The notes under the pieces: generated by a model
The model's database searches: none
Told to the model about the DNA's origin: nothing
Seen by the model: the letters and a program-made list of their open reading frames with translations, nothing else
Assembly (NCBI GenBank): GCA_965240325.2
Contig: OZ251235.1
Span: 372,001-436,000 of the forward strand
Length of the DNA stretch: 64,000 nt
DNA from: Rebecca billardiae RCC1528
Taxonomy: Eukaryota > Protista > Haptophyta
Direction: 5' to 3'
In this document: positions 1-64,000 of the stretch, piece after piece
Layout: each line of letters starts with the position of its first letter
Position numbering within the stretch: position 1 is the stretch's first letter
Position numbers and translations under genes: made by a program

Positions 1-174
1 GCCGCCGCGTAGCACAGGTGCGCGGGCGCAGCAGCGCGGGCGCGGGTCAGCGCGGGCGCAGCAGCGCGGGCGCACGGGCGCACAGCCGCCGATGCCGCAG
101 GCCGGCGATCGGGGCGGTGCGGGCGCGCCATGGGCGCAGTCGCACTGGTGGTATGAGATACCACCGGCGCAACT

Positions 175-683
175 TTGGCGCGGGACCGCCGCGCAGATGC
201 GGGCGGGTTGCCGCGGGTCGCAGAGGCGATCGATGGCGGGCTCGAGCGATTCGGCACGAACGCGAGCACGCGGATACGGCTGCCAGAGGCAGCGGCGCGC
301 GCGAGGCTGACCGACGCGGACAAGGCGTTGGTCCAGCGCGCGGAGATTGACGAGCTCGACGACTTGCTCACTTTGGGTGACTCTGTTTGGTCTAACAACC
401 CAGGGGAATCCGGGTGGAGGTCGACGGGTGGCTGCATCATTGTCTTCTACAATGGATCGCCGGTGTCGTGGCACAGCAGCGGGCTGCAGGTTATGGCCCA
501 GCTGAGCTCGACGGAGGCGGAGTACGTGGCGTGAGGTCAATGTACCACGCCGACATCATGACGAAGGCGACGGACGACGCTGCTACGTTTGAGTGGCACG
601 TCGACGCCATCATGGTGTGCGACACCCGACGCGCGCGCGATGAGCGGTGCTACTCGCTCGCGGCTATGGCTGTCGAGGGGGGG
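175..683 (+). pseudogene. Degenerate Ty1/copia pol fragment (RT almost entirely deleted, RNase H remnant) ending in a polypurine tract
   Basis: Copia RNase H motifs RSTGGCIIVFYNGSPVSWHS, LSSTEAEYVA and (other frame) ADIMTK; stop/frameshift at about 534; PPT GAGGGGGGG at 675-683 directly before TGTTG. Confidence 0.85.
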
Positions 684-1687
684 TGTTGAGCTGACGAGGC
701 CAGGGGCGCGCATCTCAGCAGATGGCGTCGCCGGCGGTGAGTCAGGGCCGGTGCTGCAGCAGGCAGACCGGCGGCGCAGCTGCTGCAGAGCAGCAGTGCG
801 GATGAACTGGCACAGTCTGGGGCACGCATCTCAGCAGATGGCGTTGCCGCTGGGGTGTCAGGGCTGGCGCCGCATCAGGCGGGCCGGCGGCAGCAGCTGC
901 TGCGGAGCAGTGGCTGGCAGCGCGCGCGTCCAGGACGCGCGCGGCAGCAGACGCGCGAGCGCGGAGCAGCGCGGGCGCAGCGGCGCGGGAGCGCGGAGCA
1001 GCGCGGGGCGCGCGGAGCAGCGCGGAGCGCGCGGAGCCGCGCGGAGCAGCGCGGAGCGCGCGGAGCCGCGCGGAGCAGCGCGGAGCAGCGCGGAGCAGCG
1101 CGGAGCGCGCGGAGCAGCGCGGAGCAGCGCGGAGCAGCGCGGAGCAGCGCGGAGCAGCGCGGAGCAGCGCGGAGCAGCGCGGAGCAGCGCGGAGCAGCGC
1201 GGAGCAGCGCGGAGCAGCGCGGAGCAGCGCGGAGCAGCGCGGAGCAGCGCGGAGCAGCGCGGAGCAGCGCGGAGCAGCGCGGAGCAGCGCGGAGCAGCGC
1301 GGGCGTCATGCTGGTACACTGGATTTGTCCAAGGAAAGCAGGTGAGCAGCACCGGACATGGACGAGAAGCAGTGGTACAAAGTTGAGCGGCAACAGGACG
1401 GACGGTGCGATCGCCGATTGGCTGATCGCGGCAAAATCTGGGTAAGTCGGCACGGCGATGATACTACCGCCCCGAGCCCAGGAGCGATCGGAGCTCGATC
1501 GCTGTTTTGGCCCGGCGCAAGAGCGCCGGAAATAAGGGCCAGGTTCAGAGGCTTGAGAGCTGATGAGATCGCGAGGCATGTGATCCTCGCGGTGGCGTCC
1601 GTCCTGTCGTGCGCGGTGAGCTTTTAGCAGGGCTCGAGACGCTCGGAGCTTGCGGTAATCCCAATATCCTCTGTTCACTATTCAAGA
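684..1687 (+). mobile_element. 3' LTR of the degenerate copia element (right boundary uncertain)
   Basis: Begins TGTTGAG right after the PPT; internal duplicated motif GCATCTCAGCAGATGGCGT; candidate end TTCAAGA at 1681-1687 is an imperfect inverted match to the start. Confidence 0.55.
955..1302. repeat. 10-bp tandem repeat (GCGGAGCAGC)n inside the LTR
   Basis: Perfect units at about 1110-1300, degenerate units upstream. Confidence 0.95.
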
Positions 1688-1689
1688 CG

Positions 1690-1874
1690 GCGGCCGCGTC
1701 CTTTTTCGACGCTAATGCACCTGTAAGGGAGTCTCAAAATCGAAACTCGGTCTCCTCCAGCCCTAAAAATCGCCCCCCCGTCCCTTTTTTCTTGATCAAA
1801 GATCTTTTTGAAACGTGGTTCGGGCCCGCTGGTGCGGGCTCCACGCTGCGCGCTCCGCCCTGCACCGCGGGCCA
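1690..1874 (-). mobile_element. Isolated 5' end of an element related to the Helitron2-like family at 41353/51593
   Basis: Minus strand starts TGGCCCGCGGTGCAGGG...CCCGCACCAGCGGGCC (terminal hairpin), then CACGT, ATCAAGAAAAAGGGA and GGGGGCGATTTTT, the same motif order as 41353-41470. Confidence 0.45.
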
Positions 1875-2021
1875 TTAACATTTATTTAACTAAAGTATAA
1901 TAGCGCTCGGCGGTATAGAATATGAGCCGGAGATAAAGACGGCTGAATCGTCTATATCAGCGCAGATCATTCGCCGTCTCATTAATAAGCGCTCAGCCCG
2001 CTCCGGACTCATGAGTCATGA

Positions 2022-4664
2022 CTACTCAGACTCAGAGTCAGTCAGACCCTCACTCCTCAGTAACCAAACGGCATTGTCGTCGTCGACGGGCTGTGGGGGC
2101 TCCCTCCGAGGCCGTCGATGACCGCAGCGCGCTTGCACTCCTCGAAGCGCTTTCGTATGTGTGTCTGCACAGAGCGCACGCGGGAGGCCGGGGCGCGCGG
2201 AGACGGCTCCAGTCGCCTCAGCCCGGCGTGCGCACGCGCGCGCATGCAACGCGCGCGCGCTGCAGGCGTCGACCGTCACGCCGCGCGCACCTCGAGATCG
2301 TCCGGCGAGAAGGACATCGAGCAGTTGTTGAAGCTGTCGGCGAGCTCGTGGCTGTCCGGGACGGATGCATGCGGAATCGAGCGCGGCAGCTGGGTCTGCG
2401 GTGGGCGGGGTGCGCGGGTGCACGAGGTCAGCCGGCCGTCCGCCGCGCGCAGTGCGTGCGCTCGCGCGGCGGGCGAGCGCGGCGCGCACCGAGCCAGCGT
2501 GCTGCGCGGCAGGCTGCTGCAGCAGCAGCGACGGGAAGGGGATGGCGCGCGCGCCGCGCTCGAGGGCCATCGCCTCCGTCGCGGGCAAGGGCGCGCCCAG
2601 CCGCAGACTGCTCGCCGGGCTTGCGTTACGCACCGGGCTGGAGGTCACAGCCGCGGCCAGGGGCACGTGCAGCGTCGTGGGCGGCACCTCCGCGCCGCCG
2701 TGCGCTGGCCGCGCGCCGAGTGCGGTGGGTGCGCTGCCGAGCGGCGAGTCGATGCTGGCCGAGAGAGAGCCCCGCTGCATCGCGCCGCCGCCGCCGCCTC
2801 CCGCCGCCCCGCCGCCGCCGCCGCCGCCGCCGCCGCTCATCACACTGCCCGACATGCTGGCGCAGCCGGCCGCGCCCACACCTCCGCCCAGCCCGGTGCC
2901 GCCGCCGCCAGCCGCGGCGATCGCCGCCGCCGCGTCGTGGCTGGGCGGGGCGGAGCGCAGCGCGGACATGTGGATGGGGCGGATGAACGCGCCGGACTCG
3001 GGCAGCACGTACTCCTCGAAGGGGAGGTGCAGCTGCGCCGGCGCCACGAAGGCCCCCGCCCACGCCTCCTCCCCCGCCAACCCTCCACCGTCGGGCTCGG
3101 CCGGTGCGTCCGCGCTGCCGCCAGCCAGGCCGAGCACCTGCCAGAGGACGAACGCGCGCGTGGACGGCTGCAGCGCCGCGAGTGCGTTGGGCTGGTCGGC
3201 CTGGATGGCGGCGCGGAGGCGGGGGAGCAGCGAAGAGGGCTCCTCGCCGCTCGCCGCGTCCGGCGCGAGCACCGCGCTCAGCTGCGCCCAGCGCCGCTCG
3301 AGCGCGAGGCATGCGCCGTGCACCGTGGCCAGCAGCAGCCGGCGGGTCGCGAGCGCGACAGACTGCGCGCGCCCTGGCGTCATGCCGCCGCCACCGTGCG
3401 GGCCGGCGGCGGCGGCGAGCCCAGCGGCGAGGGTGTGCGCGTACTGTACGAGCGTGTCCACCGCCGAGAGCACCGTCCCGCCGTCCAGGTACGCCGCCGA
3501 CGCGGCGAAGGACGCGATGTACCCGACCGCCAGCAGCCGCACCGCCAGCGGCTCTTGCGCGTCCGACCCCAGCTTGCGCGCAAAGCAGCCGAGCAGGGCG
3601 TGCGCGTGCTCGCGGTGGAAGCAGGCGCCGTGGAAGAGGGCGAACTGCACGCACTGCGCGTGCGGCGCGCGCACGATGAACCCGTCGAACCCCGCGAGCA
3701 GTCCGAACACGACCATCTCCGCCGCCTTGCTGTGCGTGCCGCCGCCGTGCGCCGCCGCATGCGCGCCGCCGCTCAGCATCCGCTGCTGGAACTCCATCAG
3801 CAGCGCGAGCAGCTGGTCGAGCTTCTCGGCCTCGGGGTCGAGCACGGGGGCGTACGGCAGCAGCTCCGGCCGGCCCGCCGCGCTCGGCACGCCAGCGCCG
3901 CATCCCGCATGCAGGCGCGCTGGCGAGTGGCCGCCCACGGGGCTCCCGCCGAGGCTGCCACCGCTCGCGCCGCCCGCGCCCGCGCCGTGCATGTCGTCCA
4001 TGTGGAAGACCGTGACGTCCTCGGCGTCGTCCGCGTCGTCCTCCGCGGCCGACGGCCCGGCGGCCGAGCCGAGCGACGGCAGCGGCGCCTCCGCGTCGAT
4101 GGCCACCAGCTGCTGCAGCAGCTGCGGCAGCAGGATGGGCAGCACGTACGGCTCGTAGCTCATCACGCGCAGCACGTGGCGGTGGTAGCGCACGTGCGCC
4201 GGCGCGGGCTGGCGGCGGTGCGGGAAGCGCGCGTGGATCAGCTCGCACAGCGTGCGCGCGCCGAGCGGGCACGTGAACAGCACCGAGCGCAGCATCGCGT
4301 GCGCCGCGTCTGAGACCTCGTCCGCGAGATCGACCGACACAAACGCGGCGACGACTTGCGAGAGGAAGGGCTCAAGGAACGCCGTGGAGCGCGCGATGAG
4401 CTCCTGCGCGAGGTGCGCGTACGCCTCGGCGACGCCCGCGTCCAGCGTCCAGTTCGCCCGCACGGCCGCGTGCAGCAGCTCCGCGTGCACGTCCTCGCGG
4501 CACGCGCCGAGCTGGCGCGCGAGCGCGTGCAGGAGGGTCTGCAGCTCGGCCGGCGGCATGCGCGGGTTGCTCAGCCGCCCGACGACGTTTGCATACTCCA
4601 CTGCGTCACCGCTCACGAGCGCCGAGTGCACGAGGGCGTCCGCGTCCGCGCTGAGCGCGCCCAT
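2022..4664 (-). CDS. RRN3: RNA polymerase I transcription initiation factor RRN3 (a 3' intron is possible)
   Basis: Motifs ARFPHRRQ, EKLDQLLALLM, HAQCVQFALF, AVGYIASFAASAAY and LPFEEYVLPES match conserved RRN3 blocks. Confidence 0.85.
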   Translation of the reverse strand: MGALSADADALVHSALVSGDAVEYANVVGRLSNPRMPPAELQTLLHALARQLGACREDVHAELLHAAVRANWTLDAGVAEAYAHLAQELIARSTAFLEPFLSQVVAAFVSVDLADEVSDAAHAMLRSVLFTCPLGARTLCELIHARFPHRRQPAPAHVRYHRHVLRVMSYEPYVLPILLPQLLQQLVAIDAEAPLPSLGSAAGPSAAEDDADDAEDVTVFHMDDMHGAGAGGASGGSLGGSPVGGHSPARLHAGCGAGVPSAAGRPELLPYAPVLDPEAEKLDQLLALLMEFQQRMLSGGAHAAAHGGGTHSKAAEMVVFGLLAGFDGFIVRAPHAQCVQFALFHGACFHREHAHALLGCFARKLGSDAQEPLAVRLLAVGYIASFAASAAYLDGGTVLSAVDTLVQYAHTLAAGLAAAAGPHGGGGMTPGRAQSVALATRRLLLATVHGACLALERRWAQLSAVLAPDAASGEEPSSLLPRLRAAIQADQPNALAALQPSTRAFVLWQVLGLAGGSADAPAEPDGGGLAGEEAWAGAFVAPAQLHLPFEEYVLPESGAFIRPIHMSALRSAPPSHDAAAAIAAAGGGGTGLGGGVGAAGCASMSGSVMSGGGGGGGGGAAGGGGGGAMQRGSLSASIDSPLGSAPTALGARPAHGGAEVPPTTLHVPLAAAVTSSPVRNASPASSLRLGAPLPATEAMALERGARAIPFPSLLLQQPAAQHAGSVRAALARRASARTARGGRPADLVHPRTPPTADPAAALDSACIRPGQPRARRQLQQLLDVLLAGRSRGARGVTVDACSARALHARACARRAEATGAVSARPGLPRALCADTHTKALRGVQARCGHRRPRREPPQPVDDDNAVWLLRSEGLTDSESE

Positions 4665-4991
4665 CGCGCTGGCCCCGCGGAAGGGGCGATGAGAGGCAGG
4701 CAGCGGCGCAGCGCGTGTGAACGCACGCTTGGCCCTTGCGCTTGCGACGCGCTTGGCTCACGAGTGAGAGTCACGACCCGCATCGTTTCCAAGCAGCGGC
4801 GGGGTGATAAATATCATCACCGCGCGCGCGCTCTTGCCCAACTACGACGACGGTTTGGACGCACAAGAAGCGCTTGGGGGGTTTCATGCGGACCGGGTGG
4901 GCCGCCGCTTGGGCAGTGGAGCAGCTCTCCATCGCTGTGCATTTGAGGGCCTCCTCAGCCACCCACGCCAGGCGGCGTCGCCGGGTGGCCG

Positions 4992-7900
4992 ATGGGGGCG
5001 GAGCAGAGCGCCGCCGGCGCGGCTGGGCCCGGCGGCTCCGGGCCAGGCAGACCAGGCGCTCGAAACCCGGGCGGGGCGACAGCCCAGGGCGCCGCGGCCG
5101 CGGCCAAGCTCAAGCGCGGGGCGGCGGGAGCGAACGAGCGAGCGACGGGGGCCTCTGCTCCGCATGGGCAGGGGGCTGCATGCGGCGCGAAGTCGGGCCC
5201 GGCATCCAGCGTGGTCCATCCGAAGTCGGGCAGCACGCACCATGCCGCGCACGCCAGGGCCGCGGCGGGCGCGCACCGGCCGCCACCCGGGGGCGCCGCT
5301 GCCCCGACCTCGAGCTTTGGGCTGCACATCACGCATGCGGATGCTTCTTCGGCCCCTGACCCGGGCTCCATGCACGGCGAGCAGCCGGCCGGGATCATAC
5401 CGGCCTTTCGCCCCGGCGCGAAGCTCAAGGGCGCCGCGCGCGCAGCGGCGCTGGGCGCGGTGCGCGTGGCTAGATTGTCCGGCGGCGGGCACAAGGAGGC
5501 CGAGGCTGCGCAGCTCGGGGTGTCGGCGCCGGCGCCGCCGGCCCCCGCGGCTGACAACCTGCCGGTCCCTCCCGAGATCGTGGTGCCCAGCTCCGCGCCC
5601 ACGACGCCCGCCAAGCCTGGCGGCGCGGCGCTCGCCCCCACGCGCTTCCGCGCCAAGTGTCTCGCGCCCACCTGCTCGGCCGCGTCCGCGGGCGCGTCGG
5701 CCGCGTCGGCTGCCAGCACCCCCGAGCGGCCGCAGAACGTGCACCTCGCGCACGCCGGCGGCGCGGGCGTGGCCTCCCTGCTCGGCGTCGCGGGCGGCCT
5801 GCGCTCGCCGGCGGCCTCGCAGGCCTCGGCCGACTCGTTCGGCACGAGCGTCTCGAAGAAGGCGCCTTCGTCCACGCTGCTCGGCACGGGCGAGCTCAAC
5901 TCGATCAACTTCGCCGACGCGCACCTGCGGCCGTACGTGCCGCCCGAGAAGGGCATCACGCTGTCCGACATGCGCGAGTTCCACGAGCGCAGGCAGAACG
6001 TCAAGCTCGCGCAGTATGGCCGCGCCTTTTCAGAGTGCGCGCGGCGCGCGCGTGCCGACCCGCCCGCCGGCGCGCGCGCGCTCACGCCGCGCGGCTGCTC
6101 CCCCCTCCGCGCGCGCGCGCGCTGCCTCCTGCTGCGCTCGGCGCGGCCGCCTCTCGCGATCGCGCGCAGGATGTCGGCGCTCGACCAGGCGCTCTGCTTC
6201 AACCGCATCCTGCACTTCGACCAGGAGGTCGGGCGGATGATCTCGGGCGCGGGCCGCTTCATGCACTGCACAGACCTGCCGTCGATGCTCGAAGAGGCGA
6301 TCCGCTGCACCAAGGCCGCGCTCTCGTGCGCGCGCGTGCGCGTGTTCGAGGTGGACTACGCCAACACGACGCCGGGCGTGAGCGTGCGCACGGCCGAGGG
6401 CTTCTCGCTGCTGCTCGTCGCGGGCGAGTCCGGGCTGATCGGCCAGCCGGTCTCGATGCTCGACTTTGCCGGCCGCGTGTGCCACGCCGACGGCGCGCGC
6501 GCCATCAACCGCCTCGACCTCAAGGGCGACGCCCGCTACGGCGAGGCGTACCGGTACATGGAGCAGGTGAGCAAGTTCACGCCGACGTCGCTGATCGGCG
6601 TGCCCGTGCGCGCGCCGCACCGCAAGGGGCGCCCGCGCTTCGTCATCGAGGCGTACAACAAGGAGCGCGACGCGGACTTTGACGAAGCCGACTGCTACGT
6701 GCTCGAGCTGATTGCAGAGGCGGTCGCGGCCGCGGCCGCGTGGATCCGCAACGCGACGTACGCGTCGCTCGCCGCCGAGTTCACGGACACGGTGCTGCAG
6801 ACGCACTCGCTGTACGACTTCGACTGCAAGGCGTGCGAGGTGCTCACGCGCATCTTCGAGTGCGAGGAGGCGTGCGTGTACTATGTCGACGGCGCGCGCG
6901 ACGCCATCTGGCGCTTTGCGGACGCGCGCAACGAGCAGACGGGCCGGCAGCACCGCGTGTGGTTCGGGCGGAACACGCGCTCGATCGCGACGCACCAGCT
7001 CGAGCGCGCGCTCGGCCACGGGCGCAAGCGCTCCACCGCGTCGATCGGCGCCGCCGCCGCCGCCGCGCCGGCGAGCGCGCAAGGCTCGGGCGCAGACGGG
7101 GCCGAGGGCGCGCGCGGCGCCGAGACGCCGGTCGAGGCGATTGCCGGCTCGGCCGACGTGGGGGACAGCGACAGCGGGAGCGAGCGGCGCGGCCGCGGGC
7201 GGCGCGGCGGCGGTGGCGGCGGCAGCGGCGACGAGAGCGACGAGGGCAGCAGCTCGGACTCGCCGAGCGCCTCGGGCTCGGCCGCGGGGGACGGCTCGGC
7301 GCGCGGCGCCGAGCGGCCAGCCGCTCCGTCCGGAGGCGCGGCGCAGCGCGCGGCGCACGAGCAGCAGCAGGAGCAGAAGGCGCACCTGAGCGCGACGGTG
7401 GTGAACGAGGCGGAGCGCTCCGCGCTCTTCAACGCGGACATCGACAAGTCGGTCACCCTGCGCTGCCGCAACCTGATGGTCGTCGCCATCTTCGCCGTGC
7501 GCGAGGACGGCAGCGCGGACAGCGCGCGGCCGCTCGCCGTCGTGCAGCTGCGCAACCGGATCGCCAACATCAACATCCACAAGCACATGCGCTCGTCGGG
7601 CGCGTTCCGCTCGTCGGATGTGGCGCAGCTCTCCGCGTTCGCGCGGCAGGTGCGCGCGCGCCGGGCGCGCGCCGCGCGGCGCGCGTGCAGAGCGCCCCAT
7701 CCGCCGCGCGGCGGTGGCGCGCGCCGACGCGCGCGCGCCGCGCGCTCCGCGCCTCCCCCGCGCAGGCGGCGAGTGCGTTCGAGCAGGCGCTTGAGATGGA
7801 GCGCGCGCGCGAGGCGGAGCTGGTGCAGCTCACGGCCGAGGGGTGCGCGCGCGCGGTGATGGAGCTGGCCAACACCCTCGCCGCCGAGAACCCCACGCAC

Positions 7901-8785
7901 GACCTGTACGGCGTGGTGGTGCGCCAGTGCGTGCAGCTGCTCTCCGCTGAGCGCGCGAGCGTGCTGCTGATCGAGGCGGACAGGCTGGTCGCGCAGCACG
8001 CGCTCGGCCTCGACGACGAGCAGCTCAGCGTGCCGCTCAAAGAGTGCGCGCGCGCGGCGCCGCGGGCGAGAGCGCGCCGCGCGCGCCCGGCCGTCGCTTC
8101 GTGCGCGCGGCCGGCCAGCGCCGCCCGCGCCGCGCTTGACGCGCGCGCGCGCGCGCCCGCCGCCCGTGCCGTCCGCGCGCGCAGAACGAGCATCGCTGGC
8201 TTCTGCTGCGTGAACAAGACGTCCGCGCTGGTCGACGACGCGTACAGAGACAAGCGCTTCGACCCGACCGTGGACAAACGCACGGGGTACCGCACGCGGC
8301 ACATGCTGTGCGTGCCGATCGTCGACCACTCGACGAGCAAGGTCCTCGGCTGCCTGCAGGTGATCAACAAGCGCGACGAGGAGGGCAAGGTCTCGGCCAT
8401 CCACACGTTCACGCGGCGCGACCTCGGCGTCGCCGAGGCGTTCGCCGCGGTGATGGCGGTCACCATCTCGCACAAGCAGCTGCAGGAGGACGCGTTCGAG
8501 CAGGCGGCGCGCGTGCACCGCGAGGCGATGGAGCAGGCCTCGCCCGTCGCCCACCGTGGCCAGAGAGGCCACCGCCGCAGCTTCTCCGCCTCCGTGATTG
8601 ACGAGATCGTGGGCGCGGAGAACGCGCAGGCCGAGACGCAGCTCGAACCACCGCCCGCGAGGGCGAAGCACGCTGCGGCGGCCTCGGCGAAGCGTGCGAG
8701 CCCGCCCACCGCAGCTCCAGTCGCGGCAGGCGGGCAGGGGCTGGCACGCGGCGGGGCAGCGCGGACGATGACCAAGCTGCGATGA
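4992..8785 (+). CDS. Multi-GAF domain protein; exons 4992-6034, 6170-7649, 7766-8043, 8185-8785
   Basis: GT-AG introns restore frame; GAF motifs SIAGFC...LVDDAYRDKRFDPTVDKRTGYRTRHMLCVPI...QVINK...FT..D, SLIGVPV...AYNK...FDEAD and FNADIDK...NLMVVAI...QLRNR. Confidence 0.85.
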
Positions 8786-9248
8786 GACGGTCTCAGCTGC
8801 ACTTGCAGCGCAGAGACTGGCAGAGTCTGCTGCTGCTACATGCAGCTCAGTTATCGGAGTCAGTACGAAATTACGGCTGCTTATTTATTCAGACTTCGCG
8901 TAAGACTATAACTGCTAGCAGTCGTAGCGGTAGTCAGTGGAGTTACGGAATACGGTAGCAGTAGTAGTACTATCTCGGCACCCCGTGATACTGATAGGAT
9001 TCCAGTGAAACGGCCAACCGTCGCGTCCCGCTTTGCCTTCAAAGGTGCATCATCGCCAGGCGTGCGACTCAGCGACTCTGACACTAGTGACAGTGACACA
9101 GTCGAGTGTCTGTGATTCATGCGCGCATTGCGCGCGCCACCGCTGACGACGCGCGTGCCTGGCTCACTCGACGCTCTGCTCGAGTTTGACGCCAAGCCGT
9201 ACCTCCGCACCGTCGGGCACCAGCACCCTTTCCCCCCGCCTCCGCCTC

Positions 9249-10082
9249 TCAGCGCGTCCCCGCACCTGAGCGTGCACAGGGCAGCTCGATGCCTGCCTCC
9301 GCTGTCACCTGCTCCCACTGCTCTCGCACCGGCCACCGGCTGTGCTCGAAGCCCCATGGGTACGTGCTGGGCGCGTTCTCCGAGATGTGGCCGCTGTTGT
9401 CACCCCCGTGCATGTCCACGGCCCACTGCCCATTCGATTGATCGAGCGTGAGCTTGAAGATGCCACACGGCGCGAAGTGACCCGCCTCCACCACCGGGAC
9501 TCGCAGGAGCGCGGCAACCAGCGCGACTGAGGCCGCATGGGTGAAGCACACGATCGTCTGGCCATCGTAGCGCTCTGGCAGGTGGCGCGCCATCCGCGTC
9601 ATTCGTCGGAGGTAGTCCAAGGGATACGCCTCATTCGCTCGGCCCGAGCGGGGATCGCGGCCGGTCGGCACGATCTTCTCATGGGAGTCCCAATCAAGCG
9701 CAACCTCGGGAAGAAACGGGTAGCGCGCGGAGGGGGGCGGGATCGAGCCGGGCACGTGACCTGTCTCCGCGAGCCCCTCCTCAATCTTGATGGGCACACC
9801 GAGCGCATGCGCGAGCGGCTGGGCGGTCTGCAGGACTCGCAGGTAGGGCGAGGCCAGGATGTGGTCCACGTTCCCCCCTGTGGCCTTCACGACCGCATCG
9901 GCAGTTTCCCGAGCTTGCTTGTGGCCGAGGGCGGAGAGCGGCGGGTCGCGCTCCTCAAAACCGTGCTGTTTGGCGCTGGCCGCCCACTGCTCCGGATGTT
10001 GGTAATCGAATCGGTCGCCATGGCGGACGAGGAAGAGCGTCGTGAGTGGCTGCGCGCGAGCAGCAGAGGCGGCGCCGACCAT
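9249..10082 (-). CDS. Histidine phosphatase / phosphoglycerate mutase family protein
   Basis: LVRHGDR, DPPLSALG, ASPYLRVLQTA, EEGLAE and CFTHAA motifs; first ATG at 10082. Confidence 0.9.
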   Translation of the reverse strand: MVGAASAARAQPLTTLFLVRHGDRFDYQHPEQWAASAKQHGFEERDPPLSALGHKQARETADAVVKATGGNVDHILASPYLRVLQTAQPLAHALGVPIKIEEGLAETGHVPGSIPPPSARYPFLPEVALDWDSHEKIVPTGRDPRSGRANEAYPLDYLRRMTRMARHLPERYDGQTIVCFTHAASVALVAALLRVPVVEAGHFAPCGIFKLTLDQSNGQWAVDMHGGDNSGHISENAPSTYPWGFEHSRWPVREQWEQVTAEAGIELPCARSGAGTR

Positions 10083-10361
10083 GCGCCCGTGGGACACGCA
10101 CAGATTCCCGCCGCACGGGCAGGGTCCAGGGAGGGCTCCCGAGCGACCAACGTCGCAGCCCCGCACGGGCAGGTGTACTTTTTTGTTGATGTTGGATTTC
10201 TTGGCCTAATTTCTTCGTCACGTCACGACCGCCAGCATTCGATTCGCCTTCAGGAGGGCCACGTCAGCTGCTTCTCGAGCAGCACCGACGAGCGTTCGGC
10301 TTTAAGCCAGTGCAGCACGCGCTGCGACACCGCCATCGCGACTGTCTTGGTGCATAGCGGA

Positions 10362-10561
10362 NNNNNNNNNNNNNNNNNNNNNNNNNNNNNNNNNNNNNNN
10401 NNNNNNNNNNNNNNNNNNNNNNNNNNNNNNNNNNNNNNNNNNNNNNNNNNNNNNNNNNNNNNNNNNNNNNNNNNNNNNNNNNNNNNNNNNNNNNNNNNNN
10501 NNNNNNNNNNNNNNNNNNNNNNNNNNNNNNNNNNNNNNNNNNNNNNNNNNNNNNNNNNNNN
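10362..10561. other. Assembly gap (200 N)
   Basis: Run of N. Confidence 1.
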
Positions 10562-11278
10562 TGCCGTCGAGCTCTCGCTGCGCGACCTTCGCGCGGACGA
10601 GGAGCACCTTCTCCTTGGAGCGCGTCGCCGCGTCCACCGTGGCGATTTGCTCGTTCTTCTCCTTGATCTTGCTCGTGATCGGGACGAGCGAGGGCAGCTG
10701 CCGCGCAAGCGTCACGAACGTGCTCTCCGGCATCAGGTTCAGGCTGCCGCCCGTTCTGGTGAAGAGGTCGGTGCTCACGCTGGAGTTGGAGCTTGCGAAC
10801 TTGGCAAACTCGTTCGTCACGCCAGTGAGCATCTGGTTGGTCTTCGCGCTGTCGCCCAGCTGCTCGAGGCCGAGCTCGCGCGCGGACGTCGTCGCCCGCG
10901 CGGATCCGCTGTCCGCGGCGCCCGCGGCGCTGCGACCGGTTGGGTGGGCCATGCCCGGCGGTCCGTGGTTACGCACGATTGAGCTCATGATGTTTATTCC
11001 GCCTTACCAGTTCCCCGGTCACGCAGGGGCTTATGACAGTGTCCCTGCGGACGTCGTCAGCAGCGCCGTCCGTGCGGACGAGCGGGCGGTGCGTCCTCAG
11101 AAACGAATGCAAAAAGCGGTGGGGGGCAAACGGCCGCCATACGTAACTGGCAGCGCAGCTTTCGCCTGCAGCTCTGCAGGCAGTGCCGGATACTTCGACC
11201 ATCCGGACGGTTGGAGCCAACCGCCTGGAGAAGAAAAGAAATCGTCGTGCACGTAGGAAATTCGGGATTAATACAACA
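10562..11278 (-). mobile_element. LTR (10988-11278) plus adjacent putative gag-like ORF truncated by the gap
   Basis: Both ends are the reverse complement of the ends of the solo LTR at 14704-15114; TG..CA termini; no TSD; ORF MSSIVRNHG... runs from the LTR edge into the gap. Confidence 0.7.
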
Positions 11279-11493
11279 CATTATATAAACGGCTCGGTAC
11301 ATATCATCTGCTGAAGACAATCACTGGGGGTCTGATTCTGAACTAAGTTTCCTCGTCATCGCGTCGGCAAGCTAGCTATATATATATAGGCATCGTAGAC
11401 GTATAGCATCGCCTTGAACTGACCGGCATCGCCTGTCCGCGGCGCGACCGCCTGGTAGGGAGCACTGGTACCTAGCTTTCAAGTTTCAAGAGC

Positions 11494-12261
11494 TTACTTG
11501 CTGTTGTCCTTGTAGCCTTCGCCGCCGTCGACGCGCACGCCGAGGCAATCGACTTCTTGGGTCGGCATCGTGCCCGTCGCTGGGTCGTAGCCCTGCGGCA
11601 GAATCTCGACGAGGTAGCCATCCGGGTCCTTGATGAAAGCGAGGCCCTTCATGCCGCCGCTGTTCGGCGACTTGTGAAACTCGACGCCGAGCTTGTGGAA
11701 GCGCTCGCACGCCGCGTACACGTCCGGCATCGTGACACCCAGGTGGCCGAAGCCGCCGCGTACGGGCTCACCGTCCTTCGAGCCGGTTGCATCCGAGTTG
11801 CCAGTGTTGTACACCCTGGCGGCGTCCTCGGCCTCAGAGCCATGGTTCCAGGTGAGCTCGATGCAGCCGGGCGTGCGCATGCACAACGCAAACTTGCCAT
11901 CATCGTCGGATGGGATGGTCACCGAGTCGTCGAGCGGCGCGACAAAGTACACGGAGAATCCCCACTGCTCAAAGTTGTTGTGCCACAGAAGCTTCATGCC
12001 CAGGACCTTCGTGTAGAAGTCGAGCGACTTGATAGGGTCCTTGACTCTCACCATCGTCTGCTGCATCACAAAGCCTTTCGTCTCTGGCGGCTGCTTCGCC
12101 GTCGAGTACGCCGAGACGTCCGGCATGGTCGGCGCGCACATCGTCGCGAGGGGACGGCGTGCAGGGGCCAAACGAGTCGCAGCGCCGGAAACGACCGCCG
12201 ACGCGCGGAACGTGAGCGCCAACGGCGACAGCGCGCGCACGAACATGCACGCCGCCCGCAT
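11494..12261 (-). CDS. GLO1: Lactoylglutathione lyase (glyoxalase I) with an N-terminal targeting extension
   Basis: MQQTMVRVKDP..SLDFY..VLGM, IELTWNHGSE, GGFGHLGV and GMKGLAFIKDPDGYLVEI motifs. Confidence 0.95.
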   Translation of the reverse strand: MRAACMFVRALSPLALTFRASAVVSGAATRLAPARRPLATMCAPTMPDVSAYSTAKQPPETKGFVMQQTMVRVKDPIKSLDFYTKVLGMKLLWHNNFEQWGFSVYFVAPLDDSVTIPSDDDGKFALCMRTPGCIELTWNHGSEAEDAARVYNTGNSDATGSKDGEPVRGGFGHLGVTMPDVYAACERFHKLGVEFHKSPNSGGMKGLAFIKDPDGYLVEILPQGYDPATGTMPTQEVDCLGVRVDGGEGYKDNSK

Positions 12262-12463
12262 CGTGTGCTGACGGTCGTGGCAAGCGTCTGGATGCTGGCG
12301 CGTCCGGACTCCGGATGACAGATGCGCGATTCCGAAGAGACTCAAGAGAGACTAACTTACTGGCCAACCGCGACGGACGGCGGCACGCGCCGCGCCGCGC
12401 CCGGCATCCTCCAGGCCACCTTGCCAGGGCGCGCGCGGGGTCCGGCCGTCTTGTCGGGCAGCG

Positions 12464-13564
12464 ATGGTCTCTCGCGCCCTCGCGCGGCACGCGCGGCTTG
12501 GCGAGCGCGTGCGCATGCGCGGTGCATGTGCACAGCAGCTGTGCACCACGCGAAGGAGGACGGAGCGCAGGTGCGGCTGGCGCAAGCGCGTGCTCGTTTT
12601 GGTGGTGGTGGGCGGGCGGGCGGGAGGGTCGTGGGCTGGGGGGGAGAGTCTGAGACGCTCTGCCCTACGTCAATCGCACACACGTGCGCGCGCCGGCGCA
12701 TGCAGGGACTCGGTCGACGACGAGGTGCTGCGCGACCGCGAGCGCCACGCCGCGCGCATCGAGGCGTGCGAGTATGACGAGCGCGTGCTCGAGGAGATCG
12801 GCTCGGTGCGGCTCGGCCGGTACAAGCGGTACCAGAACCAAAAGGGCGTGTGCTCGAAGCAGGCCGCCCGCGCCGAGCTGAGCAAAGTCGAGTCCATCGG
12901 CCGCTCGCTCATCAACGCGCCCTCGCTCAACCACGAGGCTCTGCCTGAGGTCGTGCTGGCCGGCCACTCGAACGTGGGCAAGTCGTCGCTGCTCAACGCG
13001 CTCACGGGGCTGCCCGCGGCGCGCGGGCTGGCGGGTGTGCACCCGCGCGCGGGCTGGACCGACTCGATCTACATGTTCGAGGCGCGCGTGCGCGAGACGC
13101 GGCTCGTGCTGGTCGACACGCCCGGGTACGGCGTGGCGGTCGTCAAGGAGAGCACGAGGGTCAAGTGGGCGAAGGCGCTCGACGAGTTCGTGCTCTCGTC
13201 GGCGCACGCGCGCGCGCTGTTCCTACTCGTCGACTGCACGCGCGGGCTGTGCGCGCTGGACGAGCAGCTGCTCCGGCGTGCGGAGGCGCGCGCACTCCCA
13301 TGCCAGCTGGTGCTCACAAAGGCTGACCTGCTCACGCCTGAGGACCTCGCCAGGTCGCACGCAGTCGTGAGCGCGGACCTGAGAGCGCGCGCGCACGGCA
13401 CGGTGCACCCACCGCCCGCACTCGTGAGCGCGAACTTCTTCCAGGGCGTCCGCCAGCTTTGGGGGCTTGTGGCGCACTACTCGCAGCGGGAACCCACTCC
13501 GCCCGCCGTGTCGTCGGGTGCGAGGATGGCGCGCGAGCAGCACGCGCCACGTCGATCTGAGTAG
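12464..13564 (+). CDS. EngB/YihA (GTPBP8-like) ribosome biogenesis GTPase; intron 12571-12705
   Basis: G1 PEVVLAGHSNVGKSSLLN, G3 DTPGYG, G4 TKAD; Arg-rich presequence-like N-terminus. Confidence 0.9.
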   Translation: MVSRALARHARLGERVRMRGACAQQLCTTRRRTERRCGWRKRVLVLVVVGGRAGGSWAGGESLRRSALRQSHTRARAGACRDSVDDEVLRDRERHAARIEACEYDERVLEEIGSVRLGRYKRYQNQKGVCSKQAARAELSKVESIGRSLINAPSLNHEALPEVVLAGHSNVGKSSLLNALTGLPAARGLAGVHPRAGWTDSIYMFEARVRETRLVLVDTPGYGVAVVKESTRVKWAKALDEFVLSSAHARALFLLVDCTRGLCALDEQLLRRAEARALPCQLVLTKADLLTPEDLARSHAVVSADLRARAHGTVHPPPALVSANFFQGVRQLWGLVAHYSQREPTPPAVSSGARMAREQHAPRRSE

Positions 13565-14703
13565 CCGAGTAGGGAGTCAGTGGCCCGAACGGGAAGGGTC
13601 AGTGGCGCTAACTAGCAGTAACTGCTAACCGTGCCGTACCCTGCGGGCGTGGAGACGTACTCGGCCAGTGCGGAGGCGGGAGCCGAGCCGGCCGCGTGCC
13701 CGCGCCGCACGGGCCGTGGGGCGTGAGTACGGTCGACGAGCGCCGGTGGCGGGTGGCCGGGTGGCGGGGCACTGCGTCCGCGACTGGCGACATCGGCTGA
13801 CTCAGCTGTCAGCAGTCAGCACTCTCTTATTCGACAGCATGTCCGGCAGTGGCCGACTCGACCGCAGTGGAGTGGTGCCAGGGCAACAGTACGGCGGTCG
13901 CGGGCCGAGCGGCCGCCGTCTGCCCGCCTCGGTCGGTACGGTTTGAGGAGTTCAAGGGTGGGGGTGGTGCCTGGTGGTTGGTTGACTTGGTTGGGGCCGG
14001 CTTGGCCAGGGGCAGGCAGCTCGGGAGGCCGTTCGGCCCGGGCCCGAGTCCGCGCTACGATCACCCGCCGTGGCGCCGGGCCCGGAGCCCAGACGGCCAG
14101 AGTTTTAGTTAGTATTAAACGGGTCCAATTTATTACTCATATCACTCGACAATCTCGACATTGATGACTGACTCATAGCCATGAGTCATGTCAATTTACA
14201 TTTGTCATCATCAGTAGTCTCGTCATGCATGTACTGATTGTAGTCATCACTAGTCTCCGATCGACCGATGACTCATGAGTCAGCGATTGACAAATCACAA
14301 ATGACAGACATTGACTCCGAGGCAGACCGAGCCGCACTGTGTAAGAGTGTGATGCGATAACGACCGCAGCCGCAGGCTCGTGGCAGCTGACCAAATCCGC
14401 AGCCGGACTGCCAGAGGACCGCAGACGACACGTCCTCCATGCTTCGCACCAGCGGCTGAGCCGGATCGCTGGCCACAGGACGGTCTGAGTGACAGGAACT
14501 AGCCAGGATCCGCAACGCAGGGCCGCCAGGCCCAGGCCCTGGCGGGCCAGGCGCGCGGACACCGCATTCCTTCGCCTGTGCCGATCGGACTAAGTTAAGT
14601 CAAGTCGCATGCCCGACCGTAGGCTGACCGGCCACGGCCGACAGGGCGACAGCGCCGCGTGACGGCGCGCGCCGGGCCCGGGCCACCAGAGTGAGAGTCA
14701 ATC

Positions 14704-15114
14704 TGTTGTATTAATCCCGAATTTCCTCCGTGCACGATTTCTTTTCCTTTCCAGGCGCTTGGATCCAACCGCCAGGAGAGGTCGAGTCCCAGGTACTACT
14801 CGCTGTCGTACCTGCCCTCCCTGAACCGGCGCGAGCGCGCTCGGCCCCTAATCCTATTGCTTTCGCCGCTGCCCGCAGGCGAACGCAAGCCGCCGGTTAC
14901 GTATATACGTTTTCCCCCGGCGCTATTGGTCTAACGACCGGCCAATCAGTTTACTGGTGGCCGCCGTTTGCCCTTGACATTGACTTGTGACCCGTGTGGG
15001 ACGACTCCCGCACCGCCCGCTCGTCCGCACGGACGACGCTGCTGACGACGTCCGCAGGTACACTGTGATAAGCCCCTGCGTGACCGGGGAACTGGTAAGG
15101 CGGAATAAACATCA
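14704..15114 (+). mobile_element. Solo LTR (411 bp)
   Basis: TGTTG...CATCA termini; 5-bp TSD CAATC at 14699-14703 and 15115-15119; AATAAA near the 3' end; homologous to 10988-11278. Confidence 0.88.
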
Positions 15115-15931
15115 CAATCTAATTGGTGAATATCTGCTCGTGAATTGAAAATTCAGCCCGGTAGGCGGCTGCTCATTCATGACTCATTGGTATTCAATGG
15201 TGACGTCCCGGCGCCGCTCGGAGTAAATTGAAAATTCCGAGTCTGAGCGGCTCATTCACGTCCCGGCGGACGGAGTGACCGTGAGCCGCGTCTCACGCGG
15301 ATTCCGAACATACCGCGATAGTCATAGTACGACCGGGCGCCTAGGCTTCGCCTAGTCGGGCACACGGAGGCGGAGCCAATGTAAGTCGGTCAGTAGAGTG
15401 ACCGATTGTCGGACCGAGCCTACGGGCCGCCGCTGGCCCGAGTGGCCCGTGGCCGGGCGCGCGGACCGGCCCCGTGGCGTGGGCGCGTGGCGGCGGACCG
15501 CGCGGCGCCCGCCGCCGGCCCGCCGGCGCCAGGGCGCGCCTCACGACCGCTAGGGCGCTACAGAGTACAGAGAGTTAGTACTCGCAGCCCGTCCGCGCCG
15601 GACTAGGCACTGCACGGACCGCTCACTGCTCAGTGAGAGTTTTCACTTCCCAGTCTATTCACATGTGGTGTGCGTTTCCCCGGCACAGCGCGAGCGCTAC
15701 TAGCGCCCGCGTGGCATGGCAGGTCGCCGGGGCGGTCCTGTTCGGCGGCAGAGACCGCACGGAGTCTGATCGAGCCGCGGGGCTCCGGTCCGACGGTCGG
15801 CTGGCCAGCGGCGCCGCACCGCGCCGCCCAAAGTCGGCCCGCTGGCTCAGCGGACATCCGCGATGAGCATGCTCGGCGGCATCGAAGCGACGCGGCGCAT
15901 CGTGAATCGCGCGGTGGCTCAGAGCGCGAGC

Positions 15932-16318
15932 TCACTCCAGGCGGTCGAGCTGCGGGTTGCCGCCCTGCTGCTCGCGCCTGAACTCCTCCTCCGCCTGCAG
16001 GATCCAGAACGACGGCAGGTCATCGACCTCAGCGAGATCCCGGTCGAGGTTGTCGTACGCGCCAAGTGCTTTCTGTGAGACCTTGCGGCAGACCTGCTTG
16101 CCGAAGGCGCCCGTCTCGCACACACGCCCGCGCTTGAAATCAATCTTGGACGAGATCTTGCCGATCACGTCGCCGACACCGAGGGCGACCACGTTGGAGC
16201 GGGCCGCCGCGTGACGCCTGTGCAGCGCGTTGATGTGTGCGTCCGGGGCCAAGGCCGACACCGATGTCGCCAGCGCCGCCAGCGCGAAGAGCATGAGTGC
16301 GTAGGCGAAAGTGCGCAT
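15932..16318 (-). CDS. Small unknown protein with a signal peptide and transit-like region (putative plastid protein)
   Basis: MRTFAYALMLFALAALATSVSA signal-like peptide, Arg/Ala-rich linker, C/G-ending codons. Confidence 0.65.
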   Translation of the reverse strand: MRTFAYALMLFALAALATSVSALAPDAHINALHRRHAAARSNVVALGVGDVIGKISSKIDFKRGRVCETGAFGKQVCRKVSQKALGAYDNLDRDLAEVDDLPSFWILQAEEEFRREQQGGNPQLDRLE

Positions 16319-17903
16319 CGTCGTTAGCGGCGAATGGGACGACGAACTTGCGGCGGCCGGTTGGTGTCTTTTACCCCCTGAAGAGGCGCGCTTCGGGGAA
16401 AGTGCCACTGACGGACGGGCGGTTTCGGTCCCAGCCGCTCGGTTGATTGTCCTCAGAGTTTCATCAAATGCCCGTTGAGGGAGCCACAGCGGTCATCAAC
16501 GACCAATCAGAGGTGATCCTCGGTGTCTAGTTGGCCGTCAGCACCAATGAGGGCCGAAGCTGAGCGCGTCGCCTGTTAAAATTGAGGGTAAATTGGTGCT
16601 ACCCCCGCCATACGGTACGTCTCCCGCCTTATTTAGTTATTTCTGTCTAAGCACAACGTTCGTCAGTTTTTGGACTCATGGCCACGATGGCGACGCCGCG
16701 GCGAGGAGCGCTCCAAGGGGTGGGGGAGGGGGGGGGGAAGGGGCGCGACAGCATATTCAATGTAGTAGGCAGTGCCAATCGCGCGCCACCATCAGCGCCG
16801 CACGCTCCTCCGGACAAGTCCTGCAGCCGACTTTGCCGAGGAGTTTAGAAGAGTCTCAGGCAGCGAGGGTGCCATGTTCCCGGCTTCCAGTTGCGGGACG
16901 TGCGTTGTGAGCGTGAGCAGCCAGGAAGAGACTGTGCCGATTTTTGGTTTCATCAAAGGCCATCGGCCGTCCGGATCGCTCGGGCCCGCCGAGCTGCTTC
17001 CAGTTTTGTGCGTGCACGACCGCCTCTTCCGCCCGACATCACGCCAGAGCACCTCGTCGTCAGGCGTGGTGGGCTGTGTCCGCCTTGGCTTGCGTCCGTG
17101 TCATGGGTGGTCCGCAGGGGTAGGCAGGCCTTCGAAGGAGTCAGGCGCAACCCGGGTCGTTGCACGTGCAACCATCGAACTTCTTGTGCGCGCGGCTGCA
17201 GGCCTGCCCTCACAATACTTGCGCGGTGCGTACGCACCCAGACGATCGGATCATGGCCTCGCTCGTCTGATGGGCCGACGATTGCTCGTGCGGTGCTGTG
17301 CCCGTGCGCATGCAGCACGGCCGTACAGCAGCCCCCCCCCACGGCGGCGTATCCCCGAGGCGCATGGGCTCTTCGAAGAGCGCGGGAAGGGATGCGGTTG
17401 CGCGCCAGGCCGTCCGCACGGCCTCACAGACCTCCCTGCATTCTGCTCACGCGGGCCGCTGTGCCCAGTGCCGCGGTAGCTCAGCAGTGCGGCCGCCGCA
17501 GCCCGCGAGCCCGCGCGGGACGGATACGTCGTGCGCATTTGCTGCTTGGCTGCGTCCGGTTCATGCGCAAAGAGTCGTCGTCGCATTTCCGTGAGAGGGA
17601 CGCTGAGAGTGCTCGAGCGACATAAGTCCTCGTGCAGCCCGCTCCTGCCCAAAGATCGTCCTCTCGATGATCGTCCTCTAGGACATGTCGGCCGACCGAC
17701 TTTATAAATTCTCCTTTAACGGGCTCCGGGTGAGCCGCAGACATGTCCCCATCAGCACGACTCACAATTAAGTCAATGACTGAGTCACCTGTCAGTCATT
17801 CAGTCTGCCACAACAGATTGCTGCGGCAAGAGACTTGTCCTCAACTTGCCTCAACTGTCCATGGATCCCGCGTCAGCCATTGTCAGCTTTGCTGATCACT
17901 TCG

Positions 17904-20263
17904 ATGCGCGCTGCTGTTTTGGGCTTGCTGGCGGGCGGACACTGCTTCACCAGTGGACCCCGCAGTGGCCGCCCTTGCTGGCCCTTGGCCGCTCTTTCGC
18001 CGGGTGCGAGGGGCGCGGGGGCGGGCTGGCCGTGTGGCTCGTGGATGAGAGCGTGTCTGCTCTGTTGCGGTGACATGTCGGCGTCCACGACGAAGGTCGT
18101 CTTCCTCACCGACCCCGAGGGCAACCTCGGCTACTTTGAGCAGTGCGTCAACCAGTCGCACGGCATCTTCTATGATCCAGCGGGCGAGCTCAAGCTGCGG
18201 CCAGATTGGACGTTCGTGGTGCGGGCCGAGGCCACTTCCGCGCGGGCGCAGACACGACCCGCGCACCCGCCCGTCGCGCGCGCGCGCTCACCTCGCCCGT
18301 GGTGCCTGTGTGATGTTCCGCGTGCGGCGCGGCGCGCTGAGCGCAGTTTGGCGGCGACCTGTGCGACAAGGCTCCGGGCTCGTTGCGCATCGCCAAGCAG
18401 CTGGTGGCCGTGAAGAAGCGGTACGGCGAGCGCGTGCACCTGATTGTGGGTAATCGCGACCTGAACAAGCTCCGTCTGCTCTCCGAGCTGTCTGACGAGG
18501 CCATGGTGCGGCGGCCGCGCGCGGCATGCGAGCGGCGCGACACGCGCGGGCTGCCGGCACGGCTCCGGGCGCGCGGCGCGCCTGCATGCATGCGCTGCTG
18601 GCGTACGGGCGCGGGCGCATTCTGCTTGCGTGCTGCGTGGGCTTCGGCGCATTGCAGGCGCGCCCTGCCGTCACCTAGCCTGCTCGCGCCGAGGGTGGGA
18701 TGCGCGAGACGTTTGCTCACTCGACCGTGCAGTGGCGCCGCCGCGCGGCAGCCATCGAGCGAGCGCTCACGCGCGCGCGCGCCGCACGCGCCGGCTGCCC
18801 CGGCCCGTCGGGCGCGCCTGCGCGTCGCGCCCCGCAGGCGACGGAGCCGCCGATCCCGTACGGCAGCCCCAAAACGTGCACCACGTACGCCGCGTTCCTC
18901 GCCAAGCTCGCGCTCGAGGCGAAGCACAAGGGCGTGGCCGAGGGCAAGCCCCTGCCCCAGTCGGTGTGGGCGGAGCTGAACGGGCGCGCCAACCGGCTGC
19001 GATGGATCCTCGACTGCACGATGGGCTCGCAGGGCGACTTCGAGCGGCGGCGCACCGAGCTCGCGATCATCGGCGGGTGCGAGCCCTCCGCCATCACCGA
19101 CGACGCCGTCGTCGCCTCGTACCTCGACTCGGTGCGGTCGGGCGGCGTGATGCTCGAGTACCTCCAGCACGGCGTGCTCGCGGTCGGCATCGACTCGACG
19201 CTGTACGTGCATGGCGGGCTGGTCGCCGTGTCGTACTCGCAGGCCGGGGAGAAGTTCGTGACGCAGGCGGCGCAGGTGTACGCGGGCGACGTGCTCACCG
19301 AGGGCGCCTTCGAGGTCGCCCTCGGCTGCGTGCCCGGCCAGCCAGGCCGCGAGCCGGACGTGGGCGCGTGGATGCGCAAGCTCAACGCGTGGCTGCAGCT
19401 CGCCGTCAGCGCGTCAATCAGCTCGCCGCCCAAGCAGCCGCACGCGGCGTTCGGCCAGCAGTACTGCGCATACGGTGCGCCGCCGCCGCCGCCGCGCGCG
19501 CGCCGCGCGCGCCTGCCCAACCCGCCGCACCGCCCCCGCCGCACCGCGCGCCCCCCACTGGCGCGGCCGCCGCCGCCGCGCGGCCGGGCGCAGGCACGTG
19601 GCCGAGTGTGATCATCTCCCGCCATCTCAACGAGAAGAGCCAGCCGGTGCCGATGCCGCAGGGGCTGGCTCAGCAGCTGCTCGGGGCGGGGTACTCGCGG
19701 CTCGTGATCGGGCACACGCCGCACGGCAACTGCCCCACGGTCGTCCCCGGGCCCGTGCAGGTGATCATGGCGGACACGTCCTACTCGGACATGAAGGCGC
19801 CCGACAACCGCGGCGAGGCGGCGTCGGTGCGCGCCCGCCGTGTGCGCGCCCGGCCGTGCGGCGCGCACGCCCGCGGCGTGTGTGCGCTCGCGCGTGCGCG
19901 CGCGCGTAGAGCGGTGCTCAGCGCGCGCCGGCGCCCCCGCCGACGCCCCGCGCTCCACGCGCCACCCCCTGCCGCGCGCGCGGCGTGCAGATCGTCGAGG
20001 TCGAGGGCGCGCGGCTGAGCGTGACCGGCCGGCTCGAGGACAAGCGGCCGATCGCGTACACCGTCTACTCGGGCGGGGCGGGCGCGCACGCGGACGAGGA
20101 CGTGCTGATCGGCAAGGGCAACTTCGCCGACTGGTTTGTCAAGGCGAAGCTGGCGACCACGCAGGGCGCGGAGCCGCACTACCTGCTCTGCCACGTCGAG
20201 GGCTTCAAGTACGAGTACAAGACCTGCTCCGAGGCGGAGACCAAGAAACTGATCGGCGCGTGA
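17904..20263 (+). CDS. Calcineurin-like metallophosphoesterase; introns about 18219-18346, 18506-18837, 19475-19593, 19827-19990
   Basis: Motifs FLTDPEGN, FGGDLCDK, LIVGNRD, YVHGG, VIGHTPHG and ADTSYS joined across GT-AG introns; start at 17904 or 18075. Confidence 0.8.
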
Positions 20264-21675
20264 GCGAGCGAGCGAGGGCGGCGCGACGCGCGCTGCCGCC
20301 CGGCTGGGATCGGCCGTCTGCCCGCCCTGCGCGGCGCCACCGGCTGCAAGCGACGCCATGCAGATCTGTACAAGACCGGGCGCTCCTCCAGCCCTCGCGG
20401 CACGATGCACCGAGCCATGCCTCCTCTCCGCCGCGCCGCTGTTGATGGGGCGGAGGCACGCGCGCGAGTCGATGGCCGCCAGGGCTCGTGACCCGGCCGC
20501 GAGTGTGCTGACAGTGACACATTGCTGCGACTCTGAGCAGCGAGGCCTTCCATCACCGTCGGCCCCTGGGCGTGACCGAGCTCGAGCAGCCTGGCATCTC
20601 TACTGTACCCTCCAGCCGGGCGGCGGGTCACTTCTCTGTGCTCACGTCGCACGAGCCGGATCATCGGGATCTCCCCGCACTGCCGGTCGCCGTTGGCGCG
20701 CGGCCGTTGACGATTTGACGCCTCTTGAAGGAATGCCGTACGTCGGCCGTCGGACGCCACCTTCACCGTGCCCTTGAGGCTTGAGTTGCGCTGCCGGCCG
20801 GCTGTATGCTGGTGTCACATCAGTGTCCTATAAGCAGTACACGTAGCCCGGCCATACGACGAATGATAGTGATACACGGGACTTAGACTTAGTAACTAGT
20901 CTTCAGTGTGACTGGCACTACTCAGCCTCAGGCGCTCTGCAGTCTGCACCGGCTCCGGTCCACGCCCCCCCCCGCACTGCGTCCCCAGGGCCAGGCCCCG
21001 AGCTCCGTTAGGCGTCATTATACTCACAGAGTCATAGACGTCGACGGTTACGTCTTGTACTTGGCCCCGAGCGCGGCGAGCCCAAGTCGTCAAGTCTGTC
21101 CGAACCAGCAAGTGTCAGTGGACCATGCAGGCACAGAGCACGGTCCCTTCAGCACCGACCTGCGCCCGATTGATGACCGATGACTTCATCAACGCGATAA
21201 ATAATGTCGTCGCATCCGACCTAACCCGTAACCGCCTCCCAATAGGTGACTCAGACTCATGTAATTACCGGTCCCTTACTCAGATTGTTTTCGATTTTTA
21301 CTTTATGTAATTACCCGTCCCTTACTCAGATTTCAGCACAGTCCAGCGTGTCAAGATCCAACGTTACCGGACTCGCTCTCCTGTGCGTACACACCCGGAT
21401 CACCAACCGTCACTGGACACCACATACGCCGACTCGCATTATCAGGTCGGCATCACTCTTACTCCCATCATGGTTCATTTCACGACTTACCCGTTGATGG
21501 CTATCAGTGCCTCCTACACGGTCCTAGGACTGTCGGATGCCCCCCTAGTGACCGGCTCGTTCAGTTCGTACCGCTTCGCATTGCATCAGTCGAACCTCCG
21601 TCTCTCGGGGCATCCTCGCCCCCCTCGTCACGCTCTCGGGCCTCACGGCCCTGTCGCTCTCTTCACCCTTTGACA

Positions 21676-21713
21676 TGGTGGAGCCGCGGGGTGTCGAACT
21701 CCGTACCTCCCGC
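21676..21713 (+). promoter_or_regulatory. Extended primer-binding site complementary to the 3' half of tRNA-Ala
   Basis: Reverse complement GCGGGAGGTACGGAGTTCGACACCCCGCGGCTCCACCA reads as anticodon-stem 3' strand, variable loop, T arm, acceptor strand with U70/A73, and CCA. Confidence 0.8.
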
Positions 21714-21724
21714 CGGGTGGCGAC

Positions 21725-24700
21725 ATGCGTGACCAGCTCCCGCCGCGAGCTCTCGTCCTCAAGCCGCAGGACCTCCGCACGGCCATCTCCGTTCTTGTGG
21801 TCATGGTCACGTCGAAGCCGGACATGGACGTCGCGCTCGCGTTCTCCAACCCGTCCTCGCCCCTCGAGCCGGGCAAGGACGATACCGGCGCGGACAAGCC
21901 CATCGTCTGCCCCCCGTCCACCGCCGCCGCCACCATCCAGGCCAAGCAGCTGCGCACGCAGGCTTTCATCGTGCAGTTGCTTCTCAAGGCGGTCGCTCCT
22001 CGCATCCTCGACCCGATCATCGCGCAGTTGCAGCACTCGGGTCTCGGGCTCGAGCTGTCTCATCTCGTCAACGCGCTCAACGTGCGCTGCAACAGCTCCC
22101 GCCCCTCCTCGCTCGTCGCCAAGCTGTACGCCCTGCTCTCGATCAAACTGTCGCCGGGCGAGAGCTTCCACGCCTTTGCTGCCCGCGTGATGTCCAACGC
22201 CACGGAGCTGCGCGGCGTCGAGATCAAGGACGACATCTTCACGCTCGTCGTGATCCTCGTGAACCTCTACGGCCGCAACCCGTCCTTCGTCAGCTCGGTG
22301 ATCGCGACGATGAACGACCAGCCCATCTCGGTGGAGGATCTCATCGAGCGCGTGCACGATCTCGACCGCGTCGCCGCCGCCGCCAACGGCACGAACCCCA
22401 ACCGCCAGGCCGTCAACGCGCTCACCTCCAAGGGCCAGCCCGGCGCATCCATGCCTCCTACCCCGTGCAAGTACTGCGGCGGCATGCACTGGAACCGCGA
22501 CTGCCCGAACCGCCCCCAGACGTCCACCTCGCGCTCCTCGGGCGCGACGCCCGCAGCCGACGCTCGCTCCGGCGGCGCGCGCCGCCCGACTCACAAGTCC
22601 AACAAGCTCCAGCGCGTGCCCTCCGCGCCCTCGCAGTCGCAGCCGCAGCCGACGCCGCAGCGGGCGAAGCCGTCGGCGACCACGACGCGCGTGCGGCTCA
22701 TCCAGGACGGCACGCCGACGCTCAACGCCATCTCCATCTCGGGCTCGGCGTCAGGCCCCAACTCGCAGCCGGCGGCGACCGACGCTGACGCGCCGCCGCC
22801 GCCGCCCGCCAACTCGCAGCCGCCCGCCGACTCGCCGCTGTCGCGGGCGCGCTTCAACTCGCTGCCGACGCTCGTCCTCACGCCGTCGTCGCGGCAGCCC
22901 GCCGGCGCGCCGCCGCCGCCGCCGGCGCCCGCCAACTCGCCGCCGCCCGCCGACCCGCAGCTGTCGCGGGCGCACTCCAACTCGCAGCCGGCGCTCACCA
23001 ACACGCCGCCGCTGCCGCCGCCCGCCGACTCGCAGCAGCCGGCGCTGTCGCTCATCGACCAGCAGCCGGCGCTCTACTCGCCGCCGCCGCCGCTGTTCGA
23101 CCCGCCGACGCAGGCCAGCTCGCCGCCGCCGCCCTTCGGCCCGCCGTCGCCGCCGACGCAGGTCGACTCGCCGTCGCCGCCGGCGTCTGAGGCCGGCTCC
23201 CCGATCCAGCTCGCGACGGCGGCCGAGCTCGAGCGCGGCCAGAATGTGCTCATCATGGCGTTGCGCCAGTCCATCCGCAAGCCCGCCTCCTACGAGCCGT
23301 TCCACCTCAAGCCGTTCCGTCTCGCCAACCCCCCGGACGACCGCGACGACTCCGCCTCCGACTCGGCCTCGGAGACGGACGATGAGCTGCCGGACCTTGT
23401 CCCGTGCACTCCCTCGACCACGACCGCGGCCTCGGACACGTCCGACGACTGCCCCAGCCTGGACGACGTCTCCACCGCGGGCAACTACACCTACCCGATC
23501 GGCCACCTCGGCCAGCTCACCGGAGGGCCGCTCGCGCTCAACCCGTACGAGTCCCTCGCCGCAGCCGCCGCGGCCGAGGCCGAGATCCATCGCGCACGGC
23601 CTCTCTTTGGCGCCGGCGCCTACATCGATGACCTGATCGTCCAGTACGAGCCGCCGCCGCCGCGGTTCAAGCCGGAGGGTCGGCTCCGCGCGCTCTTCAA
23701 GTCCTCGCACGGTGCCTTCCTCTTCCTCGTCGCGCTCGCCGTCCTCGCCATCATCTCGATCCTCGCCGCGGTCACCTGCTGCGCCCGCACCGGCCCGCCC
23801 GTCATCTGCGGCGTCTCCCGCTCGTTTGACCCGATCAACCCGACCTGCATCCAGCAGCAGTTGCTCGCCGATCCGGAGGAGATTGAGAACGTGCACTCGA
23901 CGATCTCCTTCGCCATCGGCACGCCGTTCACAGGCGACATCGCCCAGGCGAGCATCTCGATCATGATCGACACCGGCGCGGACACCACCATCGCCTCGAC
24001 CGCGTTCTCTCGGTTTGCCGCCAAGTCCTTCCGCCAGTTCTCGGAGGCGCGCGCGGCGAACGGCACGCGGATCAAGATCAACACCTCGGCCGCGTTCGCC
24101 CTCGGCATGCGCTCGATCGACGGCGACCTCATCACGCTGCCGCTCATGGACGTCCCGCTCTCTCCAGACGTCCCGGGCTTCTACATGAGCGACACTTGGC
24201 TGACCCGCCTCGGCATCTCGTTCATCTCGCTCGCGGCGCCGACCACCTTCATGTCCGGCGCCACCCCGATCCACGCGCAGGGCGGCCGGTACCTGCTGTA
24301 CGGCGACAAGCTCGTTCCTCTGCACGGCCGCGATCTCGCATGCGCCGTCTTCATCCCGGACGACGACTCGCCGTCGCCCACCATCGCCGCGTCCGGCCTC
24401 CACGTGCCGCCCGCCCCGCTCCAGTCCTCGCTGCCGCCGCCGCCGGCGCAGCCGCCCACGTCCGACGGCGCTCTCGTCATCGTGACCATGGACCAGGCCT
24501 CGCAGACCGCCGACCTCGCGCCGGACGACGACACGTTCTGCGACGAGTGCTGCGTCGAGTTCAAGGACACCGACGAGCTCTCGCGCGTCGCTCACCTCCG
24601 GCTCGGCCACGCTCACGCAGCTGCCGTCAACCGCACGCTCGCCGCATCCAAGCACCTCGGCGCGCGCAACCTCAAGTCGGACTGCTCGTGCGCGCTCGCC

Positions 24701-27445
24701 AAGATGAAGCGCAACTCGTTCACGTCCACGTCGCCCCGCTCGGAGAAGGCGTTCGTGCTCGTCCATGTCGACGTCGCCGGCTACGTCGACGGCAAGTTCA
24801 TCGTGAACCCGGACGATTTTGCCAAGTTCTACGTGATCGTGTTTGTCGACGACTACACCCGGGCCGGCTTCATCTACTTCCTCGACCGCCGCTCGGACGC
24901 ACCGGAGGCGATGCGACGCTTCATCGACGACATGTCGGTCTACGGCCACACCGTCAGCCGCTTCCGCGTCGACGGCGCCCCCGAGCTCAACTCGACCGAC
25001 TGGGAGGGCATCTGCCGCGCGCACGGCATCGCCCCCAACCAGGTCACGCCGCCCGACACGCCGCAGCACAACCCGATCGCCGAGCGCTTCATCCAGACGC
25101 TCTTCAACGCGGCGCGCTCGATCCTGTTCCACTCCAAGCTGCGCATCGACGCCTACGCCAAGGACGCGCTGCGCCACGCCGCGTACATCATCCGCCGCAT
25201 CGCCACGCCGGTGACGTTCGACAAGACGCCGTTCGAGCTGCTGCGCGGCTTCCCGCCAGATCTCGCTCAGCTGCGTGTCTTCGGCTGCGTCGCCTACGTC
25301 GTGCCGCCGAACACGCACTTCAAGAAGCTCGACCCGCGCGCCGTCATGGGCGTCTACGTCGGCCACGGCGACGACGGCCACATGGTGAACGTCCCGCCCA
25401 AGAACCGCACGCGCTACACGAAGGCGATCATCGTACGCGTGCCCGGCGACGGCCAGATCGTCCCGGACATGTTCATCATCTCGCACCACTTGCGCTTCGA
25501 CGAGGACACGCTCTACGTCGACCACCCCGACGCCGCTCACATCGCGCGCGACCCGCTCGCCGCCGCGCCGCAGCTGCCGCCGACGTCGCCGCCGCTCGAC
25601 CTCCATGCTGCCGATGTGGGTAATGGGGGAAGTTCCCACGGCGCCGTCCGGCGCCGCGATGGCGCTGGCGCATTCGGACACGCTGAGCGGGTGGGGGACG
25701 CACCGCACGCCTACGTCGGAGACGCTGACGACGACGCCGCCGGCGCCGAGGACTCCCTCGATGTCGACAACGCGCTCAACGACGACGACCCGCCCTCATC
25801 TCGCACGCGCGCGCGCGCACACGTCAACTCGGTCGCGTCGCCGACTTACTCCAAGCTGCCGCGCATCTACGCGCTCCTGCTCTCCATCGGACTCTCGGAC
25901 ACGCCGACGGCGGTGCAAGCACTCAACGGCCCGCATGCGACGCAGTTCGCCGCCGCTCTCGACGCCGAGTACGCCTCCATCCTGGCCAACAACACGTGGG
26001 TGGAGGTGCCGCGCAAGCCGGGGATGCGCACGCTGAAGGCGGCGCCCGTGTTCAACATCAAGCGCGACAAGAAGGGCAACATCAAGCGGTTCAAGGCCCG
26101 CGTCGTGGGCAAGGGCTTCACGCAGATCGAGGGCATCGACTACGACGAGACGTTCTCCTCGGTCGTCCGCTACGAGACCCTCAAGATGATCATCGCCATC
26201 GCCGCGGCCAAGCAGCGCCGCCTCTTCCACGGCGACTTCACGACGGCGTACCTCAACGCGCCGATCGACTACGAGATCTACCTCGAGCTGCCGCTCGGGT
26301 ACAAGCCGAAGACGAAGGGCGACGTCGTGCTGCGCCTCCTCAAGAGCCTCTACGGTCTCAAGCAGTCCGGCCGCAACTGGCGTCTCATGATCGACGACTG
26401 GATGAAGGAGTACGGGTTCGCGCAGAGCCAGGCCGACCCGTGCCTCTATGTCCTCAACACGCAGTCGGGCATCATCGCCGTGTGCATCTACGTGGACGAC
26501 ATGCTCATCCTCGACGACAGCGACGACCCGACCGCCTGCGACAACTTCATCTCGAAGATCACATCCTCGTACAAGATGACCATCACGGCCGACATCGACG
26601 GCTACCTGTCGGCCACGCTCACGCGCTCCAAGGACGGCATCATGGTGACCGTCACCAAGAACATCCTCGAGCTCCTCGAGAAGACGGGCTTCATGAACTG
26701 CAACACGTCCGACACGCCGATGACCGAGGGCCTCAAGCTCGGCCCGTGCTCCGAGTCGGACGCGCTCGACGCGGAGACGACGACGTTCTTCCGCTCCGTG
26801 GTCGGCTCGCTCATCCACATCACGCAGTTCCGCCCGGACATCGCCTACGCCGTCGGCACGCTCACCCACTTCATGTCAAAGCCGGGCAAGAAGCACCTCG
26901 GGGCTGCCAAGCGCATCATCCGCTACCTCGCCGGCACGCCGAACCTCGGCCTCTTCTTCCGCTCGGGCTCGGACGTCACGCTCATCGCGTACGTGGACGC
27001 TGACTACGCCAACGATCTCCACGACGAGCGCAAGTCTGTCACCGGCTACGTGATGCACCTCTGCGGCTCGACGGTGAGCGGCCGCCGCGAGAAGCAGCGC
27101 ACGACGGCTCTGAGCTCGACCGAAGCTGAGTACATGGCCGTCACCTCCGCCGGCAAGGAGATCATCTTCATGCGCAAGCTGCTCACCGACCTCGGCTACC
27201 CGCAGCTCGCGCCGACCAAGCTCTTCGAGGACAACAAGGCGGTGGTGGACCTCACGGACAACGAGAAGTACCACAACCGCACCAAGCACATCGACGTCCA
27301 GTACCACTGGAACCGTCAGCACGCCCGCGCCGGCACCTTCAAGCTCTTCTTGATCCCCGGCACCGAGAACCCGGCCGACATCATGACCAAGCCGCTCGGC
27401 CCGGCCGCCTTCCTCAAACTTCGTGCTCAGCTCCTGGGCATGTAA
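21725..27445 (+). CDS. Copia Gag-Pol polyprotein (1906 aa, uninterrupted)
   Basis: Zinc knuckle CKYCGGMHWNRDC; protease IDTGA; integrase HLRLGH..CSC, HVD, RVDGAPE, NPIAER; RT SLYGLKQSG, YVDD; RNase H DADYA, SSTEAEY, ADIMTK; integrase before RT. Confidence 0.98.
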   Translation: MRDQLPPRALVLKPQDLRTAISVLVVMVTSKPDMDVALAFSNPSSPLEPGKDDTGADKPIVCPPSTAAATIQAKQLRTQAFIVQLLLKAVAPRILDPIIAQLQHSGLGLELSHLVNALNVRCNSSRPSSLVAKLYALLSIKLSPGESFHAFAARVMSNATELRGVEIKDDIFTLVVILVNLYGRNPSFVSSVIATMNDQPISVEDLIERVHDLDRVAAAANGTNPNRQAVNALTSKGQPGASMPPTPCKYCGGMHWNRDCPNRPQTSTSRSSGATPAADARSGGARRPTHKSNKLQRVPSAPSQSQPQPTPQRAKPSATTTRVRLIQDGTPTLNAISISGSASGPNSQPAATDADAPPPPPANSQPPADSPLSRARFNSLPTLVLTPSSRQPAGAPPPPPAPANSPPPADPQLSRAHSNSQPALTNTPPLPPPADSQQPALSLIDQQPALYSPPPPLFDPPTQASSPPPPFGPPSPPTQVDSPSPPASEAGSPIQLATAAELERGQNVLIMALRQSIRKPASYEPFHLKPFRLANPPDDRDDSASDSASETDDELPDLVPCTPSTTTAASDTSDDCPSLDDVSTAGNYTYPIGHLGQLTGGPLALNPYESLAAAAAAEAEIHRARPLFGAGAYIDDLIVQYEPPPPRFKPEGRLRALFKSSHGAFLFLVALAVLAIISILAAVTCCARTGPPVICGVSRSFDPINPTCIQQQLLADPEEIENVHSTISFAIGTPFTGDIAQASISIMIDTGADTTIASTAFSRFAAKSFRQFSEARAANGTRIKINTSAAFALGMRSIDGDLITLPLMDVPLSPDVPGFYMSDTWLTRLGISFISLAAPTTFMSGATPIHAQGGRYLLYGDKLVPLHGRDLACAVFIPDDDSPSPTIAASGLHVPPAPLQSSLPPPPAQPPTSDGALVIVTMDQASQTADLAPDDDTFCDECCVEFKDTDELSRVAHLRLGHAHAAAVNRTLAASKHLGARNLKSDCSCALAKMKRNSFTSTSPRSEKAFVLVHVDVAGYVDGKFIVNPDDFAKFYVIVFVDDYTRAGFIYFLDRRSDAPEAMRRFIDDMSVYGHTVSRFRVDGAPELNSTDWEGICRAHGIAPNQVTPPDTPQHNPIAERFIQTLFNAARSILFHSKLRIDAYAKDALRHAAYIIRRIATPVTFDKTPFELLRGFPPDLAQLRVFGCVAYVVPPNTHFKKLDPRAVMGVYVGHGDDGHMVNVPPKNRTRYTKAIIVRVPGDGQIVPDMFIISHHLRFDEDTLYVDHPDAAHIARDPLAAAPQLPPTSPPLDLHAADVGNGGSSHGAVRRRDGAGAFGHAERVGDAPHAYVGDADDDAAGAEDSLDVDNALNDDDPPSSRTRARAHVNSVASPTYSKLPRIYALLLSIGLSDTPTAVQALNGPHATQFAAALDAEYASILANNTWVEVPRKPGMRTLKAAPVFNIKRDKKGNIKRFKARVVGKGFTQIEGIDYDETFSSVVRYETLKMIIAIAAAKQRRLFHGDFTTAYLNAPIDYEIYLELPLGYKPKTKGDVVLRLLKSLYGLKQSGRNWRLMIDDWMKEYGFAQSQADPCLYVLNTQSGIIAVCIYVDDMLILDDSDDPTACDNFISKITSSYKMTITADIDGYLSATLTRSKDGIMVTVTKNILELLEKTGFMNCNTSDTPMTEGLKLGPCSESDALDAETTTFFRSVVGSLIHITQFRPDIAYAVGTLTHFMSKPGKKHLGAAKRIIRYLAGTPNLGLFFRSGSDVTLIAYVDADYANDLHDERKSVTGYVMHLCGSTVSGRREKQRTTALSSTEAEYMAVTSAGKEIIFMRKLLTDLGYPQLAPTKLFEDNKAVVDLTDNEKYHNRTKHIDVQYHWNRQHARAGTFKLFLIPGTENPADIMTKPLGPAAFLKLRAQLLGM

Positions 27446-28580
27446 GGCCTCGCCGCACACACGAAGTCCCAGTGCTACATCGGTCGCCGCTCGTCGGACG
27501 CACATTGACCTCGCGCTGTCTCTTCTGAACGGAGACGCTGCCGGCACCGACTCGCCCGACTTCTACATCGTCTACTCGGACAACCGCTCCGACGCATGCA
27601 TCCCATACGGCAACATCGCATCATCTACAATCACACGACGGTCACACGTCTACACCCAGTCCCTTCGGGTCGACCAGGTTTCGTACGACCACCGCTGCGA
27701 TTGGGTGGGGGTGTCAAGATCCAACGTTACCGGACTCGCTCTCCTGTGCGTACACACCCGGATCACCAACCGTCACTGGACACCACATACGCCGACTCTC
27801 ATTATCAGGTCGGCATCACTCTTACTCCCATCATGGTTCATTTCACGACTTACCCGTTGATGGCTATCAGTGCCTCCTACACGGTCCTAGGACTGTCGGA
27901 TGCCCCCCTAGTGACCGGCTCGTTCAGTTCGTACCGCTTCGCATTGCATCAGTCGAACCTCCGTCTCTCGGGGCATCCTCGCCCCCCTCGTCACGCTCTC
28001 GGGCCTCACGGCCCTGTCGCTCTCTTCACCCTTTGACACAGCGGAGCGTTCCCGGGACACCTGTATACACATGCGAAAATTTTGCCCGGACTGGGTAACT
28101 AGTTATAGAAAATAGAGGCTTCTGAATATATAACCTATTGTAGAGGTCGGGCTGATGACGATCGATCCATCTTAGGCCGTAAGTAATATTGTCCAAGCCG
28201 ACCAAGCCACCAAGTAACCAAGGGACCGCCTGGGGTGGTCTAGGAGCTGTTGAACATTTGTAGATCGCATCCGAGACGAGGCAGCGATCCCGCCCATTGC
28301 AGCAGTGTCAAGATGTAACGACGAGCTCTAAAGTCTAGTGACCGGACTGGGGGGGGGGGGGGTGGACCGAAGCCGGAGCCCATAAATATTGCGCTGCGTC
28401 ATGCGCGCATCATCATCATCGTCGCCTGCTGAACGTTACGGTCGTCATCACTCAGCACGGCTCACAGCCTTTGTCATCAGTTATTGACCGTAATAATCCG
28501 TATAGCGCGGCTTACACGCTATAGACTCAGTGATGACTCCACGCGGCTCGGACCTATAACTCGCGGCAGTACCGATAAAC

Positions 28581-28582
<2 letters not shown>

Positions 28583-28628
<46 letters not shown>

Positions 28629-28700
28629 GCTCTCTCTCGTCTAGCTCTCTCTCTCTCTCTAGTCTCTGACTCTCTCTCGGCTCTTACTTTACTCTCTCTA
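28583..28700. repeat. (CT)n microsatellite, partly degenerate
   Basis: Direct reading. Confidence 0.95.
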
Positions 28701-28743
28701 TCTAGTAGTATCTATACGACTGCGCTGCTATAACTATTTCGGC

Positions 28744-28746
<3 letters not shown>

Positions 28747-28798
<52 letters not shown>

Positions 28799-28806
28799 CG
28801 ACGTGG
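28747..28806. repeat. (TA)n microsatellite followed by the TTAACGACGTGG element-end motif
   Basis: Same motif follows TA runs at 39875 and 40592. Confidence 0.9.
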
Positions 28807-29465
28807 TATGCAACGGGCAGTATATATATATAATATTATTGTAATTAACTGCTAGCGGCTACCCGGAGGCCCAGGAGGCAGGACACTACACAGTCTGTCA
28901 CAGTGAATCCTAAAACTACTATACGACGACGGCTGACCGTGATATATGACGCCGAGGACAATGCGCGACGTAGTTGGTACCGCTGTTGGTGCCGCGTCGC
29001 GTCAGACTGTCGGCCTGTCGGCTGTCGGCTGTCGCCGCGATGTCCGGGGCGGGCAGGTCACGCACTGGCGCAGTGCCCGTGGTGACGCTCGCTCGTGACT
29101 CGTTCTGTTGATGGGGAGCCATCGCGCACTCGGGCAGGCGGCAGCGCGCTCCGTCTCCGTGGACAGACTGGCATGCGTCGCCTCCGACCCGCGCCGTCGC
29201 CCGCGGCATCAGCCTCGGCACTCCGAGTCGCTCTGCGTGGCCCGGGGTCGGGAGCGGAGGAGCGGCATTGCTGCCAGGCTGCTTCCACCCAAGCACGGGC
29301 TGCAAGCAGCAGGTCGAAGGCGTCGCCTGCCCGGCGGCAGGCTCGAGCGCTGAGCGCACCACACGGCAGCGGCGAGAAGGAAGAGAGGGTTCGCCAGCTG
29401 GCCGAGCCCGCTGTCGGGCACGGCCAGGGAGGCGCGCAGCGGCACCAGGCAGCGGCGCTCCGCGT

Positions 29466-30472
29466 CTAGTCTGCCTTGCGGTGGCCGTTGCCGTTCGCGG
29501 CCGCAGGCTTGGGCTTGCCAAAGGTGAAGTAGCTCCGCAGCCCGCCCTTGAGCAGGATGTACGTGTACCCGGTGGAGAGGAGCGTGATGAACGCCACCCC
29601 GCCGGTGATCACGTAGAACGCCGTTTTCTGCCCCGCCGCCACGTAGTCGTCGTACCGAGGCAGCAGGTACTGGAAGGTGGCCTGCGGGCGGGCGCCGCGC
29701 GGGCAGAGTCGCGGGCCCGTAGCGCACGCGGGGTCGTGGGTGCGCCGGCGCGGCGCGGCGCACGGACGCGAGGAGCGCGTCGGCGGCGTGCACGGCGGCG
29801 CCTCTCTCTCCCGAGCGCGCGCGCGCGCACCCACGGCATGATCACGATCCGCGTGAGCACGTAGGTGAGCAGCAGCACTGCGGCGTTGAGCGCGTACGCG
29901 CCGTTGCTCGGCGTGCGCGGCTGCACCTTCAGCTGGTACCACCGCACGTCGAGGAAGAGGTTGGAGATCTCCGTGAGGTAGCCGCACGCGGAGAGCCAGG
30001 TGATCAGGTGCGCGTCGCCCGCGCCGTACAGCGTCGCCGCTTCGCGCTCCATCACCGGGTAGTGCCCGACGACCATCACGATGTGGTGGATCACGATCGG
30101 GAAGTTGAGCGTCGGCGCCGCGTAGAAGCAGAAGTCGGAGAGGAAGTAGCCGAGCGAGTACGCGAGCGTAGGCGGCCACACGTCGTAGCGCTCAAAGACG
30201 GTGACGGCGATCGCCGCCGCGCTGACCACCAGCGCGTGCACGAAGCCCACCGCGTACGCAGCGAGGAGTGTGGCCGCACTCCGCGGAGTCTCCTTCTTTG
30301 CGCGCAACTTCGCGGTCAGCCACGAGCTCCAGGCCACGCGCATCACGAGCAGCGTGAGAATGACATGCGCGGCGAACGAGGCGAGGACGACGTACTCGAT
30401 CGTGGTGTCAGTCTCGTAGAGCCCGACGACGAACGGCGAGCGCGCGCTCGCGCTGGCGCCCTTCGCCGGCAT
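29466..30472 (-). CDS. TLC (TRAM/LAG1/CLN8) domain membrane protein; intron 29682-29830
   Basis: Several hydrophobic helices; YSLGYFLSD, IVIHH, YLTEISNLFLDVRW and YVLTRI motifs. Confidence 0.85.
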
Positions 30473-30613
30473 CGCGCCCAGTCACGCTTGGTCAAGAGAT
30501 GCGAGCACTGGCGCACTGCTGCGCGCTCCCACAAGGTCGTCTGGATCGGCGCGATGCGGTTTTATTTACGGCTTTACCCCCATACGCCGCCGGACGACTC
30601 GACGAGTATGGTA

Positions 30614-31367
30614 CAGGTGGATACGGGTGATCTGGACAGTTTACTAAGAATAAGAGACGCACACAGCTCAGGCAGGCGAGATTGACGCCCGCCAACTGTC
30701 ACCGCCCATGAAGCCGTCGCCGATGGTAGCGCCGCCGGAAAACCAAATTCCCCTTTATAACGGGCTCCGGGTGATCAGACTGGCGGCCGAAGCCTCCAGC
30801 GGCCGACCCAACTCACGCGGAGGCCTCCCTGGGAGCATTGGGGTCGAAGGGGCGCCAGGGACGGACTTCAGGGGGTCCCTGGAGTTCCGCCGCAGCGCGC
30901 TTTCTGCGCTGCGGGCCCGTCTCCGCGCGTGGCGGCCGCAATGGCACTGTCCAATTAGCCCCTGGCACTGGCTGAGGCATGGGAATCGAGCTCAGAGACG
31001 CGCGCGCGGAGGAAAAGCGTGTGCAGCGGCTCGGACGGTTGCTCTGGGACCTACCCACGCCAGCGCAACCGCGCCTTGCCTCGGAGTCCGCCCTTCCTGA
31101 GTCCGCGCACGCGCCTTGCGGCTTGAAACGCTGGCGTTCGCCCTTGTGCGCGGGACTCACGAAACAAGGCGAAGGCGGCGAGAAGCGCGACCTGGCGCGT
31201 GCGCAGACGACGTCTCACGACCAGGTGAGTTCAGCGAACATCGTGCGCCGTCGTGGCGACCCGCCAGTGGGCGCTCGTGCTCGTTCGCCCACGAGCCCTC
31301 GCCACGAGGCCCGCCGCCCGCTGAGTGTCCAGATAGCCCCTGTGTCCAGTTAGCCCGTATCCACCTG
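30614..31367. mobile_element. Tc1/mariner-type MITE, long copy (754 bp)
   Basis: TIR CAGGTGGATACGGG (imperfect to about 25 bp), TA on both flanks; near-identical copy at 51950-52543. Confidence 0.92.
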
Positions 31368-31555
31368 TATGGTCGTCAAGCCATGCTGCAGCCCAGATCT
31401 CGATTTCATGAGATATCACCCCGTCCGCCGCTCACGTGGCGCGCACGCACGGCGCATCTCTCCGGTGAAGGTCAATTTGCCGCGCGCTGCATCCGTCATC
31501 ATCGTCGGACTTTGCCGGCATCGCCGCCACGCGGACGCTCGCTGGCGCCCTCTTC

Positions 31556-34500
31556 ATGGAAGACACGCCGTCTGCGCGCTACGAGGCGCTCGTGCGCGAG
31601 TATGGCGGCACGCGCGTCATCAGGCGCGTGCTCATCGCAAACAATGGCATGGCGGCTACCAAGTTCATCCTCTCTGTCCGCCGCTGGCTGCACCTCACGT
31701 GCGGCGATTCGTCGCTCATCAAGCTGATCGGCATGGCGACGCCTGATGACATCAAGGCGAGTGCCAAGCACGTCTCGCTGGCGAATGTGATCGAAGAGGT
31801 GCGGGGCATGCCCGTTGCAGCCGCCACGCCCCCGGAGACGCCTCCACCCCCGCGGATTCCCCCCGCAGGCACGCGCTGACGCGTGCTGCCGCCGCCTACG
31901 CCGCGCGTCGTGGCTGCATGCGCCAGGTCCCCGCGGGCTCCAACGCGAACAACTACGCGAACGTGAATCTCATCATCAGCCTGGCCATCAAGCACAACGC
32001 GGATGCCATCTGGCCGGGCTGGGGCCATGCCTCCGAGAACCCGGCGCTGCCGCGTGCCGCGATGGAGGTGCGCGCCAGCAGCCTGCGCCTGCGCCCGGCC
32101 GCGCGCGGTGGCGCATGCCCTGCGCGCGCGCGCGCGCGCGCTGCTCGCTCTGCGCGGAGCCTCGGGCTGCGCAGGGCGTCGGTGTTGGCGAGTCTCATGC
32201 AAGCCGTGCGGCTCCTCGCCGCGCACACGCGCGAGCCTGGCCACGCGCCCGCGCCCCGAACGCCCCGCTCTGATCGCTGCGCGCCCTGCTGCCGCGCGCC
32301 GCCGCCGCCGCCGCCGCGCAGGCGGGCATCGCGTTCATCGGCCCGGACGAGCACGCGATGTTCATGCTGGGCGACAAGGTGGCGTCGACGATCATCGCGC
32401 AGACCGCGCGCGTGCCCTGCGTCGCGTGGTCCGGCTCGGGCCTCGTCCTCGACGTGGACGCGCGTGCCGAGGACGGGTGCGCGTTCGATGAGCGGCTGCT
32501 CGTGCCGGACGAGACGTTCCAGTCTGCGTGCGTGCACTCGGCGGAGGAGGCGCTGGAGGTGGCGGAGCGCGTGGGCTACCCGATCATGATCAAGGCGTCC
32601 GAGGGCGGCGGCGGCAAGGGCGTGCGCAAGGCGCTCGGCCCCGAGACCATCCCGCAGATGTACCGGCAGGTCGCGGACGAGGTGCGCGGCTCGCCCATCT
32701 TCCTGATGCGGCTGTGCCAGCGCGCGCGGCACATCGAGATCCAGCTGCTGTGCGACTCGCACGGCAACGTGTCGGTGCTCAGCGGGCGGGACTGCTCGAT
32801 GCAGCGCCGCTTCCAGAAGATCGTCGAGGAGGGCCCGCCCCGCTGCGTGCCCCCGCGCACCATGGCCTCGATGGAGCGCGCGGGGCAGCGGCTCGCCTCG
32901 CTGGTCGGGTACCAGAGCGCCGGCACCGTCGAGTTCCTGTACGTCGAGGAGTCGGACGAGTTCTTCTTCCTCGAGCTGAACCCGCGGCTGCAGGTGGAGC
33001 ACCCGGTGACGGAGGGCGTGACCGGGCTCAACCTGCCCTCGCTGCAGCTCCTCGCCGCGATGGGCTGCGACCTGCGCCGCATGCCGCGCGTGGCCGAGTT
33101 CATCGTCGACCGCTCGACCGCCGGGTCCGAGGGCGGCGCCGACCCCGACCCCGACTACGACCCCTTCGCCAAGGTGGCGGGGCGGCACGTGGTGGCGGCG
33201 CGGATCACGGCGGAGAACACGGCGGACGGGTGGAAGCCCACCGTCGGCGCGATCGCCGCCATCAACTTCCAGCCGCAGCCCGACGTGTGGGGCTACTTCT
33301 CCGTCGACGGCACGACGGCCGCGGTCCACCAGTTTGCGGACTCGCAGTTTGGGCACGTGTTCGCGACGGCGCCGACGCGCGCCGAGGCGATCCAGGCGAT
33401 GCTGCTCGGGCTCGACGGGCTGAGCGTGCGCGGCGAGGTGCGGACGAACGTGCTCCTCCTCAAGGAGCTCGTCTCCTCCGCCCAGTTCCGCGCCAACCGC
33501 GTCGACACCGCGTGGCTGGACGGCGTGATCGCGGCCGATCAGCAGCCGGTCGCCGGCCCGTCCGAAGAGACTGTGGCGATCTGCGGCGCGCTCATGAAGG
33601 CGTGGCAGCAGATCGAGGCGACGTGCGAGCGGATCTGCCACGAGTTCATCGACCGCGCCGCCCAGCCGCCCGAGCCGCTCGTCCAGTCCCTCGTCGAGCT
33701 CCGCGTCGACTTCGTCTGCAACCGCGTGCAGTACGCCCTCGAGGTGTACCGGCACGCGCCGACCATCTTCTCGGTCGCGGCCAACGGCTCGCTCGTGCAG
33801 GCGAAGCTGTACCCGATGGCGTCGGACGGGGCGTTCCTCGTGACGTACGGCGACACGAAGCGGACGGTGAGCGTGCAGGACGAGCCCGGCGGCGCGCTGC
33901 GCCTCACCATCGACGGCCACGTCGTCGTCGTCGAGAAGGAGAAGGACCCGTCGGTGCTGCCGACCGCGTACACGGGCAAGCTCACGCGCTTTCTCGTCGA
34001 GGACGGCGCGCACGTGGACAAGGGCGCGGCGTACGCGGAGATCGAGGTGATGAAGATGCTGTGCATGCTCAACGCGCCCGAGGCGGGCACCATCTCCGTC
34101 GAGCGCCCCGCCGGCTCCTTCGTCGAGTCCGGCGAGGTCATCGCCACGATGCGGCTGGACAACCCGAGCCTGGTCGAGCGGCCGACGCCGTTTGCGCGCT
34201 CGCTCGGCGAGTACGCGCCCATCATCGACGACGGCTCGTCGACGTTCGGCGGGTCGCTCTCGTACGCGCTGGGCGTGCTGCAGGCGCGGCTCGAGTGCAT
34301 CTTCGACGGCTACCTCGACAACGAGGAGGAGGTCATCATCCAGCTCCACGAGGTGCTCAACGACCCGAGCCTGCTGCAGCGCGAGCTGCTGGACACGCTG
34401 CGCCGCTGCGCCGCACAGCTGCCCAAGGTGCTCGTCGAGCAGATCGGCGCGCTGACGTCGGGCGCGCCGCCGTCGAGCCCGCCCACGCCGCCGGGCGCGC

Positions 34501-35417
34501 AGCTGCAGCCGCGCGCCGCCGACCTCGGCGCGCGCGTCCTCCAGCTCGTCCACTCGCACCGCGCCGCGCTCGAGGCTCGCGGCAGTGCGCACGGCTCCCA
34601 CACCAAGCACAAGCACGCGGGCGACGCCGCCGCCGAGGCCGCGGTCGTCGCGGAGGAGCTCGAGGCGGAGCTGGCGGAGTTCGACGCGCACGTCGCGCCG
34701 ATCGCGGAGTTCGGCAAGACGTACGCGCGCGGCATGCGCGCGCGCACCGCCGCGCTCGTCGAGCACTTCGTCTCGCGCTTCCTGCGCGTGGAGGAGCTCT
34801 ACAGCTCGACGCACACGATGGCGGCGCTGCTCGCGGCCGCGGACAACGAGCCGACCAAGCTCGTGCAGACGTTCCTGGCGCACTCGCAGCTCGAGCGGCG
34901 GCGCGCGACGCTGATGAGCCTGATCGACCTCTCCACCTCGCACACCGCCGCGGACGGCGCCTCCGTCCGCGACGACGGCGCCGACGGCGGCGACACGCGC
35001 ATCCACTTCCTGCGCGGCCTCGCCGCGCTCGAAGGCCTGCCTTACGCCAAGCTGCAGTCCAAGGCGAAGCAGCTGCTCGGCTCGATGACGGACGACATGG
35101 CGGCGCACATGACGAAGCAGCTGTACCCCTCGCTGCAGAGCCTCGCGGCGGGCACCCTCTCCGACGACGACGAGCGCGCCTTCACCCGCTCCCTCCGCGC
35201 GCACATGCACGTGGCGCAGGCGCTGCTGTTCAAGGCCTACGCCGAGTCCACGTCTGTGCTGCGCAAGGCGGTGGCGCGCACGCTCGTGCACCTGTGGTAC
35301 GGGCACACGGACGTGAGCAGCGTGCAGACGAAGACGTACTTCCGGCACGGGAAGGAGAAGTCCGTCGTCACGTGGGAGTACGACGCGCCCCCCGCCGGCG
35401 CCGGCGCGCCCAACGGC

Positions 35418-35448
<31 letters not shown>

Positions 35449-36260
35449 CGCGCAGCGTGCCGCCGTCGCCGCTCGCGCCGGGCGGCGCGGCGCGCGACCG
35501 CGAGAGCGGCGTGCTCGTCTTCTTCTCGACGCGCGAGGACATGGAGGCGCACTTCGCGTGGCTGTGCACGTGCATCTCCGGCGTCGAGCCCTCCAAGGCG
35601 CGCGCCAAGGCCTCCGCCTCCACCTCCTCGATGACGCGCACCCTCTCGTCGAAGGCGCTCAACAAGTCGCCGAGCGCAGCGGAGGTGGCGCTCGCCGCGC
35701 AGGGGAGCTTCAGCGCGGGCGGCGGGCCGAAGCGCACGGTGCACGTGGTGATCATGGCGGACATCGCGGCGGAGCACAAGTGGAAGCTCGTCCGGCGCGG
35801 CGCCGCCGCCTCCGCCTCGTACGACTCCTTCGACGACTCGGGGTCGGCCAAGTACTTCCAGGAGTTCACGCGCGCGCACGCGGCGTCTCTGCGCGCGCTC
35901 GACGCGGGCGTGTGCTCGGTGACGATCCCGACGCCGACGCGCGACGCGGCGGACGTGGAGGCGCTGATGAGCATGGTGGTCACGCCCACGTACTCGTACA
36001 CCCTCCCCGACTTCGAGGAGGTCTCGCTCTGGCGCCACATCCTGCCGCAGTTCGTGCCGTGGCTGGAGCTCGAGCGTCTCTCGTCATTCGAGATCAAGCA
36101 TGAGCAGCTGCCGACGCACCCGCTCATCCACGTGTTCGTGGGCACGGCGAAGCAGCAGGCGCAGGACCGGAGGCTGTTCGTGCGCGCGGCCTCGCTCGCC
36201 GACACGCAGGCCGCGCGCGCCGCCACCGCCGGCCGGCCGCGCGGCGGCTCGATCGGCGGC

Positions 36261-36291
<31 letters not shown>

Positions 36292-39200
36292 GCGGCGCGC
36301 AGGCGGTCGGCGCCGCCGAGCAGCGCGGCTCGTCGGCATCGCTCTTCGAGGAGACGCCGCCGCCGCTCTCGCCGGGGCTCGCGGCGATCGAGGCGTCGGC
36401 CGACGGCGGCGGCGCGTCGGACGAGCGCGCCGCCATCGGCGCGCTCAAGTCGCTCCTGGAGAGCGTGCACCCGTCGCTCACCGCGGCCAAGGCGGCGCAC
36501 TACTCGAGTGTGCACGTCTTCCTGCACCACCGCCAGCCGCTGGCGCTCGCGCTCGAGCCGGCGGTGGCGACGCTGAACAAGGCGCTGCGGCACGAGCTCG
36601 CGCTGCCGGACAACTCGATGCTCGAGCTCGAGGTGCGCCTCGCGCACACCGAGCTCATGGCGCCGCTCGCGCTCGGCGCGCGCGGCGGCGCGCTCGGCGG
36701 CGGCCCGCACCTCGCGCCCCCCGGCGGCGGCGGCGGCGGCGGCGGCGGCGCGGCGAGCGCGCTGCGCGTGCTCGCGCGCTGGTCGCACATGCTGCAGATC
36801 TCGGTGTACCAGGAGATCACGCAGCGCGACGCCGACGGCGCCGACACGCCCGCCACGCTCTCCCACCTCGCCTCGGAGCCCAAGACGGGCGCGCCCGCGC
36901 TCGAGGGCGCGTCCGCGTGCGCGCCGTACCGGCTGCTGTCGGTCATCGACCAGCGGCGGATGCGCTGCCACAAGCTGGGCACGACGTACGCGTACGACCT
37001 GCTCGAGCTCTTCTCCACCGCCGTGCGCCAGCAGTGGGACGACGCGCTCAAGCGCGGCCAGGCCAAGCCCGCCGACGTGCCCGCGCGCCTCACGTCGGCG
37101 ACCGAGCTGGTGCTCACGCGCTCGGGCGCGCTGCAGCCGCTGCCGGCGCCGCGCGAGGGCGGCGAGAACTCGATCGGGATGCTGGCGTGGCGGATGACGA
37201 TGTGCACGCCGGAGTACCCCGCCGGGCGCGACGTGATCCTCATCGCCAACGACGTCTCCGTGCAGAACGGCACCTTCGGCCCGAAGGAGGACGAGGTGTT
37301 CAAGCAGGCGTCTGCGCTCGCGCGCGCGCACAAGCTGCCGCGCGTGTACATTGCCGCCAACTCGGGCGCGCGCTTCGGGCTGTCCGAGACGGTGAAGCAG
37401 CGCTTCCGCGTGGAGTGGGTGGACTGGGACGACCCGAACAAGGGCGTCAAGTACCTCTACCTCACGCCCAAGGACAAGGAGGCCCTCGGCGACGCCGTCG
37501 TCACGCAGGAGGTGCGCGTGCGCGTGCACAAGGCGAGGCGCGCCTTCCAGCTCGGCGACCGCGGCTTTGAGAGCGACGACGACGGCGCAGCCGAGGCGGC
37601 GGAGGAGGTGCAGCACAAGATCCTGGCGATCATCGGCTCGGAGGAGGGCCTCGGCGTGGAGTGCCTGCAGGGCTCGGGCATGATCGCCGCCGAGACCGCC
37701 CTCGCCAATCGCGAGATCTTCACAATCGCACTCTCAACCTCGCGCAACATCGGCATCGGCTCGTACGTGCTGCGGCTCGGGCAGCGGATCGTGCAGCACC
37801 GCACCGCGCCCATCATCCTCACCGGGCACTCGGCGCTGAACAAGCTGCTCGGGAACAACGTGTACGAGTCCAACCTGCAGCTCGGCGGGCCCGAGGTGAT
37901 GGCAAACAACGGCATCTCCCACGCCGTGGTCGACTCGGATCTCGAGGGCGTCGCCTCGATCGTCAAGTGGCTGGGCTACGTGCCGTGCACCGCGCACGCG
38001 CCGCCCGCCTGCCTCCCCATCACCGACCCGGTCGACCGGCCGATCACCTTTGTGCGCGCCGCGCGTGCACGCGCGCCGCTCTCTCTCGCGCGCGCACGGC
38101 CGCGCGCGCGGCGCTCATCCGCGCCGCGCCGCCGCCGCCGCCGCCTGCGCGCCCCGCGGCGCGCAGGCGCCCACCGAGGGCGAGCTGTACGACCCGCGCT
38201 GCCTGCTGCGCGGCGACGCGGACACGCTCGGCCTCTTCGACGCCGGCTCCTTCACCGAGAGCCTGGCGGACTGGGCGCGCACCGTCGTCGTCGGCCGCGC
38301 GCGGCTCGGAGGTGCGGCGGGGCGCGCGCGCGCGCACCCGAGCTGCTTGGCGCGAGCGCGGGCGGCCGGCGAGAGTCGGCCGGCCAGGCCGATCAGCGCC
38401 GCGCTCGCGCGCCCCGCGTGCGCTGCCCGGCGCGGCCGCGGCGCGCGGTGGCCCTCCCCTCGGCTCGGCTCGCGGCGGTGCGCTCACGCGCCCGGCGCGC
38501 CGCCGCCGCCGCGCGCACCGCGCAGGCATGCCGGTCGGCGTGATCGCGACTGAGAACCGTCTTGTGATGAAGACAGTGCTCGCCGACCCCGCCAACATGA
38601 ACAGCCGCGAGGAGCAAGTCGCGCAGGCGGGGCAGGTGCGCGCGCGCCCGTCTCGCCCGCGCTCGCTTGCTTCCCCCCTTCTCGCGCGCGCCGCCCCCCG
38701 TGCGCGGCCCCTCCGCCGTCGGCGTGCGTGCGGTGCCGTGCGGTGCGCGCCCGCGCTGACGGCGCGCCGCGCGCGCCGCGCCGCCCGCTTGCCCGCAGGT
38801 GTGGTTCCCGGACTCGGCGTACAAGACGGCGCAGGCCATCCACGACTTCAACCACGGCGAGCGGCTGCCGCTCATCCTGCTCGCCAACTGGCGCGGCTTC
38901 TCGGGCGGCCGCAAGGACATGTTCGAGGAGGTCCTCAAGTTCGGCTCATACATCGTCGAGAACCTGACGACGTACGAGCAGCCCGTGATCGTGTACATCC
39001 CGCCCGGCGCAGAGGTGCGCGGCGGCGCGTGGGTGGTGATCGACCCGATGATCAACCCGCGCGTGATGGAGATGTACGCCGACCCGAGCGCGCGCGGCGG
39101 CGTGCTCGAGCCCGCCGGCATCGCCGAGATCAAGTTCCGCCGGCCGGAGGTGGTGAAGGCTATGCACCGGCTCGACCCGCAGCTGCAGTGGATGCGCATG

Positions 39201-39632
39201 AACACCGCGCCCTCCGTCATCTCCAAGGAGGACATCTCCGGGTACGAGGCCGAGCTCATGCCCGCGTACGCGCCGCTCGGCGAGGTGTTCGCAGACCTGC
39301 ACGACCGGCCGGAGCGCATGCTCGCCAAGGGCGTCATCCGCAAGGTGGTGCCGTGGCGGGATGCGCGCCGCCACTTCTACTGGCGGCTGCGCCGCCGGAT
39401 GGCTGAGCTGCCCCTGCAGCGCCGCGTCGAGGCGCGCGCGCCCACGCTCGCACACAAGGAGGTCGCGGCCCTCGTCGCGCGCACACTCGTGGACGGCGCG
39501 TCGCTCAGCAGCGGTGATCTCGACGACGACGAGCGCGTGTGCGCCTGCCTCGACTCGCTGGCCGACAGCGAGCTGCTCACCTCGACCCTCGATGAGCTCG
39601 TCGATGAACGGCGCGCCGGCGGAGATGAGTGA
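31556..39632 (+). CDS. ACC1: Homomeric acetyl-CoA carboxylase; exons 31556-31798, 31927-32067, 32322-38051, 38167-38311, 38526-38635, 38799-39632
   Basis: BC motifs [39 protein letters not shown]; biotin site EVMKM; CT motifs [30 protein letters not shown]; all introns GT-AG and frame-restoring. Confidence 0.97.
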
Positions 39633-39874
39633 GCCGGGTGATTGCGACGCGGAACGTGTACCCTAGCTGCTGCCGTCGCGGCGTCGCCGCGTCTTCGTAC
39701 GGAGTTCGCTCGTCGCTATCTGCTCGCGACATCACATCAGTGCAATGTCGGCGTGCGCCGGCCCTGTGACTTTTGCAGTAGGCATCTGTAGTGTCGCACG
39801 GCAACTCCCCCGCCTGCCCGCTACTCTGTACTCACTCCCCGGGGCCCGGCGGCACGTACAGTCTCATATATATA

Positions 39875-40587
<713 letters not shown>

Positions 40588-40591
40588 ATGA

Positions 40592-41290
40592 TTAACGACG
40601 TGGTATGCCGAACCGGCAGGCGTCAGAGTCAGCAAGCTGTAGCAGCAGATCCGGAGCAGCAGAGACAAACAACGACAGGATCAGCGCTCCTCGCCGTCGT
40701 CCCCCCCTTGTAGTCGCCCATCATGCGCCCATCACTCCATCGCCGAGCGGAAGCTCGACGCACCGTCTGTCTCAGTCTGGCGTCGACGCGCGCGCGCCAC
40801 CGCGGTGGTCGCGGTGCCACGCGTCGTCAGCCGTCGTCTCGAAGTAGTCGTCGTATGCAGCGCCCCCGCGGGCGCGTGCCCCCGAGCGCACATGCGCCAT
40901 GCGCGCGCGGGCGATGAGCATCTTGGCCTGGCCACGCAGGCAGCGCATGCCCAGCTCGCGCCGCATCGGCGCATGGTGCCGAGCAGCGCGCGCTCGGCGG
41001 CGGGGCGCGAGGGGGCGGCGAGGGCGCGCTGAGGCGCGCGCGCCACGTGTCCCGCCCCATCTTGGCGATCTTCTTGAGGGTGAGGTCCACCTAGCCGCGC
41101 TCCACTCGCCGAACGCCCCCACGACAATCGGGACGATCGCGGGGAAGGTGTCGAGCCGCGCCTCGTATGGGCCCACCTGGCCCTCAAGGCCTCAAGTTGC
41201 GTGCCCGGTAGTGAGTACGGAGTGTACGGACCCCAAGAGGCAAGACGGAAGAGTCGGAACGGACGGTCCGGCATCTCGGGTCGTCGAAAT
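40592..41290 (-). mobile_element. 5'-truncated, frameshifted CRE-like (RLE) non-LTR retrotransposon remnant
   Basis: GPYEARLDTFPAIVPIVVGAFGEWS, LKKIAKMG..W and RRELGMRCLRGQAKMLIAR resemble the C-terminus of RLE-type ORFs; 3' end motif adjoins a TA array. Confidence 0.65.
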
Positions 41291-41352
41291 AATAAGGCTA
41301 TAAGCCGCAGTCATCGAATAAAACCCGAGACCCGGCGCATGATTAATGATTA

Positions 41353-43203
41353 TGGCGCACGGCCCCCCCGAAAGGTCTGAGCGTGAGCGAAAGCCGGGGG
41401 GGGCGGCGCACGTGCTCCGCAAAATCAAAAAAGAGGATGCGCGCAGGATTTGGGGGATTTTTGTAGGTGGATTTAGGTGTGAAATCCGCATTTGACTCGA
41501 TATCGCTGCTCATGATTGCGTTTGTACTGCTCCTTAATCCTTGGATAGTAAGTAATAGAAGAAATCGAACTCGAATAGGACAAAGGCGTCTGCATCTTTC
41601 TGATAATTATGGTGGGCCGTTCGTTGTTCTCCTGCTGATATACTTTTGGTTTGCTGATTCCAATTCAAAGAGTAAAGTATCGTCTCCTATTATCCTTCTC
41701 CTCTGAAGAGAACCACACTTCAGCAAAAACAACGTTTCAGTATCAACGTATTATGGCACGACGTTCGTCATCGCGGCTCGTTTGTCTATTGGTACCCGCG
41801 AAATGAACCCTGCCAGATCTTCGCCTAATCAAAAACGCCTAGGCACGCGTTTTCGCACCGTTTCGCCGTACCATTTATGAGATTAACTTATAATTATACA
41901 AACTTACAAAAACGGCGGTTCGCTTCGACCAGAATATATGCGCCCGTGCGGGCGTGGCCGACTAAGTGATATGACCAAATGAGGGAATCTTACCCGTAAG
42001 CGTTATTTGGCGGCCCCGGCACACGCCGAGCGACCGAGGGCGATCGGAGGCTCAAAGCCGAAAAGGCTCTCGTTTTGCGTGCCGGTGCGCGCGACTCAGC
42101 GCAGGTGCGCGCACTGCAGCTGCGGCGGGTCCCAACAGCCGTCGGCATCGCATTCGTGCCTCGCTCACCCCACGCGCCCCGCCCTGCCATGCGTCTTCGG
42201 CCCAAAGTGTACACCCCGCCCGGCCCGCGGCGTCGGCGCCCGCCGACGAAGTACGTTCACGAACACGGCCATCGGACTGCCGCGCCGCGCAGGTGACTCG
42301 ACCTCGAGCGAGCCTGGGGCGTGGAGGCGACCGACGGCGGGGTGCGACTTGCCCACCGACCCGAGCTGCATCACCCAGCGCAGCTTCGCCCGCGACGATG
42401 CTTCGCCTGGCTACCACTGCTCAGCCTCGTTACCCACCGGCTGTGATGGCGACGCTGTCTGTCCGCGCGGCGTGCGGCGGCGCGCAGGCAGGGAGAGCGG
42501 CAGCCCGGGGCACCGAGCCGCAGGACGAGCTCTTGCTGGAGGACTCGCCCGAGCGCGCGTTCGCGCGCTTGCACACCGCGCTGCGCACCATGCACGACCA
42601 GCGCGTCCTGCGCTTCTACACGCAGAACGACTCGTCGTGGACGATCGATCACGGGACATTGGCCTGCTGCAGTCGCAGTATCGGCGCACGTGCTGCACGC
42701 GACCTCGCAGCGCGCGTGGCCCGCATTCGAGGGGAAGACGCCGAGGGCGTGCAAGGAGCGGCTGCTGCGGCTGCGGGACATCGTAGACAGGCTCGAGCCG
42801 CGGCTGCTCGCGACGCTCTTCCCCGCCGACGCCGACGACGAGCTGCGCGAGCTTGTCCGACGCTGCGCCGATCCCGCCGGCGCGCCAGGCTGTGCGAGGC
42901 TGACGGACGGGCTGCCGAGCGCGATCTCCTCAGCGCTGCGCGCGGCCACAGCAGGGCTGCCCGAAGCGCACCGGGCGGAGGCGCTGCGGCTGCTGCGCGT
43001 CGAGTTCGACACGGCCCAGCCCCCCGAGGCCGTCGATCGAGTCCGGATTACTCGCGCCCGCGCCTCCTGCACGGCGACGGCGCCGGGCGCGCGCATCGTA
43101 GTGATAAATTCGTCACAGTGATTCGGTGAAGAACGCGACAACTACCAGGGCCGTGCGCCATCAACTTCGTTGTTCACTACCCGAAGATCGGCGTAGCCGA
43201 TCA
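41353..43203 (+). mobile_element. Helitron2/Helentron-like non-autonomous element, copy A
   Basis: 5' IR TGGCGCACGGCCC, subterminal 3' IR at 43148-43160, hairpin GATCGGC-GTA-GCCGATC at 43186-43202, no TSD; both ends shared with copy B. Confidence 0.7.
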
Positions 43204-43263
43204 GAATGATATATATGATTACAATAATAAAGCTGCATGCTGCAACGGGCAACTCGTGCTTCA

Positions 43264-45282
43264 TCACAGGACTGGCATCGGCGCCCGACGGAGCCCTGCG
43301 GGCGCCGGGAGGGCGAACCGCTCCGGCTCGGCTGAGTCGTCATGGCCAAGGGCGGGGCTCAACCCGGCGATCAGCTCGTTGGCGTCGTCCTCGCCCATGT
43401 TGAGCCGCTTGCGTGGCGGCGCGCCAAGCGAGGAGCCGACAGGCGAGAGCAGAGGCCCTGCGTCCGCGCCACCGAGCTGCCCTGGGTCGCCGCCGCCGCC
43501 GCCGACCGGCGCTCGGCCCACGGGCGCGACGAGCCCCGCGCGCCTCGACGACGGCGGCGCGGGCGCGGGCGCGCGAACACGATACAGCGCGCCGTCCGCG
43601 CCGTCCGCGCCGTCCGGCTCGGCGGCCAGCTCGCCGTGCGCGCCACCGCCGGCGCGGAACACGCGTGGCGGCACGAGCTTGATGCGCCCCGGGCGCATTG
43701 CGCTGCCTGGCCGGCCCCGTGTGCTCCGCACCCATCCTGTGGGTCCGCCAGCGCCCGGCTCGGCGGCGGCCGGCACTGGCCTAGGCGCGGCCGTCGCGAG
43801 CGGGCCGCCGCCGCCGCCGCCGAGCTTCGCGCCCGCGCGCGCCGCGGCAGCCGCGGCCGCACCCCGCGCCTGTGACGCCGGGGGGCCGAAGCTCCCGTTG
43901 TCCTGCCCGCCCCCGCCCCCGCTGCTCTCGCGCCTGAGGCTGTGGCGCGCGCTGCCGCCAAAACTGCCCTCTCGCGCGAGGCTGCGGGCAGGATGCTCCT
44001 CCGCGTGCACGGGCGTGTGCACGGGCCTGCGCGGCGGTCCGCTGCCCCTGATGGGCGGCGTGACGGGCCGAAGCACCTCGGGCGAGGCGGGCAGCGGGGG
44101 CGAGGGCACCGCCGCGGCGGCGCTCGGCACCACGACGACGGTGAGCTCGTCCGCCCCCTCCTCCCGCTCAGCGCCGCTCTCAATCGACGGCAGCCGCCGC
44201 CCGCGATCAAATGCGCGCTTCACGCGGTCGGCGGCGCTCGTGTAGTACGAGCCCGCCGCGGCCCTCGCGCCCGTCGCCACGCCACCGCTCGAGCGCCGCG
44301 TGCTCGTGGGCGCGCCGCCGACGGGCGGCAGCGCCGGCCCGAGCAGGTCGTAGCGCACGCGCTCGAGTCCGCCTCGCGGCGCGGCCGCGCGCCTGCGCGT
44401 GCCGCCCTCGAGCGCGCGCGGCTGCGCGCGCAGCGCCTCCGCGAGCTGTCGCGCCGCGCGGCCGCGCGCGTGCGCCTGCAGCCGCCGGGCCGCCGCGTGC
44501 TGCGCCAGCCTGCGCTCCACGATGGCGTTCACCGCCGAGAGGTCGGCGATGATCGGCCCGCCCTGCGTCGGCTCGGCGGCGGTGAGCGAGCCGAGCACGG
44601 AGCCGGCGAGCCGCTCGCCCGACGCGTCGCGCTCGAGGCAGAGGTGCATGTTCGCCAGCGCGCCCGCGGCGAAGGAGCGCACGCCCTCGGCCGGGTGCGA
44701 GAGCAGCGTGCGCAGCAGCGTGTGCCCCTTGCGCTTCGCCAGCGCCGCGCACGCGTCGGCGTTGTTGAAGGTGAGGTTCTGCAGCGCGGCGAGGACCTGC
44801 GTGAGCGTGATCGCCTCGGGGTCGAACTCGTGCTCGAGCGACTCGGTGGTCGTGAAGCCCTGGCTGCTGATGCCGTCGCGGCAGCGCTTGCGCGCCGCCT
44901 GCAGCAGCACGCCCGGCGCGCGCGCCCCGAGCAGCAGCTCCTGCCCGTGCTCGTCGAACGCGAGGTTGGCGAGAACGACCGACGCGTAGATCACGCAGTG
45001 CAGGTCGGAGAGGCGCAGCAGCGGCATCACGTGCTGCAGCGTCGAGGGCGGCAGCGCGTGCGCCACCTTGCGCACATCCTCCCTCGAGCACGTCTCCGCG
45101 AGCGCGTGGCACACGCTGCGGCGCACCTCGGGCTCGCGTGCGCGCGCGAGGGCCTGCGAGAAGCTAAACAGCCGCTCGTGCAGGCCGGCGACCTCGTAAG
45201 CTGGCGTGCCCGGCAAGCTCGCGTGCTGCGTGCTCGCCTGCGAGAGCGCGTCGCTCTCGCAGCTGGATTGCGGCATCTGCAT
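43264..45282 (-). CDS. Armadillo-repeat protein with an IQ-like motif and a low-complexity tail
   Basis: ARM-like YASVVLANLA, VLAALQNLT and FAAGALANM; IQ-like AAARRLQAHARGRAAR. Confidence 0.75.
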   Translation of the reverse strand: MQMPQSSCESDALSQASTQHASLPGTPAYEVAGLHERLFSFSQALARAREPEVRRSVCHALAETCSREDVRKVAHALPPSTLQHVMPLLRLSDLHCVIYASVVLANLAFDEHGQELLLGARAPGVLLQAARKRCRDGISSQGFTTTESLEHEFDPEAITLTQVLAALQNLTFNNADACAALAKRKGHTLLRTLLSHPAEGVRSFAAGALANMHLCLERDASGERLAGSVLGSLTAAEPTQGGPIIADLSAVNAIVERRLAQHAAARRLQAHARGRAARQLAEALRAQPRALEGGTRRRAAAPRGGLERVRYDLLGPALPPVGGAPTSTRRSSGGVATGARAAAGSYYTSAADRVKRAFDRGRRLPSIESGAEREEGADELTVVVVPSAAAAVPSPPLPASPEVLRPVTPPIRGSGPPRRPVHTPVHAEEHPARSLAREGSFGGSARHSLRRESSGGGGGQDNGSFGPPASQARGAAAAAAARAGAKLGGGGGGPLATAAPRPVPAAAEPGAGGPTGWVRSTRGRPGSAMRPGRIKLVPPRVFRAGGGAHGELAAEPDGADGADGALYRVRAPAPAPPSSRRAGLVAPVGRAPVGGGGGDPGQLGGADAGPLLSPVGSSLGAPPRKRLNMGEDDANELIAGLSPALGHDDSAEPERFALPAPAGLRRAPMPVL

Positions 45283-45822
45283 CGCAGGGGCCCTGGCAGC
45301 CACCCAGCTTCAGCCTGCTGGGTTCAACCGACTGGTGGTCGCCAGCGACACGGCTGTGGATGGCGAATCGACGAGCCGCAACGAGCTGCGAGGAGTCGTC
45401 GAGGTTTAGCCGCAGCTTGCGGATCTTGGTAACAGCGGAGTGCATCTAAAGCAGCTATTTTAAGCATACGCCGAAACTGAAACCGCATAGGGAAACGAAA
45501 AGTCATGAAGACGTGTCTATGATACTGGATGGGATGAAGATGAGCGTGGGTAGCCGGGGGTCGTCAATTGAGCATCTTCCTATACGCATTTATGGAACTT
45601 TGCTGGTCAAAGGGGGGAGCTGGTAAAAATGCGGTTGACGTCAAACAAACATGAATAGAGCGCGCATCCCCCTCCAATATGTGATCCCGAGCTTGATGCG
45701 AAGGATGCGTTCGTTTTCGATTCCCAGTTCCACACGCATGAAGAACGCCCGGAATCCGTACCAACAGTCCGGTCCGGAGCTACCAGCCCCCGTCGGCTTG
45801 CCGCTCAAGAAACGGCGGCCCC

Positions 45823-46669
45823 ATGGAGGATGAGAGCATCTTGCAGGAGCTCTCTGGGGGCACTGGTGACAACATCGTGAGTGACTTCACCACATACGAG
45901 GACTACCTCGACTCGCAGATCTCCGAGACAGACCTCTACTACTTGGAGGATGAGGTGCGTGCCTTGCGCGCACGCGCGCGCAAGCAGCGAGCTGCGATCC
46001 CCATCAGGCGGCGCGGCGCGTGCGTCGCGGCTCACGATGGCTGGCGATGCGGTGGCCCGCCGTGCGCCGCAGGACCTCGCGCGCCAACTGGTCGAACTCG
46101 GCTACCGCGGCTCGGGCGAGACGCTGAAGCGCGAGGAGTTCGAAGCGCGAAAGCGAGCGGCCGAGGCGGCGCGGCTGTCAAAGCTGCGCGCAGCGCCCAA
46201 AGCGCTCGCCTCGGCCAACAAGGAGAAGCAGATCGCCGAGTCACCATTCCTCGCAGCACTCGCCGAGCGCGAGGAGATGGTTCGCAACGGCAAGCTCACC
46301 ACCGTCCTCTTCATCCGCGACCGCAACGCCAAGGGGCAGGAGGTGTCGGGGTACATTGACTATGCGCACCGGCTCAAAGCGGAGAACTTCGAGCCCTACT
46401 TCGAGGGCAAGAAGAAGCTGCTGCCCAAGCCGTCGGACCTCTCCTTCTACAACTGGGAGACGCAGACGAGCACGTCGAACCACACGCCCAACTTCCAAGT
46501 GATCGCCGACAACGAGTCCGGGCTTCTCTTCAAGAACAAGCGCGACCGCAAGGTGATCAACGTCGACCCAAAGGCCAAGCCGGGCGACAACTCGCGGCGG
46601 ATAGAGATCTCGGCCAAGGAGTACATCCAGGTCGTCATATACGACCACGTGACGCGCCGAAAGACCTAG
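45823..46669 (+). CDS. CFAP299: Cilia- and flagella-associated protein 299 (DUF4464); intron 45955-46072
   Basis: [57 protein letters not shown] and YDHVTRRK motifs. Confidence 0.93.
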
Positions 46670-48315
46670 GGCGCACGCTCGCCATCGCGTGCATCGCAAT
46701 TAGGCTCCAAAGACACAGTGATTCCGCGTTCGAACTCCGAGTGTCATCCCGATCCGCCGGCCGCTCCGCCGCGCGGCGGGAGGGCGGCCGGTCCGGCCGC
46801 TGACTGAAGTCACTCGAGATCACTGTGAAGAACTCATATCATTATACGATTTACGACCTTGACAGGTCGAATGTCATAGTCGTCATTAGAATACTATTTA
46901 ACCGTCTTACCGACGACTATTACTATTTACTACGTTGACTGATTGACCGGATTTTCATTTAGTAATTATAAAGTAATACGCCGTGGGCGGCCGTGGCGAC
47001 GCCTTCAGACTTTTGTCTTTTGAACCGCCGGCCCGCAGTTGGCGGTTAGATGACCAATTCGTCGATCCAATAATAATTCTGTATTTTTATTTTATTAAAA
47101 ATACACAGGCACGAGGGGCGCCGCCAGCTCTCCTTCCTGATTCGTCTGTCGTGGTACTCAGGTCGAAGCTTGCAGCAGTGGCAGTGGTGTGAGCACGTTG
47201 ATGTATTGGTCGCCATGGTCTGATGGTGGATGTTGTTGACTCACTAATAATTTATTTGTTGTCGTCACGTCGTCGTCGACGTCGTCAGGCCCGCCAGGAT
47301 TCGACCCGTTGCACGGGTGCGTGACCGTAGGGCGGTGAAAATGCGACGTACCGGTGAAAATACGGTTTTGCAACTAGCGCTGGGCGATGGCTGCCGGGCG
47401 CGACGAGCCGAGCGGATTGGTGCACGGGGAATCCAATTCCCCGTGCACCAATCCAATCCGTTCGTCGCCAGGTGCTGCCGTTGCCGAGATCGAGCTGCAA
47501 AACCCTCAGCAGGTGGTCAAGAGAAGGAAACGGGGAGGGCTGTCGCAGCGCGCGCGCCGCGGTGGGAAGAGAGAAGGGCTTGCCTCCCAACTGCAGCTTT
47601 GGCAGCGTTCCCTCTTGCGGCAGTGGAAGCCGACGACGAGGAGGATGACGACGCAGCTGCTGATGACTGCTGCGAAGCAGCAGCGGTGACACTCTGCGGT
47701 GCACAGCTGCCACCGCGCGCGCCGCGCGCGACTCGGTCTCGGACTCGGGTGATGGCGACAGCAGGCGCAGCACAGCAGTCCTCATGAAGACGATGAAGCT
47801 GCGTGCACGGGTGCACGAGGTGGCAGGCGAAAGCGCGCCGACGAGACAGCACTTGACACGCCTGAGCGCACGCCCATGCTCGCCGAGCGCGAGCGCTGCA
47901 AGTGCAACTACAGTGCGCGCCGAGGCTGTACTCGGCGGCACTGCGTCCGCGGTCATCGTCTCTTCACTTGTCGAGGCTGCTGCTGCGGCGGGCCGGGGGC
48001 ACTACCCGGCACGCGCGGCGTAGCGCGCTAGACGGAAGGTGATGGTAGACGCACTGTTACGCTCCCGCCGCCGCCGCCGCCGCCTGCAAGACTATCGTCA
48101 CTCTAGGCCGCGCCGAAGTGTCGTTTTTTCGGCGCTCACGCTTGCAACGGGTCATTCAGGAAGTCGGCATAGGTACCAAATCAAAGGCGGGTGAGCATGT
48201 TGGCGTCAGCAAGGCCGTCCCCTACTTGGTCAGCAGCGGGTGGATGATGTCGTCGCCTACTTCGGGAGACCGTCCGTCCGCGCGGCGCTAGCTGGCTAAA
48301 TTTATAACCGCGTGC

Positions 48316-48781
48316 TAGGGGGGTCAGCCGTCAGAGCCCCACTGACAGTGCGCCACTGTAGTGGGGTGTGTGGCCCAAAATCCAACTTTCTGTCGTCTTG
48401 AGATGAGGCTCTCAAGCTTCGGGATGTCAATATTCGCCTGAAATGTCCTGGGGTCACGCTGACAAGTTTTTCGAAAAAATGTCACATACTGGCGGAGATA
48501 TACGACCTCAATCTCGACGCGATCTCGGCAACATTAGTAGGGGAGATACATGATCTCCAAGGTGATCTCGACGCTATTTGCACCAGAATCGCACCGGCTA
48601 GATCACATGTTCGCAGTCTGAAATCAGTGGCACAGGCGGATTCTACACCCTGGAATTAAGCCTTAACGCCTAGTACTAACTAGTTCGTCCAAGTATATAC
48701 CCGTGTGATAGTTCATGCTATAAGATATTTCGGGAGATTGTGGCACCAGGGAGTGTAACGGTCGGAGCTCTGACCCCACTA
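48316..48781. mobile_element. MITE with short TIRs and a 9-bp TSD
   Basis: TAGGGGGGTCAG...CTGACCCCACTA; ACCGCGTGC at 48307-48315 and 48782-48790. Confidence 0.85.
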
Positions 48782-48862
48782 ACCGCGTGCGGCGTGTGAC
48801 GGCGTGTCTGCCATTGAGACCTCAGGCCAGTCAATACTCAATTATTAGACAATATGATACCA

Positions 48863-51593
48863 TGATCGGCTACGCCGATCTTCGGGTAGTAAACAACGAA
48901 GTTGAGGGCGCACGGCCCTGGTATCTAGTCAGTGTCGCGCGCGTTCTTCACGACTGCTGAATCACGTTGCGCGCGCGCCCCGGCCCGGCGCGTCGCCGTA
49001 CACGAGGGCGACTGTGAGCACGGGTTAGACTGAGAGGGGAGCACGGCGTCGCCCGTAGCATATGCCACCTCGCCATCGTCGCAGACTCGCCGCTCGCAGA
49101 TCTAAGCCTGTGGCTCGTCTCGTCGGTCAGGCAGTCAGGCATCCGTCGAGTGATGACTGCGTCAGACGACTGCGCGTTGCAGCCGCAGCCATACGGCATA
49201 CCGTACATACATACGCTCTCAGCGGGACTACGCGCGAGTTGTTCATCTGCCTTGTAACGGTGCCGGCACGTGGCGCGACGATTCTGGCGTCATTATCACT
49301 TGACGACTCGACTGATCACGACGAGTGCCGTCATCGTCTGGTTCCCCTGAGAAGTCTTCTGGAATGCATCAGCGACATGCTCCCGCAGCCTGGTCAGTGG
49401 TCCAAGCCAGTCACATCCGGCAGCCTGACATCATCCCACATGCCGCGCGGGCAGAGAGGCGCGCTATGCCCACGCGACTGGCTTCCTAGAAGCTGCCGTG
49501 ACGGAACGAGTGTCAGCAGTGGACCGCCGGCCGGTGCCGCGCGCCGCACCGCCGGGCCCAATGGCAACCGGAACACCCGGTGGCCGGCGGTGCGGCCCTA
49601 GGCTAGTGCGGCGGATCTATCGCGTATAGAACGACCGGCCGTGACGCGCTCTGCACCACGTACATTCGGACGCGGCAATGAGCAGCATGCACCACCGTCC
49701 GGCCGTCTCAGGTCGCTGTCGTCGGCAGCCAGCCGGTGCCGGGCACGGTGGCGCCGGGCGCTCGCAGCTGAAGGACCGCGATGGCAAGGCCGGATTGATT
49801 GCCAAGTCGTCAGCCGACGACTGGGAAGTTGAGCCTGATGCTGCCCGCTGCCGGTTCGCGGGACGAATGACGAGCAGCCTATGGTCCGTGAACCTGCGTC
49901 AGCTCCTAGAACTCTTCCAGACGTGGTGAGGATATCCCTCACTGCGAACTCAGCCCTCTCGCGCTGACGCAGCGCGTAGACCTTGCGGCCTGCTGCGTGC
50001 CGCGAGCTATCGGACAGCGCGGCCCGCCGGCCGCGGGCCTTGGGCGGCGGGTCGACGGCTCCAGGCAGCTGCGGAGGACGCGGAGGCCGGTCGCATCCCG
50101 GCCAATGCGTGGGCATCGGCCCGGCGGTTGGGCCCGTCAGCACGTCGGCAAGCGCTCTGATGCCACTCGACTCTCGAGACTGGCTGCCGAGCCGTGTCGC
50201 GCAACCGTGCCCGGCAAGACACGTGGGTCCGCGCCGAGCGTTCACCGGCCTCCGAACCCGCGCACGCCTACCAGCCCAGGGCCAGGGCACGCGCCGTCGA
50301 GCTGCCCAGTCGCAAGCAGCTCGACAGCCCCGCTGTGTGCGCGCGCCCTGCCGGTCCGTCCGCTGCCCGCTCGAGGGCGAGCACGCGGCGCCTCACCTGT
50401 CGACCACGACAGCGCGCCTCGCGTGCACACTCTGACGGCGAGGCCCGGGATCTGGGCATGCGATGGCACTACCCGCGCCTCCGCCAAGTCTCGGCCTGGC
50501 CGAGGGGTGCAACACCGGCCGAGCCCTCGGCCCGGCGCGCCGCCGCCAGCCTGAATGCGCTGAAAAGCCCCGAAGCCGTGCGCGGCAGGCCTGCGCGTGC
50601 GAGCGGCGATGGGCGTGGGCGGCGTTGCGCGGCGCGAAGTGGGCCAGGGGCATACGTCAGCCTCGACTCCGCCGCGTCGCGCGCGGCCGAGCGCGCGCTC
50701 TGCGCGCGGGGCGCGCGACGCGAGGCGGGCGCTCGCGCACACACACGGCCATCCCATCCGGGAGGCTCCGCGACGGCTCAAGCCCCGCGCCGCCTCCGCA
50801 ACCCGACTCACGGCCGCAGGAGCGCCCGGCGCGAGCGGCCCGGCGAAGGTCGGGCCGCCTCCCCTCGTGAGCAACCCGAGTCTTCGTCAGCCTCTGTGAG
50901 CCCGGAGTGCTGCGCAGTCACGAGTTTAGCGAAGCAGCACCCTGAACCCCGTACTACAGTTTACTATGATTTAACGTGCACACTTGGTTAAGGCGTGATA
51001 TCTGATGTACTCATTTCGTGTTGTATTGCGTACCCACCTCTTTATGCTATGCACTTGCATATGTATGTGATTAAGGCGACAACCGTCCAAAAACGGACAG
51101 AGATGAGATAGGCAGAGAGCCTAGAAGTGACGGTTCGTTAGCTCGTACCATTATGAAACTTTACCACCTTGATAACCGTATGATACTGACCAGGGCGGGA
51201 ACGTCGATTCAAGCTACCCGCGCAATACCATATCGCGTCGCTTTGATGAATCTGAGCAGTGAACAGCTATCCAGAGAATTCGTTCGATATCTCACCTTTT
51301 TATAATCAGTTCAACACACGAATCTTGACTATCAGAAAGGTATCAGAGATGACTTCGTCCTATTTGATTCCGATTTCTTCTATTACTTTACTATCCAAGG
51401 ATTAAGGAGCAGTACAAACGCAATCATGAGCAGCGAAATGGGGTCTCTATGCTGCGGATTTCACACCTAAATCCACCTACAAAAATCCCCCAAATCCTGC
51501 GCGCATCCTCTTTTTTGATTTTGCGGAGCACGTGCGCCGCCCCCCCCCCGGCTTTCGCTCACGCTCAGACCTTTCGGGGGGGGCCGTGCGCCA
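48863..51593 (-). mobile_element. Helitron2/Helentron-like non-autonomous element, copy B
   Basis: 51330-51593 is the reverse complement of about 41353-41605; 48863-49010 is the reverse complement of about 43060-43203; interior strongly diverged. Confidence 0.7.
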
Positions 51594-51949
51594 CTAGTCA
51601 CTACCAGTGCCGCCCGCGTCGGCAGAAGGCAGCTAGTGCTAGTTACTGCCGAGTCCGTGCCGCGATCGACTAGACATTATTACTTCGAGTGAGTGCTGCT
51701 GCTACTGCTGTGCTGCCGATGACTCTACTAGTCTAAATAAATCTGCAGAGTGGCGAGTGCTGTGACTGACAGACTGATGTGAGTGCGTCATCAGGTATCA
51801 CTAGTACCCCCATAATCCATATCCGATGTCTGAGCAGATGATCTCAGATGATTGACTCATCAGACTCATGACTGTACGTTGGTGACCACTTGGTCGTTGC
51901 GTATGGGGGTACGGTAGTCACAAGCGTGATCGACATTCACTAATCACTA

Positions 51950-52543
51950 CAGGTGGATACGGGTGATCTGGACAGTGGCCGACCCAACTCACGCGGAGGC
52001 CTCCCTGGGAGCATTGGGGTCGAAGGGGCGCCAGGGACGGACTTCAGGGGGTCCCTGGAGTTCCGCCGCAGCGCGCTTTCTGCGCTGCGGGCCCGTCTCC
52101 GCGCGTGGCGGCCGCAATGGCACTGTCCAATTAGCCCCTGGCACTGGCTGAGGCATGGGAATCGAGCTCAGAGACGCGCGCGCGGAGGAAAAGCGTGTGC
52201 AGCGGCTCGGACGGTTGCTCTGGGACCTACCCACGCCAGCGCAACCGCGCCTTGCCTCGGAGTCCGCCCTTCCTGAGTCCGCGCACGCGCCTTGCGGCTT
52301 GAAACGCTGGCGTTCGCCCTTGTGCGCGGGACTCACGAAACAAGGCGAAGGCGGCGAGAAGCGCGACCTGGCGCGTGCGCAGACGACGTCTCACGACCAG
52401 GTGAGTTCAGCGAACATCGTGCGCCGTCGTGGCGACCCGCCAGTGGGCGCTCGTGCTCGTTCGCCCACGAGCCCTCGCCACGAGGCCCGCCGCCCGCTGA
52501 GTGTCCAGATAGCCCCTGTGTCCAGTTAGCCCGTATCCACCTG
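51950..52543. mobile_element. Tc1/mariner-type MITE, short copy (594 bp)
   Basis: Same TIRs and TA flanks as 30614-31367; lacks about 160 bp near the left end. Confidence 0.92.
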
Positions 52544-52640
52544 TAGCTAATCACTGAGCCGCCATCGCCGTAGCTACGTACGTCTCCCGATCGCCGACGC
52601 TGAACAGCGCAGGAGGACGCCGGCCGGCGGCGGCGGCGTC

Positions 52641-53018
52641 ATGACGCTTGTGCTGCTGCTCATCCCGATTGTCGCCACGTCGTCGCTTGCGAGCACACGC
52701 CGGCTAGCTTCAGTCTCGAGCTTTCGACCATGCGTAAGCTCGGCCTTGCCGGGCAGGCACCTTCCTCTACACACGTTTGAGGGCATCCACGCGAGGAGCA
52801 CCATGCGTCGCAACGGCGCGCAAATGATGGGTGGGAAGGGGATCCCGGAGAGTCGCACGAGGAGCAATATGACGGAGCAGCCGCTCTCCGTGCAGCAATG
52901 GCTCGAGGAGAAGCTTGGCGCGCGCACAGTTCGGATACTGGCCTTCGTCATTGGCGTTCTGCCATATCCAATTATTGCGCTCGGCCTGCTGATGCGCGAC
53001 CACGCGGCCCAGCATTGA
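52641..53018 (+). CDS. Small protein with signal peptide, transit-like region and C-terminal TM helix
   Basis: MTLVLLLIPIVATSSLA; Ser/Arg-rich linker; ILAFVIGVLPYPIIALGLL. Confidence 0.5.
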   Translation: MTLVLLLIPIVATSSLASTRRLASVSSFRPCVSSALPGRHLPLHTFEGIHARSTMRRNGAQMMGGKGIPESRTRSNMTEQPLSVQQWLEEKLGARTVRILAFVIGVLPYPIIALGLLMRDHAAQH

Positions 53019-54082
53019 GAACTTGCGTGCCCACCTTCGACGAAACGCGATCCGACGAGCAGACACCGTACTCGTGAGTTGCCGGCCGGTGGCTGCGGTA
53101 GGCCGACGCCAGCTCTATCCCCGGAGGCACGCCGCAGTGGCGCGGACCACTCAAGTTGGGGCTGAGGCTGGCGGCGTCGCCACTCGCGATGCGTTGTCAC
53201 AATGGCTGTCCGATCGGCTCGGTGCCGCGGACCCGCATGCCAGCCGCGCGGTGGGATTCATGTCTGATGATGACATATCGTCATGACGACGACATATGAT
53301 GGTAGTCGTATATCATCGTGCACTGCTCACCTGGCCGGACTCCGGATTGATATTTGATCGTCGTCGATTGCCTCCGGCCGCCGCGGACGCGACATCATGA
53401 TTATTTAGATTGATCGTCGTCCGGCCATGCATATTCTGGGCATGCATCATTTATATATATTCGTCGTCTGATGCACTGCTGCGCCTGTCTCGGCGGGCCC
53501 GGTGGCGGTAAGATGATCTACAGTTTGACTATGTTTCAACGTTTTTAAACGTTACGTAGTGCACCTGTATGATGTAACTACATACGACTGCTTGATTAAT
53601 ATAGCTAAGGCGTGACGACTTGACATGTTACAGTAAATCAGTCCGTGACTCGTGAGTCATACTCATATCGTAGTCGTTTTTCTTACGCGCGCATGCTCCG
53701 CGCGCCGGCCGCTCCGGCGCCGCACTCGCAGAGGCTCTGACGACCGATCAGACTCAGAGTCCACGGAGGGTCCACTCTGCAGGCCCAGGGCACCGGATCA
53801 GTAGGCGGATCACGACTGCTGCTAGCTAGTCGACGACATATATAGCTCTACTAGCTAACTAGCAGCACTGTCAGCAGCCTCGGGCGCGAACTAGTGCTCT
53901 GGACGAGCTCGAGTCATCATTTCCTCGCGGCCGCATGGCGCATGCGGGTATAACGGGCGTCGCACGGCAACGGGCCACGGGCGGCCAGCGGTTGGCGGCC
54001 AGCGCCGCCCCGGACATTGCTGCGCCTCCCGCTTGTGAGCTAGTGGGCTGCTAGTGCGCGCGTATGATTGCCCGCCGCGCCA

Positions 54083-64000
<9,918 letters not shown>

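Follow-up and report, generated by a model that had tools for sequence, protein, structure and literature searches.

Copies of a probable Helitron2-type, non-autonomous family are abundant in the haptophyte Rebecca billardiae

We examined a window of 64,000 nucleotides from Rebecca billardiae RCC1528 (contig OZ251235.1, positions 372,001 to 436,000) and found that two inverted elements in it, copies A and B, most probably represent one abundant, recently active, non-autonomous Helitron-type family with the end design of Helitron2 (HLE2). Because its ends follow this known design, we regard it as a new family of a known type: the first-pass annotation had called it possibly undescribed, which holds for the family and not for the Helitron2 type. 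The element runs from TGGCGCAC through GCCGATCA, that is, from TGGCGCAC to a hairpin followed by A. The features and coordinates that the annotation had given for both copies were all present and exact to the base; the elements and their parts are as follows.

41350-41352 (+): target bases TTA left of copy A, following the T-N-A rule
41353-43203 (+): copy A, complete at 1851 bp, non-autonomous and of the commonest subfamily, bordered by TTA on the left and G on the right
41353-41365 (+): 5′ asymmetric terminal inverted repeat of copy A, TGGCGCACGGCCC, 13 nt long and starting at element base 1
41353-41605 (+): universal 5′ module of ~253 bp, common to all subfamilies
41355-41409 (+): 5′ hairpin of copy A, GCGC/CG pairs plus C7/G8 stem (DNA fold -19.3 kcal/mol, z -2.1)
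42424-43076 (+): segment of copy A matching an internal stretch of the resident Helitron H1 at 89% identity
43148-43160 (+): 3′ asymmetric inverted repeat of copy A, GGGCCGTGCGCCA, stopping 43 nt short of the 3′ end
43186-43203 (+): 3′ hairpin GATCGGC-GTA-GCCGATC of copy A plus terminal A (-7.3 kcal/mol, z -4.8)
48863-51593 (-): copy B, a full 2731-bp element of a different subfamily, with termini as in copy A and different cargo
48863-48880 (-): 3′ hairpin of copy B plus terminal A (hairpin 48880-48864, A at 48863)
48906-48918 (-): 3′ inverted repeat of copy B, GGGCCGTGCGCCC, its outermost base not paired with the 5′ T
51534-51591 (-): 5′ hairpin of copy B, with C8/G10 runs (-19.4 kcal/mol, z -1.7)
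51581-51593 (-): 5′ inverted repeat of copy B, TGGCGCACGGCCC, read in the sequence
51594-51606 (-): left flank of copy B, TGGTA (51606-51602) and then eight extra bases, GTGACTAG (51601-51594)

The two copies agree over ~260 bp of 5′-terminal sequence and over 61-144 bp of 3′-terminal sequence. By self-BLAST, 41344-41605 matched 51603-51330 (89% identity) and 43143-43203 matched 48923-48863 (97% identity), with no match between these end segments; the interiors are unrelated. A repeat search returned a perfect 95-nt inverted pair (41396-41490 and 51453-51547). Copy A is 99.1-99.6% identical over its full length to the copies of 1.85-2.0 kb on other contigs (L071-L076), except for a ~150-bp segment that is present once or twice. 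Elsewhere, copy B has one near-full relative on contig C8 (98% identity) and another five or six that match in part (95-99%), and its cargo is partly common to another high-copy repeat.

At the 5′ end, the repeat TGGCGCACGGCCC was invariant in 13 fully read copies. In copy A the 5′ hairpin takes part of this repeat into its stem, with bases 3-9 and the C run (C7, 41363-41369) paired with the G run (G8, 41396-41403) and GCGC, while the loop contains GAAAGG and GCGAAAGC (41387-41394); GGCGCACG occurs a second time, in direct orientation, at 41405-41412. The importance previously attached to GAAA mini-hairpins found no support, the 5′ fold being modestly better than its shuffles (z ~-2). Similarity to copy A ends at base 253 in many copies and reaches ~500 in others.

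The reverse complement of the 5′ repeat, GGGCCGTGCGCC(A/C), recurs near the other end, at 43148-43160 (+) in copy A and at 48918-48906 (-) in copy B, and is separated by a 25-nt spacer from the 3′ hairpin, which has a 7-bp stem and a GTA loop (in copy A, 43186-43202, with the terminal A at 43203). Both end modules, 253 bp at the 5′ end and ~190 bp at the 3′ end, are fixed across the family and the interior is swapped among subfamilies. Covariation of the inverted repeats was not seen in the copies compared, because these repeats never vary.

We then considered the family across the 72-Mb genome of this GC-rich alga. A 26-nt 5′ core, which holds the loop core of the 5′ hairpin, gave 257 exact matches (117 and 140 on the two strands) and the 18-nt 3′ terminus gave 255 (115 and 140), whereas reversed control patterns of both gave none; these counts are far above chance. 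Among the matches listed, 68 of 94 left ends had a right end on the same strand within 3.6 kb, and 30 sampled left ends fell into 16 cargo groups. Long pairs lie at C1 3179548-3194432 (14.9 kb), C3 3482184-3493752 (11.6 kb), C7 3348410-3356533 (8.1 kb) and C3 4364740-4371125. Two head-to-tail junctions read exactly GATCA/TGGCG and one tail-to-tail junction read CA/TG. Copies are 99-100% identical to one another, and the family is therefore young. Neither terminus had an exact match in the public metagenomes scanned. The proposal of a real mobile-element family is supported, and the check that the annotation had named as able to refute its reading came out in favour of that reading: the termini co-occur genome-wide and no fixed-length duplication flanks them.

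The host flanks of the family are T-N-A on the left and T on the right (position -3, T in 25/25 paired copies; -1, A in 24/25; +1, T in 24/25). While none of these 25 pairs carried a target duplication of fixed length, 6/25 showed a variable one of 5-13 bp, in some cases accompanied by as many as 8 extra bases, against a background of 2.5% in mismatched flank pairs. Copy B is such a case, having TGGTA on both sides (51606-51602 and 48862-48858) with GTGACTAG preceding its 5′ end. "TSD-less", as the family had been described, is consequently right for fixed duplications and needs qualifying for the variable ones. A templated origin of the copy B filler was considered and rejected: a 7-mer of it recurs near the copy's 3′ repeat, at a level within chance. 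A TA or TWA duplication of the mariner or Harbinger kind was likewise rejected, as the two bases on each side agreed in 4 of the first 13 pairs, no more often than by chance. No empty site was obtainable for copy L068, which sits inside another repeat, the flank being single-copy.

No Rep or other Pfam domain was found in copy A, copy B or a 6.6-kb copy (L066), in keeping with the first-pass statement that no Rep reading frame is visible; a Pfam scan of ten large reading frames, among the longest in copy A and L066, returned no family. The long open frames in the cargo are an effect of its 70-89% GC content. An Rfam search of the elements gave no match.

We identified six Rep-helicase loci in the genome; uninterrupted Rep-helicase reading frames of 3640, 3519 and 2606 aa carry Helitron_like_N and PIF1 domains. 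The family termini are on none of the six (flanks read for H1, H2 and H3), and H1 (contig C33, G000), H2 (C39) and H3 (C3) were rejected as autonomous partners since the termini are absent from the 3.5-7.5 kb read beyond their reading frames; the mobilising enzyme is therefore inferred. DUF6570 is the HELIANO marker domain of autonomous HLE2 elements. In H1 and H2, which are candidates only and whose partnership with the family is putative, it went undetected both in the Rep-domain third of each protein (E ≤ 10) and in the remainder (E ≤ 0.01).

H1 is a 12.4-kb Helitron whose 3640-aa frame encodes Rep and helicase. Bases 1072-1724 of copy A align with C33 7099-7756 on the reverse strand (blastn, 650 bp, 89% identity; also seen by tblastn), and this segment overlaps the family's 3′ module, its last ~70 bp occurring in 30/30 sampled right ends. 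A 1.56-kb repeat around H1 was ruled out as its own ends by an empty site on contig C32. The true ends of H1 showed no significant similarity to the family ends over the terminal 200-300 bp, and its 5′ end begins CGCACAAC; unlike the family, it encodes its own Rep and helicase. In other respects H1 resembles the family: its 3′ end is a hairpin followed by CA, the final six bases (CGATCA) are the same in both, T-N-A stands on its left side, and an inner inverted repeat of 9 nt lies ~45 nt inside the 3′ end.

Rolling-circle movement of the family is inferred from architecture, because no Rep-helicase element with its termini was found, with about 40% of the listed positions read. A Rep-helicase acting in trans would nick one strand at T-N-A^T, where ^ marks the cut, at the left border (host TTA^TGGCG) and unwind toward the 3′ end, with the hairpin serving as a stop, at which the same motif recurs inside the element (GATCA^T). 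The single strand would then be joined into a T-N-A^T target with no regular duplication, and base-pairing between the 5′ repeat and its partner inside the 3′ end would mark the endpoint, as proposed for Helitron2 (PMC3627910). Second-strand repair by the host may at times leave a duplication of 5-13 bp or short filler. A more speculative extension, which we think rather unlikely, is that the family has no autonomous copy and is cross-mobilised by Rep-helicases of Helitrons with unrelated termini, recognition being by architecture only (T-N-A^T at left border, right end and target, plus the hairpin-CA end).

IS200/IS605 elements use a Y1 TnpA, often with TnpB. An enzyme of this type, or another single-strand enzyme such as the helicase-less Rep of a Replitron, might instead read the two subterminal hairpins and cut beside a short fixed motif. 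We judge this improbable, although the family termini are on no Rep-helicase element found and family copies of 6-15 kb lie outside the sequences read. Features that do recall IS200/IS605 are insertion directly 3′ to a brief conserved motif in the flank, a hairpin near each terminus and one trinucleotide common to the two cut sites; the genome has no TnpB/Fanzor zinc-ribbon domain (PF07282). Replitrons, HUH-type copy-and-paste elements of algae with a single-tyrosine, helicase-less Rep, share a right-end palindrome with the family, and Replitron-1 also yields variable duplications, but the short direct terminal repeats that define them (PMC10288648) are absent from the family ends TGGCGCAC and GCCGATCA. 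Such an enzyme is further disfavoured by the lack of any Pfam domain in the large frames tried of the 6.6-kb copy, by an end design that fits Helitron2 in every structural point, and by resident Rep-helicase Helitrons having the same hairpin-CA end and sequence in common with the family.

We give still less credence to a cut-and-paste DNA transposon running GGCGCAC...GCCGATC, with a 2-bp AT target duplication and unusually asymmetric ends. Its attraction is that counting the element's first T and its last A as host bases puts AT at both borders in 23/25 copies; the filled and empty sites it predicts are those of an A^T insertion, and by sequence alone T...A at A^T is indistinguishable from GG...TC with AT duplicated. 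Its 3′ repeat, however, would lie 43 nt inside a precisely conserved end, unlike terminal inverted repeats; the AT reading apart, there is no fixed duplication, and the variable 5-13 bp duplications and filler misfit a fixed staggered cut. The ~255 near-identical copies with strictly conserved hairpins also speak against it, and a transposase was in none of the copies examined. That the ends are instead intergenic or regulatory modules kept by conservation, or arose through segmental duplication, has almost no probability left: the copies do sit mostly in AT-rich intergenic DNA adjoining genes, but ~255 of them are spread over many contigs with sharp borders, unrelated flanks, consistent sizes and orientation, nesting and head-to-tail arrays, and flank analysis refutes this reading in practice.

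As a Helitron2-type family, these elements would provide a clean case of very recent origin and high copy number from beyond the green algae, fungi and animals, with borders fixed to the base by head-to-tail junctions and with HLE2 end architecture combined with an A^T-type target. The target and the two cut sites conform to one trinucleotide rule, T-N-A^T, which offers a simple hypothesis. About one insertion in four has a variable duplication or filler, which broadens the range of a trait until now reported from Chlamydomonas HUH elements. Genome annotators can use the two end modules (253 bp and ~190 bp) to flag ~255 insertions whose GC-rich cargo could be mistaken for genes. Were cross-mobilisation true, this algal lineage would be a natural test of the minimal sequence need of a Helitron transposase, and the variable duplications and filler bases would be a record of second-strand resolution.

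Canonical Helitrons (HLE1) begin with 5′ TC and carry a hairpin ~10 nt before a 3′ CTRR, with no inverted repeat and no 5′ hairpin. The family shares with them A-T insertion without duplication, a 3′ hairpin and cargo capture, and differs in its 5′ TG and in a 3′ GATCA with the hairpin 1 nt from the end. In Helentrons the autonomous element has an apurinic-endonuclease domain and the target is T^T; the earlier qualifier "Helentron-like" finds no support, as this domain is in neither H1 nor H2 and the family target is not T^T. Insertion at T^T (between T and T, or after TTTT) is also usual for HLE2, and here the family departs from the type, with T-N-A on one side and T on the other.

In Helitron2, a 5′ inverted repeat of 8-16 nt lies 0-2 bp from the 5′ end and forms a hairpin with downstream bases, its 3′ partner is internal, ~20-40 nt from the end and upstream of a 3′-terminal hairpin, and regular duplications are absent, with variable ones in some Chlamydomonas families (PMC3627910). 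The assignment to Helitron2-type ends was borne out against this description: the terminal 5′ repeat, 5′ hairpin, inner 3′ partner, 3′ hairpin, 5′ T and absence of a regular duplication are all present. The Chlamydomonas reinhardtii elements Helitron-1N1_CRe and CRe-1,2,3 likewise have a 13-nt repeat at the very 5′ end, a 5′ hairpin using it, an inner 3′ partner before the hairpin, a 5′ T, and short common termini around unrelated interiors (PMC3627910). Their irregular duplications are 7-19 bp rather than 5-13 bp, their target is TTTT^T/C rather than T-N-A^T, and their 3′ repeat is 20-30 nt from the end (PMC3627910), whereas here it stops 43 nt from the end behind a 25-nt spacer, slightly wider than published and farther from the hairpin; the family differs further in its haptophyte host, in having no Fanzor cargo and in that no autonomous partner was found. 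FoHeli1 and FoHeli2 of Fusarium oxysporum and the Chaetomium Helitrons resemble the family in that each end has a hairpin and the inverted repeats are asymmetric; their termini (TCAG...ATTTT) are unrelated in sequence, and they are autonomous with a Rep-helicase (PMC5148889). It is to the TNAT of Fusarium Helitron2 that the family target comes closest, TNAT^A/T being the family's own T-N-A-T string if the element's first T is given to the host (PMC5148889).

The two copies lie exactly where the first-pass annotation had placed them, with the end features it described:

41353-43203, + strand, copy A, 5' start TGGCGCACGGCCC
48863-51593, - strand, copy B, 5' start TGGCGCACGGCCC, as in copy A

In both, the reverse complement, GGGCCGTGCGCC(A/C), ends 43 nt short of the 3' end, and the element finishes with GATCGGC-GTA-GCCGATC-A. 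Self-BLAST of the window aligned only their ends (41344-41605 with 51603-51330, 89%; 43143-43203 with 48923-48863, 97%), the interiors being unrelated. Fold calculations bore out the fold-back and hairpin already noted: as single-stranded DNA the 5' end formed a hairpin (-19.3 kcal/mol, z -2.1) pairing part of the terminal repeat and a C run with a G run, and the 3' hairpin was small yet clearly non-random (z -4.8). Since ordinary host genes, including one for a DUF4464 protein (45881-46666), lie between them, copies A and B are two independent insertions into AT-rich spacers and not a composite element. Long (TA)n microsatellites (40190-40600) stand immediately upstream of copy A; the family occupies AT-rich DNA such as (TA)n tracts, the window being otherwise 70-86% GC. 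The second copy of a 573-bp direct repeat (30797-31369 and 51973-52545; 99.8% identity, ~21 kb between copies) lies ~380 bp upstream of the 5' end of copy B.

The family is large and young. We searched the 72-Mb, 41-contig, very GC-rich eukaryotic assembly (window, G000:C18:372001-436000) and found 257 exact matches to a 26-nt core sequence from the loop of the 5' hairpin (117 forward, 140 reverse) and 255 to the 18-nt 3' terminus (115 forward, 140 reverse); both patterns, reversed as controls, gave 0. The ends co-occur, as had been predicted: pairing was analyzed on the first 100 listed positions of each terminus, and of the 94 left ends in that listing, which came from four contigs, 81 had a right end downstream on the same strand and 68 had it within 3.6 kb (chance expectation <1%). 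Sizes of the paired elements listed peaked near 1.85 and 2.03 kb. Copy A was 99.1-99.6% identical lengthwise to 1.85-2.0 kb copies on other contigs (L071-L076), and for copy B there was a single nearly full-length relative (98%) along with several partial ones (95-99%). Longer same-strand pairs (C1:3179548-3194432, 14.9 kb; C3:3482184-3493752, 11.6 kb; C7:3348410-3356533, 8.1 kb) overlapped no Rep or helicase match. An exact-match search of public metagenome contigs with the termini returned nothing. One copy (L015; G000:C7:1875497-1878644, minus strand) has 5' hairpin arms grown to runs of 27 C and ~20 G.

Flanks were then read on both sides of 25 copies, giving T at -3 (25/25), A at -1 (24/25) and T at +1 (24/25), with the consensus A-T-T-A/T-A-T. 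At two head-to-tail junctions on other genomic loci, GCCGATCA ran directly into TGGCGCAC with zero bases between (search permitting ≤12), and a single tail-to-tail junction read CA/TG. A 29-bp orphan fragment of the 3' terminus occupies an AT-rich spacer between tail-to-tail copies (G000:C1:1390286-1390358). The simplest reading is an element T...A inserted at T-N-A^T, although on sequence alone it looks the same as GG...TC flanked by a 2-bp AT duplication. Under insertion at T-N-A^T, the left-border motif TTA^T recurs at the right end as GA-TCA^T; a nuclease of a single specificity could then make both cuts and also choose the target, and insertion directly behind a resident copy is explained.

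The first-pass annotation had called the family free of target-site duplications. This held for fixed-length duplications, with none among the 25 copies, and failed for variable ones: in 6/25 the right flank opened with 5-13 bases that were found again at the left junction or no more than 8 bases from it (13 bp plus 8 filler; 9 plus 4; 7; 5; 5; and, at copy B, TGGTA plus GTGACTAG), as against only 2.5% of mismatched flank pairs (binomial P ~3e-5). Variable duplications are known in some Chlamydomonas Helitron2 families (PMC3627910) and in Replitron-1 (PMC10288648). The left flank of L015, CTGACACTAG, is similar to copy B's 8 filler bases.

Between the ends the build is modular. Likeness to copy A stopped at base 253 in many sampled left ends and further in, up to ~500, in others, 30 left ends carried 16 cargo groups, and ~190 bp was common to 30/30 sampled right ends. 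Part of the copy B cargo (~1.6 kb, 88-95%) also occurs in another high-copy repeat (G000:C27:1323323-1327756 type), whose layout there and at >10 similar loci is multi-part and partly inverted. Pfam scans of the largest cargo reading frames tried (copy A and the 6.6-kb L066) found no domain, and an Rfam scan of the elements found nothing.

Intact Rep-helicases are present in the same genome, which holds five Helitron_like_N loci and a few PIF1-type loci; a TnpB/Fanzor domain, suggested earlier as worth seeking, was found nowhere in it. The Helitron family H1 has four copies (99.4-99.9% identical), two with uninterrupted Rep and helicase frames of 3640 and 3519 aa; H2 (C39) has a frame of 2606 aa, and that of H3 (C3) is broken. 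The family termini were absent from 3.5-7.5 kb around all three frames. The C33 copy of H1 (G000:C33:777915-790351; L078, L065, L079; 12.4 kb) sits inside a Helitron2-type repeat of 1.56 kb, as confirmed by an empty site on C32 (G000:C32:279050-279190, L093) reading ACAGTTTA/CTAAG. At the filled site TA or TAC stands on both sides, two or three bases being ambiguous or duplicated, and within that ambiguity the ends of H1 are 5' CGCACAAC... and 3' ...ATCGA-AAAA-TCGAT-CA. Because of these ends, a T-N-A to the left in two copies and a 9-nt inner repeat ~45 nt from the 3' end, H1 shares the family's end design and its last six bases, CGATCA. The terminal 200-300 bp of H1 lack significant similarity to those of the family. 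Since H1 also shares 650 bp with the family's 3' module at 89% identity (C33 7099-7756, reverse strand; copy A bases 1072-1724), the final ~70 bp of which occurs in all 30 sampled right ends, either sequence has passed between the family and a Rep-helicase Helitron or the two have a common ancestor. A short repeat in two inverted window copies (10988-11330, +; 14700-15114, -) starts TGATGTTTATTCC and ends GGGATTAATACAACA, hence again T...CA, and may be another Helitron-like family.

By analogy with Helitrons, we infer movement by a Rep-helicase acting in trans. The enzyme would nick T-N-A^T on the left, unwind the strand, read the 3' hairpin and cut after the terminal A, and the freed single strand would be joined into a T-N-A^T target. 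Pairing of the two asymmetric repeats, proposed as an endpoint signal in PMC3627910, may set where transfer stops.

Of the Helitron2/Helentron-like assignment first made, the Helentron part found no support, as H1 and H2 show no endonuclease domain and the target is not T^T; the family also lacks canonical Helitron end motifs and Replitron direct repeats. The Helitron2 part stood: all structural features of Helitron2/HLE2 (PMC3627910, PMC5148889, PMC11417382) are present but the T^T target, and the T-N-A-T site is similar to the TNAT target reported for Helitron2 of Fusarium (PMC5148889). The family is new, and its kind, Helitron2-type, is already known.
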